Source: Escherichia phage phiWec188. Taken from it: a stretch of DNA of 64,000 bases. The notes below the pieces were generated by a model. The model had not been told where the DNA came from. It saw only the letters and a list, made by a program, of their open reading frames with translations, and did not search any database. The stretch lies in the sequence record LC739537.1; one strand, given 5' to 3'. This document shows, one piece after another, positions 1-64,000 of this stretch. Made by a program: the position numbers and the translations under genes. How positions within the stretch are numbered: the first letter of the stretch is position 1; every line of letters starts with the position of its first letter.

Positions 1-423
1 GTGAAATACATGATTGTTCCGCGTGTAGCTAAAGTGGGGGCTGTTCGAGATGATGTGGTTGCTCCGGTATATGCACCTAAACCACGTTATCGCAAGACTC
101 GCCAAAAACCTCCTGTAGGCAAGAAGCCAGTTGTGCGTATTCTCTACACCACACAACAAACCTACATGTTTAAGAATGTGGACAGTGTGCAGGTTACAGG
201 CGAGAAAGTGTATATCCAATATGCGCGTAATATTGCAGAAGGTATTGTTGAGTCTGTTGTTTCCGAGATCGACAGCAATCTGCTTCTCGCGGTGGTGATT
301 GAAGAGAATGGACACCGTGATAACTTCTTAGCTAACATCGACGGTTCTTGGGATTACCAAGGTCATGATGGTACTGCCGTTAAAGGTGGTAAGCTGATGG
401 GACGACAGTTCCTTTCTAAATAA
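1..423 (+). CDS. hypothetical protein (possibly 5'-truncated by window edge)
   Basis: ORF in frame from window start; followed by hairpin plus T-run; no recognisable motifs. Confidence 0.4.
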   Translation: MKYMIVPRVAKVGAVRDDVVAPVYAPKPRYRKTRQKPPVGKKPVVRILYTTQQTYMFKNVDSVQVTGEKVYIQYARNIAEGIVESVVSEIDSNLLLAVVIEENGHRDNFLANIDGSWDYQGHDGTAVKGGKLMGRQFLSK

Positions 424-428
424 TGCAT

Positions 429-455
429 AGGGCGCTCTCTGCGCCCTTTTTCTTT
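429..455 (+). terminator. intrinsic terminator-like hairpin (AGGGCGC-tctct-GCGCCCT + TTTTCTTT)
   Basis: perfect 7-bp GC-rich inverted repeat followed by T-run directly after stop codon at 421-423. Confidence 0.5.
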
Positions 456-464
456 GGAGGTGAT

Positions 465-656
465 ATGGTTACGTATTTTGCAGTGAAAAACGAAGTAGGA
501 ACGGCTGGGAAGCTGATTATGGACAGCGATCGAGACACTCGTGAGGTTATTTGTACCCTGATTGATATTTTACAAAGAAAAGAGTTGCTTTCTGATCGAG
601 ATATTGCTAATCTACTTGGCATCGGCGGTGACGAACTTCAACGACTGCCATTCTAA
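465..656 (+). CDS. small protein with helix-turn-helix-like C-terminal segment
   Basis: GGAGG RBS 6 nt upstream of ATG 465; C-terminal LSDRDIANLLGIGGDEL resembles HTH; longer 423 start lacks RBS and overlaps terminator. Confidence 0.45.
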   Translation: MVTYFAVKNEVGTAGKLIMDSDRDTREVICTLIDILQRKELLSDRDIANLLGIGGDELQRLPF

Positions 657-668
657 AGGAGACTAACA

Positions 669-1271
669 ATGCAACAACTGATCGTTAATATGCCTCGCAC
701 TGGTAATGAAGTTTTTGGTGTACCAGTAGACAAAGTTTGGAAAGCACACTTTCATCTGACCTTAGCCGAGGTAAGTAGTGAAGAGCTTATGCGAGCAGCA
801 AAGATTATCGGTGCAAAATGCACAACTATCGATCTACATCGTGACACGCAATCACAACGCGATCGTATGTTAACTAAGTATCAGGGTGGCATTGACACAG
901 GCTTGATGTTGGAATGTGTGGCAAAGTTAAAAGCTGCTGGCTTCAAAGTGTTACGCTATAAACTGGAACAAATGTTCAAGGATGTAGAACATGTAATGCA
1001 GATGAACCTAAGCAAAGAGCACTACGGAGAGGTACACATCAAGACTCCTGCTTCTATGCCGGAGATTGACACTGGCTTCTTCCGTATCTCTTCTAATGCA
1101 GAAGAGGTGGATTATCGTTTCTATAATGCCCGTCTGTATACCGAAGAAGATAAGTTGCAGTTCAAGAAAGCTTATGATATGCTTCTGACAAATGGTGTTG
1201 AAATAAAGGGCTACCATGTAGAACAAGTGGTAGTAGACAGTAATCTTAACTTAGACGCATGGTGGGCTTAA
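669..1271 (+). CDS. hypothetical protein (weak 2H-phosphoesterase-like H-x-T-x motif)
   Basis: AAGGAG RBS; single HLTL motif near N-terminus; second motif not found, so family assignment unsupported. Confidence 0.5.
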   Translation: MQQLIVNMPRTGNEVFGVPVDKVWKAHFHLTLAEVSSEELMRAAKIIGAKCTTIDLHRDTQSQRDRMLTKYQGGIDTGLMLECVAKLKAAGFKVLRYKLEQMFKDVEHVMQMNLSKEHYGEVHIKTPASMPEIDTGFFRISSNAEEVDYRFYNARLYTEEDKLQFKKAYDMLLTNGVEIKGYHVEQVVVDSNLNLDAWWA

Positions 1272-1272
1272 T

Positions 1273-1929
1273 ATGACTATTAAACATATCTCTTTTGATG
1301 TATGGAACACACTGATCACAGCAAACCCAAATTACGCGGATATGCGAGCTTGGACTATCGCAAAATACGGAGATATTTCGGAAGTAGAAGCAAGAGCAGC
1401 TTACAAGAAGATCAAAAAGGAACTGGATAATGCGGCACTTCAGGGAACAGCCGAGTGTGCAGCATATGCCTGGGAAAGACTTGGTTACGAACTTGGGATA
1501 ACACCTTTGAAGTCTGCAAAGCTTCGTTTCGAGTGTGAACAGTGGTTCCTTAAGTTTCCACCACATGTGGCTGTGGATTTACCGATGCACTTGCTGTATC
1601 TTTCGGGGCGTTATGATTTGAGCATCAAGAGTAATACCAACTTCATATCAGGGGATATCCTGCGCCGGGCTTGTAAGTTTGATGGTTGGAATTGTTTTGA
1701 GTTCACCCATTTCTCGGATGAAGCTTTACTTTGTAAACCAGATCCGCGATTCTTTGCTCGCACGCTGACGTATTCTCCCATCCCTTTGTTAGGGCACGAA
1801 GTATTGCACGTAGGCGATAGTGAAGAATATGATGGAAAATGTGTTGACTTAGGATTTAACTTCTGTCATATTAAGAACCCTAACGACTTGTTAGATAAAC
1901 TTGCTAAAGGAGAACTTGTTAATGCGTAA
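1273..1929 (+). CDS. HAD-superfamily-like hydrolase (putative)
   Basis: N-terminal FDVWNTL (degenerate HAD motif I) and C-terminal GDSEEYD (motif IV-like); translationally coupled to neighbours. Confidence 0.45.
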   Translation: MTIKHISFDVWNTLITANPNYADMRAWTIAKYGDISEVEARAAYKKIKKELDNAALQGTAECAAYAWERLGYELGITPLKSAKLRFECEQWFLKFPPHVAVDLPMHLLYLSGRYDLSIKSNTNFISGDILRRACKFDGWNCFEFTHFSDEALLCKPDPRFFARTLTYSPIPLLGHEVLHVGDSEEYDGKCVDLGFNFCHIKNPNDLLDKLAKGELVNA

Positions 1930-2749
1930 TCAAACTCAAATCTTTGCTCACAAATTTGATAGTCTGGAAACTGCTCGTTTTGATATTCGTGACTATTCCA
2001 AACTGAAGTTTGGCAGCAACCAGGCGGCACGCCGTATGGGGCAAACATTGGCAGTCTCTTTCTATGACTTGGTAGTCAAGAATATGCCGGAAGAAGAGTT
2101 TGTGGTGATTCCTTCACCTTACAACCATGTGCATAACGCAGCAACCATGATGACCAACCAGTTCATCAATTTCTTGAACCTGTTGCTGCTGAATCACAAA
2201 GGTAGTCGTGCAGTAGAGTTGGATACGATTCACCGTAAGGTAAGCTACATTAACGATTATGGTTTCCTGGACAAAGCAAGCCGTAAGAAACTGATTGATG
2301 GGGACACATTCTATTGCAACAAAGATTTTTGGGGCAACAAGAAGCTGATCTTCATTGATGATGTGAACATCACGGGGACTCATGAAGATAAACTGATTGA
2401 GATCCTGGATGAAAATAAAGTTACGAACGATGTTTACTTCCTGTACTTTGCCAAGTATACTGGTAATCAAGCAGACACAGAAGCTAAACTGAACTTCAAT
2501 TATATTAACACGACAGATGCTTTCGTTAATATGATCAACACCGAACAAGATGCACAGTGTTTGGTTCGTCCTATCAAGTATCTGATGGGGCAAGCACCGG
2601 AAGAGTTTAAAATCATTCTCTCCCGTCTGCCACACCGTTATGTAGAAGCACTGTTCTTTGGGTGTCTTGGGGAAGGTTATGACAAGATCGAGAAGTATTC
2701 TGAAAACTTCGTCTTCCTGAACCGTTACTTTAACCAACATATCCTGTAA
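1922..2749 (+). CDS. phosphoribosyltransferase (PRTase) domain protein
   Basis: PRPP-binding signature KLIFIDDVNITGTHEDKL; start moved to ATG 1922 preceded by AAGGAGAA RBS. Confidence 0.5.
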   Translation: MRNQTQIFAHKFDSLETARFDIRDYSKLKFGSNQAARRMGQTLAVSFYDLVVKNMPEEEFVVIPSPYNHVHNAATMMTNQFINFLNLLLLNHKGSRAVELDTIHRKVSYINDYGFLDKASRKKLIDGDTFYCNKDFWGNKKLIFIDDVNITGTHEDKLIEILDENKVTNDVYFLYFAKYTGNQADTEAKLNFNYINTTDAFVNMINTEQDAQCLVRPIKYLMGQAPEEFKIILSRLPHRYVEALFFGCLGEGYDKIEKYSENFVFLNRYFNQHIL

Positions 2750-2758
2750 GGAGGGAAA

Positions 2759-3232
2759 ATGTTGAAGGTTGTTACTGGTAATCTGATCGATGCAGCTAAG
2801 AGCGGGGAAGTGAACGTTATAGCCCACTGTTGTAACTGCATGTGTAATATGGGTAAAGGGATTGCTCCACAGATTAAAAAAGCATTTCCTTATGCATATG
2901 CAGCCGACTTGGACACAGCAGCAGGTGATCAAAGTAAACTGGGTTCTTTTAGTTTAGGGGTGCCAGAGAATTCCTCTGATCCTTTGGTGTATAACCTGTA
3001 CGGACAGTATCGTTACGGGTACAACGCTAAAGGTCGTCAGTTGGACTACGATGCTCTTTATGACGCACTGATAGCTATGGCTAATGATTTGCTCCTCCAG
3101 GCAAAAGGGCTTAAAATTGGTCTGCCTATGATCGGAGCAGGTTTTGCGGGAGGTAATTGGGCTATCATCGAAGTGATGATTGAAGAAACTTTAGTAAAAA
3201 CAGGTCACGATGTGACTATTTATAAACTTTAA
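2759..3232 (+). CDS. macro domain protein (ADP-ribose binding/processing)
   Basis: VNVIAHCCNCMCNMGKGIAPQI and IGLPMIGAGFAGG match the two conserved macro-domain glycine-rich loops; AAGGAGGG RBS. Confidence 0.65.
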   Translation: MLKVVTGNLIDAAKSGEVNVIAHCCNCMCNMGKGIAPQIKKAFPYAYAADLDTAAGDQSKLGSFSLGVPENSSDPLVYNLYGQYRYGYNAKGRQLDYDALYDALIAMANDLLLQAKGLKIGLPMIGAGFAGGNWAIIEVMIEETLVKTGHDVTIYKL

Positions 3233-3245
3233 GAGGAGAAATAAT

Positions 3246-3467
3246 ATGGGTGTTGTTGCAGGTGTTCTGGCAGTAGTTATCGTGTTTGTTCTGGCTTTCC
3301 TGATCAGTATGATTCCAGCATGGCTTCTGCTGCTGGCTTATAACTACGTTGTTGAAATGATGGGTCACACAGATATCACTGTTCCTATCACCTTCTGGAC
3401 TGTGGTGTGTGTGGCATTTATCATGGCTGTACTACGTGGGATCTTTTCCTCAAGTTCTTCAAAATAA
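3246..3467 (+). CDS. small hydrophobic membrane protein
   Basis: 73 aa, two predicted transmembrane stretches; AGAGGAGAA RBS. Confidence 0.5.
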   Translation: MGVVAGVLAVVIVFVLAFLISMIPAWLLLLAYNYVVEMMGHTDITVPITFWTVVCVAFIMAVLRGIFSSSSSK

Positions 3468-3470
3468 GTG

Positions 3471-3498
3471 TTGACAAAGTTTTAGAATAGAGTAAGAT
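3471..3498 (+). promoter_or_regulatory. sigma70-like promoter candidate (TTGACA -35, TAAGAT -10, 16-nt spacer) upstream of terC
   Basis: consensus -35 hexamer; -10 is 4/6; located in the only sizeable intergenic gap in this region. Confidence 0.4.
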
Positions 3499-3548
3499 GT
3501 ATCACATGAGGCGGGGAGTGGTTCCCCGCAAAGAGAAAGGAGAAAATA

Positions 3549-4523
3549 ATGCAACTTGGTTTCCCCATTATTGATGTAGTGGTGTTGGTAGGTATTCTTG
3601 TTCTGTCCATCGGTATTGACTTTTTCGGGCATCGTGAGAACAAGGAAATCTCTTTCAAATCTGCTGTGGCTTGGTCAATCTTCTGGATTGGTGTGTCTTT
3701 AGCCTACTATGGTTTTGTATACTTCCAGCACGGCGCAGATTTTGCAAACTTGTTCTTGAGCGGGTATGTGTTAGAGAAGTCGCTCTCGGTAGATAACTTG
3801 GTAGTGTTTGTAGCAGTGTTCTCCAGTTTCGGGATTAAGAGCACACACTTACAACACAAAATTCTACTCTGGGGTATTGCAGGTGCGATTGTCTTCCGAG
3901 GTGTGTTTGTAGCAGCAGGGACTTATCTGCTAAGTATTGGATGGTATGTTAATATTTTCTTCGGTATTGTGATTCTTTTTTGTGCGGCGAAGATGTTGTT
4001 TAAACAAGACGATGACGCAGCAGTTGATTACTCTAAACATTGGGCTACCCGCGTCGTTCGTAAACTGTTCCCAGTATCGGATCAGATGGATGGTGAGAAG
4101 TTCTTCACGATTAAGAATGGTGTTCGTGTAGCAACTCCGGCTCTGGTTTGTGTGTTCGTGATGGAAATGGTAGATGTGATCTTTGCAGTAGACTCGGTTC
4201 CGGCTGTAATTGCAGTGACACAAGAACCACTGCTTGTATTCTCTTCGATGCTCTGTGCAATCTTAGGCTTACGTGCTCTGTTCTTTGTTCTTAGTGTGGC
4301 CCTGAAGTATCTGGTTCACCTGGAGAAAGCAGTTATCGCAGTCCTGGTGTTTGTTGGTGTGAAACTGATGTATCACCCGTTTGCAGAAACGCTGCACGCA
4401 AAAGTGAGCTTCCTGCCAGCGCATATTGACCCGACGATCAGCATGTATATCGTGCTTGGTACTCTGGCCCTGGGCGTGATTGCAAGTTTCATCTTCCCTG
4501 AAAAAGAAGAAGCTACCGCTTAA
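3549..4523 (+). CDS. terC: TerC-family integral membrane protein
   Basis: multi-pass hydrophobic protein with the TerC signature EKSLSVDNLVVFVAVF; RBS AAAGGAGAA. Confidence 0.8.
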   Translation: MQLGFPIIDVVVLVGILVLSIGIDFFGHRENKEISFKSAVAWSIFWIGVSLAYYGFVYFQHGADFANLFLSGYVLEKSLSVDNLVVFVAVFSSFGIKSTHLQHKILLWGIAGAIVFRGVFVAAGTYLLSIGWYVNIFFGIVILFCAAKMLFKQDDDAAVDYSKHWATRVVRKLFPVSDQMDGEKFFTIKNGVRVATPALVCVFVMEMVDVIFAVDSVPAVIAVTQEPLLVFSSMLCAILGLRALFFVLSVALKYLVHLEKAVIAVLVFVGVKLMYHPFAETLHAKVSFLPAHIDPTISMYIVLGTLALGVIASFIFPEKEEATA

Positions 4524-4531
4524 TACCAATG

Positions 4532-4556
4532 AACCTCCTTCGGGAGGTTTCTTACT
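4532..4556 (+). terminator. intrinsic terminator (AACCTCC-TTCG-GGAGGTT + T-rich tail)
   Basis: perfect 7-bp stem with UUCG tetraloop immediately after terC stop. Confidence 0.6.
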
Positions 4557-4571
4557 AATATAGGAGGAATT

Positions 4572-4922
4572 ATGTCTGTATATTTTGATGATGTTCAGGA
4601 ATATGTTTGGTGTCTTTCTGGCACAATCCAAGAGGTAGAAGCTGCGATTCAAGAGGTTTTTCCTTATGCTTATGTAGAAGTTAAACAGACACCTCCTATG
4701 GATCTTCCACCTAATGTTGAAGCTTGTTGTGGTTCAGGTGAGGGTACAGTCACCCCAGTTCTGCGTTACGAACTACAAGCAGCAAGTGCAAATGTCGATG
4801 ATATTATTACAGAAATTAAGGTGTATGGTTTCTGGACCTCTCCTTACGCTAAATGGGATAACTCTGACACTTGGGATTTATTCTTCTGGGATAATGAGAC
4901 AGATGATGAGGTATTTCTGTAA
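4572..4922 (+). CDS. hypothetical protein
   Basis: TAGGAGG RBS; acidic, Trp-rich C-terminus; no recognised motif. Confidence 0.5.
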   Translation: MSVYFDDVQEYVWCLSGTIQEVEAAIQEVFPYAYVEVKQTPPMDLPPNVEACCGSGEGTVTPVLRYELQAASANVDDIITEIKVYGFWTSPYAKWDNSDTWDLFFWDNETDDEVFL

Positions 4923-5164
4923 TGAAAGTTGTTTGGGTTGTGTTTGAAAATATTTGTTTTGCAATAGGTTTGTTCGTCATACTTTTTGTGTTGACAAACG
5001 TGATCAATGGTAGTAAAGTATCCCTATACAAAGACGGGGAGCAGATTTACTGCTTCTCTGGAGATTTCAAACACACCTGTGTTAATATGCAGAAAGAAGA
5101 AACTCCACACCAGAAGTCAAGAGAAGATTTTGATTGGTGGTCACTACTTAATAACTTAAGATGA
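4922..5164 (+). CDS. small membrane protein
   Basis: start overlaps upstream stop; N-terminal transmembrane segment. Confidence 0.45.
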   Translation: MKVVWVVFENICFAIGLFVILFVLTNVINGSKVSLYKDGEQIYCFSGDFKHTCVNMQKEETPHQKSREDFDWWSLLNNLR

Positions 5165-5173
5165 GGAGAAAAT

Positions 5174-6040
5174 ATGAAAAATATTCAGCCATTACCTGTA
5201 GTTGGGGATTTGTATTTCTTATCTGGTACGGGTTATTCCCCAGAAGCATTAGAAGTTAACAAGAACGTCTTCCGAGTGAAAGAAATAAGAGAAGAATGTA
5301 ATGAAATTGTTTTCGAAGGTATTACTAACGGAGTTCTTCAGTATGCAGAGATGCGTAGCTGCTTCCAGCAACCTTTCCGCCCGTTGGCAGACGAGTATAA
5401 GATTGCGGTAAATATTGACGATCTTAAAAAATCTCCTTTGTTTGAAGGGTTCTCTGCTTTTATGGCAGATACTTATGTGGATGTAAAGAGATCTAACCTT
5501 TTCGCAGGGGATAATTTCCCTCACTTTGTAGCAGAGAAAAGTCATGGTTTTTCCGATTATGTGGATGCTGTAAACTATGATGTTTCTGAATTGACAGAAG
5601 AGCAGGATTATCTCCTGTTATCTCCTAAAGATTTCATGAGCGTAATGTATGCCGTAGCTGAACAGAAAAAGAAGAAAGAAGAACCTGTAGCCAAAGTTAA
5701 AAAGGTTAAAGGTAAACGTGCCAAAGGTATTCCAGAACGTAAGCGCACCGTAAATAAGGCGACAGTTTTCTTTACCAGCGGTGAGCAATATACGATCAAA
5801 GGTTTTAAAGAAGTGGGTTACACTGCTGGCGGAAACCTTATGTTCTTCACAGTTGCAGAAGAAGGAGAAACTTTTATCCGTTTTTCCAATATGTGGGAAA
5901 TGTCTGTAGAAGATATTAAAAGTGTTGTTGTTTTAGGTGTACATAAGAGTTTCATTATTAACCAAATCTCTGATTTCAGTGCACACTTGACAGCACCAGA
6001 TTTCGAAACTACCACAACAAGCTTTAACTTCAAGGTGTAA
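5174..6040 (+). CDS. hypothetical protein with lysine-rich central linker
   Basis: GAGGAGAA RBS; KKKKEEPVAKVKKVKGKRAKG basic stretch. Confidence 0.5.
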   Translation: MKNIQPLPVVGDLYFLSGTGYSPEALEVNKNVFRVKEIREECNEIVFEGITNGVLQYAEMRSCFQQPFRPLADEYKIAVNIDDLKKSPLFEGFSAFMADTYVDVKRSNLFAGDNFPHFVAEKSHGFSDYVDAVNYDVSELTEEQDYLLLSPKDFMSVMYAVAEQKKKKEEPVAKVKKVKGKRAKGIPERKRTVNKATVFFTSGEQYTIKGFKEVGYTAGGNLMFFTVAEEGETFIRFSNMWEMSVEDIKSVVVLGVHKSFIINQISDFSAHLTAPDFETTTTSFNFKV

Positions 6041-6043
6041 TGC

Positions 6044-6634
6044 ATGAATACCGAGAGAGATTTAAAACTCTTGTGGTGGGAAGTGATGCAGGAGATCAAG
6101 GAGGATTTCCCTGTTTACTACAACATGCTACGTGAAGCTGGATATACGGCTTGCGTTAGGAACAAAGTGAATAACTCTTTCGGTTGGTGCAACTACCGAG
6201 AAAAGATTGTTGTTGTGAATTGGCACTTGCATAAAAACTCCACAAGGGATATGATAGTGGACACAATGAAGCATGAAATTGCTCATGCTATTGATGGTTG
6301 TATGGGTAAGTTCAGTCGTCATGGACCACACTGGCAAAAACTGGCAGCAGAGTTGGGAGCCAATCCTAAAGCTACTTCCAAAGAACCGTTCAATCATGAA
6401 TACAAATATGTTCTTGTTTTGGTAGACAGATTTGCCACAAGATGTGTTAGAGGGTATAATCGTAAACCTAACCGTATGACCCCAGGGAAACAACCACATA
6501 TTTGGTTGAAGAGTGATAAAGAGGGGACAGAAGGAAAAATATGGTTGTATAAATGGGAAGATTGGGTTAAAGTAGCTAAAGAATATGGTGTTTCACCTTA
6601 CACAAGAGAAATAGAAGAGGAGAATGAAGAATGA
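6044..6634 (+). CDS. SprT-like zinc metallopeptidase domain protein
   Basis: HEIAHAI (HExxH) preceded by hydrophobic beta-strand region typical of SprT/Wss1-like fold. Confidence 0.55.
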   Translation: MNTERDLKLLWWEVMQEIKEDFPVYYNMLREAGYTACVRNKVNNSFGWCNYREKIVVVNWHLHKNSTRDMIVDTMKHEIAHAIDGCMGKFSRHGPHWQKLAAELGANPKATSKEPFNHEYKYVLVLVDRFATRCVRGYNRKPNRMTPGKQPHIWLKSDKEGTEGKIWLYKWEDWVKVAKEYGVSPYTREIEEENEE

Positions 6635-7743
6635 CAAGTCCATTTTTGAAAGCGGCAACTGGTGGTCAAAAGAAATCTGAAACGAGTGTACTGACTGCTA
6701 CTACAGACGCAAGCAAGTCCGTGTTCGCTCCGAGTGTCCTGGATGCAAGTCCGGTGTATGCTCCAGCAGCGCCAAAAGCTGTGCCTACCCTGCCAACAAT
6801 GTCTCGTAAAGAGATTGAAGAAGTAGGTGCAGAAGCAGGTTTAACTCTCCGTTCTCTGAATGCTGAAGTGCTGAAGCACCAACGTAGCAATCAAGGTGAC
6901 GAAATGAGTCAACGCCTTACAGCTTTGATTAAACAAGCCAAACAGCTTGATCCTGCCTCCATTAAGCAGAGTAAAGGTGTAGGTAAACTCATCAAGAAAC
7001 TGATGGGGATGAAAGAAGATCTCTTCGGTGAGTTCGATAACGTGAACAACCGTATCGAAGAACTCGTTAAGAATCTTCAAATGGATATCCGTAAAGAAGA
7101 AGATTCTCTGGTGTACCTGGATAAGCTGCACCAGGCGATCGGACAGTACGCCGCAAGCCTGAATCGTGATATGGAATTACTCACAGCAGCTTATGAGCAA
7201 GAACTGGCTACTTTTGAAGCCACACCAGAAGATGACGTAGAAGCCCGTCAACGCGTCCGTGACACGCTTGATCTCTTGGAGATACGTATTGCTGACTTGA
7301 AGGCATTACGCTTGCTGTGCGTGCAAATGGGACCGCGTGTATTGGGTATGCAGAAAGTATCTGCCAGCCTCATGCGTTCTGCTCGTAATATTGTGAACAA
7401 TGTGATTCCTGCTTACTCGGCAAACTTCTCAATGTATATTGAAAGTCTGCGCCAGAAGAAAGCAGCAGAAACACAGAACAACGTTCTGGACGAGTTCAAC
7501 CTGGCAATCAAACTGGGTAGCGATCTTGCCACACAGAATCAGATCGAAGCAGCAGCACTGGCTAACCGCCAAGTACTGGATATTGAAACCCTGCGTCACG
7601 ATCAGGAAAACTTGGTTAAGATGTTGGAAGAAACTAACCGCATCAATACGGAAGCCCGTGCTGCCCGTGTTGATTACATCAATGAAGTTCAATCTCTCGA
7701 AGATGGGATGGTTGACGCTGTTAAGAAGGGGCTTGGTAAATGA
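6631..7743 (+). CDS. alpha-helical protein, possible TelA-like (toxic anion resistance family)
   Basis: 370 aa, predicted helical/coiled-coil, size and context (adjacent to TerC/TerD genes) fit TelA; no diagnostic motif verified. Confidence 0.35.
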   Translation: MTSPFLKAATGGQKKSETSVLTATTDASKSVFAPSVLDASPVYAPAAPKAVPTLPTMSRKEIEEVGAEAGLTLRSLNAEVLKHQRSNQGDEMSQRLTALIKQAKQLDPASIKQSKGVGKLIKKLMGMKEDLFGEFDNVNNRIEELVKNLQMDIRKEEDSLVYLDKLHQAIGQYAASLNRDMELLTAAYEQELATFEATPEDDVEARQRVRDTLDLLEIRIADLKALRLLCVQMGPRVLGMQKVSASLMRSARNIVNNVIPAYSANFSMYIESLRQKKAAETQNNVLDEFNLAIKLGSDLATQNQIEAAALANRQVLDIETLRHDQENLVKMLEETNRINTEARAARVDYINEVQSLEDGMVDAVKKGLGK

Positions 7744-7934
7744 GAATCCGTGTCTATGTAGTTGAAGATTATTTTGGTGTACGCTATGACGAGGAACGTC
7801 GATTCGCACCTATGTGCAGCGTATATTCTCCAAGCGTCTTAGCAAGTTTACGGAAAGATTATTCTTATGAAGCTTGTAATAGTTTTGGTTTTGAGATTCT
7901 TTCAGACGTAGAATTTAATGAGGAGGAAGAATGA
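7740..7934 (+). CDS. hypothetical small protein
   Basis: overlapping start/stop coupling. Confidence 0.35.
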   Translation: MRIRVYVVEDYFGVRYDEERRFAPMCSVYSPSVLASLRKDYSYEACNSFGFEILSDVEFNEEEE

Positions 7935-8104
7935 AAACATTGCGTGTGAACATCGAAACTGCCTGGGCTGGATGTACCGAGGTTGTGGATATCGAAATTG
8001 AAGACGATATGTCTCAAGAAGATATCGAAGATCTTGCAAAAGAAACATTTCAGGATTATTGTAATTACGGGTTCCATATTTTAGGGGAGGAAGAAGATGA
8101 TTAA
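7931..8104 (+). CDS. hypothetical small acidic protein (57 aa, below ORF-track cutoff)
   Basis: GAGGAGGAAGA RBS then ATG 7931; translated by hand. Confidence 0.35.
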   Translation: MKTLRVNIETAWAGCTEVVDIEIEDDMSQEDIEDLAKETFQDYCNYGFHILGEEEDD

Positions 8105-8495
8105 CCACACAAACGTACATTTGAAATTAACGGTAACAGATCCGACTCTTTTCATCAATCTCACAAGCGGTGAAATTTACGAAGTTATCACAGACGAGGA
8201 TGGTTCTTGCTTCCTTAAAGGTTATTATCTCTGTGAATCTGATGAGTTGGTATCTATTATCACCTTGGGAGAATACGAAGAACCAGGTTTCCGTGTAGAG
8301 GTTGTTAAGAATCCTGATATTATCCAATTAACTCGACAAGAACTGATCACCATCATGGAAGATGCTTTTATCGATGGGTGGAAGACTCAAAACTATGATT
8401 GGAGTGGTCCAGAAGACTTCCTGCGTCTTCATAAAGAATATGACGAGTGTAGTGAGACTACTCTTGCCATTGATGATATTAAGGCAGGTCTGTAA
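8097..8495 (+). CDS. hypothetical protein
   Basis: coupled ORF. Confidence 0.45.
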   Translation: MINHTNVHLKLTVTDPTLFINLTSGEIYEVITDEDGSCFLKGYYLCESDELVSIITLGEYEEPGFRVEVVKNPDIIQLTRQELITIMEDAFIDGWKTQNYDWSGPEDFLRLHKEYDECSETTLAIDDIKAGL

Positions 8496-9064
8496 TGGGT
8501 TGCTTTAGTTTTCTGTGTAAGGAGTCGGGCAAAGCTGCCCTCTCCACATCTTTCGATGGTTCTCCTTGCTATCTTTTCCTGTTGAAAGATGGGAAGGTTA
8601 TTGAAGAGATGTATGGCAACTATGATAGTTATGGACGTGTCTTCAGCAGTAAGCAGGATGCTCACGGGAACAGAGAAAGCTTTAAATGGACTATGCCTTG
8701 GAGCGACGTTTGTGATCTTATGTTCTCTGTAAACCGTGGAGACGGTATTGCTATGGTTTTAGCAGAACACTTTACAGGAGAAGTCCCTACAAAGCGATCC
8801 GAGGACGATCCTAATCAAGGTTGGGGAGATGGAGAAGAAGAGGAAGAAGAGGATTATTTCTACAGTACCGAAAATAATATTTTCAAACGTGTTGACAATC
8901 CTTATCATAAAGTGCATAATGTCCTCATTGAAACAGAAGACGACAAAATGGGAATTGAAGAAGATGATCCTCTTGTAACACTGCCTACAAGCGAGTTACA
9001 AAAAATCATCAAAGAAGCTTACGATTTGGGCTTCAAAACTGGTAAAGGAGGAGGGAATGTTTGA
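8495..9064 (+). CDS. hypothetical protein with poly-Glu linker
   Basis: coupled ORF; GDGEEEEEED acidic tract. Confidence 0.45.
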   Translation: MGCFSFLCKESGKAALSTSFDGSPCYLFLLKDGKVIEEMYGNYDSYGRVFSSKQDAHGNRESFKWTMPWSDVCDLMFSVNRGDGIAMVLAEHFTGEVPTKRSEDDPNQGWGDGEEEEEEDYFYSTENNIFKRVDNPYHKVHNVLIETEDDKMGIEEDDPLVTLPTSELQKIIKEAYDLGFKTGKGGGNV

Positions 9065-9329
9065 TTTTAAAATAAAAGATTCAAAACCCCAAGATGTAGC
9101 ACTTCGTTTCGAAGAGTTGGGGATTGGTGAAACTTTCATGTATTATTCAGCATATGAAGAAAATGGTTTGGATACGTTTGCAAACTTAGTATTTATTAAA
9201 AGCGGCGGCGCGACTGCTGTTTGTTTGAATAGTTCATCAAGAGGGAGTGTCCATACCGTATCCCCAGATGTACCGATGGTTGCAGTTCGTTTAGTAGTTA
9301 CCGATATCACACTTACAGAGGAGAAATAA
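9057..9329 (+). CDS. hypothetical protein, paralog A (pairs with 10351-10632)
   Basis: shares KDSKP...SAYEENGLD motif with the 10351-10632 product; each precedes a TerD-type gene. Confidence 0.5.
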   Translation: MFDFKIKDSKPQDVALRFEELGIGETFMYYSAYEENGLDTFANLVFIKSGGATAVCLNSSSRGSVHTVSPDVPMVAVRLVVTDITLTEEK

Positions 9330-9330
9330 T

Positions 9331-10131
9331 ATGTCCAATAAAATTAGCCTGAAGAAACGCCAAGACACCCTGACCATTTCACTGAAGAAAAAGAAAATCG
9401 TCAACGAAGATCAAAAGATCGTTCTGCGTGTTGCAAGCGCACTGGATATCTCCGGTAGTATGTCCAGCTTGTATCGTAACGGCACCGTCAGTGATTTCGT
9501 AGGTAAGCTGCTGCCCTTCGGTATGATCTTTGACGATAATGCACAGATCGATATGTGGGCTTTCAACAATAGCTCTCGTGAAATCACTCCGGCAACTGCT
9601 GATGTGTATGATGATTACGTTGGTAAATGCATTAATGGTCGTGTAACAGTTCAGGGTGGTACAAGCTACGCCCCTGTTATGCAAGATATCTACGATTCTT
9701 ACTTCGGTAGCACTACCAAGTATGAAACTGTAGAAACTCAAGTAACGAAAGAAATCCCTAAGAAAGGTTTCTTCAACCGTCTGTTGGGTAAAACTGAAAC
9801 TGTAGAAGCTGTTGTAGAAAAAACTGTAGCCGTTGCTGTGCCTGGTGTAGACGTTACTCCGGCAGTTGTGTTCTTCCAGACAGATGGTGAGAACGATGAT
9901 CCGAGCCGTGTACTCTCCGTACTGGAAAAGAACAAGGGTAAACCTATCTACTGGTTCATGGTGGGTGTTGGTAGTGCTCGTTTCTCTTTCCTGAAAGATT
10001 TGGCTGAAGCTTACGACAACGTAGCATTCATTGGTCTGAACGATCTTTCCTTGACAGACGAGCAGCTTTACGATAAACTCTTGTCTGAAGAGTTCGGTGA
10101 GTGGGTCGAAAAGGTTGGTGCTAAGAAATGA
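9331..10131 (+). CDS. vWA domain protein with TerD-like N-terminal leader (TerY/TerF-like)
   Basis: N-terminal ISLKK repeats as in TerD; MIDAS-type DISGSM, GGTSYAP, FFQTDGENDD, MVGVG motifs of a von Willebrand A domain. Confidence 0.65.
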   Translation: MSNKISLKKRQDTLTISLKKKKIVNEDQKIVLRVASALDISGSMSSLYRNGTVSDFVGKLLPFGMIFDDNAQIDMWAFNNSSREITPATADVYDDYVGKCINGRVTVQGGTSYAPVMQDIYDSYFGSTTKYETVETQVTKEIPKKGFFNRLLGKTETVEAVVEKTVAVAVPGVDVTPAVVFFQTDGENDDPSRVLSVLEKNKGKPIYWFMVGVGSARFSFLKDLAEAYDNVAFIGLNDLSLTDEQLYDKLLSEEFGEWVEKVGAKK

Positions 10132-10370
10132 TCGATACGCTGATCTCTCAAACGGTGTTACAAGTGATGCGCGAGAGAGAAGCTTTCATCATGAAGGGTC
10201 TTAAAGATTACTTTGGGACTCTTTCTTTGGAAGAACTCAAGCTACGCGTTGAGATCCATCAGTATCCTTTTTATGAAGAATGGATTGACAAAGCAAATAA
10301 AGCTGTTATAATGCGTATCAACAAACCAGAAATCACGACAGGAGGACAAGATGTTAAATTTCGCTATTAA
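10128..10370 (+). CDS. hypothetical small protein
   Basis: coupled ORF. Confidence 0.4.
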   Translation: MIDTLISQTVLQVMREREAFIMKGLKDYFGTLSLEELKLRVEIHQYPFYEEWIDKANKAVIMRINKPEITTGGQDVKFRY

Positions 10371-10632
10371 GAAAGATAGCAAACCAGAGATTCAGACTTG
10401 TCGCATTGCAAATCTTACACATCGGGATTTGTTTGTTCTGAAAAGCGCCTACGATGAAGACGGTCTTGACCCAGAAGCAGTCATCGTTTATATGGTATTG
10501 CGGCGAGACGAAGACACCAAGCACCCATACAATGCGGTAGAAATGAATTACAATGCAATGTTGTGTTCAATACACCATACGGCAGAGTTGGTGCAGGTAG
10601 AGTTAACAGTTAACGAAATTAAACTTAAATAA
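10351..10632 (+). CDS. hypothetical protein, paralog B (pairs with 9057-9329)
   Basis: see paralog A. Confidence 0.5.
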   Translation: MLNFAIKKDSKPEIQTCRIANLTHRDLFVLKSAYDEDGLDPEAVIVYMVLRRDEDTKHPYNAVEMNYNAMLCSIHHTAELVQVELTVNEIKLK

Positions 10633-10647
10633 TAGAGGAGACATATA

Positions 10648-11250
10648 ATGAGCGATAAAATTTCCCTGAAAAAAGGTTCCACTGACAAGATTTCCCTGAA
10701 GAAAGTTGCTCCGGCACTGAAAGAACTGCGTCTGGAGTTCTCCTGGAAATCAAACTCTAAACTGGATTTGGATGTAAGCGCACTTGTATGCCGACACAAC
10801 GCTTCTGGCAACCCTGAAATGCTGTCTGCACGTCATCTGGTTTGTTATGCTAACAAGTTTGATCCAGAACGTTCTGTATTCGCAGGTGATGATGTTCGTG
10901 ATGGTACTGGTCAAATGGAACAGATTGATGTAACCTTAGCTAAGATCTCCGATAAAGCCGAAGAGATTGCTTTTGTCCTGACTATTGATGATGAAACGGG
11001 CCAGAAACGTCTGGGCCATGCTACTGAAGGTATGCTGAAGATTTTTGATGCCGAGCGTAACGTTGAGATCCTGGACTTCGACTTCCTGGCTCCTGAAGTA
11101 GCTGGTAACACGATCTGCCACGTAGCTTCCTTGGTTCGTGAAGACGGTGAATGGAAACTGAAAGCTTACGGTGTTGGTAAAGCAGGTATGGATATCTGTG
11201 ATGTGGTTATGGCCTTCGGTGGTCAGAAAGAATGGTATGATTGCCCGTAA
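10648..11250 (+). CDS. terD: TerD-family protein
   Basis: ISLKKG..ISLKKVAP, DLDVSAL, GDDVRDGTG, FVLTIDD and GEWKLKAYG motifs line up with E. coli TerD. Confidence 0.85.
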   Translation: MSDKISLKKGSTDKISLKKVAPALKELRLEFSWKSNSKLDLDVSALVCRHNASGNPEMLSARHLVCYANKFDPERSVFAGDDVRDGTGQMEQIDVTLAKISDKAEEIAFVLTIDDETGQKRLGHATEGMLKIFDAERNVEILDFDFLAPEVAGNTICHVASLVREDGEWKLKAYGVGKAGMDICDVVMAFGGQKEWYDCP

Positions 11251-11270
11251 GATTTAACTGAAATGTTGTT

Positions 11271-11286
11271 GGGGGAGAAATCCCCC
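11271..11286 (+). other. GC hairpin with GNRA loop (GGGGGA-GAAA-TCCCCC) after terD
   Basis: perfect 6-bp stem; no U-run, so possibly RNA processing/attenuation site rather than terminator. Confidence 0.35.
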
Positions 11287-11287
11287 A

Positions 11288-11316
11288 TTGCAAAAACGCC
11301 TCTCATGTGTTATACT
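11288..11316 (+). promoter_or_regulatory. sigma70 promoter candidate with extended -10 (TTGCAA -35, 17-nt spacer, TGtTATACT)
   Basis: TG dinucleotide one base upstream of TATACT; good spacing; upstream of hydrolase gene. Confidence 0.5.
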
Positions 11317-11347
11317 GGTAGTTCATTCACCCAAAAGGAGGCAAAAT

Positions 11348-11869
11348 TTGCTGATAAAAAACTTTGTAACAGTTGCGTTACTATCCTTAACTGCTTTTAC
11401 ATTTACACCTGTCACGGCAACCGCCGAAGCTGCAAACGTAAAGACTGCTAAAGTAGTTCACAAATGTGCAAAGCAAGATACTAAAGAAAATCTCTTAGCT
11501 TGTGCAATTTACGCTGAAAGTCGTAATCAGGGTAAACGTGGAATGTATGCTGTAGGTAACGTAGTATTGAACAGGAAAGGTGATGATTACTTCCCTGACA
11601 ATATTAAAGATATTCTCTTCCAACGGGGACAATTCTCTTACAGGAAGAAGTTTAACGTTACTGAAGCAGAGCGATGGAAAGAAGCTAAAGCTATCGCAAA
11701 ACGACTTATATACCTGGATACAAACTTCCCTACACTTAGAGAAGCCCAGGACATGACAAAAGGTGCGACATTTTTTAAGAAAGTAAAAACCCGTGCACAC
11801 TGGACAAAAGATATGGTCTTAGTGTATCGTTATAAAGAACATCAGTTCTACTCACCGACAAGGAGCTAA
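11348..11869 (+). CDS. SleB-type cell-wall hydrolase with N-terminal signal peptide (endolysin candidate)
   Basis: TTG start 7 nt after AAGGAGG; LIKNFVTVALLSLTAFTFTPVTATAEA signal-like leader; AIYAESRNQ...GMYAVGNVVLNR hydrolase motifs. Confidence 0.6.
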   Translation: MLIKNFVTVALLSLTAFTFTPVTATAEAANVKTAKVVHKCAKQDTKENLLACAIYAESRNQGKRGMYAVGNVVLNRKGDDYFPDNIKDILFQRGQFSYRKKFNVTEAERWKEAKAIAKRLIYLDTNFPTLREAQDMTKGATFFKKVKTRAHWTKDMVLVYRYKEHQFYSPTRS

Positions 11870-11870
11870 T

Positions 11871-12155
11871 ATGCGAGAAGATAATACTGTTGTTGTTGCG
11901 AGCTATCTCGTTATCGGTTTAACCGAAGAAGATGTGTACTACATTCGTAAAGGTTTGGAAGCTTACGCTACCCTCTTCATGGAAGACGAAAGCGATGTTG
12001 ATAAATATTCCGTGGAGTTGCTCAACGACAGTATTTATCCTTGCATAGCTCTTAAAGTAGATGCTGTTCTGTGGGAGCGTTTTGCAAGAAGTCACGATGC
12101 TGTTGAATCTTCAATGGTTATGGCACAAAACAACATTTTAGGAGTGATTCACTAA
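11871..12155 (+). CDS. hypothetical protein
   Basis: coupled ORF. Confidence 0.45.
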   Translation: MREDNTVVVASYLVIGLTEEDVYYIRKGLEAYATLFMEDESDVDKYSVELLNDSIYPCIALKVDAVLWERFARSHDAVESSMVMAQNNILGVIH

Positions 12156-12385
12156 TGGCAGATATCATCGAAGTAAACTTCCGTACTCGGAAGAAAGTAG
12201 AGAAATACACGATACTGAAAAGTGTTTGCGTTGTTTGTTTCAACAGTGTAATCTACGATTCAAGAAAGGGCGAAGACGGTAACGAACCGTATATCGAACT
12301 CTCCAAGAGCAACGGTAGTTGCATTTGTAAAGCTTGTGCTGTTCAGATTAAGGGGGTTGTTGATGAAAACGAATGGGATAAATAA
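12155..12385 (+). CDS. small zinc-ribbon protein
   Basis: CVVC...CICKAC cysteine pairs. Confidence 0.45.
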   Translation: MADIIEVNFRTRKKVEKYTILKSVCVVCFNSVIYDSRKGEDGNEPYIELSKSNGSCICKACAVQIKGVVDENEWDK

Positions 12386-12557
12386 TACAGGGGAACTTTC
12401 TCTTGAGAACGTAACAAACGACAAACTGATTAAAATGCGAGATGTAGCTTTGGATCATCTTCAAGACTCCTTCAAGGAATATATGGAAGCACGGGATCGT
12501 GTGCTTGAGATTCGTCAAGCAATGGTTAAACGCGGAATGGTAGTGGATTCTAAGTAA
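12336..12557 (+). CDS. hypothetical small protein
   Basis: ORF; start uncertain. Confidence 0.35.
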   Translation: MLFRLRGLLMKTNGINNTGELSLENVTNDKLIKMRDVALDHLQDSFKEYMEARDRVLEIRQAMVKRGMVVDSK

Positions 12558-12566
12558 GGGGTTAGT

Positions 12567-13130
12567 ATGATTTATTATATTACCCCTTATCTGACTGGAG
12601 ATATCGGCAAAGCAATTAACGATGCTATTGCCGTTCTTCATGAAGATAGTTGGGTGTGTTTACGTGATACCGACACCATGTTCTTACTGCCAGACCAACC
12701 TTCTATGTTGGAAGATTTGGTAGCAACCAACCCACCGTTCGATGTAATAGGTGCATCCTGTAACCGTTTAGGCAGTAGTTATCAACTCCTCGGCGGAAAG
12801 ATTAATGATGATCCTGACATTCTGAACCATATTTCTCATGCCAAAGTTGCTCGTGATTACTATGGCGATGAAATTGAAGAAGTCCCGCAAGGCACTCCCT
12901 TGGCAGGTTTCTTCCTGTTGTTCAGGAAATCATTATGGAAGGAGATCCCTTTTGAAGAACGTAGCATCCAGTTCGATATAATCTTCTCAAACACTTTACA
13001 TGAACGAGGAAAAAGGTTAGGATTGATGCGTGGGATGTATCTCTTCCACATTTACCGTTTAGGTCAAAAAGATCCTCAACGGGCAATATCACACCTCATG
13101 CACTGTCATGATCACAGGAAAACTATTTAG
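12567..13130 (+). CDS. glycosyltransferase-like protein (putative)
   Basis: LRDTDTMF DxD-like motif in Rossmann-like N-terminal half. Confidence 0.4.
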   Translation: MIYYITPYLTGDIGKAINDAIAVLHEDSWVCLRDTDTMFLLPDQPSMLEDLVATNPPFDVIGASCNRLGSSYQLLGGKINDDPDILNHISHAKVARDYYGDEIEEVPQGTPLAGFFLLFRKSLWKEIPFEERSIQFDIIFSNTLHERGKRLGLMRGMYLFHIYRLGQKDPQRAISHLMHCHDHRKTI

Positions 13131-13138
13131 GGGGAAAG

Positions 13139-13822
13139 ATGGAAAATGTTAAAATTGGGGTTGGCGTTATCACTGTAGGCGTTCGTCCACTTAAAGATTA
13201 CATGGTTGCACCTGGTGTAGACTTCAAAGTGTTCCACGATCCAGATCGTAAAGGTGTAGCCTATGCTCGCAACCAACTGATGAAACAGTTTTATGACGAA
13301 GGTTTTGATTACTGGTTTATTTTCGATGATGATTGCTATCCAGTCAAACGTGGTTGGGAAGAATACTTCGTTAAGCAAGCTGTTGAAAATGGTTGGGACT
13401 TCTTTGGTATGCCAGAATACTTCAAAGATACCGTGATCGGTTGTTCGGGAGAAGTAGTTTTCTGGGAACTGGCTATGTGTCAGTTTGCAATGTATTCTCG
13501 TGCAACTGTTGAGACAATGGGCTACTTCCGTCCGTACACACATGGATATGGTTTCGAAGATGCAGAATGGACTAACCGTCTGAAAGCTTCAGGTTTGAAT
13601 AAAGGACTTCAGGGCGTACCTTGTCCGATGCGCATTATGGCATATATTCACCCTGACGATGTTTTCGGTGACAACCCTCTGCCTTTTGCTAACCTGACAA
13701 AAGAAGAGAAAGAAGCAGCGATCGGGGTTAACTGGGAAGAATACAAACTGTCTTTGGAGGATATCAATAATGGCAAAACACACATCTCTTTTGAAGAGGC
13801 TGAAGGATATGGCGCTAAATAA
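13139..13822 (+). CDS. glycosyltransferase family 2-like protein
   Basis: GVGVITVGVRP Rossmann start and FIFDDDCYP DXD motif. Confidence 0.5.
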   Translation: MENVKIGVGVITVGVRPLKDYMVAPGVDFKVFHDPDRKGVAYARNQLMKQFYDEGFDYWFIFDDDCYPVKRGWEEYFVKQAVENGWDFFGMPEYFKDTVIGCSGEVVFWELAMCQFAMYSRATVETMGYFRPYTHGYGFEDAEWTNRLKASGLNKGLQGVPCPMRIMAYIHPDDVFGDNPLPFANLTKEEKEAAIGVNWEEYKLSLEDINNGKTHISFEEAEGYGAK

Positions 13823-14756
13823 AAAACCCACCCTACTGTGTGACAACAAATTCAACAGTGGTTGTGATTATCATCGCGTCGTTATGCCGTTTTCTAATGT
13901 AGAGATAAAACCACGTACCGATGTACTGGTCTTTAATCGCATCTTCTCGAAAGGTGCTGACGAAGTAGCAAAGCTTAAGCGTCAAGGTGTTAAGATTGTT
14001 GTAGATTTGGATGATTTCTATCAGTTGAATCCAGAGCACTACCTGGCGCATCTGTACGCGCCAAACACCCGCACCATTGTGGAAATGGTTAAACTGGCAG
14101 ATGTGGTTATCGTGACAACAGAATACTTGGCATATAAAATTCGTCACTTAAACTCTAATGTTGTTGTGATCCGAAATGCTCTACCGTTCGATGATGACCA
14201 GTTCACTCTGTCGAACGATCGTACTTCGGGTACGCCTATTATCTGGGCTGGAGGTGCAAGTCATGAACCGGATCTACGTTTGCTTTCAAATACTTTTGAT
14301 GATAGTCTGTTGTCTATCGCAGGGTATGAAGCGAGCAGCACAGTGACAGGGCAAGAGTGGGTTAAGATCCGCCGTAGTTTGCCTAATGCGCAGTATAAAC
14401 CTGCTGTAGATTCTTTGAATGATTATATGTCTGCATACGATGGTCATGCTATGGCTGTAGCTCCGTTAGTTGATAATGACTTCAACCATTGCAAGAGCAA
14501 CCTAAAAGTATTAGAAGCTGGTGCTAAAGGTATTCCAATCGTTTGTTCTAAGGTATTACCTTACTACAACCCGATCGATGCCCGTGCAGTAACCTTCGCA
14601 GATAGCAAGGCAGAGTGGCACTATGAAGTTGTAAAACTACTTCGTAATCCAAACTACCGTGAAGATCGTGGACTGTTCTTGGCTGAACATGTTCGTACTC
14701 ATTACAACTTGAAGGATGCAAACGAATTGCGTCGTCAAGTGATCGAAAGTCTGTAG
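13770..14756 (+). CDS. glycosyltransferase, GT-B-like (paralog 1)
   Basis: C-terminal NLKVLEAGAKGIPIVCS sugar-donor-binding motif; paralogous to next gene. Confidence 0.5.
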   Translation: MAKHTSLLKRLKDMALNKKPTLLCDNKFNSGCDYHRVVMPFSNVEIKPRTDVLVFNRIFSKGADEVAKLKRQGVKIVVDLDDFYQLNPEHYLAHLYAPNTRTIVEMVKLADVVIVTTEYLAYKIRHLNSNVVVIRNALPFDDDQFTLSNDRTSGTPIIWAGGASHEPDLRLLSNTFDDSLLSIAGYEASSTVTGQEWVKIRRSLPNAQYKPAVDSLNDYMSAYDGHAMAVAPLVDNDFNHCKSNLKVLEAGAKGIPIVCSKVLPYYNPIDARAVTFADSKAEWHYEVVKLLRNPNYREDRGLFLAEHVRTHYNLKDANELRRQVIESL

Positions 14757-15707
14757 GTGTCTATGGGACAAATTATTCTTGACAATCGTGCTGGAAAAGA
14801 ATATAGTGTCTGCGATTATCACCGAGTAATGCTGCCTTACACAAGGCAGTTCTCGGCGCAACCGTCACAGAACGTATATGTCTTTAACGGTGTCCCTACA
14901 AAAGGGAAACAAGGTTTCATAGCCCTTAAGAGCATGGGTTTTAAGATGGTAATGGATTTGGATGACTCCTTAAACATTCCTCAAGGACACATGCTGGAAG
15001 ACATTTTTGATGCAGGTATTCGAGAAGACTTGCAATGGTTTCTTGAACGTAGTGATCTTGTGACGACAACAACACCTGCTCTCCAGGTGGAACTGTCCCA
15101 GTACAATCCTAACGTACATATTATTCCAAATGGCTTACCGTTTGATGAGGATCAGTTCACGTTAACTCGTGATCGCTATTCCAAATCACCGATAGTATGG
15201 GCTGGAAGTGAAACACATAAACAAGATTTAGCTCTACTGCCGAATTTTGGAAGGGATTTAACAATCTGCGGATTCCGTAGAGATAGTGAAGTACTAAGTA
15301 GTCAGCAATGGACTGACATACGTGAAAAAGTGGCTCCAAGCTGCAATTATGAGGCTGTTAGACCATATGAGAGCTACATGGAATCTTATGATGGTCATCA
15401 AATAATGCTTGCGCCTTTGACCGATAACCTGTTTAATAACGCCAAAAGTAACCTTAAGATTCTGGAGGCTGGTGCCAAGGGTCTGCCTTTGGTCTGTTCT
15501 CCTCGTGAGAATTACTTCACAGAAGAGTTTAAGGATTTACTGTTCTTTGCAGAATCAAGAAGTGAATGGGAAGATATTGTTAATTACCTGATCCAAGAAC
15601 CTGATGTGGGGATCGAGAAGGGATTGGCTTTAGCTAAATATGTTCGTAAGCATTATCACATTGATGTGCTGAATGAACGCCGTAGATTATTATTTGAGGA
15701 GCTATAA
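14757..15707 (+). CDS. glycosyltransferase, GT-B-like (paralog 2)
   Basis: GTG start; shares CDYHRV and NLKILEAGAKGLPLVCS with upstream gene. Confidence 0.5.
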   Translation: MSMGQIILDNRAGKEYSVCDYHRVMLPYTRQFSAQPSQNVYVFNGVPTKGKQGFIALKSMGFKMVMDLDDSLNIPQGHMLEDIFDAGIREDLQWFLERSDLVTTTTPALQVELSQYNPNVHIIPNGLPFDEDQFTLTRDRYSKSPIVWAGSETHKQDLALLPNFGRDLTICGFRRDSEVLSSQQWTDIREKVAPSCNYEAVRPYESYMESYDGHQIMLAPLTDNLFNNAKSNLKILEAGAKGLPLVCSPRENYFTEEFKDLLFFAESRSEWEDIVNYLIQEPDVGIEKGLALAKYVRKHYHIDVLNERRRLLFEEL

Positions 15708-15985
15708 TGCTGAATACTTTTGATTTTGAGTACACTACGAAAAGTGGTTTTAATGTTGTGGTGGAAGTTGATTATTACTACGAAGAACCTGATCCACACT
15801 CACGGGAAAGTGATTGGGATTACCACGGTGGGTTACTGATCGACGGTATCCGTTTCTATGCGGGTCTGGAACAACTTGATGCGGAAGATATTAACGTGAC
15901 CGTAACAGAAATCGCATACCAATTCAAAAAACATATGGAGGCATTAGAAGCCGCGTACATGATGGAAACTAACGAATCATTTTAA
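15707..15985 (+). CDS. hypothetical acidic protein
   Basis: coupled ORF. Confidence 0.45.
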   Translation: MLNTFDFEYTTKSGFNVVVEVDYYYEEPDPHSRESDWDYHGGLLIDGIRFYAGLEQLDAEDINVTVTEIAYQFKKHMEALEAAYMMETNESF

Positions 15986-15997
15986 CAGGAGAGGATT

Positions 15998-17779
15998 GTG
16001 ACACACATTATAACGAAATATGGATTTGATGTTGATCTTAGCAGGGAAGGGCACACTGGCTGTCCACGCTGCATGAAAAATGGCAAGGATCGCTCTCGTA
16101 ATAACCTGATGGTTTATGGATTGGATTCTAACGGTGAGCATAAAGGAGCCAAATGCTTTGCGTGTGAGTACACAATCCCCAGCGTTGAATGGTTAAGAGA
16201 GAATGGTGAAGTTTTAGAAGAAGAGGAGGATATTGTGGGTTCGGAATTTAATAAAGAGATTCATCGTAAGATTGTAGAAGAAACAGGCACTAACCCACGA
16301 GGCTACCGTGGGATCAAGGAAGAATATTCTAAATTCTACGGTGTTCGTTACCAGTATAAACAAGAAGAATCTGGTGTTGTTGTGGAACATACTTTGTATC
16401 CAACAACTATCGGTAAAGAACTGGTAGGTTTTAAGCGTCGTATCCATCCTAAAGACTTCTCCAAGCCCATTGGTCAAGTAGGTAAAGATGTAGATTTGTT
16501 TGGACAATTTCGTTTCCTTGAACGTTCCCACACCGTGATCATTACTGGTGGTGAACATGATGCCTTGGCAGCATATCAAATGTTGGCAGAAGGTCTTGAC
16601 AGAAAATATGAATTACCAGCGGTAGTTAGTGGCACAACTGGTGAAACCAGTATGTATAAACAGGTACAGGCACAGTACCCTTTCTTTGAGAAGTTCAAGA
16701 AGATCATCGTCTGCATGGATAATGATAAGGCAGGTAAGGAAGCTTTTGAGAACATTGTAAAAGTGTTGCCTCGTAATAAAGTTTACCTGATGAAGATGGA
16801 ACTGAAAGATGCCAATGAATACCTGTTGCAAGATAAAGCAAAAGATTTTGTGAAGGCTTATTGGGCTGCAAAACTTTATACCCCAGCGGGTGTTTATGCT
16901 TCGAACGAACTCTATGAAGCTGCAATGGACTGTCTGGATGCACAAGTGATCACCCTTCCTCCGTTCATGCGTACTGCTGCGAACATGTTGGGTGGTGGTC
17001 TGGTAGAAGAAGAGATCACAGTTATTCTGGCTAAAACGAGTATCGGTAAGACGTTGATGGTGAATGAGATCACCAAACACATTATCGTAGCCCATCCAGA
17101 ACATGTGTTGGGTATTCTGTCCCTGGAAGCAACGTATAAGAAATACTCACGTAACCTTCTTTCTTCGTTCCTGCATATTCCTTTGCATCGTAAGACTAAG
17201 GAAGAAAAGGCTGCGATCCTGGAAGAGAACAAGGAAGCTATTAATAACTTCTACGTTCGTGAAGATGGCTCTCCTCGTTTCTTTGTTTGTGATGACCGTG
17301 GTGCAGACATTGATTCAATCAAGGAGAAGGTGCTGGAGATGATTATCTACTTTGGCATTACCATCTTGGTAATTGACCCATACTCGGATCTGTTGTCGGG
17401 GATGAGTGTTCAGGAACAAGAAGAGTTGGCAACGTGGTTGAAGCGCATCATGAAAGAATACGGCATTACAATCATCGTGATCTCCCATGTTAAGAAAGCT
17501 GCGAACAATGGTAATGAGCACTTAACCGAAGATGATGCAATGGGTAGTAGCTTCTTGGCTAAAGGGGCAGGTATTACACTGGCACTGGAACGAGATAAGA
17601 GTCATGAAGACCCCGTTATGAGAAACACCACTATGTGCTACATCCTCAAAAACCGAGAATTTTCGGAAACTGGTCCGGCTGGGGAGTTTTATTACGATAT
17701 TAAAACTGCCACGCTACACGACAAAGCACAGTATTTTGCTAACCCTGATAATGCAGGTGGTGCAGAAGGCGCGTATTGA
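15998..17779 (+). CDS. bifunctional DNA primase/helicase (T7 gp4-like)
   Basis: N-terminal CPRC...CFAC zinc ribbon, central TOPRIM-like region, Walker A (AKTSIGKT) and Walker B (LVIDPYSD) of DnaB-type helicase. Confidence 0.8.
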   Translation: MTHIITKYGFDVDLSREGHTGCPRCMKNGKDRSRNNLMVYGLDSNGEHKGAKCFACEYTIPSVEWLRENGEVLEEEEDIVGSEFNKEIHRKIVEETGTNPRGYRGIKEEYSKFYGVRYQYKQEESGVVVEHTLYPTTIGKELVGFKRRIHPKDFSKPIGQVGKDVDLFGQFRFLERSHTVIITGGEHDALAAYQMLAEGLDRKYELPAVVSGTTGETSMYKQVQAQYPFFEKFKKIIVCMDNDKAGKEAFENIVKVLPRNKVYLMKMELKDANEYLLQDKAKDFVKAYWAAKLYTPAGVYASNELYEAAMDCLDAQVITLPPFMRTAANMLGGGLVEEEITVILAKTSIGKTLMVNEITKHIIVAHPEHVLGILSLEATYKKYSRNLLSSFLHIPLHRKTKEEKAAILEENKEAINNFYVREDGSPRFFVCDDRGADIDSIKEKVLEMIIYFGITILVIDPYSDLLSGMSVQEQEELATWLKRIMKEYGITIIVISHVKKAANNGNEHLTEDDAMGSSFLAKGAGITLALERDKSHEDPVMRNTTMCYILKNREFSETGPAGEFYYDIKTATLHDKAQYFANPDNAGGAEGAY

Positions 17780-17783
17780 TTCA

Positions 17784-17812
17784 GAAGGGGCGCAAGCCCC
17801 TCTTGACTTTTG
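17784..17812 (+). terminator. terminator-like hairpin (AGGGGC-GCAA-GCCCCT + T-rich)
   Basis: after primase-helicase stop. Confidence 0.5.
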
Positions 17813-17862
17813 ATTGAGGAATGTGATACCCTTCAGGTTGAGTTACATAATATGGAGGACTA

Positions 17863-20460
17863 ATGAGTAAGTTTACATGGGATATTGAAGCAACCGCATT
17901 ACTGAACAATGACACAATTGATTACCTGGCAAGCCCTTATCGATTGAAAGACACTTTTGGTATGCATTGTATTTGTCTGGAAAACCACGAAACAGGAGAG
18001 ATCATTGCTTTTCACGATGGTCCTAAGTACATTTTCGATGGTCGTCCTTATGAAGAGTCTGACGGTAAGTACACTTATGTACTGAAGGAGTATGTGGCAC
18101 AGGAATACACACACTTCCCTCTGGCAGATTTTCCAGATTTTGTCAACCATACAGGTAAGTTCGCAGATAAGCCTGAATACCTCGTAGAAATGGCTGTAGC
18201 CCATAACGGCATCAACTATGACCACTTGGCAGTTAAGCTTTACTACGGGCTGAATTACAGCGTTAAATACAACACTTGGGGTGATTCGAAAGTTAAGATT
18301 ATTGATACCTTAATCCTTAGTAAAGTATTGAACCCTGATCGCAAGGTTGATGGTAAACCTGGACACAACTTGAACGCCCTTTCTAAAAAAGCTGGCGGGG
18401 ATGTTAAGATCGATTTCCGTAAAGAGATTCCAGAAGGAGAGCGATTCAAGACGTTCGCCGCAGATATGTTGTACTACTGTATCTACGACAACAAGGCAAC
18501 TACAGCAGTATATTATTACCTCATGGAAGAATGGGGTGATTATAAGAAGTGGCAAGAGCCGTTCGACTTGGAGCAACGTATTGCGGATATCATCACCCGT
18601 CAAGAACACCGTGGCTTTAAGTTCAACATGCAACAAGCTGAACAGAACCTGGAATTCTTGGACAAAGAAATGGAACGTCTACGTTTGTTGGTAGAGCCTA
18701 TTCTTCCACCTAAGCCAGCAACTAAAGGTTATCTGAAAGATTTTATTCCACCGAAACTTCAGATCAAGAAGAACGGTGAGCCAACAAACCATATCATCAG
18801 GTTTGCGGAGAAACATGGCGGTAGCCTTGAAGAACGTGAAGGTGATTGGTGGCTGCTTGTTTTAGATAAAGAGTTTAAGTTACCGATCTCAAGTGAAGAA
18901 CCTATTTGTGAACCTACCATTCCGTCTACACTGAATGATACGACACACATTAAAAACTGGCTTGTAGGTTTGGGTTGGGTTCCGTCTGAATATAAAGACA
19001 AAGACTTGACGCTTAAATCTGGTTCGAAGATCAAGAAAGATCCTGACGACTTAGAGAAAGGTATTCTGTCTTATGTCAAACAAACTCTGGAAAGCAACTT
19101 CTGTAATGATCGTTGCGAACACTTACAAGCTGATGCTGAAACATTGGAGCTTAGAATCCGTGAACGTCTGGCTAAAGGGAAAGGTCGTGGTCTTAAAGTG
19201 CTGACCAACCCATGCTTCACGAAGGGACAGGAGAAAGAGATTTGTCCTAATCTTGAAGCACTGGGCGAGAAGTTCCCGTATGCCACGCAGATTGTGCAGT
19301 ACCTGACGTACAAACATCGTCGAAACTCTATTTTGGGCGGTGGTGCAGATTGGGAAGACGATGAGGAAGATCAAGAATACGATAAAGGCTTCTTAGCAGC
19401 AGTTCGTGCCGATGGTCGTATATCGACTCCAGCGGCTACGTGTGACGCTGCAACGTCTCGTATGAAGCATCGCTCTGTTGCGAACGTTCCTCGCGTTACA
19501 TCGTTGTTTGGGTACGAAATGCGTAACTTGTTTGGGGTAGAAACACCACGTTACTTCCAGATCGGTTATGACTTTGACTCCTTGGAAGCAAAGATTGAGT
19601 CGCATTATTGTTGGCGCTACGAGCCGGAGCCTCATGAATACTGTAACGCCCTCTTGTTAGAGAAGCCTAACGATGTTCATACCATGATGGCAAGGCGTAT
19701 CACAGAAACTATTGGACGTAAGTTTGAACGTAGTCCAGCTAAATCTGTTAAGTACGGGATTACATATGGAGCACAGGCAGACAAGGTTGCTAAGACAATT
19801 GGTAGTGATAAGTACACAGGGCAACTGGTGTTTGATGCATTCTGGGAAGCAGCTTTCCCGTTAGCACAACTTAAAGAGAAGTTGAATGCTTTCTGGGTTA
19901 ACACTGGTAAGCAGTATGTTCTTGGTATTGATGGACGTAAAGTACCAACACGATCTGCACATGCAATCTTAAACTCACTGTTCCAAAGTGGCGGGGTTAT
20001 CTGTGCTAAACGTGCAATGGTGATTTATGACGATATGATCGAAGAGGAGGGTTTGGCTGTTGACTTCTTCGTTGATGACTGGAAGAATAAAGACTTCGTT
20101 CAGCAAATGATTGCTTACCACGATGAAGCGCAGCTTGAAGTATCTCGTAACCTGGTAGAATTTAAATGGTTCTCTAAAGAATCTTTGGGCTGGGTTAAAG
20201 TGGATGATGAGAAAGAGCAGAAGAAAATAGATGCAGAATGTCTTGCAAAAGCTAATGAATGGAAGCATAATAAAGAGAAAGAGACAGGGCAGATTTGGGC
20301 TAACGTTCACGAATCACCTAAAGGTGGTTGGTTTACCGCTTATAGTCGTGCCGGAGAGCTTGCTTCTCTTGCTGTTATCAAAGCTGGGGAATATTACAAG
20401 CTAAATGTTCAGCTTACTGCTGGATACGATGTTGGTAGTTCCTGGGCAAGCTGTCACTGA
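17863..20460 (+). CDS. family A DNA polymerase with 3'-5' exonuclease domain
   Basis: Exo I WDIEAT; pol motif A YDFDSLEAKI, motif B RSPAKSVKYGITYG, motif C YHDE. Confidence 0.85.
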   Translation: MSKFTWDIEATALLNNDTIDYLASPYRLKDTFGMHCICLENHETGEIIAFHDGPKYIFDGRPYEESDGKYTYVLKEYVAQEYTHFPLADFPDFVNHTGKFADKPEYLVEMAVAHNGINYDHLAVKLYYGLNYSVKYNTWGDSKVKIIDTLILSKVLNPDRKVDGKPGHNLNALSKKAGGDVKIDFRKEIPEGERFKTFAADMLYYCIYDNKATTAVYYYLMEEWGDYKKWQEPFDLEQRIADIITRQEHRGFKFNMQQAEQNLEFLDKEMERLRLLVEPILPPKPATKGYLKDFIPPKLQIKKNGEPTNHIIRFAEKHGGSLEEREGDWWLLVLDKEFKLPISSEEPICEPTIPSTLNDTTHIKNWLVGLGWVPSEYKDKDLTLKSGSKIKKDPDDLEKGILSYVKQTLESNFCNDRCEHLQADAETLELRIRERLAKGKGRGLKVLTNPCFTKGQEKEICPNLEALGEKFPYATQIVQYLTYKHRRNSILGGGADWEDDEEDQEYDKGFLAAVRADGRISTPAATCDAATSRMKHRSVANVPRVTSLFGYEMRNLFGVETPRYFQIGYDFDSLEAKIESHYCWRYEPEPHEYCNALLLEKPNDVHTMMARRITETIGRKFERSPAKSVKYGITYGAQADKVAKTIGSDKYTGQLVFDAFWEAAFPLAQLKEKLNAFWVNTGKQYVLGIDGRKVPTRSAHAILNSLFQSGGVICAKRAMVIYDDMIEEEGLAVDFFVDDWKNKDFVQQMIAYHDEAQLEVSRNLVEFKWFSKESLGWVKVDDEKEQKKIDAECLAKANEWKHNKEKETGQIWANVHESPKGGWFTAYSRAGELASLAVIKAGEYYKLNVQLTAGYDVGSSWASCH

Positions 20461-20466
20461 TGGTAT

Positions 20467-20484
20467 GGGGCTTCGGCCCCTTTA
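20467..20484 (+). terminator. terminator-like hairpin (GGGGC-TTCG-GCCCC + TTTA)
   Basis: directly after polymerase stop; inside the 5' extension of ORF 20460-20690. Confidence 0.5.
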
Positions 20485-20495
20485 TAGGAGGATAT

Positions 20496-20690
20496 ATGAG
20501 TTACGATTTAGATTACTTTGGTATGCCTTACCTACCCGATGAGTTCGCAGATGAGGCGGAGGATCGTGAGTGGGATGATGGGGATATCCGTTGTTGGTCT
20601 TGTGGTAAAGACATGTCTTATGAACAACACATGCATAACGATGGATTCTGTCCACACTGTCAGAATGAAATCGATTTAGAGGAGGACTAA
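20496..20690 (+). CDS. small zinc-ribbon protein
   Basis: start set to ATG 20496 after GGAGGA RBS; CWSCG...CPHC. Confidence 0.45.
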   Translation: MSYDLDYFGMPYLPDEFADEAEDREWDDGDIRCWSCGKDMSYEQHMHNDGFCPHCQNEIDLEED

Positions 20691-20692
20691 TA

Positions 20693-20860
20693 ATGACTTC
20701 CGGTATTATGATCTGTTATAAGATCGTTCGTATTGTTGGGGATGAAGTTACTACTCGCCACTTTATGATTGAAAATCACGCTGATGAAGTGTATAATGAT
20801 TGGCTGGAACAAGGTGGATACGACTTCGTATCTAAAGAAACTTTCCACTTGGAAGTATAA
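20693..20860 (+). CDS. hypothetical small protein (55 aa, below ORF-track cutoff)
   Basis: GAGGAGGA RBS then ATG; hand translation. Confidence 0.35.
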   Translation: MTSGIMICYKIVRIVGDEVTTRHFMIENHADEVYNDWLEQGGYDFVSKETFHLEV

Positions 20861-20869
20861 GGAGAAGAA

Positions 20870-21088
20870 ATGCGTAAATTAGTAAGTTTTAATGTTTCAA
20901 TTCTTGTTGATGAACAACATGAAGATGTTATTAAAGGTCTTGCAAATAAGCTTGCAGGTGGAATGACGGAAGCTGAAGTGTGGGAAGAATGTGCTCGACT
21001 TTATGAGGAAGGTGTTATTGAGGTCTTGGGGGATGAGATTAATATGGACGATGTTGTAAAAGTAACTGTGGAGCGTATCAATGACTAA
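20870..21088 (+). CDS. hypothetical protein
   Basis: AAGGAGAAGAA RBS. Confidence 0.45.
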   Translation: MRKLVSFNVSILVDEQHEDVIKGLANKLAGGMTEAEVWEECARLYEEGVIEVLGDEINMDDVVKVTVERIND

Positions 21089-21677
21089 ATCAAGCCAGAT
21101 TACCCTTGCCTGTGAGATCCTTACTGTTCTCAAGATTGCTGATCCTCGTTCAATCCTGGCAGGTGGCGCAGTCCGTGACTGGCGAATGTTAAATGCTGCT
21201 GGGCGAGATCTTGACTTCTACACCTCTCTTCCTGCATATAACGGGGAAGCAGAGATTAAAGAATTTATCACCACATCTTTACGTGGGACAAATATTAAGC
21301 TTTTAGGTAACAAAGATTTACCTGAAAACTATTCGTCAATGGTTGGTTTGAAACATGTGTTTGAATTTGAACGTGATGGTCAATTATGTAACCTCATGGT
21401 CATGGAAAGGGGCTACCTACCACAAGTAGCACATAACTTTGATACATCTGTTTGCCAAGCTTCTTTCGACGGAGACACCTACTGGTATAGTGATAACTTT
21501 GAAGTTACACTCGCTACTGGTATTTGTTTCTTGCACAAAGATGCAAAGGAGGATGCCAAACATGTTCGTAAACTTGCTGATCGCTTCCCAACTATGCGTT
21601 TTGTTCGTGAAGTACATGTTCGTCCCGACCCGCAAGCGGATAATTTTGAAGATTTTCAGGACGACATTCCTTGGTAA
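21081..21677 (+). CDS. minimal nucleotidyltransferase, CCA-adding/poly(A) polymerase head-domain-like
   Basis: ILAGGAVRDW followed by GRDLDFY (GGxVRD ... DxD signature of class II tRNA nucleotidyltransferases). Confidence 0.55.
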   Translation: MTKSSQITLACEILTVLKIADPRSILAGGAVRDWRMLNAAGRDLDFYTSLPAYNGEAEIKEFITTSLRGTNIKLLGNKDLPENYSSMVGLKHVFEFERDGQLCNLMVMERGYLPQVAHNFDTSVCQASFDGDTYWYSDNFEVTLATGICFLHKDAKEDAKHVRKLADRFPTMRFVREVHVRPDPQADNFEDFQDDIPW

Positions 21678-21722
21678 ATAAAGCTTGACTTTCACTAATC
21701 TTTTATGATAGGATGACAATCA

Positions 21723-22118
21723 ATGACTGAACGTTCAAAAATAAGTGTTGAAACTGAATACAGCGAATACCTGAACAGTTTGATACTTGTTGAAAAAGAT
21801 GTAATAGGTCTGGATAACTCGTTCTTCTTTCAAATCCTGATAGGTAAGGGTGGACACCGAAAGTTATTCTCTCGTGTGGAAGACTCTGACCTATCCGAAA
21901 CTGAAATAACGGTTAAAGAATTTATTAGCTTGCAGGATAACATCCGAAAAGTTATTGACACAGCCGGAAACGCTGTTACAATAAAACTCGATATGCATTC
22001 TGTGCAATTTGTTCATTTTCCGAATGGAGAAATTGGAGTTGGAATAGGTAAAGGTAAGTACCTTTTAGAAAAAGAAAACGCAGAGCTTCTTCGTGAGTTC
22101 TGTGCAAAAACAATGTGA
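21723..22118 (+). CDS. hypothetical protein
   Basis: ORF. Confidence 0.45.
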   Translation: MTERSKISVETEYSEYLNSLILVEKDVIGLDNSFFFQILIGKGGHRKLFSRVEDSDLSETEITVKEFISLQDNIRKVIDTAGNAVTIKLDMHSVQFVHFPNGEIGVGIGKGKYLLEKENAELLREFCAKTM

Positions 22119-22135
22119 ATATAGAGGAGATAATA

Positions 22136-23044
22136 ATGTCCGTAATTAATACTGAAACTGATCGTAAAGGCAAAACTGTAACTTATGCAACTGGTGTTGT
22201 AGACTACGTTAAACTGGATAAATTTGCAGAGCCTAAAACCTTCCAATGGGATGGTAAGTCGATTGTTTCTACTCACCGTGCTTCACTCGTTCTGAAAGAA
22301 AAGGGTGCCAAGCAGGATGCAAAAGGGACGTGGATTAGCCTGGGTGATATTGAACTGAAAGAAGGTTACGAAAATCTTCAGGTTAAAGATGGTGATACTT
22401 GGATCACTATCGAAAAAGGTGTTGAAGTTAGTATTGATATCGACAAAGTTGATACCAAAGGTGACAAAACTTACTACAATACTAAGAAATCTCGTATCAC
22501 TGTTCTTTCTACTGAAGGCGTTCAAAAGAAAGAAAATAAATCAGGTGGCACTGGCGTTTCAGGTAACACTGGAAACAAACAATCCTTCAAAAAACGTGAT
22601 ACCGTAGGTCTTGAGACTGGTCATGCTGTAAACGGTGCACTGGAATTGATTCGTAATGGTGTGAAAGGTGAAGCGTTTGATATTGCAGGTGTGGTTCAGT
22701 CTGCGACTGTGACTCTGAAAGCTGAAGTGGCTAAAGAACGTGGCGTAGATATCAGTGATTATGATCTGGGGGCTTCTGTTGGTCACGCTGTTCTGAATGC
22801 CTGTAAAGATCATTCCGGTAAGTCTGTTTCAGTAGAAGATTTGATTGAAAATGCTCGTGAAGTTCTGGCACTTTCTGACAAGGTAGCTAATGCCATTCGT
22901 GGTGCAGCAGAACAACCTAAGAAAGAAGAAGCCAAGAAAGAGCCTAAGAAGGAAGAACCTAAGCAGGAGCCTAAGCAAGAACCTGCTCCTCAACAAAATC
23001 AAGAAGAACCTCCAATGGACTTCGACGAAGATATTCCTTTTTGA
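22136..23044 (+). CDS. ssb: single-stranded DNA-binding protein
   Basis: C-terminal tip MDFDEDIPF preceded by Pro/Glu/Lys-rich linker, the hallmark of bacterial-type SSB tails; start set to ATG 22136 after GAGGAG. Confidence 0.6.
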   Translation: MSVINTETDRKGKTVTYATGVVDYVKLDKFAEPKTFQWDGKSIVSTHRASLVLKEKGAKQDAKGTWISLGDIELKEGYENLQVKDGDTWITIEKGVEVSIDIDKVDTKGDKTYYNTKKSRITVLSTEGVQKKENKSGGTGVSGNTGNKQSFKKRDTVGLETGHAVNGALELIRNGVKGEAFDIAGVVQSATVTLKAEVAKERGVDISDYDLGASVGHAVLNACKDHSGKSVSVEDLIENAREVLALSDKVANAIRGAAEQPKKEEAKKEPKKEEPKQEPKQEPAPQQNQEEPPMDFDEDIPF

Positions 23045-23472
23045 TCAGTAAGTTATGCTCGTGTTGTGGGGCTGAAAAGCCTCTCAACATGTTCCAAGTA
23101 AGGAAGGCTTCTAAAGATGGCTATACGGCATCTTGTAAAGCTTGCTTAAAAGAACGTGACCGTATACGAGATCAAGACCCTGATCGTAAAGCAGCAAAAG
23201 AAAAATATGTAAAAGGGAAAGGAAAGGATAAAGCAGACGCTGCTAAAAAGCGTTGGCGAGAAAAGAATCCAAAGAAAAGATCTGTTCATGTTGCCGTAGG
23301 TAATGCATTACGAGATGGGGATTTGGTAAAACAACCTTGTCAAGTTTGCGGAGATACTACTGTTCATGCTCATCATTGCGATTATAACAAACCGTTTGAC
23401 ATTTTGTGGCTATGTCCTCTACATCATGAAGCTTGGCATCAAGAACATGGTGAAGGATTGAATGCTGAATAA
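23041..23472 (+). CDS. HNH endonuclease
   Basis: CQVCG...HAHHCDY...WLCPLHHEAWH zinc-coordinating HNH motif. Confidence 0.6.
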   Translation: MISKLCSCCGAEKPLNMFQVRKASKDGYTASCKACLKERDRIRDQDPDRKAAKEKYVKGKGKDKADAAKKRWREKNPKKRSVHVAVGNALRDGDLVKQPCQVCGDTTVHAHHCDYNKPFDILWLCPLHHEAWHQEHGEGLNAE

Positions 23473-23473
23473 A

Positions 23474-23505
23474 AAGAAAGGAGCCATTTGGCTCCTTTTC
23501 TTATT
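23474..23505. terminator. bidirectional terminator (AAAGGAGCC-ATTT-GGCTCCTTT, flanked by A-run and T-run)
   Basis: sits between the convergent plus-strand early block and minus-strand structural block. Confidence 0.6.
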
Positions 23506-26173
23506 TATAACCCGAAGGAATGCTGTTATAGTCAGAAAGTTTTGTGCAATATCTAAACAGGTAACTGTTAGCTGCACCTCCTAACGTGGTTGTTAATGTC
23601 ACACCTGATCCAGTCAAATTGGTACATCCACTAAAGAATGAAGATAAGGCTCCACGTTTACCACAAACTGTTAATCCTGGGTTGTCATTAAAGATTTTAT
23701 TAAAATCTGTAAGTGCTAAACAACCTTGGAACATAGCTGTGAAAGAAGTTACTTTCGTCGGAATATCATCAAACATTCCTACTGGAACTTCTGCCAAAGC
23801 CGTACAATCTTTAAAAGTGTAAGAGTATCTTGTAACTTTAGATAGATTCTTAAACAAATCGGAAGGAATAGACACCAAAGATGTGCAACCTTCAAACGTA
23901 CTTGACATTGTTGTTATCGAAGGGAACAGAGTGTCACTAAACAAACCTTCAGGAACAGCTTTCAAACTTGTGCAACCAGAGAAGATACCGCTCACAGATG
24001 TTCCAGTATAAGATGTATTGCTAAAACAATCTGACGTTATTCGTCTTAAGTTGACACAACCTTTCAAGAATTGCGAAGCTGGGCTTGTAGAATAACTAAT
24101 TCTGTTACCGCCCCACAGTTCTAAAAGATTTGGGTTTGCTTCTACAGACACTTCAACACTATTAACTACAGCAGCACTTGCAAAGTCAATAGCCAGTCGA
24201 TATTCTCCTGCTGGATAACTATCCACTGTAGAAAAAGCTTTGTTTCTAAATATCACTTTATTTGTAGGAACTACAACGTCGTCCACCTTAACTACAAAGT
24301 TAGCTGGTGTGACAGTACCCGATAAATTTGGGAACGTAATCGCCCCATCTGTCGAGTGGTTGAAATATCCATTTAGAACCGTTAAACTACTACTCGGAGA
24401 TGGAGCTAACTCCTTTCCCGCGACAGCATTTACCGCTAAATAAGAACTATCTTCCGCAGTTACCACGCCTTGATAGGTTGCTCTACAACCAATACGACAA
24501 TCCCCATCAGTAACCGCTGTAATAACGCCTGTAACGGGGTCAACTGTTGCTACCGTAGGGTCGTTAGAGAAATACTCAACAACCATGCCAGGGAGGTTCT
24601 CTGCCCCTGCTGGAGTTATTTCTGCCACCAATGTCTGCGTTGTCCCTTCATCCATAGCTGAAAGACTTGGAGTATACACTTCCAACGTTGAAGCATAACC
24701 TCCAGAGCTATCTGATAAAGTTGTTCCTGCTGCGTTCAATGCTGTCATCCCTGCATCAAAACCACCTTCAGCAACAAACGTCATCAAACCAGAGGAAGAT
24801 ATCGTCATATAAGCTGGGGCAGATGTTGTGTAAGCTTCGTTGAAGAGCTTACCTCCTGAAGGACTTACTGAATAGGTTAACTGTTTGGTCCCACCAACAA
24901 TACAAATACCTAAAGAATCTGTAGACAATCCTGTTGCCAGGGTAGTCCCTGTTACAGTATCTGTAGTTATAGGCGAGAAAGATGTAGAGTTAAGACCGCT
25001 GTTGAACAGGTAAGAAGCTTTTCCGTCTACCCAAGCACCGGAGTAGAAGAGGTTGCCATCGTACACAATGAAAGTTCCCTGGTAGCCCAACTGATTAGTA
25101 ACGTCCATATTGAGCGTGTGTACGCTTGTGAGCTTGTTAAGGTTCCAAGAGGCCACACCTTCAGGTTTGATTGGTTTACCGACTTGTAGTGGGTCTGTGC
25201 TCGCAGAAGCGTATCCTAAGCCAAGATTCGCTGTGTAGTTCTTACCAATGGCCCACAAAGTGTTATTTATCCCCACAAAGAAGGAATGTCTACTCGGAGG
25301 TATTACCCATGATGTAAAACCTGTTGAGAAGTTCTCAAGCTTTGTATACGTTGTTGCCGTATTGGAACGAACATACAGGTAGTTTATTGATCCTGCCCCT
25401 GCTGCTGTATCTCCAATAACAATCGTTTGGGATACTGTGTTGATGTAATCCTTAACAAACACTGTTTCAGTAGCCGAGATTGTAGCTGTAACGAAGGCTG
25501 TGGTTGTACTGTTGTTCCCTGCAACCCCTCTACTTGTCCCGCACACACGAAGTGCTCCTACATTATTGAGGTAAGTACATTGGTTGTATCCTGCATCAAA
25601 CGCCAAAGCAACGCTTGTTATCTGACGTGGAGTAGATATTTGGTTTGTGTTACTTGAACCTAAACTCCCAACAGTATTTTGTCCTGATCCGTAGAGAACT
25701 CCTGTTGTCATCAACCACAACGTGTTATTGTAACCCCCCTTGACTTCTTTCAAGTTGGCTAAGGTGATTGTTCCTGTAATTGAAGATGGGAAACTTGTCC
25801 AAGAAGTCGCACAAACATCTGATCCTCCTGCGGCATTTGCACCTACCAAACCTGCTGTCAGTCCTGCGTATTGCCATCCACCGCTTTGTAGTTTAATAAC
25901 GAAGCAACGATCTGCTGTAAACACATCCGAAGCTACCGTTGAAGCCAGGTAGAAGCTATTGAAACGAGAGCTACGCGTTCCATCTGCGATCTCCCCAAAA
26001 AGGTTGGCACCTTGCATGAACAGTCGCCCATCGTTGAGCAAAAGGGCCAGACTACTGTTAGAATTTCCCGCGTTATCTGGGTAATCTAAAGTTATTACTT
26101 TCTTGACAATCCCTGCTGGAAGTGGTATTACTCCCGCATCTGTCATAATCATCATTACTGGGATTGGAAACAT
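23501..26173 (-). CDS. tail fibre protein with Ig-like (Big_2-type) domain and C-terminal BspA/DUF285-type leucine-rich repeats
   Basis: start set to ATG 26173 after GGAGG; repeated F-x-G-C-T-x-L...P...F ~25-aa units in last ~200 aa; TVATVDPVTGVITAV Big_2-like segment. Confidence 0.55.
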   Translation of the reverse strand: MFPIPVMMIMTDAGVIPLPAGIVKKVITLDYPDNAGNSNSSLALLLNDGRLFMQGANLFGEIADGTRSSRFNSFYLASTVASDVFTADRCFVIKLQSGGWQYAGLTAGLVGANAAGGSDVCATSWTSFPSSITGTITLANLKEVKGGYNNTLWLMTTGVLYGSGQNTVGSLGSSNTNQISTPRQITSVALAFDAGYNQCTYLNNVGALRVCGTSRGVAGNNSTTTAFVTATISATETVFVKDYINTVSQTIVIGDTAAGAGSINYLYVRSNTATTYTKLENFSTGFTSWVIPPSRHSFFVGINNTLWAIGKNYTANLGLGYASASTDPLQVGKPIKPEGVASWNLNKLTSVHTLNMDVTNQLGYQGTFIVYDGNLFYSGAWVDGKASYLFNSGLNSTSFSPITTDTVTGTTLATGLSTDSLGICIVGGTKQLTYSVSPSGGKLFNEAYTTSAPAYMTISSSGLMTFVAEGGFDAGMTALNAAGTTLSDSSGGYASTLEVYTPSLSAMDEGTTQTLVAEITPAGAENLPGMVVEYFSNDPTVATVDPVTGVITAVTDGDCRIGCRATYQGVVTAEDSSYLAVNAVAGKELAPSPSSSLTVLNGYFNHSTDGAITFPNLSGTVTPANFVVKVDDVVVPTNKVIFRNKAFSTVDSYPAGEYRLAIDFASAAVVNSVEVSVEANPNLLELWGGNRISYSTSPASQFLKGCVNLRRITSDCFSNTSYTGTSVSGIFSGCTSLKAVPEGLFSDTLFPSITTMSSTFEGCTSLVSIPSDLFKNLSKVTRYSYTFKDCTALAEVPVGMFDDIPTKVTSFTAMFQGCLALTDFNKIFNDNPGLTVCGKRGALSSFFSGCTNLTGSGVTLTTTLGGAANSYLFRYCTKLSDYNSIPSGYK

Positions 26174-26184
26174 TGTTATCCTCC

Positions 26185-26211
26185 ATAAAAGAAAAGCCCC
26201 TTGCGGGGCTT
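26185..26211 (-). terminator. intrinsic terminator (AGCCCC-GCAA-GGGGCT + U-run on minus strand)
   Basis: hairpin then TTTTCTTTT in transcript orientation, just after stop of collagen-like fibre gene. Confidence 0.55.
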
Positions 26212-26214
26212 CTG

Positions 26215-28260
26215 TTATCGTGTTACAACAACCATGTCCACGATATCGCCCACACCACAATACGTTAACTGAAGGATTGTTACAGCAGATGCTGCTGTGC
26301 CTACTTCCGTATCGTTAAGTGCTCCATAAGACGCATCCAGCGTCACGGTGTGTCCCGTTGTGTCTTGCAAAAGGTAAATCATTGCAGAGAAAGCTTTCGG
26401 TTTTGTGGTTCCTGTTACTCCAGGCCATGCTCCGATCGTCAATGCGTCTGTAACGTTCACCACGTACATGTTGGTGGCCCCAGAAGGAGTCCAAGCCGTT
26501 CCTGAACTTGCTACATTAGTTGTTTCCAACTCGATGTAACCTGCGCTGACTTTCGTTGGTGCAATCTCTTGGGTAGGATCGCTGCCACTGATTTCGATCC
26601 AATCTCCATCAGAACGTCCATAGGTTAAACCATCTTCAGGAGCTTCAGGAATGCTTGGAAGTGTACCAACTTGCGTCCAAACAGTAGCAGCGGTTTTCTT
26701 AAAGACCGCCCCTGTTGCAGTGTTGAAAGCGTAGTCGTCAATAACACCTTCGGCATTGGTTGGGTTGGTTGCAGCTACAAACCATTGCGCCCCGTCCTTA
26801 CCATCTGTTCCATCAACCCCTGGTGTACCGTTAGTTCCATCTGTTCCGTCAGTACCTGCTGGACCTGGATCACCCTTATCTCCTTTGTCACCTTTATCGC
26901 CTTTTATACTACCCATATCAACAAAAGAGGCGGTGTTCGTATCTTTGTCGTAAGTGTAAATATAAAGGTTACTGGTATCTTCTGTCAGATAAGCGTCACC
27001 ATAGTTGTTGTAGGTTGGTAGTGCAGAACCGCTTGGTACGTGACCTTTAGCAGTAATGGATGTTCCACCAAGACTACCCACGTTCATCCAGTCTGTAGCA
27101 CCTTCTACCCAAACATAAAGGTTGTTGTCGATAATATATGCATCACCAACTTCACCTGTTTCTGGGAGTTGAGATTCATCAGACAGAACGTCTAAGATTT
27201 CCAAGCCAGAGCCTGTTGCACCTACTGGGCCTTGTGGACCTACTTCGCCTTGATTTCCTTGTTCACCTTGAATCCCTTGATCGCCTTTCTCGCCTTTGAT
27301 TGCTGCGATAAAATCTACTTCCGTCCCTGTATTACCGATATCTAACCAAGATTGGTAAGCAGACTTCCCTTCGTCCCCGTCTGTCCCATCCAGCCCGTCA
27401 GTACCTGCTTCACCCTGCGGACCTTGTGGCCCAACAATGTTACCCATGTTAACCCAATCTTCACCGTTGGAAACATAAAGATATCCGGCGATAGAATAAG
27501 CTTGGCTTACGTTATTTGGGTTGGCTGCGGGTAAGTTGGCAGTAGATTCCAGATCTCCACGATAATCAAAACCATTGGCATTAAGACCTGCTGCCCCTTG
27601 TGGACCTTGAGGACCAACGTCTCCTCGATCTCCTTTCAGAGATGCCAGGTAGTCGTAAATTGTACCAGTATTACCTACTGACAACCATACCTGGTACGCT
27701 GACTTTCCTTCTGGACCCAGAGAAGAAATCATTTTCCAAGTTGCGCCGTCCCAAGCGTAAATTGCGTCTCCGACAATCCAACCATCTCCTAAAGCATTAC
27801 CTGTTGTAGGTAATTGGTTGATGTTGTTCAAAGATCCTTTGATATTCAATTGTGCGCCAGTGTCACCTTTAAGAGACGCTAACCACTGTTGTTCTGTTCC
27901 TACGAAACCATTATCCAGAGCAATCTGGTAGGCTGATTTCCCAGCTTCAGGGATTTGAGAAGAGATGTTATTGATCTCTTGCTGCATTATTGCAAAACGG
28001 GCATTAATTACTGCGATATCATCAGCAGTACCTACGCTCTCCCATCCAGTGGAGCTAATGCCGCCTGTGCTTGCCGGAGTAGAGTTCTCAGGAACAACTT
28101 TCGGAAAAGCACCTTTCCATTTATAATAGTTACCGTCATCATCTAAAAGCAGAACTTCACGGGCATTACGTAAAGTAAATCCCGCTGCAAAGCTTCGACG
28201 TTTACGGTACGTAGCTTCGACCATATCTGCAATCGAGCTATTCGGTCTTGTTAAAAGCAT
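26215..28260 (-). CDS. collagen-like repeat tail fibre protein
   Basis: multiple Gly-X-Y tracts (GDKGDKGDKGDPGPAGTDGTDG..., GEKGDQGIQGEQGNQGEVGPQGP...). Confidence 0.6.
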   Translation of the reverse strand: MLLTRPNSSIADMVEATYRKRRSFAAGFTLRNAREVLLLDDDGNYYKWKGAFPKVVPENSTPASTGGISSTGWESVGTADDIAVINARFAIMQQEINNISSQIPEAGKSAYQIALDNGFVGTEQQWLASLKGDTGAQLNIKGSLNNINQLPTTGNALGDGWIVGDAIYAWDGATWKMISSLGPEGKSAYQVWLSVGNTGTIYDYLASLKGDRGDVGPQGPQGAAGLNANGFDYRGDLESTANLPAANPNNVSQAYSIAGYLYVSNGEDWVNMGNIVGPQGPQGEAGTDGLDGTDGDEGKSAYQSWLDIGNTGTEVDFIAAIKGEKGDQGIQGEQGNQGEVGPQGPVGATGSGLEILDVLSDESQLPETGEVGDAYIIDNNLYVWVEGATDWMNVGSLGGTSITAKGHVPSGSALPTYNNYGDAYLTEDTSNLYIYTYDKDTNTASFVDMGSIKGDKGDKGDKGDPGPAGTDGTDGTNGTPGVDGTDGKDGAQWFVAATNPTNAEGVIDDYAFNTATGAVFKKTAATVWTQVGTLPSIPEAPEDGLTYGRSDGDWIEISGSDPTQEIAPTKVSAGYIELETTNVASSGTAWTPSGATNMYVVNVTDALTIGAWPGVTGTTKPKAFSAMIYLLQDTTGHTVTLDASYGALNDTEVGTAASAVTILQLTYCGVGDIVDMVVVTR

Positions 28261-28299
28261 TTATTTACTCCTGATTAATCATTCATTTATCGTTGGGAG

Positions 28300-28324
28300 T
28301 TAAAAAGGGGGACAAGCCCCCTTT
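28300..28324 (-). terminator. intrinsic terminator (GGGGG stem, + U-run on minus strand)
   Basis: immediately after stop of 1016-aa fibre gene. Confidence 0.5.
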
Positions 28325-28327
28325 CAC

Positions 28328-31300
28328 TTATGTCGTCGGAGTATCAATCACCGGAGTAGGACGAATTACCGCAGTGTTACCAACCGCAACGTTGCTTGAG
28401 CTATTAGGAATAGTTGTGATACGTACTCCTGCTGCTGTTGCTGTTTGGATAGGATCTGCAATATCCACCTTCACTGGGTTGGTCCAAGTGTCGTTATCCT
28501 GATAAGGGGCACGAGTGATTACTGTGTCCAAATCAGATCCGCCTGGACCTGCACCTGCGATACGGATACGTGTACCTGCTGACAGTGGGTAATGATATAA
28601 CCAAGAAGCATTTGTCGCTGTACCGTTAGGTGTCAGGTTCTGCACAATCGATTTATCACCAACATTTGTCGCTCGGATACCGAAGGCTGGAATGTCTGGG
28701 ATGTACGCACCACTTGTTGTTACAAGGAAGAACGTGTTGTCTGCTTTAACGATAATATCCCCTTTATCGAATTCTTTCCCTGTTGGGAAGTGCATCCCGT
28801 CAATGTTACGACCTGGGATTGCTTCGATGTAGTAAGATTTACCAGTAGAGCCTACCAGAGCACCAATACCACCTGCGATGTTCGTATACATGTTAGCTTC
28901 AACGTTACAGTTGATACGATGAATATCCGAGTAACGGCAACGACTCCATTGAGGACGTCCAGTTACCATTGTGTTTCCATTCGGGTAACAGTTTACGTTC
29001 ACCATCTCCAGAACTGACTTCTCTCTACGGAAGAATCCATCGTAGAAAGTACCTGGACCAGATTCAGGTTGACCCACACACTCGAAAGAGTTACAAGTGA
29101 TGTTTGCCATTGACAACCAAGAAGCGATACCAAACAATTGCAGAGCGTTACAACGGATGTTATCGAAGCTAACACGGTTCTCAAAACCTGGACCCGCTGA
29201 TACACCAGCGAACACACGACCTGTGGCAGTATGAACGTTACGTACCGAGTAGTTGAAGCAAGGGTTTGATGGACGACCCTGTGCAGGAACAACAGGTTTA
29301 CCGTCTTCACCTAAAACTGCGTTTGTACCCCATTCCAGATAAATCATACGGATTGCACTTGGCAACGTACTGTCGTCTGTAATAGGCTCACCATAAACAC
29401 CGTCGATAGTAAAGTCTTTACAACCGTACATTACAACAGCACCAGTTGCCAGACCTGTACCAACAGAAACTGTTTGGTCAGGATCGCCGTGGATGTTCTG
29501 GATAGAAATGTTACGACCAACTTCTACGTGAACAATCTGGCGGCAACGTTTCGCAAATACGTTACGGATTGTAATGTTCTTACAATACTGCGTATCTGGA
29601 ATGTCATAACCGTATGGACCTTTACCTGCTACACCGATACCGATACCCCAGTTGGAAAGAGGAATTGGTGCGTTCGTTCCGTCGATGTGAGACAAGTAGA
29701 TGTTCTCAATAACACAACCTTCATCGTAATGCTTGTTGATTACGTTCAGTTCGATTGCATCCCCTTGCATATCCATGAACGTCAAGTTACGGAAGACACC
29801 GCGACTAACTGGTTCACCAGTACCTTGTTGAAGGATACCGTAAAGTCCGTTTTTAAACGTACAGTTGTCAATCTCAAAAGTACCTGGAATTGGGTTGCCC
29901 TGGAATACCAAGCTACCAACCTGTCCGGCACGAGGTGCACCATCCCACAAGCAGTCGTAGATACGCACATCGCCACCCCAGTACATTACACGGGAGTTGC
30001 GGAAAGTTGTACCTTCCACTTTACAGTTTTGTAAACGGTAGTCACGTTGTCCACGGAAGACACCTCCAAGAAGGGTGATCCCAGTAATATCAAAAGAACT
30101 TGTAGTGAAGGTCATATCACAACCATAAGCATTCAGGATCTTGCTTTTGGTTGCTGCTGTTGCCACGAGAGCCGCTTGGAAAGCTGCTTCTGGAGTAGCG
30201 TACACTGCACTGTTTGCAAACTCGGACAGGTAAACAACATCAAACAGATCATCAAACTTACCACCGTGTGGAGTTAACAGACCTTCTGTGTTTGTCAGTA
30301 CCCAAGCATTTGGACCTACGCCGCCAGAGGAGGCAAGGGTATCACTTGCAGAGAGAGTTTTTGGCAAAGGGCCAGCCCAACGATAACGACCTGCACCCAT
30401 GCCGATAGTCTGGTGTTTGAGTGTCAGGGTAACTTCATTACCGAAGCTGGTAGGCAGATGTACATATTGCTGACGTTCAACTGCTAATGCTGCCAAGTCA
30501 ACAGTACCAGAAGAGTGGGTAAGAACACCAGTATCTGATAAGCTAACAAATGTCCCAGTTAAACCAGGTGGCAGGGTGTAAGCTATTTGGTTAGTGGCAT
30601 CATACAGGGCTTTCAGACCTACTAAAGCTTGTCCTGATTTTGCGTAAGCCACTTCATAATTCAGGAAACCATATTTACGAGCGATTGTCTGAAGAGGAAC
30701 AGCGTTCATATCTTCGGTCAATGTTTCAGTAGTTGTTTCCAGGTTAGAAATTCGGTTTTCGAGGTTAGGATCGTTTTCTGCGCTTGCTACAATCTTACCG
30801 ATGTAAGCAAACAACTGATTAGGTAATCCAGTTGCAGGATCGTGTCCAAGTGGTTCGGACAAGATGATCTGACTGTTCTCAATACGGAAGGCATCACCCA
30901 CAATCTGGATAACGCCGTTGATAGTCACAATAGCACTATCGAACACATAAGGAGGACTGATTACTTTTTCATAACCTGTTGCAGAGGTATACAGCCAAGG
31001 AATAACTTCACTTGGCAGTTGTTCAGTCTGCATTCCCCACAGCACCCAGTTATTGTCCCCGACTGGAGTCCCTTGCATTGGGATAGGGTTCACCAGTGTT
31101 GCTGCTGGAGCGTAGTAGTATCCACTCAAGATTCCGTTCTGATAGAAACGGAGTTGGTTGAATACTGTTTCATTGGTCCCTTGCGCCCAGGCAATAGGAC
31201 TTTTGAAGTAAAAGTTATCAACCAAAGCCTTACGTAAAGTCGGAATCAATCCTGATTCCGTGTCAATACTTTCTGTTGCGCTTCCGTTGATGATATCGTG

Positions 31301-31378
31301 TATCTGGTTAGAAGAGAAGATTACCAGATCTACGCCCTGTTCCAAGGACGTAGCGGGATATGTTGGGAATAGTGTCAT
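28328..31378 (-). CDS. large tail fibre/tailspike protein, probable beta-helix (depolymerase-like) central domain
   Basis: 1016 aa; Asn/Gly-rich repetitive beta-strand segments (IDNCTFKNG..., NITIRNVFAKRC...) typical of right-handed beta-helix. Confidence 0.5.
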   Translation of the reverse strand: MTLFPTYPATSLEQGVDLVIFSSNQIHDIINGSATESIDTESGLIPTLRKALVDNFYFKSPIAWAQGTNETVFNQLRFYQNGILSGYYYAPAATLVNPIPMQGTPVGDNNWVLWGMQTEQLPSEVIPWLYTSATGYEKVISPPYVFDSAIVTINGVIQIVGDAFRIENSQIILSEPLGHDPATGLPNQLFAYIGKIVASAENDPNLENRISNLETTTETLTEDMNAVPLQTIARKYGFLNYEVAYAKSGQALVGLKALYDATNQIAYTLPPGLTGTFVSLSDTGVLTHSSGTVDLAALAVERQQYVHLPTSFGNEVTLTLKHQTIGMGAGRYRWAGPLPKTLSASDTLASSGGVGPNAWVLTNTEGLLTPHGGKFDDLFDVVYLSEFANSAVYATPEAAFQAALVATAATKSKILNAYGCDMTFTTSSFDITGITLLGGVFRGQRDYRLQNCKVEGTTFRNSRVMYWGGDVRIYDCLWDGAPRAGQVGSLVFQGNPIPGTFEIDNCTFKNGLYGILQQGTGEPVSRGVFRNLTFMDMQGDAIELNVINKHYDEGCVIENIYLSHIDGTNAPIPLSNWGIGIGVAGKGPYGYDIPDTQYCKNITIRNVFAKRCRQIVHVEVGRNISIQNIHGDPDQTVSVGTGLATGAVVMYGCKDFTIDGVYGEPITDDSTLPSAIRMIYLEWGTNAVLGEDGKPVVPAQGRPSNPCFNYSVRNVHTATGRVFAGVSAGPGFENRVSFDNIRCNALQLFGIASWLSMANITCNSFECVGQPESGPGTFYDGFFRREKSVLEMVNVNCYPNGNTMVTGRPQWSRCRYSDIHRINCNVEANMYTNIAGGIGALVGSTGKSYYIEAIPGRNIDGMHFPTGKEFDKGDIIVKADNTFFLVTTSGAYIPDIPAFGIRATNVGDKSIVQNLTPNGTATNASWLYHYPLSAGTRIRIAGAGPGGSDLDTVITRAPYQDNDTWTNPVKVDIADPIQTATAAGVRITTIPNSSSNVAVGNTAVIRPTPVIDTPTT

Positions 31379-31384
31379 TTATAA

Positions 31385-31720
31385 TTAACCCTTACTCTGT
31401 GTACGTTTAGTAATATCCTCTAACATCATCTGGATCGTTGCATTCTTGAGGTCCATGATTTTTTCAATCTTCTGCTCAAGAGTAGTATTGTTCGCCAGTA
31501 ATGTAGAGTTAATCTGATTCAGCATTTGAGTAAGTTCAGCTTTCGTTGCGTAAGTGGATTCGACGAAAACAAGTTTCTTTTCCAACTCACGGGCCTTGTC
31601 TTCGACCTTCTCCAAATCAACACCAAACTTATCTATTTTTTGTTTAAACAGGAACCAGATTAAACCGATTAGAGGGATGATTGCGTCCTTAGCAAGACCC
31701 CAGACTTCTTGAAATTCCAT
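31385..31720 (-). CDS. small protein with N-terminal transmembrane helix and coiled coil
   Basis: AIIPLIGLIWFLF hydrophobic segment followed by heptad-like region. Confidence 0.4.
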   Translation of the reverse strand: MEFQEVWGLAKDAIIPLIGLIWFLFKQKIDKFGVDLEKVEDKARELEKKLVFVESTYATKAELTQMLNQINSTLLANNTTLEQKIEKIMDLKNATIQMMLEDITKRTQSKG

Positions 31721-31731
31721 ATTTGCATCCC

Positions 31732-32277
31732 TTATTTTGTTGGTAGGGTAGGCCAGTTAACCTCGTAAGGATATCCCTCTTGAAGAGGCACACGGTTCAA
31801 TTCCACAACATAAATCTGGAGTTGCTTCAGTTCCGCAAGTTCTTCAGGTGTCGCTATCTCAAGGTCTTTTGCATATTGCAAAGGAGTGATAAGGGCAACG
31901 GCTGCTTCTTGCTTATTCTTTATTTCAGCAGAAACCTTGACAATCATTTGTTCACGACTATACTCTTTATCTTTCAGTGTAAGAGTGTCCAAGTCTAAAA
32001 CCTTGTCACGGATATCTTCGAAGCTTGTAATCTCGAAATCAACTTGTGCAAGAGACATGTTTTCGGGACACAATAGAGTAGGATCTGTGTTCCAAAAAAC
32101 TATACGGTTTTGCTCATCAAATACGACTTTCATTTTATCGTTCTGTAGCAAACCATCGCGCAATTCATACCAATCAATACCCTGGTCGCAAAGTAGGAAC
32201 AAAATGTTCTCTACTTCTACGAGTTCTCTTAGGGCGGGATCTTCTGGGATATACTTCTTAAAATTAGTGTAGAGCAT
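31732..32277 (-). CDS. tail fibre assembly/chaperone-like protein
   Basis: position immediately downstream of a fibre gene; size ~180 aa. Confidence 0.4.
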   Translation of the reverse strand: MLYTNFKKYIPEDPALRELVEVENILFLLCDQGIDWYELRDGLLQNDKMKVVFDEQNRIVFWNTDPTLLCPENMSLAQVDFEITSFEDIRDKVLDLDTLTLKDKEYSREQMIVKVSAEIKNKQEAAVALITPLQYAKDLEIATPEELAELKQLQIYVVELNRVPLQEGYPYEVNWPTLPTK

Positions 32278-33339
32278 TTAGCCTCCAATATCGTACCAGT
32301 TTCCGTTCACGTTTCGCTGGAGACGTTTGAAGTAAACACCACCAATGTTATCCGCAGAACTACGACCTGTTTCCTGAACAATAATACCAGAAAGAACATA
32401 GCCGGAAGAACAAATATATGTCCAAGACACTTCGTTACCTGGTGGGTAATATACGCCTTGGCTGGTATAACGTATGTCACGAACAAAATTACCATTCGCA
32501 TAGTTATAGTTGTTACTGATCTGGTTTTGCAAGTTACTGTTCACGCTGTCAATACGTGAGTTCAAGTTATTGTTAACGTTGTTCAGGTTGTTTTGAACAG
32601 AGTTAATATTCGTTTGCAAGGTGTTCTGTAAAGAGCTTAAACGTGAGTTCAAGTAATCTAAACGAACCAGAGCATTACCGTTCCCAGTATCTTGTCCACT
32701 ATTAGATCGTGGATTATCAATCAGAACATAACCGCCATCATATAAACGCACTGCACAGGATACGTTACCACTGGTAGGGTTCCTGCGGTATATATAAAGA
32801 TGACCGCCATTATTGTACTCGGAAGAAATCTCTCCGTTAGTTTGCCCTGCAAAGTTTTTAAAGAATATTGTAGCAGGATCTGAAGTAGCTGTACCGTTTA
32901 CGTAAACATCTCCAGCATAAATAGCGCCGCCGCCGTCACGTTTAACCAATACATTAGGGGTTACTGTGGTGCTTGTTGCATCTGTGATGTTAGAGGATAA
33001 GTGGTTGTGACTGTTGTCTACAACTTGAATAGAAAGCGTTACTGCTGCATTCCCGTTCCAGGTTACTTCGCCTGTTGCATCCCCTGCCATTGTTATCTTA
33101 GTACCAACCAGGGGAAGATATGTATTTGGTAATGTTGGAAGGAATTCATCAACCAAGTAACGAATCCATAATCCGTTATTGTTGAGTATCCAGTTCATTT
33201 CTTCACATGTCATGATTTGACCATAATCCATACCCACGGTACGAATGATTTCTTTAGGTCGAATCTTGTTCATGTTTTGTGTTCCTGGGAGGGTAACTGT
33301 TTCTACAGCCCAATCAGGATAGTAAATTGGCTTCGCCAT
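32278..33339 (-). CDS. tail fibre protein (Asn-rich coiled region)
   Basis: NSRLSSLQNTLQTNINSVQNNLNNVNNNLNSRIDSVNSNLQNQI heptad-like fibre shaft. Confidence 0.5.
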   Translation of the reverse strand: MAKPIYYPDWAVETVTLPGTQNMNKIRPKEIIRTVGMDYGQIMTCEEMNWILNNNGLWIRYLVDEFLPTLPNTYLPLVGTKITMAGDATGEVTWNGNAAVTLSIQVVDNSHNHLSSNITDATSTTVTPNVLVKRDGGGAIYAGDVYVNGTATSDPATIFFKNFAGQTNGEISSEYNNGGHLYIYRRNPTSGNVSCAVRLYDGGYVLIDNPRSNSGQDTGNGNALVRLDYLNSRLSSLQNTLQTNINSVQNNLNNVNNNLNSRIDSVNSNLQNQISNNYNYANGNFVRDIRYTSQGVYYPPGNEVSWTYICSSGYVLSGIIVQETGRSSADNIGGVYFKRLQRNVNGNWYDIGG

Positions 33340-33348
33340 TGGAACTCC

Positions 33349-33978
33349 TTAATAGATTTGTTTCAGAAGCATACACATGCGTCCAGTTTCATCCCCTGTA
33401 GATTCCAAGTACAAGGAACCCAAACCACCAATACCGTGAGGATCTTTGGTAGCGTAATAAGAGGTGAATCCAAAAGCTGATCCGGCTTTAGCTCCCAGTC
33501 GGTAGTTGCTTATAATTGGGAACACACTTAAAAGTTGCTCAAGAGCTTGATCAGACTGAAGACACAAGTTATAAAAGAACACATCAAAGGATTTATTCAA
33601 CCCAACATATGTGTTAATTGTATCTCGTTTTGTACCTGTGAAACGGGCGAAGATATCAATAATGTCCCCACGAGTCCCCGAAGAGGCAACACGATAAGCC
33701 CTGATTTTTAAAATTGTGCGGTACTCTTCATCATCAGAACCATTTCGTTCAATACCCATCTCTTCACCAAGGAGATCAAGATAATCCCCTGTGGCTGTAG
33801 ATATTAAACGGTGTTTAGCAAGATAGATCATTGCCTGATCTATCTTTTGCTTTTCACTTGATACGATGTAGAGGAGCTTGACAATGTTAGGGGAAGATTT
33901 AAAATCTTCAATCAACAGATCTTTAACGTCTTCATTGATATTCTCCCAAGTCGTTACATGGTCAACACTCACTGCCAT
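33349..33978 (-). CDS. baseplate/tail structural protein (putative)
   Basis: position within baseplate block. Confidence 0.35.
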   Translation of the reverse strand: MAVSVDHVTTWENINEDVKDLLIEDFKSSPNIVKLLYIVSSEKQKIDQAMIYLAKHRLISTATGDYLDLLGEEMGIERNGSDDEEYRTILKIRAYRVASSGTRGDIIDIFARFTGTKRDTINTYVGLNKSFDVFFYNLCLQSDQALEQLLSVFPIISNYRLGAKAGSAFGFTSYYATKDPHGIGGLGSLYLESTGDETGRMCMLLKQIY

Positions 33979-33980
33979 TT

Positions 33981-35468
33981 TTAGACTCCATACTCGTAGG
34001 AAATGTTATCAAGGTCGAAAGACGGGACAATATTGTAGGCAGGAACAATGTTTCCTTCTGTATATTTACTGTCGTCTTCATTATTAAGTTTAACATAAAC
34101 ACGGAGAGAAGTCAAGCGCCCAAAAGCAAGTGCTGCATAAATAACGCCTTTAATCTGGTCGTTAGTTACAGAAGAACCCAATTCGAAGTAGGCTTGCAGG
34201 TTATCCAGTGCTTCAACAATGTTTTCTTTCTCTGTCCCGCTTAACGTTGTACCATTGATTGTCTGGTATACAAGTTTCAAGGAGTACGTTGCAGTAGCAC
34301 CAGGAGAGAAGCGGATAATCTCTTGTCCACCATCTTCCGTCATGACAGTAATGTTAGTTGTGCCATAAGTCAAGGTATTGATTGGTTTAGTGTCGTAAAT
34401 TACTTTAGCAACTTCTTCGGCACTCCCACCGTACACGATTGTCTGGAAACTCATTGCAGGTGCATGTTCCTGATCGTGGATTGTTGGGTTGTCGTAAATC
34501 TTAACCTTGGTTACGCCGTCAGTCTGCAACAAAGCTTTAATGATAGCTGCGCGTGTACCTGCGTTTGCTTCATCAAGGTTATCGTTGAAACGTGAGCGGA
34601 ACTCTGCATCTGTCTCTACATCTCGTCCTGAAGAGAAAGCATAAAAGTTACCAGAATCAAGGTAGCCTGTGAAGGTTGAAGAGATCCCAGAAATGGATTC
34701 CACACCTACCGGATTGTACCCTGCTTCTGATCCTACCACCGGAACTTCACTCCACTTCGTCCCGACAGGAACAGAAGCATAGAATTTTATTGGTGTTACC
34801 AAACCAACAGGTTCTACATCTCCCGCTGCTGCGAAGCCAACGTAAACGTTACTTGCGTCTGTATGGATTAAATCACGATCCGTAGTGGAGAGGTTGTCTC
34901 GAATAAAGTTTGCAAGATCTGTAATGAATGTCGAAGAAGCTGGAGAGAGTACACGACTATTCAAACCACCATCATTTGCACTTTGTGCGTAGAAAGTTAT
35001 GTTAGCCACTCCTGTAGCTGTTGCATTCGCACGCGAGATTTGATATGCTGCTATCTTAGCATTCAACATGGTAGGTGCGCTGACATAATAGTTCATGTCG
35101 TTGTCTGCATTAAAATACGTATCCGTGCCAAGTTCAAAAGTCCAAGGGGCTTTGTTGTTGCTTTTCACATAAGCAAAACCTGAACCAGGTGCAGCGGCAG
35201 AACGATAGAAACCACGTTTGGAGAAGATTTCATCAAGGTAAATACCTTCAGCACCATCCAGTGTCTGGGTATTATAAACTCCTTGCATTCCTTCCCATAA
35301 TGTGTAGTCGGTATAAGCAATAATACGGAACAACTGTCCGAAGACAGTATCCTCCGAAGTCGCTGCATCGGCACCAAAAGTGTTCTTAAGTGCAGTCATA
35401 TAGTTGTTAAGTACATCATCGAATGTCGGGATTACAAATCCCGCATCGGTTAAGCCATATTCATCCAT
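33981..35468 (-). CDS. baseplate wedge protein (gpJ-like, putative)
   Basis: size and position in baseplate block. Confidence 0.35.
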   Translation of the reverse strand: MDEYGLTDAGFVIPTFDDVLNNYMTALKNTFGADAATSEDTVFGQLFRIIAYTDYTLWEGMQGVYNTQTLDGAEGIYLDEIFSKRGFYRSAAAPGSGFAYVKSNNKAPWTFELGTDTYFNADNDMNYYVSAPTMLNAKIAAYQISRANATATGVANITFYAQSANDGGLNSRVLSPASSTFITDLANFIRDNLSTTDRDLIHTDASNVYVGFAAAGDVEPVGLVTPIKFYASVPVGTKWSEVPVVGSEAGYNPVGVESISGISSTFTGYLDSGNFYAFSSGRDVETDAEFRSRFNDNLDEANAGTRAAIIKALLQTDGVTKVKIYDNPTIHDQEHAPAMSFQTIVYGGSAEEVAKVIYDTKPINTLTYGTTNITVMTEDGGQEIIRFSPGATATYSLKLVYQTINGTTLSGTEKENIVEALDNLQAYFELGSSVTNDQIKGVIYAALAFGRLTSLRVYVKLNNEDDSKYTEGNIVPAYNIVPSFDLDNISYEYGV

Positions 35469-35737
35469 TACTCATCCTCTTTGTTGTGTTCAGGGGTGGA
35501 AGACCTACCCCAGCGCAGGTCTATTAGATTTTTCATTAGTCGTGAGGGAGTGACCATAAAAACAAAAGCCCAGCCCATCCATTCAGGAATTTCTTTTTCT
35601 ATTCCTAAAAAGATGAACATACCTGTCATTGTCATCATACCTACGGCGTTCCATACTTTAGTGGAACTTACCCCGTTTCCAGGGTAAGTACAAAACATTC
35701 CGCGAACAAACTTCTTAAACCCATTCTCTTTAGGCAT
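35468..35737 (-). CDS. small two-TMD membrane protein (holin-like topology)
   Basis: two hydrophobic helices and charged C-terminus; embedded in tail gene block. Confidence 0.35.
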
Positions 35738-37796
35738 AAACTGTATCCTGTAGGTAAACGTTTAAAGGAACATTGCCCATATAGAAAACTTGCGAATGAG
35801 AGTTGACCACAGTAATAGAGTCTTGCATTATTTGTGGGTAAGCCCATATATATTGCTTAAGACCTTCGAACTTGCTATTGTTCAGGACTATGTTCCCGAT
35901 GATCATTTTCCACAAATATGTGCGATAATTTGAATCAGGATCAAAGCCGTACAACGGTGCTAATGTGGCATCTGGTACGAACCCAGCCAAGTAGTGAATA
36001 TCTTCGTAAGGGAATCCCAAAGTCTCGTGCGGTATTGTTACGGCATCGTAGGCTTTAATCATCTTACCTTGAAGCAACCAATCATAACATTCAGAACAAT
36101 AGAAATCGAAAGCTTCTGGAATGTAGTAATCTTTAGGAAAGTTTACTTTCTCCATTAACCCGTTGCCAATGATCGAAGGTAAGAACGGAAGTAATGTCAC
36201 TTGAGCGCCTGGGTATGCAGCGCGTGTATCCGTTGCAAACTTGGTAACTCTCAAACCCAATTTACGAGACAAGAACTCGTAATACTGATCGTATGGGCTT
36301 CCTGTTTTATAGTTATCAATCGTCCCAGCATCTTGTGCAAACAAACCTGTTTCTGTATTGAAAGCCAGTTTTGTCGTATAATCATAAATGCAAGGCAGGT
36401 TGGTAGCTGTATTGTACCACCACCACGGTTCCCCAATTTGAATAACAACCGGAATGTCGTTAGTTGTGGAAATGGAGGCGATCTTGTTAATTACATTCTG
36501 AAGATATTGCATACCCTCATCAATTGTAGGAGACAACACATAGCTCGGAGGCACATAACCTGTAGCAGCTAAAGCATCGTTCCAATCGTGCTGCACCCAC
36601 TCAACAGGGCAGACTGTGCTCATCAATTCGAAACTCAAAGAGTTCATAACTGTGTAGCCGGAGGCTTTGGCGATTGCATGGAAGCTGTTCAACCACGCTT
36701 CAGTCGCTGGGTTAAGAAACACGGAAGTGTTTAATTGCCAGCCATCATTGCCGTCCCATTCAAACTGGTAGTAGTGCGACATTCCGTTGTAATGGTTTAT
36801 CATACCACGATACCCTAAAGCATAAGTGTTGGAAATAACACGTTCAGGGGTAAGATTATACATGTCATCGTAAGATGTGCACATACGAATATCGTGTGCT
36901 GCTTGCACCAAATTGCTAACGTCCATCTGACTAAACCCAGTGTCAGGTTCAAGCAAAGTGAATTTCATTGACGACTGCATATTGTTCATCTGAACAATTT
37001 CTGTTATGTCTTGGTAGCGTGTCGTGATCAATGAGAAGAAGAAATTGTCCACCTGTGTGGTGTCCACTTCAATATCATTGTTCGGTCCAGACTTAATATT
37101 ACTAAAGTCTAAGCGGATATCTGCTGTTTTGCCATCTTCTGATACATTGAAAGCATAATAACTCAAATCAATGTAGTGAATCGTCTTATCAACCAATGTT
37201 AAAGTAATAGTTGGGATCAACGGAGCATCATTGAACCCTGGCATGTTTGCACTAAGTTCTAATTTAAACCAGAGCTTCTCTTCACTTAAATCTTGGTGAG
37301 GAAGAAAACCTACGCCCTTATGATCAAAGGTGTCTGTTGTGTGCCAAATAACACCTGCCAAACCTGCTGCTGTACGGTTAACAAAGTACGCCGTAAAGGA
37401 ATCCCCACTGGAAATTATGGAACAACTCTCTGTTGCTTGGGAGTCGATAGTCCAGAACTTAGGAGAGAACATTTTAGCTTTGGTTGAGGTCCATGTAATC
37501 GGAGTGGTGTTCTCTTGTCTCGTCGTAATGACACACTCGATCTTGGTTTCAACCATCGTGTTGTTTTCGCTGATACCAGAAACTTCTAAAAAGAAGTTAA
37601 TATCTATTGAGTTTTTTGGTCGTTCGTAAACATCAACCACAATTGTTGCAGAGTCGGCGTTAGCAGGGAACACTAAGGTTCCCGACTTCGCTACATAATC
37701 TCTACCGGAGACTGCCGTTCCATCGACAGTCTTGTAGTTGAACGAACTCACATTTACTCGTTTGTCTCTTGTGACAGTAAATGTTGCCTGTTTCAT
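35730..37796 (-). CDS. tail/baseplate structural protein
   Basis: 688 aa ORF in structural block. Confidence 0.4.
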
Positions 37797-37804
37797 TTTG
37801 CTCC

Positions 37805-40680
37805 TTATTCAGTGGCATCCACGGTTACGTCTTTTATTGTCAAGACGGTAAGCGCCGGAATATTGCTTGAGGCTAAGAGTGGAAGGGCATTTTGCGGATT
37901 CAGTTTTTTGTATAAAGCATATAAACCAAAACCACGTAAAAGTTCCCCAGCGTGGAAGCCAAAGAATACCCCGTTATCTGTGCTTGCTCTTGGTGCAGAA
38001 CTCCAACATCCATTCATGATGTGGTTCGGACCTAAGACAATGTAGTTTTCCTGAATCAGTTCGAAGCAACGATCTGCTACGATTTTAAGATTAGGGATCT
38101 CTGTGTCATATCCTGCCATACCCATGATAGAACAACCCGCCATAAACAATGCAGACATGTGACTGGTAAAGTCGTCTATAGGAGCAGTTACCTCTCCAGT
38201 AGGGTAGAAGATTGTCGGTGTTCTTCCTTCGTTGTTATCTTGGAACCATTTCAGATAGTTGATCCAGTTCTTACAAACAGTCAAAAGCTTGGTTGGAATA
38301 TCTTCCCCACGCTGCTTCAGTTCGTAAACTGTATGACAAGCACAATAGAACGCACGAGCCTCGTATCCATCCCAAGCTTTATCATTCCAGTGATACATGG
38401 TGAACTCATTCTTAGTACCATACTTCAAAGCATCCCAACGATCCCAAACATAAGCTTGCGCCATAGGGCCAGGCATTACAGGAGAGAACTTATTGTAGAA
38501 CCACATTTGTGAATCGTACAAGAAGTCAATACTGTTGTTCAGTCTTGTCCAATCAATATCACGCCCTTGGAAACAATACAGAGACGGATACTGGTAGCCA
38601 GGATATGGAATCCCACGCCACCCATCATACAAGGATGTATTAGGGTCACTAATATTCGAGAACGGAATAATTCCTGGTGTGTAGTTCAGGCTATTTAGTT
38701 TGTAGTCAATGATCGTACAATCACCAAGTTTAGCAGTGTGCGGGTGTTCAGACTGAACTGTGATCCTGAAATACATCGTGTAATCTTCACCGGAAGCAGA
38801 AGAGTAACGAGAAGGTATATCGTTAACACAATAGAAGTCAATGCCGCCTGTCAAACCGTTTGCAGGATCTGTATCCAGAACCAAGTTAATCTGCTCTACA
38901 GCAGAAAGGTCTATAACCGTAGGCTTGGGATCTGTATCTGAATGATCTGGTTGCCAAGCTGATAACTGGAAACTTGCTGTGGTTAACGTTTTAGTTGACC
39001 AAAGTCCACCAGTTTTCTCCAGCATTGCCCACCATCTCCACCCATTCTCGTCCGTTATTGTGATATTGAAATCATCAGTATAGGAACGGTAAGTGATAGA
39101 TTTTAAGTTTGCTGTTTTAGTTGGTGTCAACCAGAAACCGATTGTTATCCCGCCATCAGCGTCCATGTTTGCAGAAACAATCTGATCGCTATTCGTTCCA
39201 GCTATATCTGTTGCATATTTGTATTGTACCACAGTATTGGCACCCCAGTCAATGATCATTCGTGGGTCTGCAATAATATATACACCACCATTAGCTGGTT
39301 CAGTACGCATGAAGCTGGACAGAGGAATATCCATTGTCGTCATGTTGGCTGCACCTAAAGGCAGTCCACAACGATATGTAACTGTGTCAGTCTCACTTTT
39401 CGTCTTGCTCAATTCCAACTCTGGACGGAAAACAATACCCTCCCCTGCATCATCAACACCTTGGAACTGAACACGCAGTTTAGAGCTATCCCCAACACGG
39501 AACCAGACAGCCTGTTGCTCCAGTGTAGTTTGTGCTGCCACGTTCTGACGAATAACCGTGTACCCTAACGAATCCCTGGAGTAAGTTGGGATTGCTGTAG
39601 ATGGGTAACTGTAATCATAAGAAATGCCATCTGTGAATGGGATGGTCGCAGTAGTTGACTTACGGAAAAACTTATCGAACATATCTATGTTGGAGTAGTC
39701 TTGACAAAGCAGCAGTGAAGACTGCCAACACAACCAATACTTCCTTTCGCCAGTGATCTGGTACATCAGATAGTTCGCATCACACCACCAAGTTTCAGCA
39801 TCGGAGGCGTTATCTTGGAAGCCCATCTCTACAGGTACGTTGACTGGGCGGTTATGCCACATCTCGTTACGTCCCATGAGATAGCCACCATGCTCTACAG
39901 GGTTACATGTTGCATAGTTGAATTTGTATGATCCGGTGACTGTGGTGTTCTTCAGTTGGACAGTACCGTATTCAGCGGGAGTGTGCCCTTGTGATAGAAT
40001 GTTTCCATCCCAGTCCACTTTACGTCCCAGCCGATCAATAATCCAATCAACATCCCATTGATCTCCGTACTCACGCCAGTTGGTAGAGCCGTCACTGTTG
40101 GTCGCGTAAACTGTGGCATTAACAGAGTTCCATCCTAAGTTACCGTTGAAAGCAAACCAAGCTTTATCCAAGTATTCTCCCCAGTGTGGAGCACCTTTAG
40201 GAATCACGGTACGCCCGTTTGTCCAAGTCATCAGACTTCCTTTGAAGCCCCCGTGAGTTGGATACCCATCATCCGTTAATGGGTAGTGGGCCAGACGTGG
40301 TTCCTTCCCGTTGATGATCCAATTAGGACGATACTTTTGCGGAGGATCGGGGATAGGTTGCCCCCCGAAGAATCCGTCAATGTAGGCTTGCCAATATTTC
40401 TTAGCGGAGTCCAGATATTTGCTATCTCCGGTGGCTAAGTATGCATAGGCAAAACCTGTGATAAGCACAGATTGACCTTCTGTTGTAGCATCGCCGTTTG
40501 GCTGACCTTCCTGTGCTGTCCAGTTGATAAAGTGACGGTTGTTAGCCAGAATGTTTTGTGGGTTGATCACGTAATGTTGAACCGTAGGATCAATTGTCAA
40601 CCCAGTATTTCTTTCTAAGAACTGTACCAATCCGTCGATTAGCTGGAAAGTGTTATCAATATTGTGCTTAATTTGAGACA
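37805..40680 (-). CDS. large tail/baseplate structural protein
   Basis: start set to ATG 40680 (GGGAG RBS, abuts upstream stop); ~958 aa. Confidence 0.45.
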
Positions 40681-41154
40681 TTAGATCACTCCCGCCATTA
40701 CCATACTTCCAATCCAAGAAGCACCGTTGTCTAAACTGATAAATTCAAAAGTATCGATCGCACCTTGACGATAACTTAAAACAGGTGTGCGCCCAAAACT
40801 CCATTTAACCGAGGCTGGCCATACCACTTTATTTGCCCCGCTACCTTGACGCAAAGCCAGACTAAAGTTTAAAACTGTTGCTGTGGTAACGGGAATGTTT
40901 GTAAAGCTGATCGTACAAGAAGCAGAAGAGAGGGTAGCATAAAAATACTCTGCTGATCCCAAGTCTAAAGCTAAGGTACTGGTGACGGTGCCACGGGTAC
41001 TTAAACGGTTACGAGTAACCCCAGCACCATTCAAAAGAACACGCAGGGACGTTTTCTTGGTTATCCCTGCCTGATCCGTTACAAAAAAATCTGCATCTGA
41101 AACAGACGTGGTTTGCACCAAGTCTGTAACTTTGATAGTTGTTAAATCTGCCAT
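40681..41154 (-). CDS. baseplate protein (putative)
   Basis: position. Confidence 0.35.
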   Translation of the reverse strand: MADLTTIKVTDLVQTTSVSDADFFVTDQAGITKKTSLRVLLNGAGVTRNRLSTRGTVTSTLALDLGSAEYFYATLSSASCTISFTNIPVTTATVLNFSLALRQGSGANKVVWPASVKWSFGRTPVLSYRQGAIDTFEFISLDNGASWIGSMVMAGVI

Positions 41155-41155
41155 C

Positions 41156-41776
41156 TTATACTCCTGTCATAGCCGTAAGGCCGAAGTTATTATTTGTTGA
41201 AAGAACTGAACCTGAATCGCTAACCATCATACGTTCGACAGCGGTTTCAGTCGCCCACTCATTCCACCAAGTAGAATAAGTATTTTCAGGCAGACCAACA
41301 AAGTTAATGAAGCGGTACAGACGGTTAGAAGATTCAACAATGGTGTATGCTTCACAAGTGATTGCCGCATTGTCATCGCCAGCTTCTGGGTAAATGAATT
41401 CTTCAGAAGGTTGGGTGTTGAAACTCGTTGTTACTGTGTCTGCGCCTACTGTGACAACAACATCCATATTATAATAGCGTTGGTCACGATCGTAATAAGA
41501 TTTGTAAGAGTTGATTGTGTCGATATAAATATTCTTGGCAATCTCTGCCAGGAAGATTCGGTCCACAATATCTTTCTTTCGTGCTACACCGATAATCTCT
41601 TGCAGGTAAGGAACACCGAACGTGGTGTTAAGGAACCATTCTCCACGATATGTTTTGAGGGTGATCCCTAATGTCTGCGCTGCAATCTCGGTACGAGTGG
41701 TTGTCAAAACAAGATCCCCATCATCCATGATGAGGTCGTTGTCTGATCCCAATTTTAAATCATATGGGATACCCAT
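41156..41776 (-). CDS. baseplate protein (gpW/gp25-like position)
   Basis: position next to spike gene. Confidence 0.35.
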   Translation of the reverse strand: MGIPYDLKLGSDNDLIMDDGDLVLTTTRTEIAAQTLGITLKTYRGEWFLNTTFGVPYLQEIIGVARKKDIVDRIFLAEIAKNIYIDTINSYKSYYDRDQRYYNMDVVVTVGADTVTTSFNTQPSEEFIYPEAGDDNAAITCEAYTIVESSNRLYRFINFVGLPENTYSTWWNEWATETAVERMMVSDSGSVLSTNNNFGLTAMTGV

Positions 41777-41778
41777 TA

Positions 41779-42513
41779 TTATGCTCCTGAAGGTTTCAAG
41801 GATTCCGCACTTGAGCTTCCGCTCTGAATGTTGCGAACCGTATGGGTGTGGGTATGGAAGCCAATACCATTACCGTCTGTCATCAATCCGTTCTGATCAA
41901 TCTGTAGTCCGTTAATGTTTGCAGACGTGCCTTTGAAAGTCATGACACCACCTGTCAAATCCAGGGTGCCGGAACCGTCTGTCATTGTTATTCCAGAAGG
42001 AGTAATATCAATCTTCATTCCTTGACTATTCCATATAGATATGGTGCCAGAAGGATCGAAAGATGCATATGTGTTTTTGTTATTTGAAATAACCACCTTC
42101 TCGGAATCTACTGCTTCTGTTGAATCGGTGCCTGTGGAAATCTTAGGAATAAAGCAAATCGGATATAAACCGCAAGGCTGCATTAATGTAGTCGTTGTGG
42201 CTGCTTCTCCAGAAGTTTGCATTGCATTCGAAGGATCTCGTTCAGAGAAAATAACAACACCAATATCGCCGGATTTAATAGGGAAGGAGATACGCCCTGT
42301 ACCTCCTCCGTTAACCATAAAAGGAACATCGTGGAAGGTTGGATAGTCGATAGAATCTTCTTCTGATCGCGTATTCTTCACAATGGATTCCAGTGTCAGT
42401 GTTTTTGCACCGTAGTTAACACCTGTAACTCGTACTGGTAATGAGGTGTGCACCTCTGCCAGTTGTTCTGTCATCATGCCACGCATTGCTGTGACAAAGT
42501 TCAAAGCATCCAT
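41779..42513 (-). CDS. baseplate central spike (gpV-like)
   Basis: Gly/Thr-rich beta-strand repeats and C-terminal HTHTHT His-x-His tip motif as in P2 gpV-type spikes. Confidence 0.5.
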   Translation of the reverse strand: MDALNFVTAMRGMMTEQLAEVHTSLPVRVTGVNYGAKTLTLESIVKNTRSEEDSIDYPTFHDVPFMVNGGGTGRISFPIKSGDIGVVIFSERDPSNAMQTSGEAATTTTLMQPCGLYPICFIPKISTGTDSTEAVDSEKVVISNNKNTYASFDPSGTISIWNSQGMKIDITPSGITMTDGSGTLDLTGGVMTFKGTSANINGLQIDQNGLMTDGNGIGFHTHTHTVRNIQSGSSSAESLKPSGA

Positions 42514-43526
42514 TATTTACCTTCCTTCGTCATGATCGCAGATACAGATACGCACTCAACTTCTGTCACCCACTCGCTACCTTCCTTGTCCCCATGATGC
42601 GATACAGATACCACTTTAAATGGACCATCATAATCACGGCTCTTGAGCCAAATGGTTTTTTCAGGTAAGATTGCACCATTCATCTGACATTTGAACTTCA
42701 CACCGTCTGTAGGTTTCTTGGCTTTCTTAGAAGCTTTAGTCACCTTCTTGGCAGGTTTGATATCGTTGTGGAATGGTTCTGGGCTTCCTATCAACCCTGT
42801 TTCAGGACTGATGTAGGCGCTTCTTGCGTTGGACATTTGAGAACGAGGTGTAACATAAACAGATCCATCTTGAATGGACACGTTATGATCAATACTCTTA
42901 CAAATATGTTCCAGGTAGTGTGAAGTATTTCCACACATCGCTGTCGCAGAAGAAAGGGTCTGATCGTTATCAATATGAATGTTACCTTCTGTTGTCCCAA
43001 GATCTTTAACAAGATCTGCAACAACACGTTTCACTTTCGTCCCTTTAGGGTAGCTACGACTGGTACGGGCTTCAGAGATGTTAATACCTCCGTCCAGACA
43101 ATGGAGAACAGTTTTACGATCGACGCTATCAAACGTATCACTTACCCACTGAATTGTACCCTTGAAAATCATAACCAATTCTTGTCCTTCGTAGCCCACT
43201 GCTAAGGCTACTGCCAGGTTGTTACGAATCCCTCGGTTGATGTAGTTTACTGTGTCATCTGACAGGTTGTAAATAGTAATCTCCGCTTGGTTAGGATCTT
43301 TGTTATTATCTTTCTTGATGTTGAAAGTAATTTGATGATGTTCAAGTAGATACAAATTAGAAGAAGATTTTGTAGTGCTTCCCAATTTAGTATCCAAATC
43401 TACTGTTGATTTAAAGGATGAGTTGCTTGTCCTTTTCTGCACGGTATTCGTTGCCGTGCCAATCAACAGTTTATATGCCCTGTTCAGATTGGGAACAGGG
43501 GCTTTTGTATATCCTCTTTCTGCCAT
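42513..43526 (-). CDS. baseplate hub/tail protein (putative)
   Basis: position. Confidence 0.35.
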   Translation of the reverse strand: MAERGYTKAPVPNLNRAYKLLIGTATNTVQKRTSNSSFKSTVDLDTKLGSTTKSSSNLYLLEHHQITFNIKKDNNKDPNQAEITIYNLSDDTVNYINRGIRNNLAVALAVGYEGQELVMIFKGTIQWVSDTFDSVDRKTVLHCLDGGINISEARTSRSYPKGTKVKRVVADLVKDLGTTEGNIHIDNDQTLSSATAMCGNTSHYLEHICKSIDHNVSIQDGSVYVTPRSQMSNARSAYISPETGLIGSPEPFHNDIKPAKKVTKASKKAKKPTDGVKFKCQMNGAILPEKTIWLKSRDYDGPFKVVSVSHHGDKEGSEWVTEVECVSVSAIMTKEGK

Positions 43527-43544
43527 ACAATCTCCCCTTAACTA

Positions 43545-43958
43545 TTAAGCTTGGTTCGATAGATTATCTATGTAAACCAAAACAAAACGTTTTTCAATTC
43601 CTGTTGTTGTGTAACCAGGACGACCATTAATCTTCACCGTGTCAATCATATAGAGCTGTCCGTCTGGAACGCCTTCAAGATATTTGTACGGCTTCAACAG
43701 ATCGAGTCCGTTGGTTATCTTAAACGTTACACTTGGTTCATCTCCTGATAAACCTATAAGGCACTGCCAGGCTTCATCACGAGTGTTCCAACGTAAACGT
43801 ATATCGTAATCCACACCATCCAATGTTACGGTGTAGGTTTGGTCTGGATACTCTTCAGTTTTTAAATACCAGGCGAAGTAGTCAGAACGGTCTTCCAAGA
43901 AGACAGCCTTGTATCCAGAGTTTGTTGTGCTTCGTGTTGCTTTAGAATAAGTTGCCAC
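43545..43958 (-). CDS. tail protein (putative)
   Basis: position. Confidence 0.35.
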   Translation of the reverse strand: MATYSKATRSTTNSGYKAVFLEDRSDYFAWYLKTEEYPDQTYTVTLDGVDYDIRLRWNTRDEAWQCLIGLSGDEPSVTFKITNGLDLLKPYKYLEGVPDGQLYMIDTVKINGRPGYTTTGIEKRFVLVYIDNLSNQA

Positions 43959-43960
43959 GA

Positions 43961-44668
43961 TTACCCTCCGTTATTCGACGGTGTATTAGTATCCCTTGCA
44001 GCATTTTGGTTAATTGGGTTAGTGATTTTAGCACCACCAGTTGGAGCCTTGCTCTTAACCTCACCACCAGTAGATTTGTTCGGGGCAGTCTTCACAGCTA
44101 TCGCGTTAGTTGTTGCAGTGCTGACCAAACGAATCTGTTCCAATTCCAGGTTAAACTGCATAGCAAATTCTGAACGATATTCGTAAGTGTAACCTTTCAG
44201 GATCACGTTCTCGAAAGTACGGTGTTCAGTTAATAAGACTATTGGCTGACGTGAATCGAAAATCTGATCCAAATACTCAATTGCTTGAGAGATACGTGTT
44301 CCATTAACACCTGCACTGTAAAGCTGATCACGCATCAGACGAACAGGTGTTTCTGTAATCACACCCGTCAGTTTAAAAGTGTTATTGTTTATCTTTACGT
44401 TATCACTAACTGTACTACCTGATTCAACAGGGAAGCTTGTGATATCGGCTGAACGAGTTACCCCAACTTCCGGTGCGGAGTCGAAAGTAATCGCCATAAA
44501 GTTTTGTATGTATTGATCACTTGAGCTATTGTAAACACTGGCTAAGATACAAAAACCGTTATCACCTTTCACCGTGGAGGCGGAGTTATTCGTATTTTGT
44601 GTTGAGTTCACCTCTTGCTCGGATTTGTAGACGGCTCTTACCGACTGTTGTGGAGTCATTGCTGCCAT
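43961..44668 (-). CDS. tail protein (putative)
   Basis: start set to ATG 44668 with upstream GAGG. Confidence 0.35.
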   Translation of the reverse strand: MAAMTPQQSVRAVYKSEQEVNSTQNTNNSASTVKGDNGFCILASVYNSSSDQYIQNFMAITFDSAPEVGVTRSADITSFPVESGSTVSDNVKINNNTFKLTGVITETPVRLMRDQLYSAGVNGTRISQAIEYLDQIFDSRQPIVLLTEHRTFENVILKGYTYEYRSEFAMQFNLELEQIRLVSTATTNAIAVKTAPNKSTGGEVKSKAPTGGAKITNPINQNAARDTNTPSNNGG

Positions 44669-44727
44669 GATAACCTCATAGTAATGGTAATGCAAAGAGG
44701 AAGATGCAAGATCTTCCCATATTGATT

Positions 44728-44757
44728 ATAATACCACAAATGTCGCCGTTATGTCAA
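44728..44757 (-). promoter_or_regulatory. sigma70-like promoter candidate on minus strand (TTGACA -35, 18-nt spacer, TATTAT -10)
   Basis: consensus -35; located between tape-measure terminator and next tail gene. Confidence 0.45.
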
Positions 44758-44799
44758 TGTAAAAATAAGAAGGGAGTATGCGAAGGGAGTATTATAGAA

Positions 44800-44822
44800 A
44801 TGAAAAAGGGGCCGAAGCCCCT
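44800..44822 (-). terminator. intrinsic terminator (GGGGC-UUCG-GCCCC + U-run)
   Basis: immediately after tape-measure stop. Confidence 0.55.
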
Positions 44823-44827
44823 TTCTT

Positions 44828-46783
44828 TTAGTTGCTGTTTGACTGTCCACTTAACGTCTGCAAAGTCAGGCTTTGCATGAACGATTCAGAAGAAGCTTTA
44901 GCATTGAAGTCAATGTAATCGGAAAGACGAGAAACATCGCTTTGTAATGTCAAGGCAACTTCCGGTGTCAACGTAATGTTGAAGGTCGGGTTTGTCTGGT
45001 ACTGCATAGCTTTAGACTGGAAATTCTGTGCGTCTTGACGAATAGATTCTCCGGTAAACGTATAATTGTTTGCCGCAGATCCTGATCCATCCTTCTCAAA
45101 ATATCCCACAACCTTATCCCAAATAGAAACACCCTCGTCATTCTTAGAAGTGAGTCCATCTGAAACCGCCGCAAAAGGGTTAAAGGTTCTGTTCGCCATA
45201 TCCCACACACTGGCATCCTTTCCTGTAGCTGCATAAATGAAACCGAAGTTCTCACGCATGAAGCTATCCAACCCTGTAAAGATGTTCAGGAACATGGTTG
45301 CAGTTTTGGCTGTGTTGACAGTTAACTTACCCATCTCTTCACCCAAATCTTTCGCTACCTTATCCAACATTTTTACGTTGTCCAACCAGGACTCGTCTTT
45401 AGGTATTGCGTTCATAAATCCTTCCAGGAAATAGTTCTGCATACCTTGCCCGACCAAGCCCACCGTGGCAGTCAAGCGTGTGTACTCTTTAGAAGCTTCC
45501 ATTTGCTCATTGGTCAATGCAGCGCCAGTACGTTGAAGCATACGGAGGGTTTCTTGGAAGCCTTCTCCGTTCTTACTAAACATACGTTGGTAATGCATGA
45601 GGTCGTCCCCAAGGTTCTCAAGAAGACGACCAATCTGTGCCGAGTTCATGCCACGACGCTCGCCTTCATTCACAGTTGCCTGGATGAAAGCTAATGGATC
45701 GTTCTGCATATGTTTAATTTGTGAAGGGTTCCAGCCGAACATGTTCATGATATCATTGATACCATTATCACCGCCACGCCAGCGACCTTTCTTTTCGTCC
45801 CATTCAGCAGCCATCATCGAGTTACCCAAACGTTCACGAACGTCTTTAAGGTTATCGATTGACTTAATAATGTTTGCCGAGTCAACACCGTTTTGTTCAC
45901 CCCAAGCAGTCATTGTCATAATGGCGTTGGCGTTTGCCTGAACGTTCTCTGCACCACGACCTATGAACTTGATACGATCGTTAGCAGTTTGTAACGTATT
46001 ACCTACAACAGAGCCACCTGCAAACAATCCTGCACCAATCATGGAGGAAACCATCATGCGAGGATTAAGGCCCAAAGCGCCATCTCTCATTTGCGAGTAT
46101 TGACGATCTTTATCTCGGCGTTGCTGTGCCAGTTCACGTTTATGGTTACGTTCAATATCACGTAGCTCTTTATCACGCATACGTTGACGTTGTTTGGCTT
46201 CTGCTTCCAGTTCACGACGAACTCGACGACGACCACGTACTTCATCTTCGATATCTTTTACTTTCTCTCGGTGAGATCGACGAAGATTATCAAGCTGGTG
46301 GGCCAGTGTCTGGTTCATACGTTGAAGAGTGATATCACCGCGTTTGTACGATTCTACAGACGCATCCATGATTTGTTTGGCTTGACGTTGCGCATCTATG
46401 GAAGCTTTGGTATACTGCATACCCCGCTTTTCAAAGTTCTCCATACGGAGATTGCCTAAATCATTACGACGAGCCTGTAGCTCGGCAGCGCGTTCTTCTG
46501 GAGTTTTCTTTCCTGGTTTAGCTGGACGACCAGGACCGGAGGTAGTTCCACCACCTTTTGGAGTAGGAGGGGGAGCAGGGCGAGCAGGGAAAGTCTGCGC
46601 TTTACGCATTTCTCTTTCGATCTCTTTCATCTGCTGCCTAAACTTACTCATGTTTAAGGTGGGCTGTATTCTTTCAGCGAACTTTTTAACACTCTCTACA
46701 GAATCTTTGGCTTCTTTGAGACTGTTCTTGTCCACCTTAAATGTGACTACGTTACTGATTTTAGCCGCGTTTATATCTAACAA
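44828..46783 (-). CDS. tail tape measure protein
   Basis: 651 aa, helical, Arg/Glu-rich coiled-coil centre; follows chaperone pair. Confidence 0.65.
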   Translation of the reverse strand: MLDINAAKISNVVTFKVDKNSLKEAKDSVESVKKFAERIQPTLNMSKFRQQMKEIEREMRKAQTFPARPAPPPTPKGGGTTSGPGRPAKPGKKTPEERAAELQARRNDLGNLRMENFEKRGMQYTKASIDAQRQAKQIMDASVESYKRGDITLQRMNQTLAHQLDNLRRSHREKVKDIEDEVRGRRRVRRELEAEAKQRQRMRDKELRDIERNHKRELAQQRRDKDRQYSQMRDGALGLNPRMMVSSMIGAGLFAGGSVVGNTLQTANDRIKFIGRGAENVQANANAIMTMTAWGEQNGVDSANIIKSIDNLKDVRERLGNSMMAAEWDEKKGRWRGGDNGINDIMNMFGWNPSQIKHMQNDPLAFIQATVNEGERRGMNSAQIGRLLENLGDDLMHYQRMFSKNGEGFQETLRMLQRTGAALTNEQMEASKEYTRLTATVGLVGQGMQNYFLEGFMNAIPKDESWLDNVKMLDKVAKDLGEEMGKLTVNTAKTATMFLNIFTGLDSFMRENFGFIYAATGKDASVWDMANRTFNPFAAVSDGLTSKNDEGVSIWDKVVGYFEKDGSGSAANNYTFTGESIRQDAQNFQSKAMQYQTNPTFNITLTPEVALTLQSDVSRLSDYIDFNAKASSESFMQSLTLQTLSGQSNSN

Positions 46784-46798
46784 AGTATTTTCCTCATG

Positions 46799-47047
46799 TT
46801 AGTGGATCATTTTCTTAAACATGTCTTGCATTTGAGTAGCGTTCTCTTGTTGCTTTCTCTTTATTGAAGTGTCTTTGGTGTACAGAGCTTCAATATATTC
46901 CTCATAAGTGAGGTACTCGTACATCCCCAATAGATAATCCACCCCGTATTGATCCAGGGTGGAGCGTGTTTCCGAGGTATTCTTCACGACCTTGCAGAGA
47001 ATGATCTCATACCACTTCAACGTAAGGGTCTTCTCTGCTGTTTCCAT
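46799..47047 (-). CDS. tail assembly chaperone, -1 frame extension (GT-like); probably expressed mainly as frameshift fusion
   Basis: open in -1 frame from slippery site 47131-47140 through 46799. Confidence 0.5.
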   Translation of the reverse strand: METAEKTLTLKWYEIILCKVVKNTSETRSTLDQYGVDYLLGMYEYLTYEEYIEALYTKDTSIKRKQQENATQMQDMFKKMIH

Positions 47048-47067
47048 CGCATGACGAATGGCTGGGC

Positions 47068-47550
47068 TTAGTTCGTTGCCAGATCCTGAACTGCTTGGAA
47101 CTGGGTCAACAGTTTTCCGAAACCTCGTTTGAAAAAAGGGCCGTAGTTCACCTCAAGAACTTTTGCTGTCAAGTCGAGGACAAGTTCTGGGTGAGCAAAG
47201 AAGAGTTCGTCGAAGTTATCAGATACGTTGTGACCTGCTTCGGTATATACTTCATCTAAGATCTTACGGAGGAACACAGTAAGGTTCTTCTCTTCAAGAC
47301 CAGAGAACAATTGAATAAGTGCCATTGCAATACGAGATTCCAGATCTTCTTCAGCCGACATAAGGGCAGTATTGTACATGGTCATAGGTACAGCTAAAAC
47401 GCTACCGAGTTCTGGGATACGCTCGAAGACCTTTGAAGGACTCCATTTCAGAATACGGAAGGTTACAAAACGGGTTTCATCCAAATAGATTTTTACAATT
47501 TCTTCTGGACGTGCATATTGTTTGATAGTATCATCTTGTTGTTCGGACAT
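47068..47550 (-). CDS. tail assembly chaperone (G-like)
   Basis: between tube and tape measure genes; acidic. Confidence 0.55.
   Translation of the reverse strand: MSEQQDDTIKQYARPEEIVKIYLDETRFVTFRILKWSPSKVFERIPELGSVLAVPMTMYNTALMSAEEDLESRIAMALIQLFSGLEEKNLTVFLRKILDEVYTEAGHNVSDNFDELFFAHPELVLDLTAKVLEVNYGPFFKRGFGKLLTQFQAVQDLATN
47131..47140 (-). other. slippery sequence CCCUUUUUUC for programmed -1 frameshift
   Basis: in-frame C.CCU.UUU / U.UUU.UUC heptamers; -1 frame stays open into the downstream ORF. Confidence 0.5.
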
Positions 47551-47569
47551 AGTTTCCTCTCTTTTTAGT

Positions 47570-47595
47570 TAAATAAAAAGGGCATTTCTGCCCTT
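47570..47595 (-). terminator. intrinsic terminator (AGGGCA-GAAA-UGCCCU + U-run)
   Basis: after tail tube stop. Confidence 0.5.
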
Positions 47596-47601
47596 TCGTT
47601 A

Positions 47602-48081
47602 TTATTGAATGGTCAGTGCGGAGATAGAGTTAAGAACACTCATACCTACACCAACTTCATTACGTAACAGGCTTGCATCTTTCAGACCGATAACCCACTG
47701 GTTCTCTGTAATCATTTCGCCCATAGTGTCTTCAGGTTGAGATTGAATCCAACCAATGGTGCTAATGTAGTAACCACGAGGATCTTCCAGATAAACGCTG
47801 AATGCTACTTGACGAGTAGAATACATTGTTTGAGCATAAGTTGCCAAAACTTCGTTTGCCGGAGATGTACGTTGCAGAGAAATAGTCATGGTGCCGAGAC
47901 GGTTACGGCTAAGAGCCAGAGAAACATCGCCATCAGTACCAGCATATGGGTTAATAATATCGTTGGCTTTTGCGATTACAATTTTAGTGTCGGTTGCAAA
48001 ACCCCACGGCTCCCATCCACCCAGGGACAGAACGATTTGGGAAGGATCATAGGCCATTACGCCAGTAAGCATTTTATCCAA
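47602..48081 (-). CDS. tail tube protein
   Basis: 159 aa immediately downstream of sheath gene. Confidence 0.55.
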   Translation of the reverse strand: MDKMLTGVMAYDPSQIVLSLGGWEPWGFATDTKIVIAKANDIINPYAGTDGDVSLALSRNRLGTMTISLQRTSPANEVLATYAQTMYSTRQVAFSVYLEDPRGYYISTIGWIQSQPEDTMGEMITENQWVIGLKDASLLRNEVGVGMSVLNSISALTIQ

Positions 48082-48127
48082 TTTGGATCTCCTTTAGGGA
48101 TAAGGCGAGGTTGCCCCCGCCAAATTA

Positions 48128-49501
48128 TTAGTTTGCAGTACGGTTGGTCAGGACGTGAACCTGAACCTTAACGTAATGGAAGAATCCTGCGTAAACGTAT
48201 TCAATCTTCATGCCGTCAACCAGACGCTGATTAATCTGCGAATCAGTCATGTCAGCACGAGAAGGAAGGTAAACGATAGGCTTCAGGTCAACACGCAGTC
48301 CAGTTTCTTCTGAAACAACCACTTCGTTAGAAATAGAGCCATTCAGAATACCAACTTGGATCGGGTTAGCCAGAACCGCTTGTTTAATCAGAGCCAGACC
48401 ATTGGAAGTAGCACGAACACCACCACCCAACATTGACTGCTGTTTGAACAGAGTGAACAGAGATTCTTCGGTACGAGCTTTGAACCACAGAGCGTGAACT
48501 ACGTAGTCAGCAAAGAAACCGTTAACCATCAGACCATCGCGGTAGAACAGAGTTGCGTGTTCTTTACGGTAGATGTTACCATTCTGTTGAACAATGTTAT
48601 TTTCCGCAGTCTGACCGAGTTTCTCGATTTCAACTCCAACCAGAGTTTTACCATGCAGAGTCGTAGTACCAGGCTGTGCAGAGCAGATAGAACCAACAAC
48701 AGCAGCTTCTGGGAATACAGAGTCTGCGTCGCTCATCCACAGAGCAAAACAGGTGTTGACATAGCCAAGGTCATTTAAACGCTCAAGAACGTTGTCTTCG
48801 GCTTTAGTAGTGATACCAACGTCTGAACTGGAGAAGAAGTATACTTTATCATTCTCTTCTACCCAAGCAGCTACATCGAGAATATCTTCAACAGCGTGGG
48901 AGTCAGACAGAACCCAGAACCAGCTACTATCGATATCATGCAGTGCAGCGATATCTTCAGTAATGTCGTTAGCGTATACGGTTTCTTTAGCGAAGCCGCT
49001 TGCATCCAGAGAAGCGTATTTGCCTACAACTGGAGAAACAGTGATCACAGCGCCATCGTTAGCAACGGTGAACAGACCACCATAAACTACGTCTGCATTG
49101 ATCATTTCTGTCAGACCAACAACGATTTCTTGTGCTGTTGCAGTGTCGTCAGCAATGAATTTGAAATCTTTCTTGTTCTTGCCTTCTTTGATAGTGATAA
49201 CATATGTTGCACTATCTTCAACTGCTGGGGTCAGGGTAAAGTTTGTTACTTCACGCTTACCAACAATCACTTGACTTGGTGCAAATAATCCGTTAAACAG
49301 TTTAACTGCCATGATATAGGCTGGATCATTAACACCGTAACCCGCTTCCAGAAGTGCGTCAGAAGAGGTGTAATATTCAATCGCGTTACCAGTGACAGTC
49401 TGACCAGTAAGGATCAGGGGAATGTCAAACTGGGTTTCACGGATTGATGTAGCTCCGTACAGTAAAGTTACGGTTGCTACCTTTTCACGAAAAGTTGCCA
49501 T
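48128..49501 (-). CDS. contractile tail sheath protein
   Basis: 457 aa, position upstream of tube/chaperones/tape measure. Confidence 0.65.
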   Translation of the reverse strand: MATFREKVATVTLLYGATSIRETQFDIPLILTGQTVTGNAIEYYTSSDALLEAGYGVNDPAYIMAVKLFNGLFAPSQVIVGKREVTNFTLTPAVEDSATYVITIKEGKNKKDFKFIADDTATAQEIVVGLTEMINADVVYGGLFTVANDGAVITVSPVVGKYASLDASGFAKETVYANDITEDIAALHDIDSSWFWVLSDSHAVEDILDVAAWVEENDKVYFFSSSDVGITTKAEDNVLERLNDLGYVNTCFALWMSDADSVFPEAAVVGSICSAQPGTTTLHGKTLVGVEIEKLGQTAENNIVQQNGNIYRKEHATLFYRDGLMVNGFFADYVVHALWFKARTEESLFTLFKQQSMLGGGVRATSNGLALIKQAVLANPIQVGILNGSISNEVVVSEETGLRVDLKPIVYLPSRADMTDSQINQRLVDGMKIEYVYAGFFHYVKVQVHVLTNRTAN

Positions 49502-49534
49502 TTATGCTCCTGTTAGAAACTTATTCCAATGAAT

Positions 49535-50173
49535 TTATTCGTTGGGGTTGTTAAATAATGATCCATCATCAGTTACTGGTGAGTATTCGCCATTAACCTC
49601 ATGAACTACGTAAATTCTATCCAGAGTTAAATCCAGAGGTGTGGGATCATTGTAGCTATCTCTGAATGATCGAATATGCATGTTGACAGCCTCTATAGGG
49701 GTTGTCATAATGTCCTCAATACTCATACGAGTGTTGAAGGTCATAATCATACGCGCTCTAACTTCAGTCTTATCTCCATCCAGAACTGTGTTTGCCTGTG
49801 TGATATTTGTTGCTGACAGGAAACCCATCCCTTTGGAATAGAGATGCTTGTATTTTAATTCCTCTGCACCACGTAGAGCAGCCAGAACATAGCTCAACAG
49901 AGTAGTAGGTCTTCCACGGAAAGCCATGAGTTCAATCTCATAGGTATTATCCATCTCATAGGAAAACATATCCTGATCTATTTTGCCTCGGTAAGACCAC
50001 CCGCCAGAATCACTGGAGGTGATAATACGTAGTGCCAGGTATGGATTGGTCGGTTGGACGAACGGTTTGTCCATCACGTAAATTGGCAATCCAGTTAATT
50101 CTTGAAGGAAACTACCTATGTTAAGATAGATAGCATTCTCATACGCTTCGATTTGTTCGTAGATATTAGCCAA
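49535..50173 (-). CDS. neck/tail completion protein (putative)
   Basis: position between capsid and tail genes. Confidence 0.35.
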   Translation of the reverse strand: MANIYEQIEAYENAIYLNIGSFLQELTGLPIYVMDKPFVQPTNPYLALRIITSSDSGGWSYRGKIDQDMFSYEMDNTYEIELMAFRGRPTTLLSYVLAALRGAEELKYKHLYSKGMGFLSATNITQANTVLDGDKTEVRARMIMTFNTRMSIEDIMTTPIEAVNMHIRSFRDSYNDPTPLDLTLDRIYVVHEVNGEYSPVTDDGSLFNNPNE

Positions 50174-50615
50174 AGTTTCCTCCCTCTTGATCGTAATCCC
50201 ACGTATTGTTTTGATCGTCTAATATGGCGACACAATGATGATGGGTTAGGAAAGTAGTTCGAGTCCAATCTTTAAGGGAGTACACAGAATACCACTGACC
50301 ATCAATCAAGATTTGGTCGGATAGTTGAGAGGTTCCTTGTTGGATGCCTCGCATTTCTGTTTTAGTCCAGAAACTATATTGCGCCTTTGATCTGTACCCT
50401 TCGGGCAGTGCTTTTAGAGTTTTTCCAGAGATTGGTTGCAGACTTGCAGCCGCTATCTCAAACTCTTCATATTCTACGGTACTACCCATATTGGCAATAA
50501 CAGAACCTACAGCTTCTTTGTAGACACGTCTACGCCCTTGATATGAGGTAAGATCAAGGAGAGTGAATTGATCAAGTAACACCTGTATCTCCTTTTTAGT
50601 ATACATCAAAAACAA
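50166..50615 (-). CDS. head-tail joining protein (putative)
   Basis: position. Confidence 0.35.
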   Translation of the reverse strand: MFLMYTKKEIQVLLDQFTLLDLTSYQGRRRVYKEAVGSVIANMGSTVEYEEFEIAAASLQPISGKTLKALPEGYRSKAQYSFWTKTEMRGIQQGTSQLSDQILIDGQWYSVYSLKDWTRTTFLTHHHCVAILDDQNNTWDYDQEGGNFG

Positions 50616-50627
50616 AATTTATGCAAG

Positions 50628-51116
50628 TTATTTTTTAGACTTGCCTTTTGTGATCTTCGAGTCTATATCGTTAATCATGTGCCCTGTGTCAATCAAAGTA
50701 TGCGTAGAGTAATTCCCTCTATCACGACGAATCTTAATTGTCACCGGAGAAAGTGCTCTATATCGTTGGGAAGCTATTGCTCTTGCTATTCCTTCACGAG
50801 AAGCTTTCGCTATCGGCTCAAAAACTCCGAGTCCTTTATTTCGCATCAGGTATTGAACAAAAACATTCGGTAATAGCTTGGCTATCTCTTTACTGGAAAT
50901 CACAGCACCGTCAGTCATAAACGGACGGGCTGGAATATTATTTGTTTCGTTACCGTATTGCTGGATAGCAGCTATCGCTGGAATAGTGAGATCTGATTCA
51001 GGGTGTCTCTTGTTTTCAAGGAAACCAGCTTCAATTTCCACATTCTCTAATACCATCATCTTTTTAATGATTGTATCCCAGTCTGTGTCTGTACCTGGTA
51101 AGATCTCACTTTTCAT
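50628..51116 (-). CDS. head-tail joining protein (putative)
   Basis: position. Confidence 0.35.
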   Translation of the reverse strand: MKSEILPGTDTDWDTIIKKMMVLENVEIEAGFLENKRHPESDLTIPAIAAIQQYGNETNNIPARPFMTDGAVISSKEIAKLLPNVFVQYLMRNKGLGVFEPIAKASREGIARAIASQRYRALSPVTIKIRRDRGNYSTHTLIDTGHMINDIDSKITKGKSKK

Positions 51117-51664
51117 TATTTGTCCCTACGATAATATGATACAGGCCCGTAGTTTCGCAGATAGTTTACGTTACGTGTTTTACGATCTACACTGGCAACA
51201 TTACCTAAACCATTCACGGAATTAGGATCGCTGTTGACACGATCGATTTCACGAGCATCTACACCACCAATCAGAACACGACTTGTTGCACCACGTCCAG
51301 CGGTACATCCTGGAATAACCATTAAGCCGTTCAGGTAGTTGTTGTAGATATCTTCCCAAGGAGATTTGTATTCTACTTGACCGTTACTAAATTTAACTTC
51401 TACTTCCACTTCGCCCATCTTTTCACGGCGGGACATTGCACCGCCACTTTGACTGTTGTTATTTAAAACATCAGTATTCCACAGGTATTCCAGAACAGAA
51501 ATTAAACTGTTCCACAGAACAGCACACTTATTAGAGTCGGCGTTACCAATAATATCGATCCACGTCTGGATAATCTGAATCAACACTGCGTCTGGCAAAG
51601 TTTCTTGAGACGGATTATAAACAAGGATTCGAACCATTGGTGCCAATTCAGTAGCAATCAGCAT
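51116..51664 (-). CDS. head-tail adaptor (putative)
   Basis: position. Confidence 0.35.
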   Translation of the reverse strand: MLIATELAPMVRILVYNPSQETLPDAVLIQIIQTWIDIIGNADSNKCAVLWNSLISVLEYLWNTDVLNNNSQSGGAMSRREKMGEVEVEVKFSNGQVEYKSPWEDIYNNYLNGLMVIPGCTAGRGATSRVLIGGVDAREIDRVNSDPNSVNGLGNVASVDRKTRNVNYLRNYGPVSYYRRDK

Positions 51665-51673
51665 AACTTCTCC

Positions 51674-52048
51674 TTACTTTTTACGGAGTGATCGTTTCTT
51701 GGCTGGTGAATCTACTGCTTCAACTTTCAGAACTTCCTGTTCGACTTCGATCTCTTTGTAATCTTCGAAGCTGACAAGGAAATAGCCCATGTGCTCTTCG
51801 CTACTAAACGGATGAACCAACAGACCAGTTTCTTCACGCAGACGTTGTAAGAAATGAATAAAATTACCACCTAAAGCAACACGACCATCTTTCAGATAGA
51901 AAGACATTGGAGGCGCTTGAGTGAGAGTCTTCTCTGCATCCAGATTGCTCACGAGCTTAGAGAAATCCTGAATCATTTCGTGGTAGCTGAAGTAACGTTT
52001 TAATTGTGGGTTTGACATTATAATCTCCTCGGTGTATATTGTTCTCAT
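51674..52048 (-). CDS. head completion protein (putative)
   Basis: position. Confidence 0.35.
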   Translation of the reverse strand: MRTIYTEEIIMSNPQLKRYFSYHEMIQDFSKLVSNLDAEKTLTQAPPMSFYLKDGRVALGGNFIHFLQRLREETGLLVHPFSSEEHMGYFLVSFEDYKEIEVEQEVLKVEAVDSPAKKRSLRKK

Positions 52049-52049
52049 A

Positions 52050-52082
52050 ACAAAAAAGGCTCGCCCATCACGGACGAGCCTC
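52050..52082 (-). terminator. intrinsic terminator after major capsid gene
   Basis: AGGCTCG...CGAGCCT stem followed by U-run in transcript orientation. Confidence 0.5.
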
Positions 52083-52100
52083 TTTTAGAACAGAGTTCTA

Positions 52101-53099
52101 TTAAGCAGTGGTCAGACGAACGATCAGTTCTGGGCGAACGTTAACTGCCAGAAGAGAGAATTCAGACTGAAGACTTACAGTACGGTGCTCACTGATCATG
52201 AACGTGTACAGTTCACGAGCAACAGTGTTAGCCAGTTCTGGAGTATCAGCAGGAGCGTAGTGCGCCTGGAACATATCCGCGATACCCATAGGCAGAACAT
52301 ATGCTTCACCAGCAGGGATGTTACCGTGAATATCTTCGATGTAGGTTACGCCGTTCCATTCGAACACCTGAACGTCCATGTTACCGTTCAGACGGTCACG
52401 CAGGAGGTTAGGAGTACCCTGGAAGTACTGGTAAGCCTGGCGAACGAACGGAGAGTTAACCAGAGAAGCGAAGAACTCACGAGAACACAGAGCAACGATA
52501 CGAGTAGCGGTAGAACCGTCTTGTTTCTCGTCGATGATGTATGCACGAGCTTCTTGTTCAACGGTAGCCGCTGGAGAAACAGTGGTAGAAGAGAAATCTA
52601 CAGCAACTGATTTCTGGGTAGCGTTCCACTCGGTGTACCAGTTGTACGCAGAGTTAGCAGCGCCGCCGCCAGTGTATGCACGACCCATTACTGCTTCAGC
52701 AAAGATCTTCTCTTTGGTTTTTGCAGCATCACGCAGAATCTGCGTCATATAACGGTTAACTACTTCTGCTTCAGTACGCAGAGAGTCGTTGATACCAGCC
52801 ATAGCGAAGCTACGGAAAGACTGGATATCTTGAGCTTTGATGTTCTTATCAAGTGGGAAGAATGGGATACGGAACACTTTGACTTCTGGAGTATCCATAG
52901 TCAGGAAGTTACGCTCACCACCACGTTCACGGGCAGGGATCAGACCATCTTGAGTTTTTTGTTTGCCGATTTCAACAACGGTAGTTGCATGGTACTGTAC
53001 ATCAAACAGACCCAGGCTGGCAATCAGTGTATCAGGAGTATCCTGAAGTTCGATCATTGGGCTGAAATCAACAACCTGATCTAAAATTACTGCTGGCAT
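52101..53099 (-). CDS. major capsid protein (lambda gpE-like position)
   Basis: 332 aa following decoration-like and scaffold-like genes; strong terminator downstream. Confidence 0.65.
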   Translation of the reverse strand: MPAVILDQVVDFSPMIELQDTPDTLIASLGLFDVQYHATTVVEIGKQKTQDGLIPARERGGERNFLTMDTPEVKVFRIPFFPLDKNIKAQDIQSFRSFAMAGINDSLRTEAEVVNRYMTQILRDAAKTKEKIFAEAVMGRAYTGGGAANSAYNWYTEWNATQKSVAVDFSSTTVSPAATVEQEARAYIIDEKQDGSTATRIVALCSREFFASLVNSPFVRQAYQYFQGTPNLLRDRLNGNMDVQVFEWNGVTYIEDIHGNIPAGEAYVLPMGIADMFQAHYAPADTPELANTVARELYTFMISEHRTVSLQSEFSLLAVNVRPELIVRLTTA

Positions 53100-53121
53100 T
53101 ATATTAATCTCCTATCAAAAA

Positions 53122-53514
53122 TTAAGAAGTGAAAACGACTTTTTCAGTCAGTTTCAGATCACGAGTTTCCAGTGCTGCTACGCCAGCGTCGTCAATCAGA
53201 TTACCGTTGCTATAGAATACAGCAAAACGGTTCAGAGTCAGGTCGCGTACACCAACAACGGCGGTGAAAGTGTCACCAACTGCAACATCATCGATACCGA
53301 ACAGAGCGTCAGTCCACAGCAGAACTTTAGCAGCGTCAGCAGCGGCAGCAGCTTCAGTGTTGTCAGCTTTCAGTACGGAACCAATTTTCATGGTTGCGGT
53401 TTTAACCAGGTTTACTTCGCGTACACAGTGTCCGAGGTCAGAGCTAAAAACTCCACCCAGAACCAGGTGTCCGAATTCCTGGCGAGAGTTAGATAAAGTA
53501 ATTCCTTTAGCCAT
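53122..53514 (-). CDS. head decoration protein (gpD-like, putative)
   Basis: 130 aa, Ala/Gly-rich, directly upstream of capsid gene. Confidence 0.45.
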   Translation of the reverse strand: MAKGITLSNSRQEFGHLVLGGVFSSDLGHCVREVNLVKTATMKIGSVLKADNTEAAAAADAAKVLLWTDALFGIDDVAVGDTFTAVVGVRDLTLNRFAVFYSNGNLIDDAGVAALETRDLKLTEKVVFTS

Positions 53515-53533
53515 TTAATTTAATCTCCTAAGA

Positions 53534-54652
53534 TTATTGTTTCTGGGCTTTTTTGAGTTCGGCAGCTTTCTGACGAATCAGTTCAGATGCAGACTTGGCA
53601 ACAACTTCAACATTGGCAACATCAGCGCCTTGTTCTTTACCAAACTCTTTCTTAACTGCTTCAACTTCTGCACGGGCTTTTTCGAATGCGTTAACAACAG
53701 TTTCAGCGATCTCTTTATTATCGATCAGGTATTTAACCAGAGCTTCAACTTTTTCTTCTTCTACGAAAGCGTAGGACTTAACAACAGTGGTGTACTCTTC
53801 TTCGATACGAGCCAGTTCAGCTTTACGAAGTTCTTCTGCTGCGAGTTCTGCTTTAGCGATCTTTTCCTGTGCTGCCAGTTCTGCTTGTTCACGGGCTTCT
53901 GTCGCTGCTTTTTCTACAGCTTCAGCAATCTGTGCTTTCATCAGGTCTTGGAATTCGGCAGATTTCAGGAATTCTTCTTTGTTAATATTTTCCAAAGGTA
54001 ATTCTCCTTTATTGATTCCAGTTGTGTTTGCAGATTTGTCACCTGCGGGGTTAGCCTCTGCATCCACAGAGTTCTTATTGGTTTGAGCATTCTGTGCTTT
54101 CACCAGATAATCTTTAACTTGATCGTGTTTCAGAGCACCTTTAATAAGATCGCCAAGAGCATCTTCGATCAGGTCTTCAAAGAAATCGACGGAAACCATA
54201 ACGTCACCATCAACAACTTGATAATCGGTAGTACGTACAACAGGTTTAGCAACTTCTTCGAGTTCAACAACTAAACCGTTCAAAGTAAAGTTTACGGCAA
54301 ACATACCGTGATCAGAACAGAAGATTGCAACGTTAGCATCAAAGTCTACATCTGCCAGCCAAACCCAGTCCCAACATGTAGAGAACTTTTCGTTTACAGC
54401 GTTGGCGATGCGGTCCATTACTTGCTGAATATAACCTTTACGTAATTCAGTAACGTCTTCACCCATTTTAGCCAGAGCTTCGATTTTCTCGAAGGTCACT
54501 TCAGGAGAGCCGTCAGATTTAAAAAGCAGTGGGGTATTGTAACCAGACGCTGCACCACCTTGAAAATCGAAAGTGTATGCGATGTGTGCGCCCAGAGTTT
54601 CTTCCGTAGCTTTACCCGAAAAGTCTACGTTAGTAAGATATGTATTTGCCAC
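53534..54652 (-). CDS. head scaffolding protein (putative)
   Basis: C-terminal half is Ala/Glu/Lys-rich coiled coil. Confidence 0.45.
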   Translation of the reverse strand: MANTYLTNVDFSGKATEETLGAHIAYTFDFQGGAASGYNTPLLFKSDGSPEVTFEKIEALAKMGEDVTELRKGYIQQVMDRIANAVNEKFSTCWDWVWLADVDFDANVAIFCSDHGMFAVNFTLNGLVVELEEVAKPVVRTTDYQVVDGDVMVSVDFFEDLIEDALGDLIKGALKHDQVKDYLVKAQNAQTNKNSVDAEANPAGDKSANTTGINKGELPLENINKEEFLKSAEFQDLMKAQIAEAVEKAATEAREQAELAAQEKIAKAELAAEELRKAELARIEEEYTTVVKSYAFVEEEKVEALVKYLIDNKEIAETVVNAFEKARAEVEAVKKEFGKEQGADVANVEVVAKSASELIRQKAAELKKAQKQ

Positions 54653-54654
54653 AA

Positions 54655-55134
54655 TTAGTCCTTCTTGACTTTCACGCCCATCGCACCTATACTCAAACCT
54701 TTAAGAACACCGTCCTTACGAGCTTGATACAGTTCAGGGTCGTTGAATTGGATTTTAACGAGGGGAGTTCCTTCCACAACGAGTTCGTCACCAATGTAAC
54801 AATCAACTTCGTTCACCCAAGCTTTAACTGGAGCAAATTTGTCTGTGTTCTTCATGTGACCAAGATTACCACTTACGTTAGTAATATTCTCATTGAAGTT
54901 GTCTACCATCTTCCTGATTTCCATATCAGACATACGCTCACCGTGGAGGTCGTCTTTTTCAGGTGGACAATACAATACCTCAATAACCTGCATTTGCTCT
55001 TCGTCAAACTTATTATGTTTGATTACTGTTTGAGGTTGTTGAGGAGGTGTAGAATCTTGTTGGGATGGGGTTGATTCTTTCATACCGCTGAACGATTTGA
55101 AGAGTTCCCAGAGTGTATCTTTATTAAGTTCCAT
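54655..55134 (-). CDS. head morphogenesis protein (putative)
   Basis: position between portal and scaffold. Confidence 0.35.
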   Translation of the reverse strand: MELNKDTLWELFKSFSGMKESTPSQQDSTPPQQPQTVIKHNKFDEEQMQVIEVLYCPPEKDDLHGERMSDMEIRKMVDNFNENITNVSGNLGHMKNTDKFAPVKAWVNEVDCYIGDELVVEGTPLVKIQFNDPELYQARKDGVLKGLSIGAMGVKVKKD

Positions 55135-55225
55135 ATGAACCTCTTAAAAACAAATATCCCATAAATCTTAGTCTACAGGATATTCGTCATTTTGTCAATA
55201 CCTAAAATCAAAAAAGTTTAATTTT

Positions 55226-56791
55226 TTAATTCGATAAGTTTGCTGCTGATGGATCAAGAGCCGAAACGCTGGTGGATGTACCTGTACCTGCGGTCGCCAT
55301 ACCGTCTCCAGAACGTGAAGTTTTATCTGGCATGAATGTCTCCATATATTCTACGAATTTATCCTTGTCAGAAACAATCTCGTCTGGTATACGATAATCA
55401 AAGCCTAACTTCTCTAAGAACTCGTTGATAATTTCCGCTGTAAGTGGAATAGCTCCTGCTGCAACAATCTGTTGGATCGCTTTAGCGTTTACTTCAATAT
55501 CAGGATCACCCATTTCACCACTAACAAACTTCGGCATATCTTCATCGGAAAGGAAGATATTGTTTAAGCGAAGTGCTTGTGGAATGAGTTGAGAGTTAAT
55601 AGCTTCAACAACAATATCTACATCGCGTTCAATGAAGTGTGAGAGCAGGGTCTGTTTATTATCGGACAATGCAAAGCTGCCAGCGTCCCCGTCACCCATT
55701 ATCAATACACCCGCACCAAAACGGTTGTAAATATCCAGTTTACGTTGTTTGATCAGTTCTTGTGTATCAAACTGTTTACCAGCCCCTTCTACGCCCTGGA
55801 ACACCAGATCGTACTGACGCATAACAGTTCCTTCATAAACGTCTGAAGGTAATACCATGTATGCTTGCTCACCAGAGTGCAGGTTGGCAATGTTTGCCTG
55901 TAGAACTCGTAAGGACTGTGCTTCATCTCCGGCAGGATCAAGAGATGCGCGGTTAAGAATATCGCTCGGTACTTTCAGAACAGGCATACCGCCCAAATCT
56001 TTAGAAACCCCGATAACTTCGAATTCTTGAATTAAAGATTTTTCACGCCAACTACGATAAACAGCCAACAGAGGTGACACACCCAAAGGATTGTTTTCTG
56101 TGATATTGCTACCCACAAAAATAACCTTGTTCATAGGGATTTGACGTACACCCAGTTGCAACTTACTGTTACCTGGAGCCAACATGGTATTAGTGATGTT
56201 CTGGTTTACCGAAATAACGGTGCGACCATCATCAGAATAGGTGAAAGGGTTTGCCATATCCAAAGTATCTTGCGGTCGGAAAGCAAGTTTAGTGAGGCGG
56301 TAATAGCCATAGTATGGACTCTTCGGATCTTCGTCAAGTTCAAACACCTTTTCAGCAAATGCAAAACCGAACTGTTTGTAAGTAAGAAGAGATCTCACAT
56401 ACTGACGTAATGGTGCTTGCATGTTGCGTAACATATATTCAATAAACTTTGCAGCTTTTCTTGACTTGGCAGAGTTTACGTTGTATTTTATTTTAAAGTC
56501 GAAAAATGCTCTGTCTACGAAAATGTATGTTGCGTCAAGAGCGGTAGCAACATCTGGGTCTTCACCCATTTCCTTATAAGTACGGATGTTTTCAGGAAAG
56601 CGTGTTTCATACGGTTGCATGAAGTTAGTGAATGCTTTGATTGAGTTCAACCCAATCGTCCCGATTTCAGGAGAGAGAAGTAAACTCTTTTCTTTCTCTG
56701 CCTGTTTTGACGGAGAGAGAGCAGCTTTGTTCACTGCACTTTGTTTCCAGTAATCCGACTTCTTAGTGTACTGTCTTTTTTCTGTTGACAC
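55226..56791 (-). CDS. portal protein
   Basis: 521 aa immediately downstream of terminase large subunit. Confidence 0.6.
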   Translation of the reverse strand: MSTEKRQYTKKSDYWKQSAVNKAALSPSKQAEKEKSLLLSPEIGTIGLNSIKAFTNFMQPYETRFPENIRTYKEMGEDPDVATALDATYIFVDRAFFDFKIKYNVNSAKSRKAAKFIEYMLRNMQAPLRQYVRSLLTYKQFGFAFAEKVFELDEDPKSPYYGYYRLTKLAFRPQDTLDMANPFTYSDDGRTVISVNQNITNTMLAPGNSKLQLGVRQIPMNKVIFVGSNITENNPLGVSPLLAVYRSWREKSLIQEFEVIGVSKDLGGMPVLKVPSDILNRASLDPAGDEAQSLRVLQANIANLHSGEQAYMVLPSDVYEGTVMRQYDLVFQGVEGAGKQFDTQELIKQRKLDIYNRFGAGVLIMGDGDAGSFALSDNKQTLLSHFIERDVDIVVEAINSQLIPQALRLNNIFLSDEDMPKFVSGEMGDPDIEVNAKAIQQIVAAGAIPLTAEIINEFLEKLGFDYRIPDEIVSDKDKFVEYMETFMPDKTSRSGDGMATAGTGTSTSVSALDPSAANLSN

Positions 56792-56862
56792 TTTCTTCCT
56801 CCGGCACTGTGCTTAAAGATCAATAGGGCAAGGGTTAAATAAATTAACCCGCCCATAAAGTC

Positions 56863-56891
56863 ATTGTACACTTTAAAGTAACTTTTGTCAA
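56863..56891 (-). promoter_or_regulatory. sigma70 promoter candidate on minus strand (TTGACA -35, 17-nt spacer, TACAAT -10)
   Basis: near-consensus hexamers with ideal spacing in terminase-portal intergenic region. Confidence 0.5.
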
Positions 56892-56894
56892 CAA

Positions 56895-64000: not shown

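Follow-up and report, generated by a model that had tools for sequence, protein, structure and literature searches.

A probable lateral tail fibre of Stephanstirmvirinae phages with a segmented collagen-like shaft and one tract that varies among close relatives

A collagen-like gene in a tail-fibre cluster

Does a phage gene that encodes several collagen-like Gly-X-Y tracts serve as a hotspot for host-range change, as the original prediction for this locus proposed on the grounds that such fibres are length-variable and recombination-prone? The gene in question lies on the minus strand of the window (the whole stretch of 64,000 nucleotides that was analysed), as an open reading frame of 681 residues at 26215..28260, with an ATG start and with the stop codon inside the end coordinate. 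It is identical to CDS BDU13745.1 of phiWec190 (DNA identity 100%), for which the name TfpM2 has been published (PMC12695924) and is used in Kaneko et al. 2025. Sequence comparison identifies it as the orthologue of phi92 gp151, phAPEC8_00179 and bas60_0036 of the BASEL phage PaulScherrer (Stephanstirmvirinae), the last of these being already annotated as a "lateral tail fiber protein with type I collagen domain". Homologues were found in 126 phage records, with 100% query coverage and 58–95% identity. Our preferred reading, to which we assign a probability of roughly 70%, is that TfpM2 is one of the lateral tail fibres of a Stephanstirmvirinae myophage, with a segmented collagen shaft, a foldon-like motif and a knob, and with the fourth tract as a spacer.

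Within the tail-fibre cluster the gene is preceded by an orthologue of the colanic-acid-degrading tailspike (1016 aa) and followed by another fibre gene. The same flanking genes are present in phiWec179, phAPEC8, phi92 and PaulScherrer, and the gene is syntenic across three genera. We considered whether TfpM2 and the 1016-aa tailspike might be recent paralogues and rejected this, as BLASTP showed that they share Tail_spike_N only (28% over 76 aa, E = 6e-4); PF26208, the phiTE-type N-terminal domain, sits on the tailspike and is absent from TfpM2. The assignment as a tail fibre is supported by the cluster, the Tail_spike_N domain, a phiTE-type C-terminus and the published TfpM2/gp151 genes. Two published results weigh against our preferred reading. 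The receptor work on phiWec190 points to R1 core galactose dependent on WaaT, and to YhaH, neither of which has been assigned to TfpM2. In a cryo-EM study of phi92 (2026), gp151 was not placed in any fibre density and its function was called uncharacterised (PMC13450770).

The gene had also been described as flanked by its own terminators, and a hairpin with a T-run is indeed found on each side.

28298..28321, minus strand: upstream GC-rich hairpin and T-run, between the 1016-aa tailspike gene and TfpM2 (stem-loop 28321..28308)
26182..26213, minus strand: downstream GC-rich hairpin (GCAA loop) and T-run (stem-loop 26213..26192)

The upstream hairpin falls within the 67-nt gap before the ATG, and the downstream one begins 2 nt past the stop codon. 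A region-wide excess of terminators was dismissed, since 10 terminator-like sites were found in the 10-kb region against 8.5 ± 3.0 expected. The two flanking hairpins were retained despite this count because their positions are conserved: both are kept in place in six phages of three genera, with differing stem sequences. At the position of the downstream hairpin, phAPEC8 carries an annotated predicted terminator. The upstream hairpin of phi92 lies directly against the ribosome-binding site, which means that in this phage transcription has to read through it to reach the gene. We regard both hairpins as putative terminators; to call them the gene's own overstates its independence.

The Gly-X-Y tracts

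Counting runs of at least 4 triplets, we confirmed the reported uninterrupted Gly-X-Y runs: four of them, of 6, 8, 10 and 13 triplets, starting at residues 210, 277, 323 and 454. Together they comprise 37 triplets, or 111 of the 681 residues. The string cited originally, GDKGDKGDKGDPGPAGTDGTDGTNGTPGVDGTDGKDG (aa 454-490), is the beginning of run 4. The run lengths are far beyond chance: across 2000 shuffled versions of the protein, the longest run had a mean of 2.7 triplets and was at most 8 in every case. The tracts and the modules that separate them are as follows.

26215..28260, minus strand: tail-fibre CDS, 681 aa, TfpM2 of phiWec190 (BDU13745.1)
28030..28230, minus strand: TSP1/gp66-type N-terminal domain PF18668 (Tail_spike_N), aa 11-77 (Pfam, 68.5 bits against a cut-off of 25)
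27955..28020, minus strand: single long helix, aa 81-102 (AF2 secondary structure)
27859..27948, minus strand: module A1, aa 105-134, motif GKSAYQ..G..GT...WLASLKG, two short predicted helices
27709..27855, minus strand: module B1, aa 136-184, beta node, motif LP..G..GD.Y....LY.W.G..W...G
27634..27708, minus strand: module A2, aa 185-209
27580..27633, minus strand: Gly-X-Y tract 1, aa 210-227, 6 triplets
27433..27579, minus strand: module B2, aa 228-276
27361..27432, minus strand: Gly-X-Y tract 2, aa 277-300, 8 triplets
27295..27360, minus strand: module A3, aa 301-322
27205..27294, minus strand: Gly-X-Y tract 3, aa 323-352, 10 triplets
26902..27204, minus strand: modules B3 (aa 353-399) and B4 (aa 400-453)
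26785..26901, minus strand: Gly-X-Y tract 4, aa 454-492, 13 triplets, (GDK)3-GDP-GPA-(GT[DN])n
26656..26784, minus strand: module B5, aa 493-535, degenerate beta node
26581..26655, minus strand: foldon-like motif, aa 536-560, SIPEAPEDGLTYGRSDGDWIEI (PDB matches to T4 fibritin/foldon chains)
26218..26523, minus strand: C-terminal beta-rich knob, aa 580-681, PF26209 (Phage_phiTE_241_C)

The Pfam Collagen family (PF01391) matched the protein at 53.2 bits against a cut-off of 27.2. Across 13 orthologues the tract glycine is kept at 399 of 399 positions, with identities of 51% at X and 61% at Y, and insertions and deletions in the tracts are whole triplets (multiples of three residues). Proline is scarce, filling 9 of the 74 X and Y positions. 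The protein holds eight KGD/KGE pairs, which are known to stabilise triple helices free of hydroxyproline. The NCBIfam scan returned only sub-threshold matches to collagen adhesins (Scl1/Scl2/Lcl); these mirror composition, and orthology to those adhesins was rejected. Two plus-strand open reading frames, at 26671..27021 and 26756..26953, with Pro/Ser/Leu-rich translations, were likewise set aside, since they only mirror the periodic GGN codons in antisense.

Tract length among related phages

The comparison of repeat number among related phages revealed that the four tracts behave differently, and that only tract 4 varies among close relatives. Every one of the 28 full-length homologues tabulated has 6 triplets in tract 1. 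Tract 2 has 5–11 triplets in orthologues (up to 16 in more distant homologues) and tract 3 has 8–10 in orthologues, both varying between clades only and being fixed within them. Tract 4 alone differs in length inside clusters whose members are at least 90% identical, and it spans 3–13 triplets over the whole set. Its differences are gains or losses of G[DE]K and GT[DN] units between fixed, conserved anchors, with DMGS[IL]K on one side and W[FIV]V on the other. Tract 4 overlaps an imperfect 9-bp tandem repeat (26869-26904, 4 copies, 77% matches), and a 9/18-bp tandem DNA repeat overlaps tract 3. Counted in triplets, the four tracts run 6/8/10/13 in this phage; the phAPEC8 group has 6/8/10/11 and the phi92 group 6/6/9/6-7. 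The claim of length variability therefore stands for tract 4, by whole triplets, and fails for tract 1, with tracts 2 and 3 confined to differences between clades.

Tract 4 is fixed in the sampled members of the phAPEC8 cluster (11 triplets, 14/14) and of the Wec cluster (13 triplets, 5/5), and in the phi92 cluster 2 of 15 members differ, by one triplet; the two most-sampled clusters are thus fixed or nearly so in its length (14/14 and 13/15). A hypervariable or contingency locus would be expected to have long perfect repeats, or targeted mutagenesis, and to change often between nearly identical genomes, by on/off switching or in its binding residues; what we found instead were short imperfect 9-bp repeats, in-frame changes and variation located in a spacer. 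Phase variation and DGR-type diversification were rejected, the repeats being imperfect, the changes all in frame and the knob not hypervariable. With such repeats, and with changes that all keep the reading frame, no on/off switching is to be expected.

A recombination joint in the foldon-like motif

The gene is mosaic, which bears out part of the claim that it is recombination-prone. Relative to the sister phage phiWec179, the phiWec190 allele has a recombinant 3' end. The joint is sharp and falls at codon 546/547 (~26620-26623), within the foldon-like motif, 54 codons past the end of tract 4 and outside the Gly-X-Y tracts. Informative sites for phiWec179 stand at 372 vs 33 before codon 547 and at 24 vs 46 after it (Fisher p = 4e-25). 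Beyond the joint, likeness to contig L002 runs on into the next gene. The joint ties the knob to a far more variable downstream fibre gene: in 300-nt windows TfpM2 is 85–98% identical to its phiWec179 counterpart, and windows of the downstream TfpM1 range from ~20% to 97%. In more distant homologues collinearity is lost at ~aa 475-524, near tract 4 and module B5, and the orthologue P0014 is without B5, with its junction at tract 4. As a sign of recombination near tract 4, this loss of collinearity is suggestive only.

These data bear directly on the proposal that the collagen tracts make the gene a primary host-range hotspot, through changes in repeat number and recombination inside the repeats. 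The length polymorphism of tract 4, present even among close relatives, the mosaic 3' end, the end of collinearity beside tract 4 and the P0014 junction are all in its favour. However, the sharp crossover lies in the foldon and not in a tract, three of the four tracts are invariant or fixed within clades, and the length of tract 4 is unchanged among the sampled members of two clusters. The gene is itself conserved and syntenic in three genera, and in published trees its clades agree with the genome phylogeny (PMC12695924). Moreover, these phages fall into two host-range groups that differ far more in TfpM1, the changes seen in the tracts allow no on/off switching, and an altered spacer length leaves the binding domain unchanged. 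We therefore consider a primary hotspot in the tracts unlikely. Tract 4 looks like an adjustable spacer, not the main host-range switch.

A bolder version of our preferred reading would make the distal tract an evolvable ruler that, as G[DE]K and GT[DN] units come and go, tunes the reach of the knob through the surface glycan layer of the host, and the conserved foldon a dedicated recombination joint at which the knob could be swapped together with the next fibre gene. We hold this to be improbable as it stands. If true, it would mean that fibre length and specificity evolve by two separate built-in mechanisms in one gene.

N-terminal domain, foldon-like motif and knob

A strongly conserved 24-residue N-terminus stands ahead of the PF18668 domain. 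The N-terminal domain matches CBA120 TSP1/3/4 and G7C gp63.1 in a PDB sequence search, and Foldseek returned the same structures. The predicted helix at aa 81-102 is a probable short trimeric coiled-coil neck. Module A1 leads into two Gly-X-Y triplets only, and the B nodes have three to four AF2-predicted strands per copy.

The foldon-like motif gave short, weak matches (E 1e-3 to 1e-2) to chains 1rfo, 1aa0, 1avy, 4ncv and 8udn. Counted by eye on the alignment, the motif shares 13 of 27 aligned residues with the T4 foldon, and AF2 predicts a beta-hairpin at aa 547-556. PF07921 (Fibritin_C) gave no match for the 681-aa protein in the local Pfam scan and is recorded for more distant homologues only. 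That scan (E <= 10) returned Tail_spike_N and Collagen alone, the local copy giving no PF26209 match; the support for PF26209 and PF07921 comes from precomputed matches and PDB profile searches. PF26209 is precomputed on orthologues P0001-P0014 and on the L002 gene. Homology to the C-terminus of the phiTE tail fibre covers the last 110-120 residues, and the family profile matches residues 683-791 of the phiTE tail-fibre chain 9cuy_g (E = 5e-16). The knob gave 127 BFVD matches at E <= 1e-3, among them phiTE K9L5R6, and it recurs at the C-terminus of a Vequintavirus "lateral tail fiber protein with glycosidase domain" at 48% identity (tblastn).

Some of these features could be read as those of a fibre on the head or neck, akin to fibritin or to a capsid spike and serving environmental sensing, assembly help or loose adhesion. 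The phi92 record lists a "potential capsid binding domain" in gp151, a Foldseek search matched the Pa223 capsid spike 9ny6 (E = 3e-4), and a foldon occurs in the T4 whisker protein fibritin. Yet the N-terminal domain is that of tailspikes attached to the baseplate, the knob is of the kind carried by the 793-aa phiTE tail-fibre protein and by lateral tail fibres of Vequintavirus, and the gene lies inside the tail-fibre cluster with a tailspike gene on one side and a fibre gene on the other. The TM-scores with the Pa223 spike are low (0.14/0.27). We judge a location at the head or neck to be quite improbable, somewhat more so than the hotspot.

Predicted structure

The structure prediction was an AF2 monomer run, and a triple helix is beyond its reach. 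The model is confident for the A nodes (two helices each), the B nodes, the N-terminal domain and the C-terminal knob (pLDDT 86–93); in all four Gly-X-Y tracts pLDDT is below 50, as expected for a lone chain, and the full-protein pTM is 0.26. Foldseek searches with the model returned G7C gp63.1, the CBA120 tailspikes and the trimeric Pa223 spike. That the tracts are instead flexible glycine-rich linkers between globular nodes, forming no triple helices, would fit the low pLDDT and the short (6–13 triplets), proline-poor tracts that cannot be hydroxylated, but it is very improbable: the three-residue glycine periodicity is kept in every orthologue while X and Y drift, indels come only in multiples of three residues, a simple linker needs neither property, eight KGD/KGE pairs are present, low pLDDT is what a monomer prediction gives, and triple helices have been demonstrated for similar tracts in phages (PMC3368898).

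Proposed assembly of the fibre

The preferred reading, a lateral tail fibre with a segmented collagen shaft, can be put together as follows. The fibre most likely assembles as a homotrimer. By homology, the conserved N-terminus and the TSP1/gp66-type domain would attach it to the branched fibre/baseplate complex. In the shaft, three helical A nodes and five beta B nodes are predicted to alternate with four short collagen-type triple helices, which would total ~32 nm if fully formed; the nodes probably keep these short, hydroxyproline-free helices in register. Trimerisation is probably nucleated, and its register set, from the C-terminal side by the foldon-like hairpin that follows the final shaft module, and the phiTE-type beta knob is the probable, putative ligand-binding tip.

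Tract 4 would serve as the distal spacer between B4 and the B5-foldon-knob segment. Its variation is observed; slippage or unequal crossing-over may be the means by which 9-bp units are gained and lost. Each triplet would shift the reach by ~0.86 nm and leave the binding domain untouched. Specificity would shift by another route, recombination at the conserved foldon, in which the knob and the variable downstream fibre gene would move as one cassette. The mosaic pattern at the foldon is observed, and such cassette exchange would be a source of specificity change.

The practical value of these results is modest. Tract 4 is the only part that changes length, the foldon is where alleles join, and TfpM1, not TfpM2, accounts for the bulk of the divergence that separates the two host-range groups. 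This may be useful for engineering Stephanstirmvirinae fibres or for placing phi92 gp151 in cryo-EM maps.

Comparison with known systems

The finding is an ordinary one and already known; it adds no new kind of system, because phage collagen-like fibres are well documented and orthologues of TfpM2 are already annotated as such. Its closest counterparts, phi92 gp151, phAPEC8_00179 and bas60_0036, are full-length orthologues at 58–79% identity. In phi92, phAPEC8 and PaulScherrer the gene order is the same, with the gene following that of the colanic-acid-degrading tailspike, and so is the order of parts: N-terminal domain, A and B nodes, four Gly-X-Y tracts, foldon and knob.

For tail-fibre proteins of E. 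coli prophages, experiments have demonstrated collagen triple helices accompanied by a trimerisation domain at the C-terminal end (PMC3368898). These proteins, EPclA-D of E. coli O157 prophages (Ghosh et al. 2012, PMC3368898), are side tail fibres whose collagen triple helix has trimerisation modules of non-collagen type as caps, among them a C-terminal one, and their modular domain shuffling has been attributed to recombination (PMC3368898). Their collagen domains, of which each has one or two, are longer and are combined with PfN, PCoil, PfC and Pf2 modules, whereas TfpM2 has four short tracts split by A and B nodes and a foldon-like motif; none of those four families was found in TfpM2 by the Pfam scan.

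In TfpM2, as in T4 fibritin and the engineered foldon-(Gly-Pro-Pro)n collagen chimeras, a 25-residue motif, in TfpM2 the foldon-like IPEAP.DG..Y.R.DG.W, lies on the C-terminal side of a fibrous segment that is trimeric, in TfpM2 putatively so. By analogy, the role of nucleating and registering the trimer is presumed to be common to the foldons of TfpM2 and T4 fibritin. Unlike in T4 fibritin, the motif of TfpM2 lies inside the chain, ahead of a knob of ~120 residues, and the match is weak. The likeness to the Pa223 capsid spike of Pseudomonas (gp52, 9ny6), which is attached to the capsid, has 294 residues and has no collagen tracts, is a resemblance of parts and not membership, because the TM-scores are low. 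The 793-aa phiTE tail-fibre protein (PDB 9cuy/9mjn; Phage_phiTE_241_N and _C) has a C-terminal knob homologous to that of TfpM2, but TfpM2 starts with a TSP1/gp66-type domain and not with the phiTE-type N-terminal domain (PF26208).

Collagen-like tracts and module organization of TfpM2

The fibre gene of the window (26215..28260, minus strand), published as TfpM2, starts at an ATG with an AGGAG ribosome-binding site 8 nt 5' of it and encodes 681 aa, the stop codon lying inside the end coordinate. The product is indeed a tail fibre of the segmented, collagen-like kind, a member of a known and already annotated family. Its features are as follows.

aa 1-24, conserved N-terminus of invariant and near-invariant residues
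aa 11-77, TSP1/gp66-type tailspike N-terminal domain (68.5 bits, cut-off 25)
aa 81-102, single long helix, predicted
aa 210-227, tract 1, 6 Gly-X-Y triplets
aa 277-300, tract 2, 8 triplets
aa 323-352, tract 3, 10 triplets
aa 454-492, tract 4, 13 triplets
Module A, three copies, GKSAYQ..L..G..GT...[WYF]LASLKG, two short helices predicted
Module B, five copies, the fifth degenerate, LP..G..GD.Y....LY.W.G..W...G, three to four strands predicted per copy
aa 536-560, foldon-like motif, SIPEAPEDGLTYGRSDGDWIEI, resembling the T4 fibritin foldon
aa 580-681, beta-rich knob, predicted (pLDDT 86-93)

The Gly-X-Y runs of the original prediction, whose quoted string belongs to tract 4, are confirmed: the four uninterrupted runs sum to 37 triplets (111 residues), and the Pfam Collagen model reaches 53.2 bits (cut-off 27.2). 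Chance does not account for them, as in 2000 protein shuffles the longest run had a mean of 2.7 triplets and was at no time above 8. Across 13 full-length orthologues the tract glycines were identical in 399/399 comparisons, while the X and Y positions were only 51% and 61% identical, respectively, and all indels within the tracts were multiples of three residues. These patterns are the signature in sequence of selection for a triple helix and argue against a loose linker. The tracts hold few prolines and many charged pairs, including eight KGD/KGE motifs; charged pairs of this type are known to stabilise hydroxyproline-free bacterial collagens. Comparable tracts in E. coli prophage tail-fibre proteins form stable triple helices by experiment, with a C-terminal trimerisation domain as the cap (PMC3368898). 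The AF2 monomer gave pLDDT < 50 in all four tracts, as is expected of a single chain. At 0.286 nm per residue, fully helical tracts would extend about 32 nm.

Two node types separate the tracts (C1-C4) in the shaft, in the order A1-B1-A2-C1-B2-C2-A3-C3-B3-B4-C4-B5. By eye, 13/27 aligned positions of aa 536-560 are identical to the T4 foldon; weak PDB matches to fibritin and foldon-tagged chains (E of 1e-3 to 1e-2) accompany a beta-hairpin predicted at aa 547-556. Two antisense ORFs within the gene (26671-27021 and 26756-26953, plus strand), with Pro/Ser/Leu-rich periodic translations such as PSLPSVPSTPGVPLVPSVPSVPAGPGSPLSPLSPLSP, were rejected as genes, being shadows of the GGN-periodic codons.

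Orthologues and repeat-number variation

The gene is 100% identical to one that the record of Escherichia phage phiWec190 (LC739539.1) lists as a hypothetical protein. A total of 126 phage records contain full-length orthologues. Those of the phAPEC8 group have 674 aa and about 76-79% identity, and that of the phi92 group, gp151, has about 58% identity and a tblastn span of 652-655 aa, against 653/656 aa in the protein clusters. The collagen-like nature of the family is already on record, since the orthologue of the BASEL phage PaulScherrer bears the name "lateral tail fiber protein with type I collagen domain" and NCBI names one cluster member "collagen-like protein". Kaneko et al. obtained clean TfpM2 clades for their own isolates, Phapecoctavirus and Justusliebigvirus (PMC12695924). 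The present analysis adds the module map, the finding that among close relatives only the distal tract is polymorphic in length, and the placement of an allele joint in the foldon-like motif. Near-identical or closely related fibre genes also occur in OR584014.1, OP562383.1, MG065682.1, MG065677.1 and Klebsiella phage ZCKP1 (P0127), whose genomes carry Pseudomonas, Acinetobacter and Klebsiella phage labels, and the knob is found in rV5-like genomes with a Campylobacter label; the host assignments seem questionable, unless unusual hosts were used for propagation.

Length variability, as expected in the original prediction, holds selectively. Tract 1 has 6 triplets in 28/28 full-length homologues tabulated, and tracts 2 (5-11 triplets) and 3 (8-10) vary between clades but not within any sampled cluster of at least 90% identity. 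Tract 4 can differ in length even within such a cluster: it has 13 triplets in the Wec cluster (5/5), 11 in the phAPEC8 cluster (14/14), 6 (n=13) or 7 (n=2) in the phi92 cluster, 6, 8, 9 or 10 in a further cluster, and 4 or 5 in yet another, one member of which lacks any run of at least 4 triplets. The 13-triplet allele of the window is the joint longest observed. Flanked in every case by two conserved anchors, DMGS[IL]K on one side and W[FIV]V on the other, the tract is made of G[DE]K units in a first block and GT[DN] units in a second, and neighbouring alleles lie one unit apart (one GTN between P0155 and P0157, one GEK between P0008 and P0138). In the DNA, the GDK block corresponds to a 9-bp tandem repeat, which is imperfect (26869-26904, 4 copies, 77% matches). 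Slippage or unequal crossing-over is the likely source of the length change.

A recombination joint in the foldon-like motif

The locus was aligned with the sister phage phiWec179 and a 142-kb metagenomic contig (L002), and identity was computed in 300-nt windows. Identity to phiWec179 is 96-99% upstream of the fibre gene and 85-92% inside it. The match to L002 improves, from about 70-80% to 88-96% identity, beginning with the last quarter of the gene and continuing into the downstream fibre gene, TfpM1. The informative sites change sides sharply at codon 546/547 (nt 1638 to 1641 of the gene), from 372 for phiWec179 versus 33 for L002 on the 5' side to 24 versus 46 on the 3' side (Fisher p = 4e-25), with additional switches near codons 590 and 641. 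The gene is thus mosaic, but the joint falls within the conserved foldon-like motif, 54 codons past the end of tract 4, and the Gly-X-Y repeats are therefore not the crossover site here. Weaker observations suggest that the tract-4 region may be a module boundary: collinear similarity stops at aa 475-524 in P0015-P0026, the next tier of homologues, and the orthologue P0014 is entirely without B5.

Flanking hairpins and neighbouring genes

28321..28308, minus (coding) strand, upstream GC-rich stem-loop and T-run
26213..26192, minus (coding) strand, downstream GC-rich stem-loop and T-run
28328-31378, minus strand, upstream tailspike, 1016 aa, orthologue of the phi92 gp150 colanic-acid-degrading tailspike
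23501-26173, minus strand, TfpM1, 890 aa, RCC1-like beta-propeller and Big_2 domain
15998-17779, plus strand, primase-helicase
17863-20460, plus strand, DNA polymerase A

Both gaps also contain a corresponding hairpin in phiWec179, L002, phAPEC8, phi92 and PaulScherrer, with differing stems and tetraloops (GCAA, GAAA, UUCG), and the phAPEC8 downstream site carries an ARNold terminator annotation. The hairpins behind the predicted flanking terminators are conserved in position, but the gene itself is probably transcribed by read-through, since in phi92 the ribosome-binding site almost directly follows the upstream hairpin and the window's gap upstream of the fibre gene showed no sigma-70-like promoter. 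The hairpins may be partial terminators or transcript-stabilising elements of a late operon. A further, bidirectional terminator-like hairpin (23476-23499, both strands) lies at the convergence point between the plus-strand replication genes and the minus-strand tail-fibre genes, where the GC skew changes sign.

Support for the proposal that TfpM2 is a host-range hotspot is weak. Three genera share the gene, in the same gene order and with moderate conservation, and the tract changes alter a spacer; the large group differences lie in TfpM1 and TfpL, which separate the phiWec179 group from the phiWec188/190 group (PMC12695924). Both groups require the R1 LPS core galactose added by WaaT, and the second host factor is flagella for one and YhaH for the other (PMC12695924). 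By sequence comparison, the real divergence of the locus is in TfpM1, where identity to phiWec179 ranges from about 20% to 97% across 300-nt windows. It is about 66-79% for most of the 5' two-thirds, briefly regains 94-97%, and drops to about 20-40% in the 3' third, which can barely be aligned; identity of TfpM1 to L002 is 83-95% over most of its length. TfpM1 is reported absent from Justusliebigvirus (PMC12695924). In the baseplate/fibre cluster, a 688-aa protein (35730-37796, minus strand) matches 'non-contractile tail sheath protein' N-terminal and TIM barrel Pfam families, with a Calx-beta domain; the sheath matches are surprising for a phage with a contractile tail.

Comparison with known tail fibres

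The aa 11-77 domain matches CBA120 TSP1/3/4 and G7C gp63.1, both by sequence and by fold. The knob is Pfam PF26209 (Phage_phiTE_241_C, precomputed hits), and 127 viral predicted structures resemble it at E <= 1e-3, mostly tail-fibre or uncharacterised phage proteins. The orthologue P0006 (Escherichia phage vB_EcoM_EP57, 512 aa), with tracts 1 and 2 only and a far shorter shaft, still has PF26209 recorded, suggesting that several shaft modules were lost in a natural internal deletion. The same knob (48% identity) terminates the Vequintavirus "lateral tail fiber protein with glycosidase domain". A profile of the family matches chain 9cuy_g of the 793-aa phiTE tail-fibre protein (E = 5e-16). In the upstream tailspike, PF26208, the N-terminal domain of the phiTE tail fibre, is combined with a WcaM-like domain and, internally, with a Tail_spike_N domain (aa 299-361). 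The N-terminal and C-terminal domains of the single phiTE protein are here divided between two adjacent genes.

Follow-up and report, generated by a model that had tools for sequence, protein, structure and literature searches.

Two small inner-membrane protein candidates in the baseplate/tail-fibre block of an Escherichia phage, compared with known lysis proteins

A described releasin is Mu gp25, a 99-aa late protein with an N-out/C-in topology, four periplasmic residues and a dibasic junction, which belongs to DUF2730, a family reported only in transposable phages (Chamblee et al. 2022, PMC9239132). For the phage group considered here, the literature names holins as putative candidates only. 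Here, we describe two small genes, p89 and p111, from Escherichia phage phiWec188 (LC739537.1), as found in the 64-kb stretch of DNA that was analysed (the window). The genome that carries them is a relative of phages phAPEC8 and phi92. Judging from gene neighbourhoods in distant relatives, both are probably pieces of the cell-bursting machinery.

Genes and predicted architecture

Both genes lie within the baseplate/tail-fibre block of the window, as the first-pass annotation had placed them, and the open reading frames it proposed were recovered exactly:

31385-31720, minus strand: p111 (111 aa), a bitopic membrane protein, homologue of phi92 gp149, PHROG 15210 (ORF; phrog_15210, E=3e-66)
31649-31705, minus strand: N-terminal transmembrane (TM) helix of p111, aa 6-24 (Kyte-Doolittle, KD, 1.69 over residues 6-24)
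31397-31639, minus strand: coiled-coil domain of p111, aa 28-108, predicted cytoplasmic (heptad test, alignments)
35468-35737, minus strand: p89 (89 aa), homologue of phi92 gp144, PHROG 1322 (ORF; phrog_1322, E=1.8e-25)
35600-35656, minus strand: hydrophobic helix 1 of p89, aa 28-46, moderately hydrophobic (KD 1.54; AlphaFold2 helix 25-47)
35543-35581, minus strand: short second hydrophobic segment of p89, aa 53-65, of doubtful TM status (KD; Hessa-scale sum; AlphaFold2)

These are real genes under strong purifying selection. When set against relatives of 79% identity, they gave saturated pS values of 0.67-0.79 and pN values of 0.06-0.12 (0.06 for p89), the latter as low as those of the neighbouring wedge proteins. 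Moreover, both families are conserved across subfamilies; p89 homologues occur in 371 phage records, and W53, R75 and G77 are invariant in 102 sequences of that family.

That p111 consists of a single N-terminal TM helix and a coiled coil is confirmed by Kyte-Doolittle hydropathy, by the AlphaFold2 model (a single helix spanning residues 3-109, pLDDT 85) and by a heptad periodicity that only 2.9% of shuffles matched. Here, the coiled coil carries the family motif E-S-T-Y-A-T-K-A-E-L. Because lysine and arginine are found only after the TM helix (zero ahead of it, about 3-4 in the next 15 residues), an N-out/C-in topology is predicted for p111. In fact, the charge pattern runs through the family (n=51), with zero K/R before the helix in all members and a mean of 2.9 in the 15 residues after it. 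The database label of 'lipoprotein' for p111 (PHROG 15210) was rejected as wrong, since the protein has no cysteine; the first 30 aa of the 51 family members likewise contain none.

As for p89, the proposal of two TM helices and a charged tail holds for the first helix (family mean KD 1.21; 32% Gly/Ala/Ser/Thr) and for the charges, where the K+R distribution (N-terminal part 4.5, loop 0.6, C-terminal part 4.4) fits an N-in/C-in hairpin, but is weakened by the second segment. The latter, opened by a conserved E52-W53 motif, has 13 residues with a KD of about 0.84-1.09 (family mean 0.84), and the best 19-mer of the C-terminal part has a crude Hessa-scale sum of +8.9, which does not predict membrane insertion. 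The AlphaFold2 model, of low confidence (pLDDT 64), places helices at residues 25-47, 52-62 and 65-75. Among homologues, the rV5 gene table lists no TMD for gp29, the annotation of PVP-SE1 gene 42 gives a single TM, and one sequence has a Pro/Thr-rich C-terminal extension that is possibly periplasmic.

An ancestral cassette in the baseplate/tail-fibre operon

The rV5-like myoviruses (Vequintavirinae, Stephanstirmvirinae and relatives) share an ancestral two- or three-gene cassette for small membrane proteins, located in their distal baseplate/tail-fibre operon; p89 and p111 are the two members that have been retained universally. The ancestral order of the cassette runs from a tail-fibre assembly gene through a p111-like gene, then either the gene for a 4-TM protein (Pfam Phage_phiTE_239) or one more fibre gene, to a p89-like gene and, last, a phiTE_241-type fibre gene. 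In Vequintavirinae, PVP-SE1 and phiTE for instance, the homologues of p89 and p111 form a group downstream of the tail-fibre assembly gene, in most cases on either side of a 4-TM gene. Both families share one cassette in 27 of 43 IMG/VR loci, and in the others p89 lies directly before wedge J; a p111-like gene was found in every locus with sufficient flank. All 43 credible loci have the two genes inside the baseplate/fibre block, never adjoining the hydrolase or spanins of these phages. p89 is always directly upstream of wedge J or a phiTE_241-type fibre gene (gaps of -1 to +16 nt), and p111 always follows the Caudo_TAP gene wherever that occurs. In the window phage, the cassette is split: p111 remains directly downstream of the tail-fibre assembly gene, p89 has been relocated to the position immediately before the wedge (baseplate J-like) gene, whose start its stop codon overlaps by 1 nt, and the 4-TM gene is absent within the 64-kb window.

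A part as membrane-active tail accessory (virion) proteins, which the first-pass annotation had also considered, finds no support in virion mass spectrometry, cryo-EM structures or the PDB. Mass spectrometry of CB7 virions found 26 proteins, CB7_27-31, 36 and 37 among them; CB7_32-35 are missing, and by gene order in Vequintavirinae the equivalents of the p89/p111 cassette are CB7_33-35. Likewise, phi92 gp144 and gp149 and phiTE gp238-240 are neither mentioned in the phi92 and phiTE cryo-EM papers nor present in their models. The p89 and p111 family profiles matched no PDB chain, while the profile of the adjacent wedge protein matches phi92 gp145 and phiTE wedge 2 (21vq, 9cuy). Small hydrophobic proteins are easily missed by gel-based mass spectrometry and by cryo-EM, a caveat on their non-virion status.

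Lysis genes, distant relatives and competing readings

The recognisable lysis genes of the window are as follows:

11348-11869, plus strand: SleB-like cell-wall hydrolase, a candidate partner with an N-terminal Sec-signal/SAR-like segment (endolysin PHROGs 938 and 14642)
58983-59625, minus strand: overlapping i-spanin (59218-59625) and o-spanin lipoprotein (58983-59309) (phrog_4297, E=2.9e-24; phrog_1267, E=8.9e-17)

The likely start of the hydrolase is a TTG at 11348, preceded by a ribosome-binding site read directly as AAAGGAGG, and its counterpart in a RefSeq relative is annotated as a 173-aa endolysin. The spanin pair, which adjoins the large terminase gene, is the recognised outer-membrane step of lysis. 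That p89 and p111 are far from the hydrolase (11288/11348-11869) and the spanins is borne out, the p111 gene being 20 kb from the hydrolase gene. With the hydrolase in the replication region, spanins by the terminase and putative membrane lysis genes after the tail-fibre genes, such a dispersed layout would parallel those of T7 and T4. No holin is annotated anywhere in the RefSeq relative Mt1B1_P17; other candidates are a 73-aa strongly hydrophobic 2-TM ORF at 3246-3467 of the window and, from the literature, rV5 gp129 and CB7_82.

Distant p111 relatives, recognised by phrog_15210 matches of 1e-7 to 1e-9, an (S/E)TYATKxEL motif and reciprocal tblastn (2e-5), adjoin endolysins in the lysis cassettes of four unrelated phage lineages. 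In P0194, an Amidase_3 endolysin directly follows the relative, and a 2-TM protein and an i-spanin-like protein come next. In P0196, the relative is preceded by a DUF4376 gene and overlaps with a GH19 endolysin, beyond which lie a 2-TM protein and a u-spanin-like lipoprotein. The order in Rhizobium phage RHph_X2_25 is lysozyme, two successive 2-TM proteins and the p111-like gene. In Sinorhizobium phage AP-16-3, a protein with weak likeness to GH19 (E=0.005, which falls short of the Pfam cutoff) comes first, and a Phage_holin_10 protein and then a 2-TM protein separate it from the p111-like gene. Two of these cassettes also carry a holin-like 2-TM protein, and a third a Pfam-recognised holin. 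Because its distant relatives coexist with separate holin-like proteins, and its predicted topology is unlike that of T4 T or an i-spanin, p111 seems to be an accessory to lysis and not the actual holin. Of the earlier idea that the pair is the missing holin/antiholin, the link to lysis gains real, if indirect, support from the missing holin, the ancestral adjacency and these distant cassettes, but the specific labels find none. Neither protein belongs by sequence to any holin or releasin family: p89 had no Pfam match at E<=10, and the two alignments yielded nothing beyond noise of the TM-like or coiled-coil kind.

Tentatively, and at slightly less than even chance, we favour p89 and p111 as a late-expressed inner-membrane lysis-control module, with p111 of Mu gp25 releasin-like architecture and p89 possibly a holin or pinholin. 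Made late alongside the tail proteins, both would insert in the host inner membrane, remain in the cell instead of joining the virion, and control lysis from that membrane. The membrane-tethered p111, with its predicted cytoplasmic coiled coil, would act as a releasin that frees a membrane-tethered endolysin, for which the signal- or SAR-bearing SleB-like hydrolase is a plausible client. As a weakly hydrophobic hairpin or bitopic protein, p89 may be the partner that depolarises the membrane or forms holes in it (holin or pinholin-like), or may regulate that partner; its lysis role is only possible, the case being ancestral linkage to p111. Weighing against the lysis-control module, neither gene adjoins a lytic enzyme in this phage, and p89, which is conserved like structural proteins, has its translation coupled to that of a structural gene.

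Alternatively, but unlikely in our estimate, the two could be membrane-anchored non-virion chaperones or docking factors that hold baseplate-wedge and tail-fibre assembly at the inner membrane, p111 working alongside the tail-fibre assembly protein encoded next to it and p89 alongside the gene always downstream of it. The strict synteny in 43/43 loci, the tight coupling of p89 to wedge J or the fibre gene, the fixed place of p111 after Caudo_TAP and a conservation equal to that of wedge proteins all suit this, as do the absence of the assembly protein, like that of the p89/p111 equivalents, from virions and the predicted cytoplasmic coiled coil of p111, which shares its compartment with tail assembly. 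However, distant p111 relatives occur in lysis cassettes, two of them without a nearby tail-fibre gene, the downstream partner of p89 varies by subfamily (wedge J or fibre), which argues against a specific client, and the 4-TM cassette member is dispensable. To our knowledge, there is no membrane-anchored tail-fibre chaperone, T4 gp40 (portal) offering a loose analogy only.

Less probable again is a host-membrane 'moron'-type function (superinfection exclusion, a block of DNA injection, or superinfection sensing for lysis inhibition), as with T4 Imm, Sp and RI or HK97 gp15. Sizes and TM counts are like those of small Sie proteins, exclusion genes often adjoin receptor-binding genes, rIIA/rIIB homologues occur in rV5 and PVP-SE1, and the Pro/Thr-rich extension of one p89 homologue may be periplasmic. 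PHROG places family 1322 under 'moron, auxiliary metabolic gene and host takeover', but this category is merely a label. Moreover, exclusion is needed early, whereas these genes sit within late structural operons of strictly virulent phages and are coupled to them in translation, promoter-like sites occur at background frequency with no independent promoter signal standing out, both genes are kept whichever receptor-binding genes are present, and p111 is predicted to be almost without a periplasmic portion. Finally, low-copy virion or ejection proteins of the tail or baseplate, inserted into the host envelope to aid DNA passage, would accord with the tail-module location, with hydrophobic segments like those of membrane-inserting ejection proteins and with the ability of such proteins to escape gel-based mass spectrometry and symmetrised cryo-EM maps, but are very improbable given the missing CB7 equivalents, the absence from phi92 and phiTE models and all PDB chains, and the lysis-cassette genes among distant p111 relatives.

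Comparison with known systems

p111 resembles Rz-type i-spanins in combining an N-terminal TM helix with a coiled coil and in giving weak PHROG matches to Rz-like families (phrog_739, E=0.004), but its charges predict the opposite topology, no o-spanin is embedded in or adjoins its gene, and a well-supported i-/o-spanin pair is already present at 58983-59625. With T4 holin T, p111 shares the setting, a single-TM gene directly after tail-fibre/assembly genes (37 and 38 for T) in a large virulent myovirus with endolysin and spanins elsewhere. However, T has 218 aa, an N-in/C-out topology and a globular periplasmic domain, in contrast to the shorter, predicted N-out/C-in coiled-coil p111, and PHROG and Pfam scans gave no sequence similarity between them.

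The class II holins and pinholins (T7 gp17.5, phage 21 S68) resemble p89 in small size, in late-operon context and in layout: after a basic N-terminal part come a first helix of weak hydrophobicity, a loop that is short and acidic, another hydrophobic stretch and, last, a hydrophilic tail, with hairpin-compatible charges. In T7, the holin also comes after the tail-fibre gene and the spanins lie by the terminase genes, as do the window spanins. With gp17.5, p89 has in common a short motif, F-x-G-L-x-L-x-E-W-F/Y, which is not significant (hhalign E=0.11-0.17). Nonetheless, the class II holin-like label is not upheld: p89 matches no Pfam holin family, its second segment is short and poorly hydrophobic, its extreme C-terminal tail is net acidic (mean -0.9) rather than basic as is typical of holins, its conserved residues are interfacial polar or aromatic ones outside the membrane helix (S24, T26, K27, E52, W53, R75, G77), and its gene does not adjoin an endolysin.

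As regards Mu gp25, p111 differs in showing no significant sequence similarity (hhalign E=0.013-0.045, no better than spanin decoys), matching neither DUF2730 nor phrog_736 (the latter matched only by the PVP-SE1 homologue, E=0.0099), in its gene being among tail genes away from the hydrolase, and in its domain being a heptad coiled coil marked by a STYATKAEL motif of its own. Nevertheless, p111 is of similar size (111 vs 99 aa), with a very short acidic/neutral N-terminus, a single N-terminal TM helix with Pro and Gly and a Trp at its end, a basic junction after the helix (KQK vs RR in gp25), and a helical, predicted cytoplasmic C-terminal domain of about 75-85 aa in a predicted N-out/C-in arrangement. 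Moreover, p111 is in a late-operon context, the hydrolase of the window phage is an exported one whose N-terminus is signal- or SAR-like, and, as with DUF2730 genes, no more than a few genes separate the distant p111 relatives from an endolysin.

Genomic setting and conservation

Both ORFs that the first-pass annotation assigned to small membrane proteins in the tail/baseplate region, here p89 and p111, are present at their coordinates.

35468-35737, minus strand: p89, small membrane protein of 89 aa, PHROG 1322
31385-31720, minus strand: p111, membrane protein of 111 aa, PHROG 15210

The two genes sit in the minus-strand late structural block.

Gene order of the late structural block, in the direction of transcription
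Minus strand, part 1: spike, sheath initiator, 157-aa protein, 970-aa tail protein, 688-aa Calx-beta/NCTSP protein, p89
Minus strand, part 2 (after p89): wedge J, wedge I, fibre, Caudo_TAP assembly protein, p111, colanidase-type tailspike, further fibres

Homologues of both proteins are numerous, and comparison with relatives gave pN values of 0.06-0.12 against a saturated pS of 0.67-0.79, as low as those of the adjacent wedge proteins; judged by sequence, p89 and p111 are genuine genes. The 5 kb around them (window 31000-36000) matches Escherichia phage phiWec190 (LC739539.1) at 100% identity and phAPEC8-type Phapecoctavirus genomes (Stephanstirmvirinae) at about 79%. Other records matching this segment (79-95% identity) carry the names of Pseudomonas, Acinetobacter, and Campylobacter phages, probably through host mis-assignment or as contaminant phages in those collections. 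Promoter and terminator scans around p89 and p111 returned counts equal to the shuffle background, with no independent transcription signal. The GC skew flips sign at about 24000, where plus-strand ORFs for replication give way to the structural block on the minus strand. Moreover, the 688-aa protein (35730-37796, minus strand) combines a Calx-beta domain with the N-terminal and TIM-barrel domains of a 'non-contractile tail sheath protein' in a contractile-tailed phage, and its gene is missing from the 95%-identical PsgM04F; across the subfamily, receptor-binding genes (endosialidase, tailspikes) are inserted at a hot spot that lies between the sheath initiator and p89.

The p89 family (PHROG 1322) spans the rV5-like myoviruses, namely Stephanstirmvirinae, Vequintavirinae (rV5, PVP-SE1, phiTE, CR3, and Klebsiella phages), and Aeromonas Plateaulakevirus. 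The Vequintavirinae counterpart of p111 is PHROG 5345 (rV5 gp31, PVP-SE1 gene 44, and phiTE_238), whose proteins have the same architecture and position and share with p111 the motif h-V/A-T-K-x-E/D-L; here, PHROGs 15210 and 5345 gave reciprocal weak profile matches, bridged by Klebsiella phage FBKp34. The consecutive order in PVP-SE1, phiTE, and many metagenomic relatives is assembly gene, p111-like gene, 4-TM gene (Pfam Phage_phiTE_239), p89-like gene, and phiTE_241-type fibre, with rV5 having an extra fibre gene in place of the 4-TM gene. Just two arrangements were seen among 43 credible IMG/VR loci: 27 have this cassette form and 15 the Stephanstirmvirinae form, in which p89 lies directly upstream of wedge J and p111 still follows the assembly gene (one locus was too short to classify). 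A p111-like gene is present in all of the IMG/VR loci with enough flank. Separately, we noticed that in one rV5-like contig (L166) genes of the p111-like and 4-TM types occur with no p89-like gene within 10 kb, and that a metagenomic p89 homologue (L169:901-1287) is extended at its C-terminus by some 50 residues, rich in Pro, Thr, and Ser.

The 4-TM gene is kept in FBKp34 and in some metagenomic relatives, and a tblastn search for it in the window gave nothing at E<0.7. The tailspike after p111 has a phiTE_241-type N-terminal domain, and the window arrangement therefore reads as the ancestral cassette without the 4-TM gene and with p89 relocated. In this colanidase-type tailspike (28328-31378, minus strand), the N-terminal 115 or so residues match phrog_4549, the PHROG of the phiTE_241 fibre, and this common PHROG suggests that enzymatic heads are exchanged as modules on a conserved adaptor.

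Predicted architecture of p111 and p89

That p111 consists of an N-terminal TM helix and a coiled coil, as first read from the sequence, was confirmed by hydropathy, AlphaFold2 modeling, and a heptad test. In fact, the N-terminal hydrophobic helix has a Kyte-Doolittle (KD) value of 1.69, the AlphaFold2 model is one helix over residues 3-109 (pLDDT 85), and the heptad periodicity is equalled in just 2.9% of shuffles. Five residues precede the TM helix in p111, with KQK at the junction. In all 51 family members, no K/R occurs before the TM helix, while the next 15 residues contain a mean of 2.9 K/R, and from this charge pattern an N-out/C-in topology is therefore predicted, with a cytoplasmic coiled coil. 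The bacterial-type lipoprotein label that p111 carries in PHROG 15210 and RefSeq is wrong because there is no cysteine in the whole protein; a lipobox cysteine was sought in the first 30 residues of the family and is absent from 51/51 members, and the present analysis corrects this propagated mis-annotation. Nor was a lipobox ORF found embedded in or beside the genes of distant p111 relatives. Rz-type i-spanins are N-in/C-out proteins with a periplasmic coiled coil and a cognate o-spanin lipoprotein gene; such an identity was rejected for p111, its charges predicting the opposite topology and a true spanin pair already being present in the window.

The description of p89 as two TM helices with a charged tail holds in part. 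The charge distribution is compatible with an N-in/C-in hairpin, and helix 1 (residues 28-46) is only moderately hydrophobic (family KD 1.21). Segment 2 (residues 53-65) is short, with 13 residues and a KD of 0.84, and is weakly hydrophobic in 102/102 family members. As for the tail, class II holins and pinholins have a short and highly basic one, and in p89 the stretch from residue 78 to the end is acidic, with a mean net charge of -0.9 (from -3 to +1 in 102 sequences). The AlphaFold2 model of p89 is of low confidence (pLDDT 64), and the sole significant match in a fold search with it was a 56%-identical viral protein. The rV5 gene table has no TMD entry for gp29 (the p89 homologue), and one TM is annotated for PVP-SE1 gene 42. 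Within the family, Trp53, Arg75, and Gly77 are invariant, and Ser24, Thr26, Lys27, Glu52, Trp56, and an L-x-L-R-W-G motif are nearly so.

A Pfam scan of p89 gave no match at E<=10, and that of 102 family members a single match, to Phage_holin_9 (E=0.17); the PHROG scan returned family 1322 ('membrane protein') only and no holin family. Comparison of p89 with the 2-TM proteins of distant lysis cassettes, and with a 73-aa 2-TM ORF of the window, revealed no similarity (hhalign E of at least 0.03). No p89 homologue was found beside a hydrolase or spanins, the location being the baseplate/fibre block in 43/43 loci. With a weak second TM segment, an acidic tail, and no family match, p89 fails as a holin on several counts. 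Two sequence assignments were set aside. An F-G-L-x-L-x-EW motif is common to p89 and T7 gp17.5, but hhalign comparison, whether with T7 gp17.5 alone or with an alignment of 23 sequences, yielded E=0.11-0.17, which is not significant. Precomputed DUF2644 tags occur on a few homologues, and the re-scan gave one match (E=0.039), below the cutoff; we found no literature on DUF2644.

Lysis genes and the distant relatives of p111

Three further features of the window bear on lysis.

11288-11869, plus strand: SleB-like cell-wall hydrolase, likely start TTG 11348, strong RBS
58983-59625, minus strand: spanin pair with overlapping genes (i-spanin of 135 aa; o-spanin lipoprotein of 108 aa with lipobox LMMTGC), placed directly upstream of the gene for the large terminase
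3246-3467, plus strand: 73-aa 2-TM ORF (KD 3.16 and 2.29), PHROG 16065 with no assigned function, early/middle region

By these positions, neither p89 nor p111 adjoins the hydrolase or the spanins, as the first-pass annotation correctly stated. The sequence AAAGGAGG stands 6 nt upstream of TTG 11348; the start at 11288, assigned mechanically, probably lies too far upstream. At the hydrolase N-terminus, MLIKNFVTVALLSLTAFTFTPVTATAEA has the look of a Sec signal or SAR domain, the segment ending in A-E-A, and this enzyme is a plausible releasin-type client of p111. A T4-lysozyme-like gene of the phage is located beyond the window. The holin is missing from the annotation in this phage group, in line with the initial reading: none is annotated in the whole genome of the RefSeq relative Mt1B1_P17, and papers on the rV5-like group report either no identifiable holin or differing candidates (rV5 gp129, CB7_82, and two small BME3 proteins). 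Compared with p89, the strongly hydrophobic 3246-3467 ORF is the more canonical 2-TM candidate for a holin-like protein; in the syntenic Mt1B1_P17, its apparent counterpart is closely followed by a gene for a TerC-like membrane protein.

When 1.84 billion representative proteins were searched with a profile, the p111 family proved to be small, its most distant members being tied to it by PHROG 15210 matches (1e-7 to 1e-9), a TY(A/V)T(K/S)xEL motif, and reciprocal tblastn (2e-5). Distant relatives in four lineages have an endolysin within a few genes. One of these (P0194) immediately precedes an Amidase_3 endolysin, which is followed by a 2-TM protein and an i-spanin-like protein. Another (P0196) has a DUF4376 gene before it and an overlapping GH19 endolysin gene after it, with a 2-TM protein and a u-spanin-like lipoprotein next. 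In Rhizobium phage RHph_X2_25, the order is Phage_lysozyme, 65-aa 2-TM protein, 133-aa membrane protein, and p111-like gene, all junctions overlapping, and in Sinorhizobium phage AP-16-3 it begins with a protein that matches Glyco_hydro_19 weakly and below the threshold, followed by Phage_holin_10, a 134-aa protein, and the p111-like gene. Separate holin-like proteins are also present in these distant cassettes, which makes the p111-type proteins look like accessories in lysis and not the holin itself. As a side observation, the RHph_X2_25 endolysin (L172:1971-2897) joins Phage_lysozyme and PG_binding_1 domains to a hydrophobic C-terminal segment (residues 263-281, KD 1.84), which would make it an unusual, C-terminally anchored endolysin. 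Its gene is the first of the four overlapping genes of the cassette, the p111-like gene being the last.

The Mu gp25 releasin, which frees a membrane-tethered SAR endolysin, is a late-expressed N-out/C-in protein of 99 aa with four periplasmic residues and a dibasic junction (PMC9239132). By prediction only, p111 is alike in its single N-terminal TM, N-out/C-in topology, few periplasmic residues, basic junction, and cytoplasmic domain (about 75 aa in the releasin architecture). Sequence homology found no support: a TM and 'ETxYA(S/T)' likeness is seen by eye, but the hhalign E values (0.013 and 0.045) are no better than those of spanin decoys (T7 gp18.5, E=0.041; L162_140, E=0.079). Moreover, p111 matches neither DUF2730, the gp25 family, nor phrog_736, and the only, weak link to gp25 is through the p111 homologue PVP-SE1 gene 44, which matches phrog_736 at E=0.0099 (5e-33 for Mu gp25 itself). 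We thus retain Mu gp25 as an architectural analogy for p111 only. DUF2730 genes lie near an endolysin, as the distant p111 relatives do, whereas p111 of this phage is 20 kb from the hydrolase.

A proposed role in lysis control

In the best-supported reading, p111 and p89 would be the surviving members of an inner-membrane cassette that is expressed late, stays out of the virion, and controls lysis. Here, p111 would act in a releasin-like manner, perhaps with the hydrolase as its partner, and p89 is possibly a depolarising or hole-forming partner, or its regulator; for p89, the one pointer to a lysis role is its linkage to p111. A role in morphogenesis is a serious rival, both genes being invariably embedded among baseplate and fibre genes and p89 being tightly coupled to the structural gene downstream. 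The earlier proposal of the missing holin/antiholin survives in part, with the lysis-cassette contexts of distant p111 relatives in its favor, and the failings of p89 as a holin and the accessory look of p111 against it.

The other initial proposal, that p89 and p111 are membrane-active tail accessory proteins, found no support in the sense of virion components. Mass spectrometry of the CB7 virion detected CB7_27-31, 36, and 37, and not 32-35, which by gene order are the assembly protein and three membrane proteins (CB7_33-35 being the equivalents of p89, p111, and the 4-TM protein). A 2026 cryo-EM study of phi92 lists gp134-139, 143, and 145-147 and leaves gp144 (the p89 homologue) and gp149 (the p111 homologue) unmentioned, as the phiTE cryo-EM study does gp238-240. 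Family profiles searched against PDB chains gave no match at E<=1 (p89) or E<=0.1 (p111), and the wedge J profile, as a positive control, matched phi92 gp145 (21vq) and phiTE wedge 2 (9cuy). As far as this evidence goes, p89 and p111 are not virion parts, although a failure to detect them does not prove that they are absent.

The reading of a lysis-control cassette matters for the rV5, PVP-SE1, phAPEC8, and phi92 group, many of whose phages have been proposed for therapy and biocontrol. It narrows the search for the holin and the lysis-timing mechanism to a conserved, non-virion membrane cassette, one member of which (p111) is linked to the lysis cassettes of unrelated phages. If p111 works in the manner of a releasin, the mechanism would not be confined to transposable phages, from which it was reported. 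We consider it unlikely, as a wider proposal, that the p111 superfamily (PHROGs 15210, 5345, 462, 7885, and relatives) represents widespread unrecognised lysis regulators, that is, membrane-tethered cytoplasmic coiled coils analogous to the Mu releasins and evolutionarily distinct from them, and that in rV5/phi92-like myoviruses p111, p89, and the optional 4-TM protein form an inner-membrane complex, encoded in the baseplate/fibre operon so as to tie lysis timing stoichiometrically to tail production. A lysis-control cassette at this position would mean that lysis genes lie among baseplate genes and are translated together with them. The layout of the window parallels that of T7, in which a fibre gene precedes the holin gene and the spanin genes neighbour those of the terminase; T7- and SP6-like phages likewise have their spanins beside the terminase, as at window 58983-59625. 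The lysis-gene layout of T4 is a further parallel to that of the window.

What the first reader, a model, noticed from the sequence alone, without database searches (positions are those of the whole stretch)
46799..47550. Programmed -1 frameshift between the two tail assembly chaperone ORFs
Upstream of the stop of the G-like chaperone ORF there is a CCCUUUUUUC run whose in-frame heptamers (C.CCU.UUU and U.UUU.UUC) are classic slippery sites. The -1 frame is open from that point through the downstream 82-aa ORF, which would give the conserved G/GT-type chaperone fusion found between tube and tape measure genes in many tailed phages.
Basis: partly seen in the sequence, partly recalled or inferred. 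Interest (0 to 1): 0.4.

Follow-up and report, generated by a model that had tools for sequence, protein, structure and literature searches.

The report
Tail chaperone -1 frameshift site
This E. coli phage almost certainly makes a long and a short form of its tail assembly chaperone by letting a few ribosomes slip back one base on a run of U's, a well-known phage trick that has not been annotated in this phage group.

Summary
The window is Escherichia phage phiWec190 (Phapecoctavirus). On the minus strand, between the tube gene and the tape measure gene, lie a 160-aa tail assembly chaperone (Pfam Phage_TAC_15) and an 82-aa ORF in its -1 frame. The run CCCUUUUUUC (47140..47131) contains two heptamers that are in frame with the chaperone, C_CCU_UUU and U_UUU_UUC. 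The -1 frame is open from 47152 to 46799.

- All 55 related loci examined, with chaperone identity down to 27%, keep U_UUU_UUC in frame and keep the -1 frame open for 108-149 codons.
- The codon before the two Phe codons is Pro, Cys or Ser but always ends in T.
- The downstream ATG has no Shine-Dalgarno sequence, and its position is not conserved.
- No in-frame fusion homologue was found.
- No conserved stimulatory RNA structure was found.

The predicted product is a 250-aa G-T fusion with junction ...NYGPFF/QTRFRK.... The conserved slip site is U_UUU_UUC. C_CCU_UUU is found only in the Stephanstirmvirinae-type loci.

This is a new, unannotated member of the lambda G/GT class. A similar signal was proposed in 2025 for sister families. 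Ribosomal slippage and RNA polymerase slippage cannot be told apart from sequence. The finding is ordinary but sound.

The parts
47602..48081 (-). Tail tube gene (159 aa), immediately upstream of the chaperone
   Evidence: phrog_280 at 7.6e-35 and PF11681. The sheath gene lies upstream at 48128..49501 (phrog_205).
47577..47596 (-). Terminator-like GC hairpin followed by a T run, between the tube gene and the chaperone gene
   Evidence: Read from the sequence. One search lists the hairpin. phAPEC8 annotates a terminator at the homologous place.
47068..47550 (-). G-like tail assembly chaperone ORF (160 aa, about 18.4 kDa); 0 frame
   Evidence: PF21822 Phage_TAC_15 at 4.3e-23 and phrog_3840 at 4.2e-51. 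Strong Shine-Dalgarno sequence, dG -7.8.
47149..47154 (-). Shine-Dalgarno-like GAGGUG, 11 nt upstream of U_UUU_UUC; possible but unproven stimulator
   Evidence: Sequence. Present in Escherichia-phage relatives but replaced by GAAGU, GAGAU or AAGAU in many others.
47131..47140 (-). Slippery run CCCUUUUUUC, made of the overlapping heptamers C_CCU_UUU (47140..47134) and U_UUU_UUC (47137..47131) in the G frame
   Evidence: U_UUU_UUC is invariant in 55 of 55 loci. The codons are always NNT TTT TTC in 39 unique sequences, whereas other Phe codons split 84 TTC to 75 TTT.
47118..47124 (-). Conserved GGUUUCG. It encodes G-F-G in the 0 frame and R-F-R in the -1 frame. Most likely a dual-coding constraint, not an RNA structure
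   Evidence: Alignments. RFR is kept when the 0 frame changes to G-L (APECc02 and L054). RNAalifold finds 0 pairs.
46799..47152 (-). Open -1 frame (117 codons plus stop). From 47131 onward it encodes the 110-aa T extension of the fusion
   Evidence: The AF2 model has a disordered linker at residues 1-21 and a helical domain at 23-109, mean pLDDT 68.8.
46799..47047 (-). The '82-aa ORF' as called by gene finders. It is the 3' part of the -1 frame, not an independent gene
   Evidence: phrog_16039. The ATG at 47047 has no Shine-Dalgarno sequence, dG +1.2 against a gene median of -7.0. The Met column is M/I/L/S in relatives.
44828..46783 (-). Tape measure protein gene (651 aa), immediately downstream
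   Evidence: phrog_16051 at 3e-254. A terminator-like hairpin follows at 44803..44826.

Best explanation
This is a programmed -1 ribosomal frameshift of the lambda G/GT type.

**Normal decoding.** Most ribosomes translating the chaperone mRNA terminate at 47068 and make the 160-aa chaperone G.

**The slip (inferred).** A minority of ribosomes carry tRNA-Phe in both the P site (UUU) and the A site (UUC) of U_UUU_UUC. These slip back one base, re-pair with UUU UUU, and continue in the -1 frame. In this lineage the slip can also occur one codon earlier, on C_CCU_UUU.

**The product.** The result is a 250-aa, roughly 29-kDa fusion: G residues 1-140, then QTRFRK, a Ser/Gly-rich linker, and a helical domain of about 85 aa.

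**Function (inferred).** By analogy with lambda, G and the G part of GT coat the tape measure protein. The T domain recruits the tube protein. The fixed low GT:G ratio is set by the slip frequency.

**What is shown and what is inferred.** Shown are the sequence anatomy, its conservation, the lack of an independent start, and family membership of G. Inferred are that the slip happens on the ribosome, its frequency, and the roles of G and T.
For: - **Anatomy and position.** The site lies between the tube and tape measure genes.
- **Uniqueness in the window.** These are the only 2 of 67 in-frame heptamers followed by a long -1 ORF.
- **Breadth of conservation.** The loci are from Stephanstirmvirinae, Vequintavirinae and metagenomes, with G identity of 27-99%.
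- **Nucleotide-level selection.** The codon before Phe-Phe is CCT, TGT or TCT, three different amino acids, all ending in T. Phe-Phe is always TTT TTC, although Phe codons elsewhere split 84 TTC to 75 TTT.
- **-1 frame protein conservation.** It starts right after the slip (RFR) and continues across the G stop and upstream of the Met.
- **No independent start.** The ATG at 47047 has no Shine-Dalgarno sequence. Start positions are not conserved; in Ro1 and L025 the first start after the G stop is at extension codon 80-84. Database gene calls for the small ORF vary from 67 to 85 aa or are missing altogether.
- **Motif efficiency.** H_HH.U_UU.Y heptamers, a class that includes both motifs here, are among the most efficient -1 motifs in E. 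coli (PMC4066793).
- **Sister families.** They were proposed to use a -1 frameshift at a GTTTTT motif in the same gene (PMC12846349).
Against: - There is no experimental evidence for the fusion protein in this phage or its relatives.
- No conserved downstream stem-loop or pseudoknot was found: MFE z-scores are near zero and RNAalifold finds 0 pairs.
- The upstream Shine-Dalgarno-like GAGGUG is only partly conserved, so efficiency may be low.
- The same protein would result from insertion of one U by RNA polymerase.
- None of the 16 GenBank records inspected annotates a joined CDS.
Confidence: 0.85

Rival explanations
1. **Transcriptional slippage.** RNA polymerase occasionally inserts one extra U while copying the T6 run. 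Standard translation of that mRNA subset then gives the identical G-T fusion (...GPFFQTR...).
For: The conserved element is a homopolymer run, and a run alone cannot distinguish polymerase slippage from ribosome slippage. No conserved ribosomal stimulator was found. A +1 U mRNA gives exactly the same protein (derived).
Against: Per the review, bacterial transcriptional slippage occurs on runs of 9 A or T (PMC5009743). This run is only 6 and is never longer in 55 loci; the following base is always C. The run is always phased as a perfect X_XXY_YYZ heptamer of a class that is efficient in E. coli.
Confidence: 0.08
2. **Independent gene.** The 82-aa ORF is translated from its own ATG at 47047, either by de novo initiation or by termination-reinitiation after the G stop 20 nt upstream. 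The slippery run would be coincidental.
For: An ATG exists 20 nt after the G stop. GenBank records annotate a separate small CDS.
Against: - There is no Shine-Dalgarno sequence: dG +1.2, weaker than 96% of ORFs and than 90% of random positions.
- The Met is replaced by I, L or S in relatives, and the first available starts fall deep inside the conserved domain in several phages.
- The -1 frame stays open and conserved for 20-35 codons upstream of the G stop in all 55 loci.
- Synonymous sites of the heptamer are invariant.
Confidence: 0.05
3. **Chance.** A fortuitous U run and a fortuitously open non-coding frame, with no second product.
For: None beyond the absence of experimental data.
Against: The arrangement is conserved in 55 of 55 loci down to 27% identity. 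There is protein-level conservation in the -1 frame. The site is unique among the 67 heptamers in the window.
Confidence: 0.01

Closest known systems
Phage lambda gpG/gpGT -1 programmed frameshift and the conserved tail-chaperone frameshift of dsDNA phages (Levin 1993; Xu, Hendrix & Duda 2004; as summarised in PMC5009743)
   Same: Two overlapping ORFs lie between the major tail or tube gene and the tape measure gene. [quoted passage not shown] The second ORF is in the -1 frame without its own start. The result is one short abundant product and one long rare product sharing an N-terminal domain.
   Different: - The heptamer is U_UUU_UUC (plus C_CCU_UUU), not lambda's G_GGA_AAG (from memory).
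- The phage is a 150-kb contractile-tailed virulent phage.
- The chaperone belongs to Pfam Phage_TAC_15.
- The T domain has no detectable similarity to anything outside its own family.
-1 frameshift proposed at a conserved GTTTTT motif in the TAC gene of Vandenendeviridae (Pakpunavirus and relatives) and Andersonviridae (PMC12846349, Dec 2025)
   Same: Both involve related myovirus lineages with the same gene order. A U-run slip site lies at the 3' end of TAC-N. The -1 frame is uninterrupted through an ORF annotated as 'hypothetical' or as intergenic. The evidence is of the same comparative type.
   Different: In the passages retrieved here, that paper analysed Vandenendeviridae and Andersonviridae, not the TAC locus of Stephanstirmvirinae or Vequintavirinae. 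In Stephanstirmvirinae-type loci the run is preceded by CCC rather than G, so a second overlapping heptamer is present.
Phage T7 gene 10A/10B frameshift (G_GUU_UUC)
   Same: An E. coli phage with the same A-site slip, UUC to UUU by tRNA-Phe, and a low-level -1 shift (PMC5009743).
   Different: T7 affects the capsid protein. Its P-site codon GUU re-pairs imperfectly, whereas here the P site re-pairs perfectly (UUU to UUU).
T4-like phages' tail assembly chaperones (Vladimirov, Gautam & Davidson 2022, as described in PMC10274946)
   Same: Contractile-tailed virulent phages that need both a short and a long chaperone form.
   Different: T4-like phages are reported to carry separate genes for the short form and for the long fused form. 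Here no homologue of about 250 aa exists among 187 database hits, and the long form can arise only by recoding.

Membership tests
Lambda G/GT-type tail assembly chaperone -1 frameshift | Pair of ORFs located between the major tail or tube gene and the tape measure gene | tested here: met
   The order is sheath, tube, G, small ORF, tape measure on the minus strand.
Lambda G/GT-type tail assembly chaperone -1 frameshift | [quoted passage not shown] | tested here: met
   C_CCU_UUU and U_UUU_UUC lie at 47140..47131, 60-63 nt before the G stop. The -1 frame is open from 47152.
Lambda G/GT-type tail assembly chaperone -1 frameshift | Second ORF lacks its own functional, conserved translation start | tested here: met
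   Shine-Dalgarno dG is +1.2 against a gene median of -7.0. The start position is not conserved.
Lambda G/GT-type tail assembly chaperone -1 frameshift | Slip site and frame relationship conserved among diverged relatives | tested here: met
   55 of 55 loci, G identity 27-99%.
Lambda G/GT-type tail assembly chaperone -1 frameshift | Fusion protein actually made at a few per cent of G, and both forms needed for tail assembly but absent from virions | not testable with these tools
   Requires mass spectrometry, a reporter assay and genetics. No proteomic report was found.
Pfam PF21822 Phage_TAC_15 (tail assembly chaperone) | Score above the gathering threshold over most of the model | tested here: met
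   82.7 bits against a cut-off of 22; model positions 4-123 of 127.
dnaX-type stimulated -1 frameshift (upstream Shine-Dalgarno-like element plus downstream stem-loop) | Conserved downstream stem-loop 5-9 nt after the heptamer | tested here: not met
   MFE z-scores range from -0.7 to +1.8. RNAalifold gives 0 pairs for 20 sequences.
dnaX-type stimulated -1 frameshift (upstream Shine-Dalgarno-like element plus downstream stem-loop) | Shine-Dalgarno-like element about 10-14 nt upstream of the heptamer | tested here: inconclusive
   GAGGUG lies 11 nt upstream in phiWec190 and in many coliphage relatives, but is absent in the Certrevirus, Ro1 and KP13-16 types. The optimal spacing is recalled from memory.
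Programmed transcriptional slippage | Homopolymer run long enough for RNA polymerase slippage (about 9 A or T in bacteria) | tested here: not met
   The run is T6 and is never longer in 55 loci. The criterion is from PMC5009743.
T4-like arrangement (separate genes for short and long chaperone) | A separately encoded in-frame long form exists | tested here: not met
   All 187 homologues found are 127-175 aa; none covers both G and T.

The most novel reading that the evidence does not exclude
The invariant block just 3' of the slip site acts in cis to stimulate frameshifting, either as RNA or as nascent peptide, and replaces the missing stem-loop. The block is GGUUUCG, read as R-F-R in the -1 frame, and R-F-R is kept even when the 0-frame residues change. 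In addition, the overlapping double heptamer CCCUUUUUUC of the Stephanstirmvirinae-type loci tunes the GT:G ratio upward relative to the single heptamer of Vequintavirinae.
Probability: 0.1. Interest if true: 0.45.

Novelty: new member of a known kind. Interest (0 to 1): 0.25.

Why it matters
- **Annotation.** The tblastn search matched 358 phage records with this chaperone, and none of the 16 inspected annotates a joined CDS. In those the locus is a chaperone followed either by a 'hypothetical protein' of arbitrary length or by an empty gap.
- **Engineering.** Many of these phages are therapy or biocontrol candidates, and synonymous recoding of the U run would probably break tail assembly.
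- **Evolution.** The conservation of the chaperone frameshift now extends to two more myovirus subfamilies. This links it to the signal recently proposed for Vandenendeviridae and Andersonviridae, and suggests a U-run slip site inherited from their common ancestor.
- **Biology.** It adds no new principle.

Tried and rejected
- **Downstream stimulatory RNA.** I folded 60 nt after the heptamer in 28 unique sequences. Z-scores were near zero or positive and RNAalifold found no consensus pairs. Small hairpins of 3-5 bp around GGUUUCG can be drawn by eye, but they differ between lineages. Rejected as evidence.
- **Structure of the fusion.** The single-sequence AF2 model of the 250-aa fusion was unusable, pLDDT 40.5.
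- **Fold of the T domain.** Foldseek against BFVD and PDB returned only members of its own family and insignificant helical matches. Sequence searches of PDB found nothing for G or T.
- **Literature.** I searched for a prior description of this frameshift in phAPEC8, rV5, phi92, phiTE or CB7. None was found in the held library. Vladimirov et al. 2022 is not held.
- **In-frame or annotated fusions.** I searched protein databases for them and found none.
- **+1 frame.** Considered and rejected: it is closed within 6-63 codons in all loci.

Full report
**Identity of the window.** The 921 bases around the finding are 100% identical to Escherichia phage phiWec190 (LC739539.1). This is a 150.7-kb Phapecoctavirus of the subfamily Stephanstirmvirinae. 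The region is about 75% identical to phAPEC8-like phages. All relevant genes lie on the minus strand.

**Checking the observation.** ORF listing and direct translation give the following gene order:

| Gene | Coordinates (minus strand) | Size | Evidence |
|---|---|---|---|
| Sheath | 49501..48128 | 457 aa | phrog_205 |
| Tube | 48081..47602 | 159 aa | phrog_280, PF11681 |
| Chaperone G | 47550..47068 | 160 aa | PF21822 Phage_TAC_15, 82.7 bits against cut-off 22; phrog_3840, 4e-51 |
| Small ORF | 47047..46799 | 82 aa | phrog_16039, unknown function |
| Tape measure | 46783..44828 | 651 aa | phrog_16051 |

The run cccttttttc lies at 47140..47131. In the chaperone frame the codons are GGC CCT TTT TTC AAA. 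So C_CCU_UUU (47140..47134) and U_UUU_UUC (47137..47131) are both genuine X_XXY_YYZ heptamers.

The -1 frame has a TGA at 47155..47153. It is then open for 117 codons to the stop of the 82-aa ORF at 46799.

**Is it more than chance?** I selected 79 long, non-overlapping ORFs in the window, about 20,000 codons in total. They contain 67 in-frame XXXYYYZ heptamers. The two heptamers in the chaperone gene are the only ones followed by a long -1 frame: 110-111 codons, reaching 269 nt past the 0-frame stop. The runner-up has 39 codons and stays inside its own gene.

**Comparative evidence.** This is the strongest evidence. I collected the homologous locus from three sources:
- 16 GenBank phages spanning Stephanstirmvirinae and Vequintavirinae. 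They include phAPEC8, ukendt, phi92, KP13-16, rV5-like APECc02, 4MG, Ro1, CR8, phiTE and Erwinia pEp_SNUABM_01.
- 33 IMG/VR contigs.
- 6 metagenomic contigs chosen to fill identity gaps or to carry unusual residues.

Chaperone identity to phiWec190 ranges from 99% down to 27%.

In all 55 loci, T_TTT_TTC is present in the chaperone frame at the homologous Phe-Phe. The -1 frame is open from just upstream of it through the downstream ORF, for 108-149 codons. The +1 frame closes within 6-63 codons.

C_CCU_UUU is present only in the Stephanstirmvirinae-type loci. Vequintavirinae have TGT or TCT before the run.

The conservation operates at the nucleotide level:
- In 39 unique sequences the three codons are always NNT TTT TTC. 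The other Phe codons in the same genes split 84 TTC to 75 TTT.
- The preceding residue is Pro (CCT), Cys (TGT) or Ser (TCT). These are three different amino acids whose codon always ends in T.
- All 133 G-like database proteins carry N-Y-x-(C/P/S)-F-F.

**The downstream ORF is not an independent gene.**
- Its ATG at 47047 has no Shine-Dalgarno complementarity. The duplex energy with the anti-SD is +1.2 kcal/mol, against a median of -7.0 for the window's ORFs. That is weaker than 96% of those ORFs and than 90% of random positions.
- In the alignment of -1-frame translations the Met column reads M, I, L or S.
- Conserved protein sequence starts before that column (...LSPAI.HA...).
- The first possible start after the chaperone stop varies widely. 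In Ro1 and L025 it falls at extension codon 80-84, deep inside the conserved domain.
- Gene callers behave accordingly. The small ORF is annotated at lengths from 43 to 85 aa or not called at all.
- No record inspected carries a joined CDS.
- No homologue of about 250 aa exists among 187 database hits. So neither natural in-frame fusions nor separately encoded long forms occur.

**The predicted product.** Slipping at either heptamer, or inserting one U in the mRNA, gives the same 250-aa, 29.0-kDa protein. It consists of G residues 1-140 (...KVLEVNYGPFF) followed by QTRFRKTVDPVPSSSGSGNELSPAIRHAMETAEK...MIH.

The extension has three parts:
- A nearly invariant R-F-R just after the shift.
- A Gly/Ser/Pro-rich linker of variable length.
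- A conserved helical domain of about 85 residues.

The AF2 model, built with an 11-sequence alignment, shows residues 1-21 disordered and four helices at 23-109, with mean pLDDT 68.8.

R-F-R is kept even where the 0-frame G-F-G changes to G-L (APECc02 and L054). This argues that the -1 frame is read from the slip site onward. The one exception is L051, which has R-F-Q.

**Mechanism.**
- tRNA-Phe decodes both UUU and UUC, so on U_UUU_UUC both P- and A-site tRNAs re-pair perfectly in the -1 frame.
- In E. coli, H_HH.U_UU.Y heptamers are among the most efficient -1 motifs. Both U_UU.U_UU.C and C_CC.U_UU.U gave more than 0.1% shifting without any stimulator (PMC4066793).
- I found no conserved downstream structure. 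MFE z-scores of the 60 nt after the site range from -0.7 to +1.8, and RNAalifold predicts no pairs.
- The conserved GGUUUCG is best explained by dual coding.
- A Shine-Dalgarno-like GAGGUG lies 11 nt upstream in phiWec190 and many coliphage relatives, but not in Certrevirus, Ro1 or KP13-16. It may boost the shift locally, but it is not a family feature.
- The functional roles of G and GT are inferred from lambda (PMC5009743). In lambda, G and the G part of GT coat the tape measure, T recruits the tube protein, and the ratio is about 30:1.

**Rival explanations.**
- *Transcriptional slippage* would give the same protein and cannot be excluded from sequence. However, bacterial examples use runs of about 9 A or T. 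Here the run is six and is never extended.
- *Independent initiation or reinitiation* at 47047 is contradicted by the start-codon and Shine-Dalgarno data.
- *Chance* is excluded by the conservation.

**Relation to what is known.** This is the conserved tail-chaperone frameshift of Xu, Hendrix and Duda (2004).

A December 2025 paper (PMC12846349) proposed, from the same kind of evidence, a -1 frameshift at a GTTTTT motif in the chaperone genes of Vandenendeviridae and Andersonviridae. It showed that these families are related to Vequintavirinae and Stephanstirmvirinae. In the passages retrieved here, it did not analyse the chaperone locus of those two subfamilies.

I found no mention of the frameshift in the papers on rV5, phiTE or CB7, and the search combining 'phAPEC8' with 'frameshift' returned only an unrelated paper.

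T4-like phages reportedly solve the same problem with separate genes (PMC10274946). That is not the case here.

**Verdict.** The finding is real and correctly interpreted. It is a new, so far unannotated member of a well-known class. It is useful for annotation and phage engineering but not surprising.

Noticed in passing
window 47577..47596 and 44803..44826 (minus strand): GC-rich hairpins followed by T runs sit just after the tube gene and just after the tape measure gene. They would make chaperone plus tape measure a separately attenuated transcription unit downstream of the abundant sheath and tube genes. phAPEC8 annotates a terminator at the first position.
   Followed up: partly
L002 (OR584014.1) and several MG0656xx records: 'Pseudomonas phage PsgM04F' is 97% identical to this coliphage across the locus. 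More than 20 records named 'Campylobacter phage' carry chaperone loci matching those of E. coli phages. The host labels look doubtful, possibly from contaminating coliphages.
   Followed up: no
window 60836..63288 (minus strand): A cluster of 11 phage-encoded tRNA genes: Met x2, Ile, Pro(UGG), Gln, Gly, Thr, Tyr, Ser x2, Arg. There is no tRNA-Phe, so the slip-site Phe codons are read by host tRNA-Phe. The phage tRNA-Pro(UGG) could read the CCU of the first heptamer.
   Followed up: no
window 47118..47124; alignment: An R-F-R motif encoded in the -1 frame right after the slip site is kept in 54 of 55 loci, even when the overlapping 0-frame residues change. Its role is unknown; it could be tape measure or tube binding, or an effect on the frameshift itself.
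   Followed up: partly
window 46783 (tape measure start); L002 1470: The tape measure start is annotated inconsistently. phiWec190 uses the TTG at 46783, which has a GAGGA Shine-Dalgarno sequence. The 97%-identical PsgM04F record starts the gene about 130 nt further downstream.
   Followed up: no
window 35766 (minus strand): An in-frame U_UUA_AAC heptamer lies 12 codons before the stop of a 688-aa ORF. Its -1 frame stays open for 30 codons, reaching 62 nt past the stop. This is probably chance, but it is the only other heptamer in the window whose -1 frame passes the 0-frame stop.
   Followed up: no
window 44695 and 50615 (minus strand): The longest-ORF TTG starts of the 244-aa and 149-aa ORFs have no Shine-Dalgarno sequence (dG -0.6 and +1.9). 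The true starts are probably further downstream.
   Followed up: no
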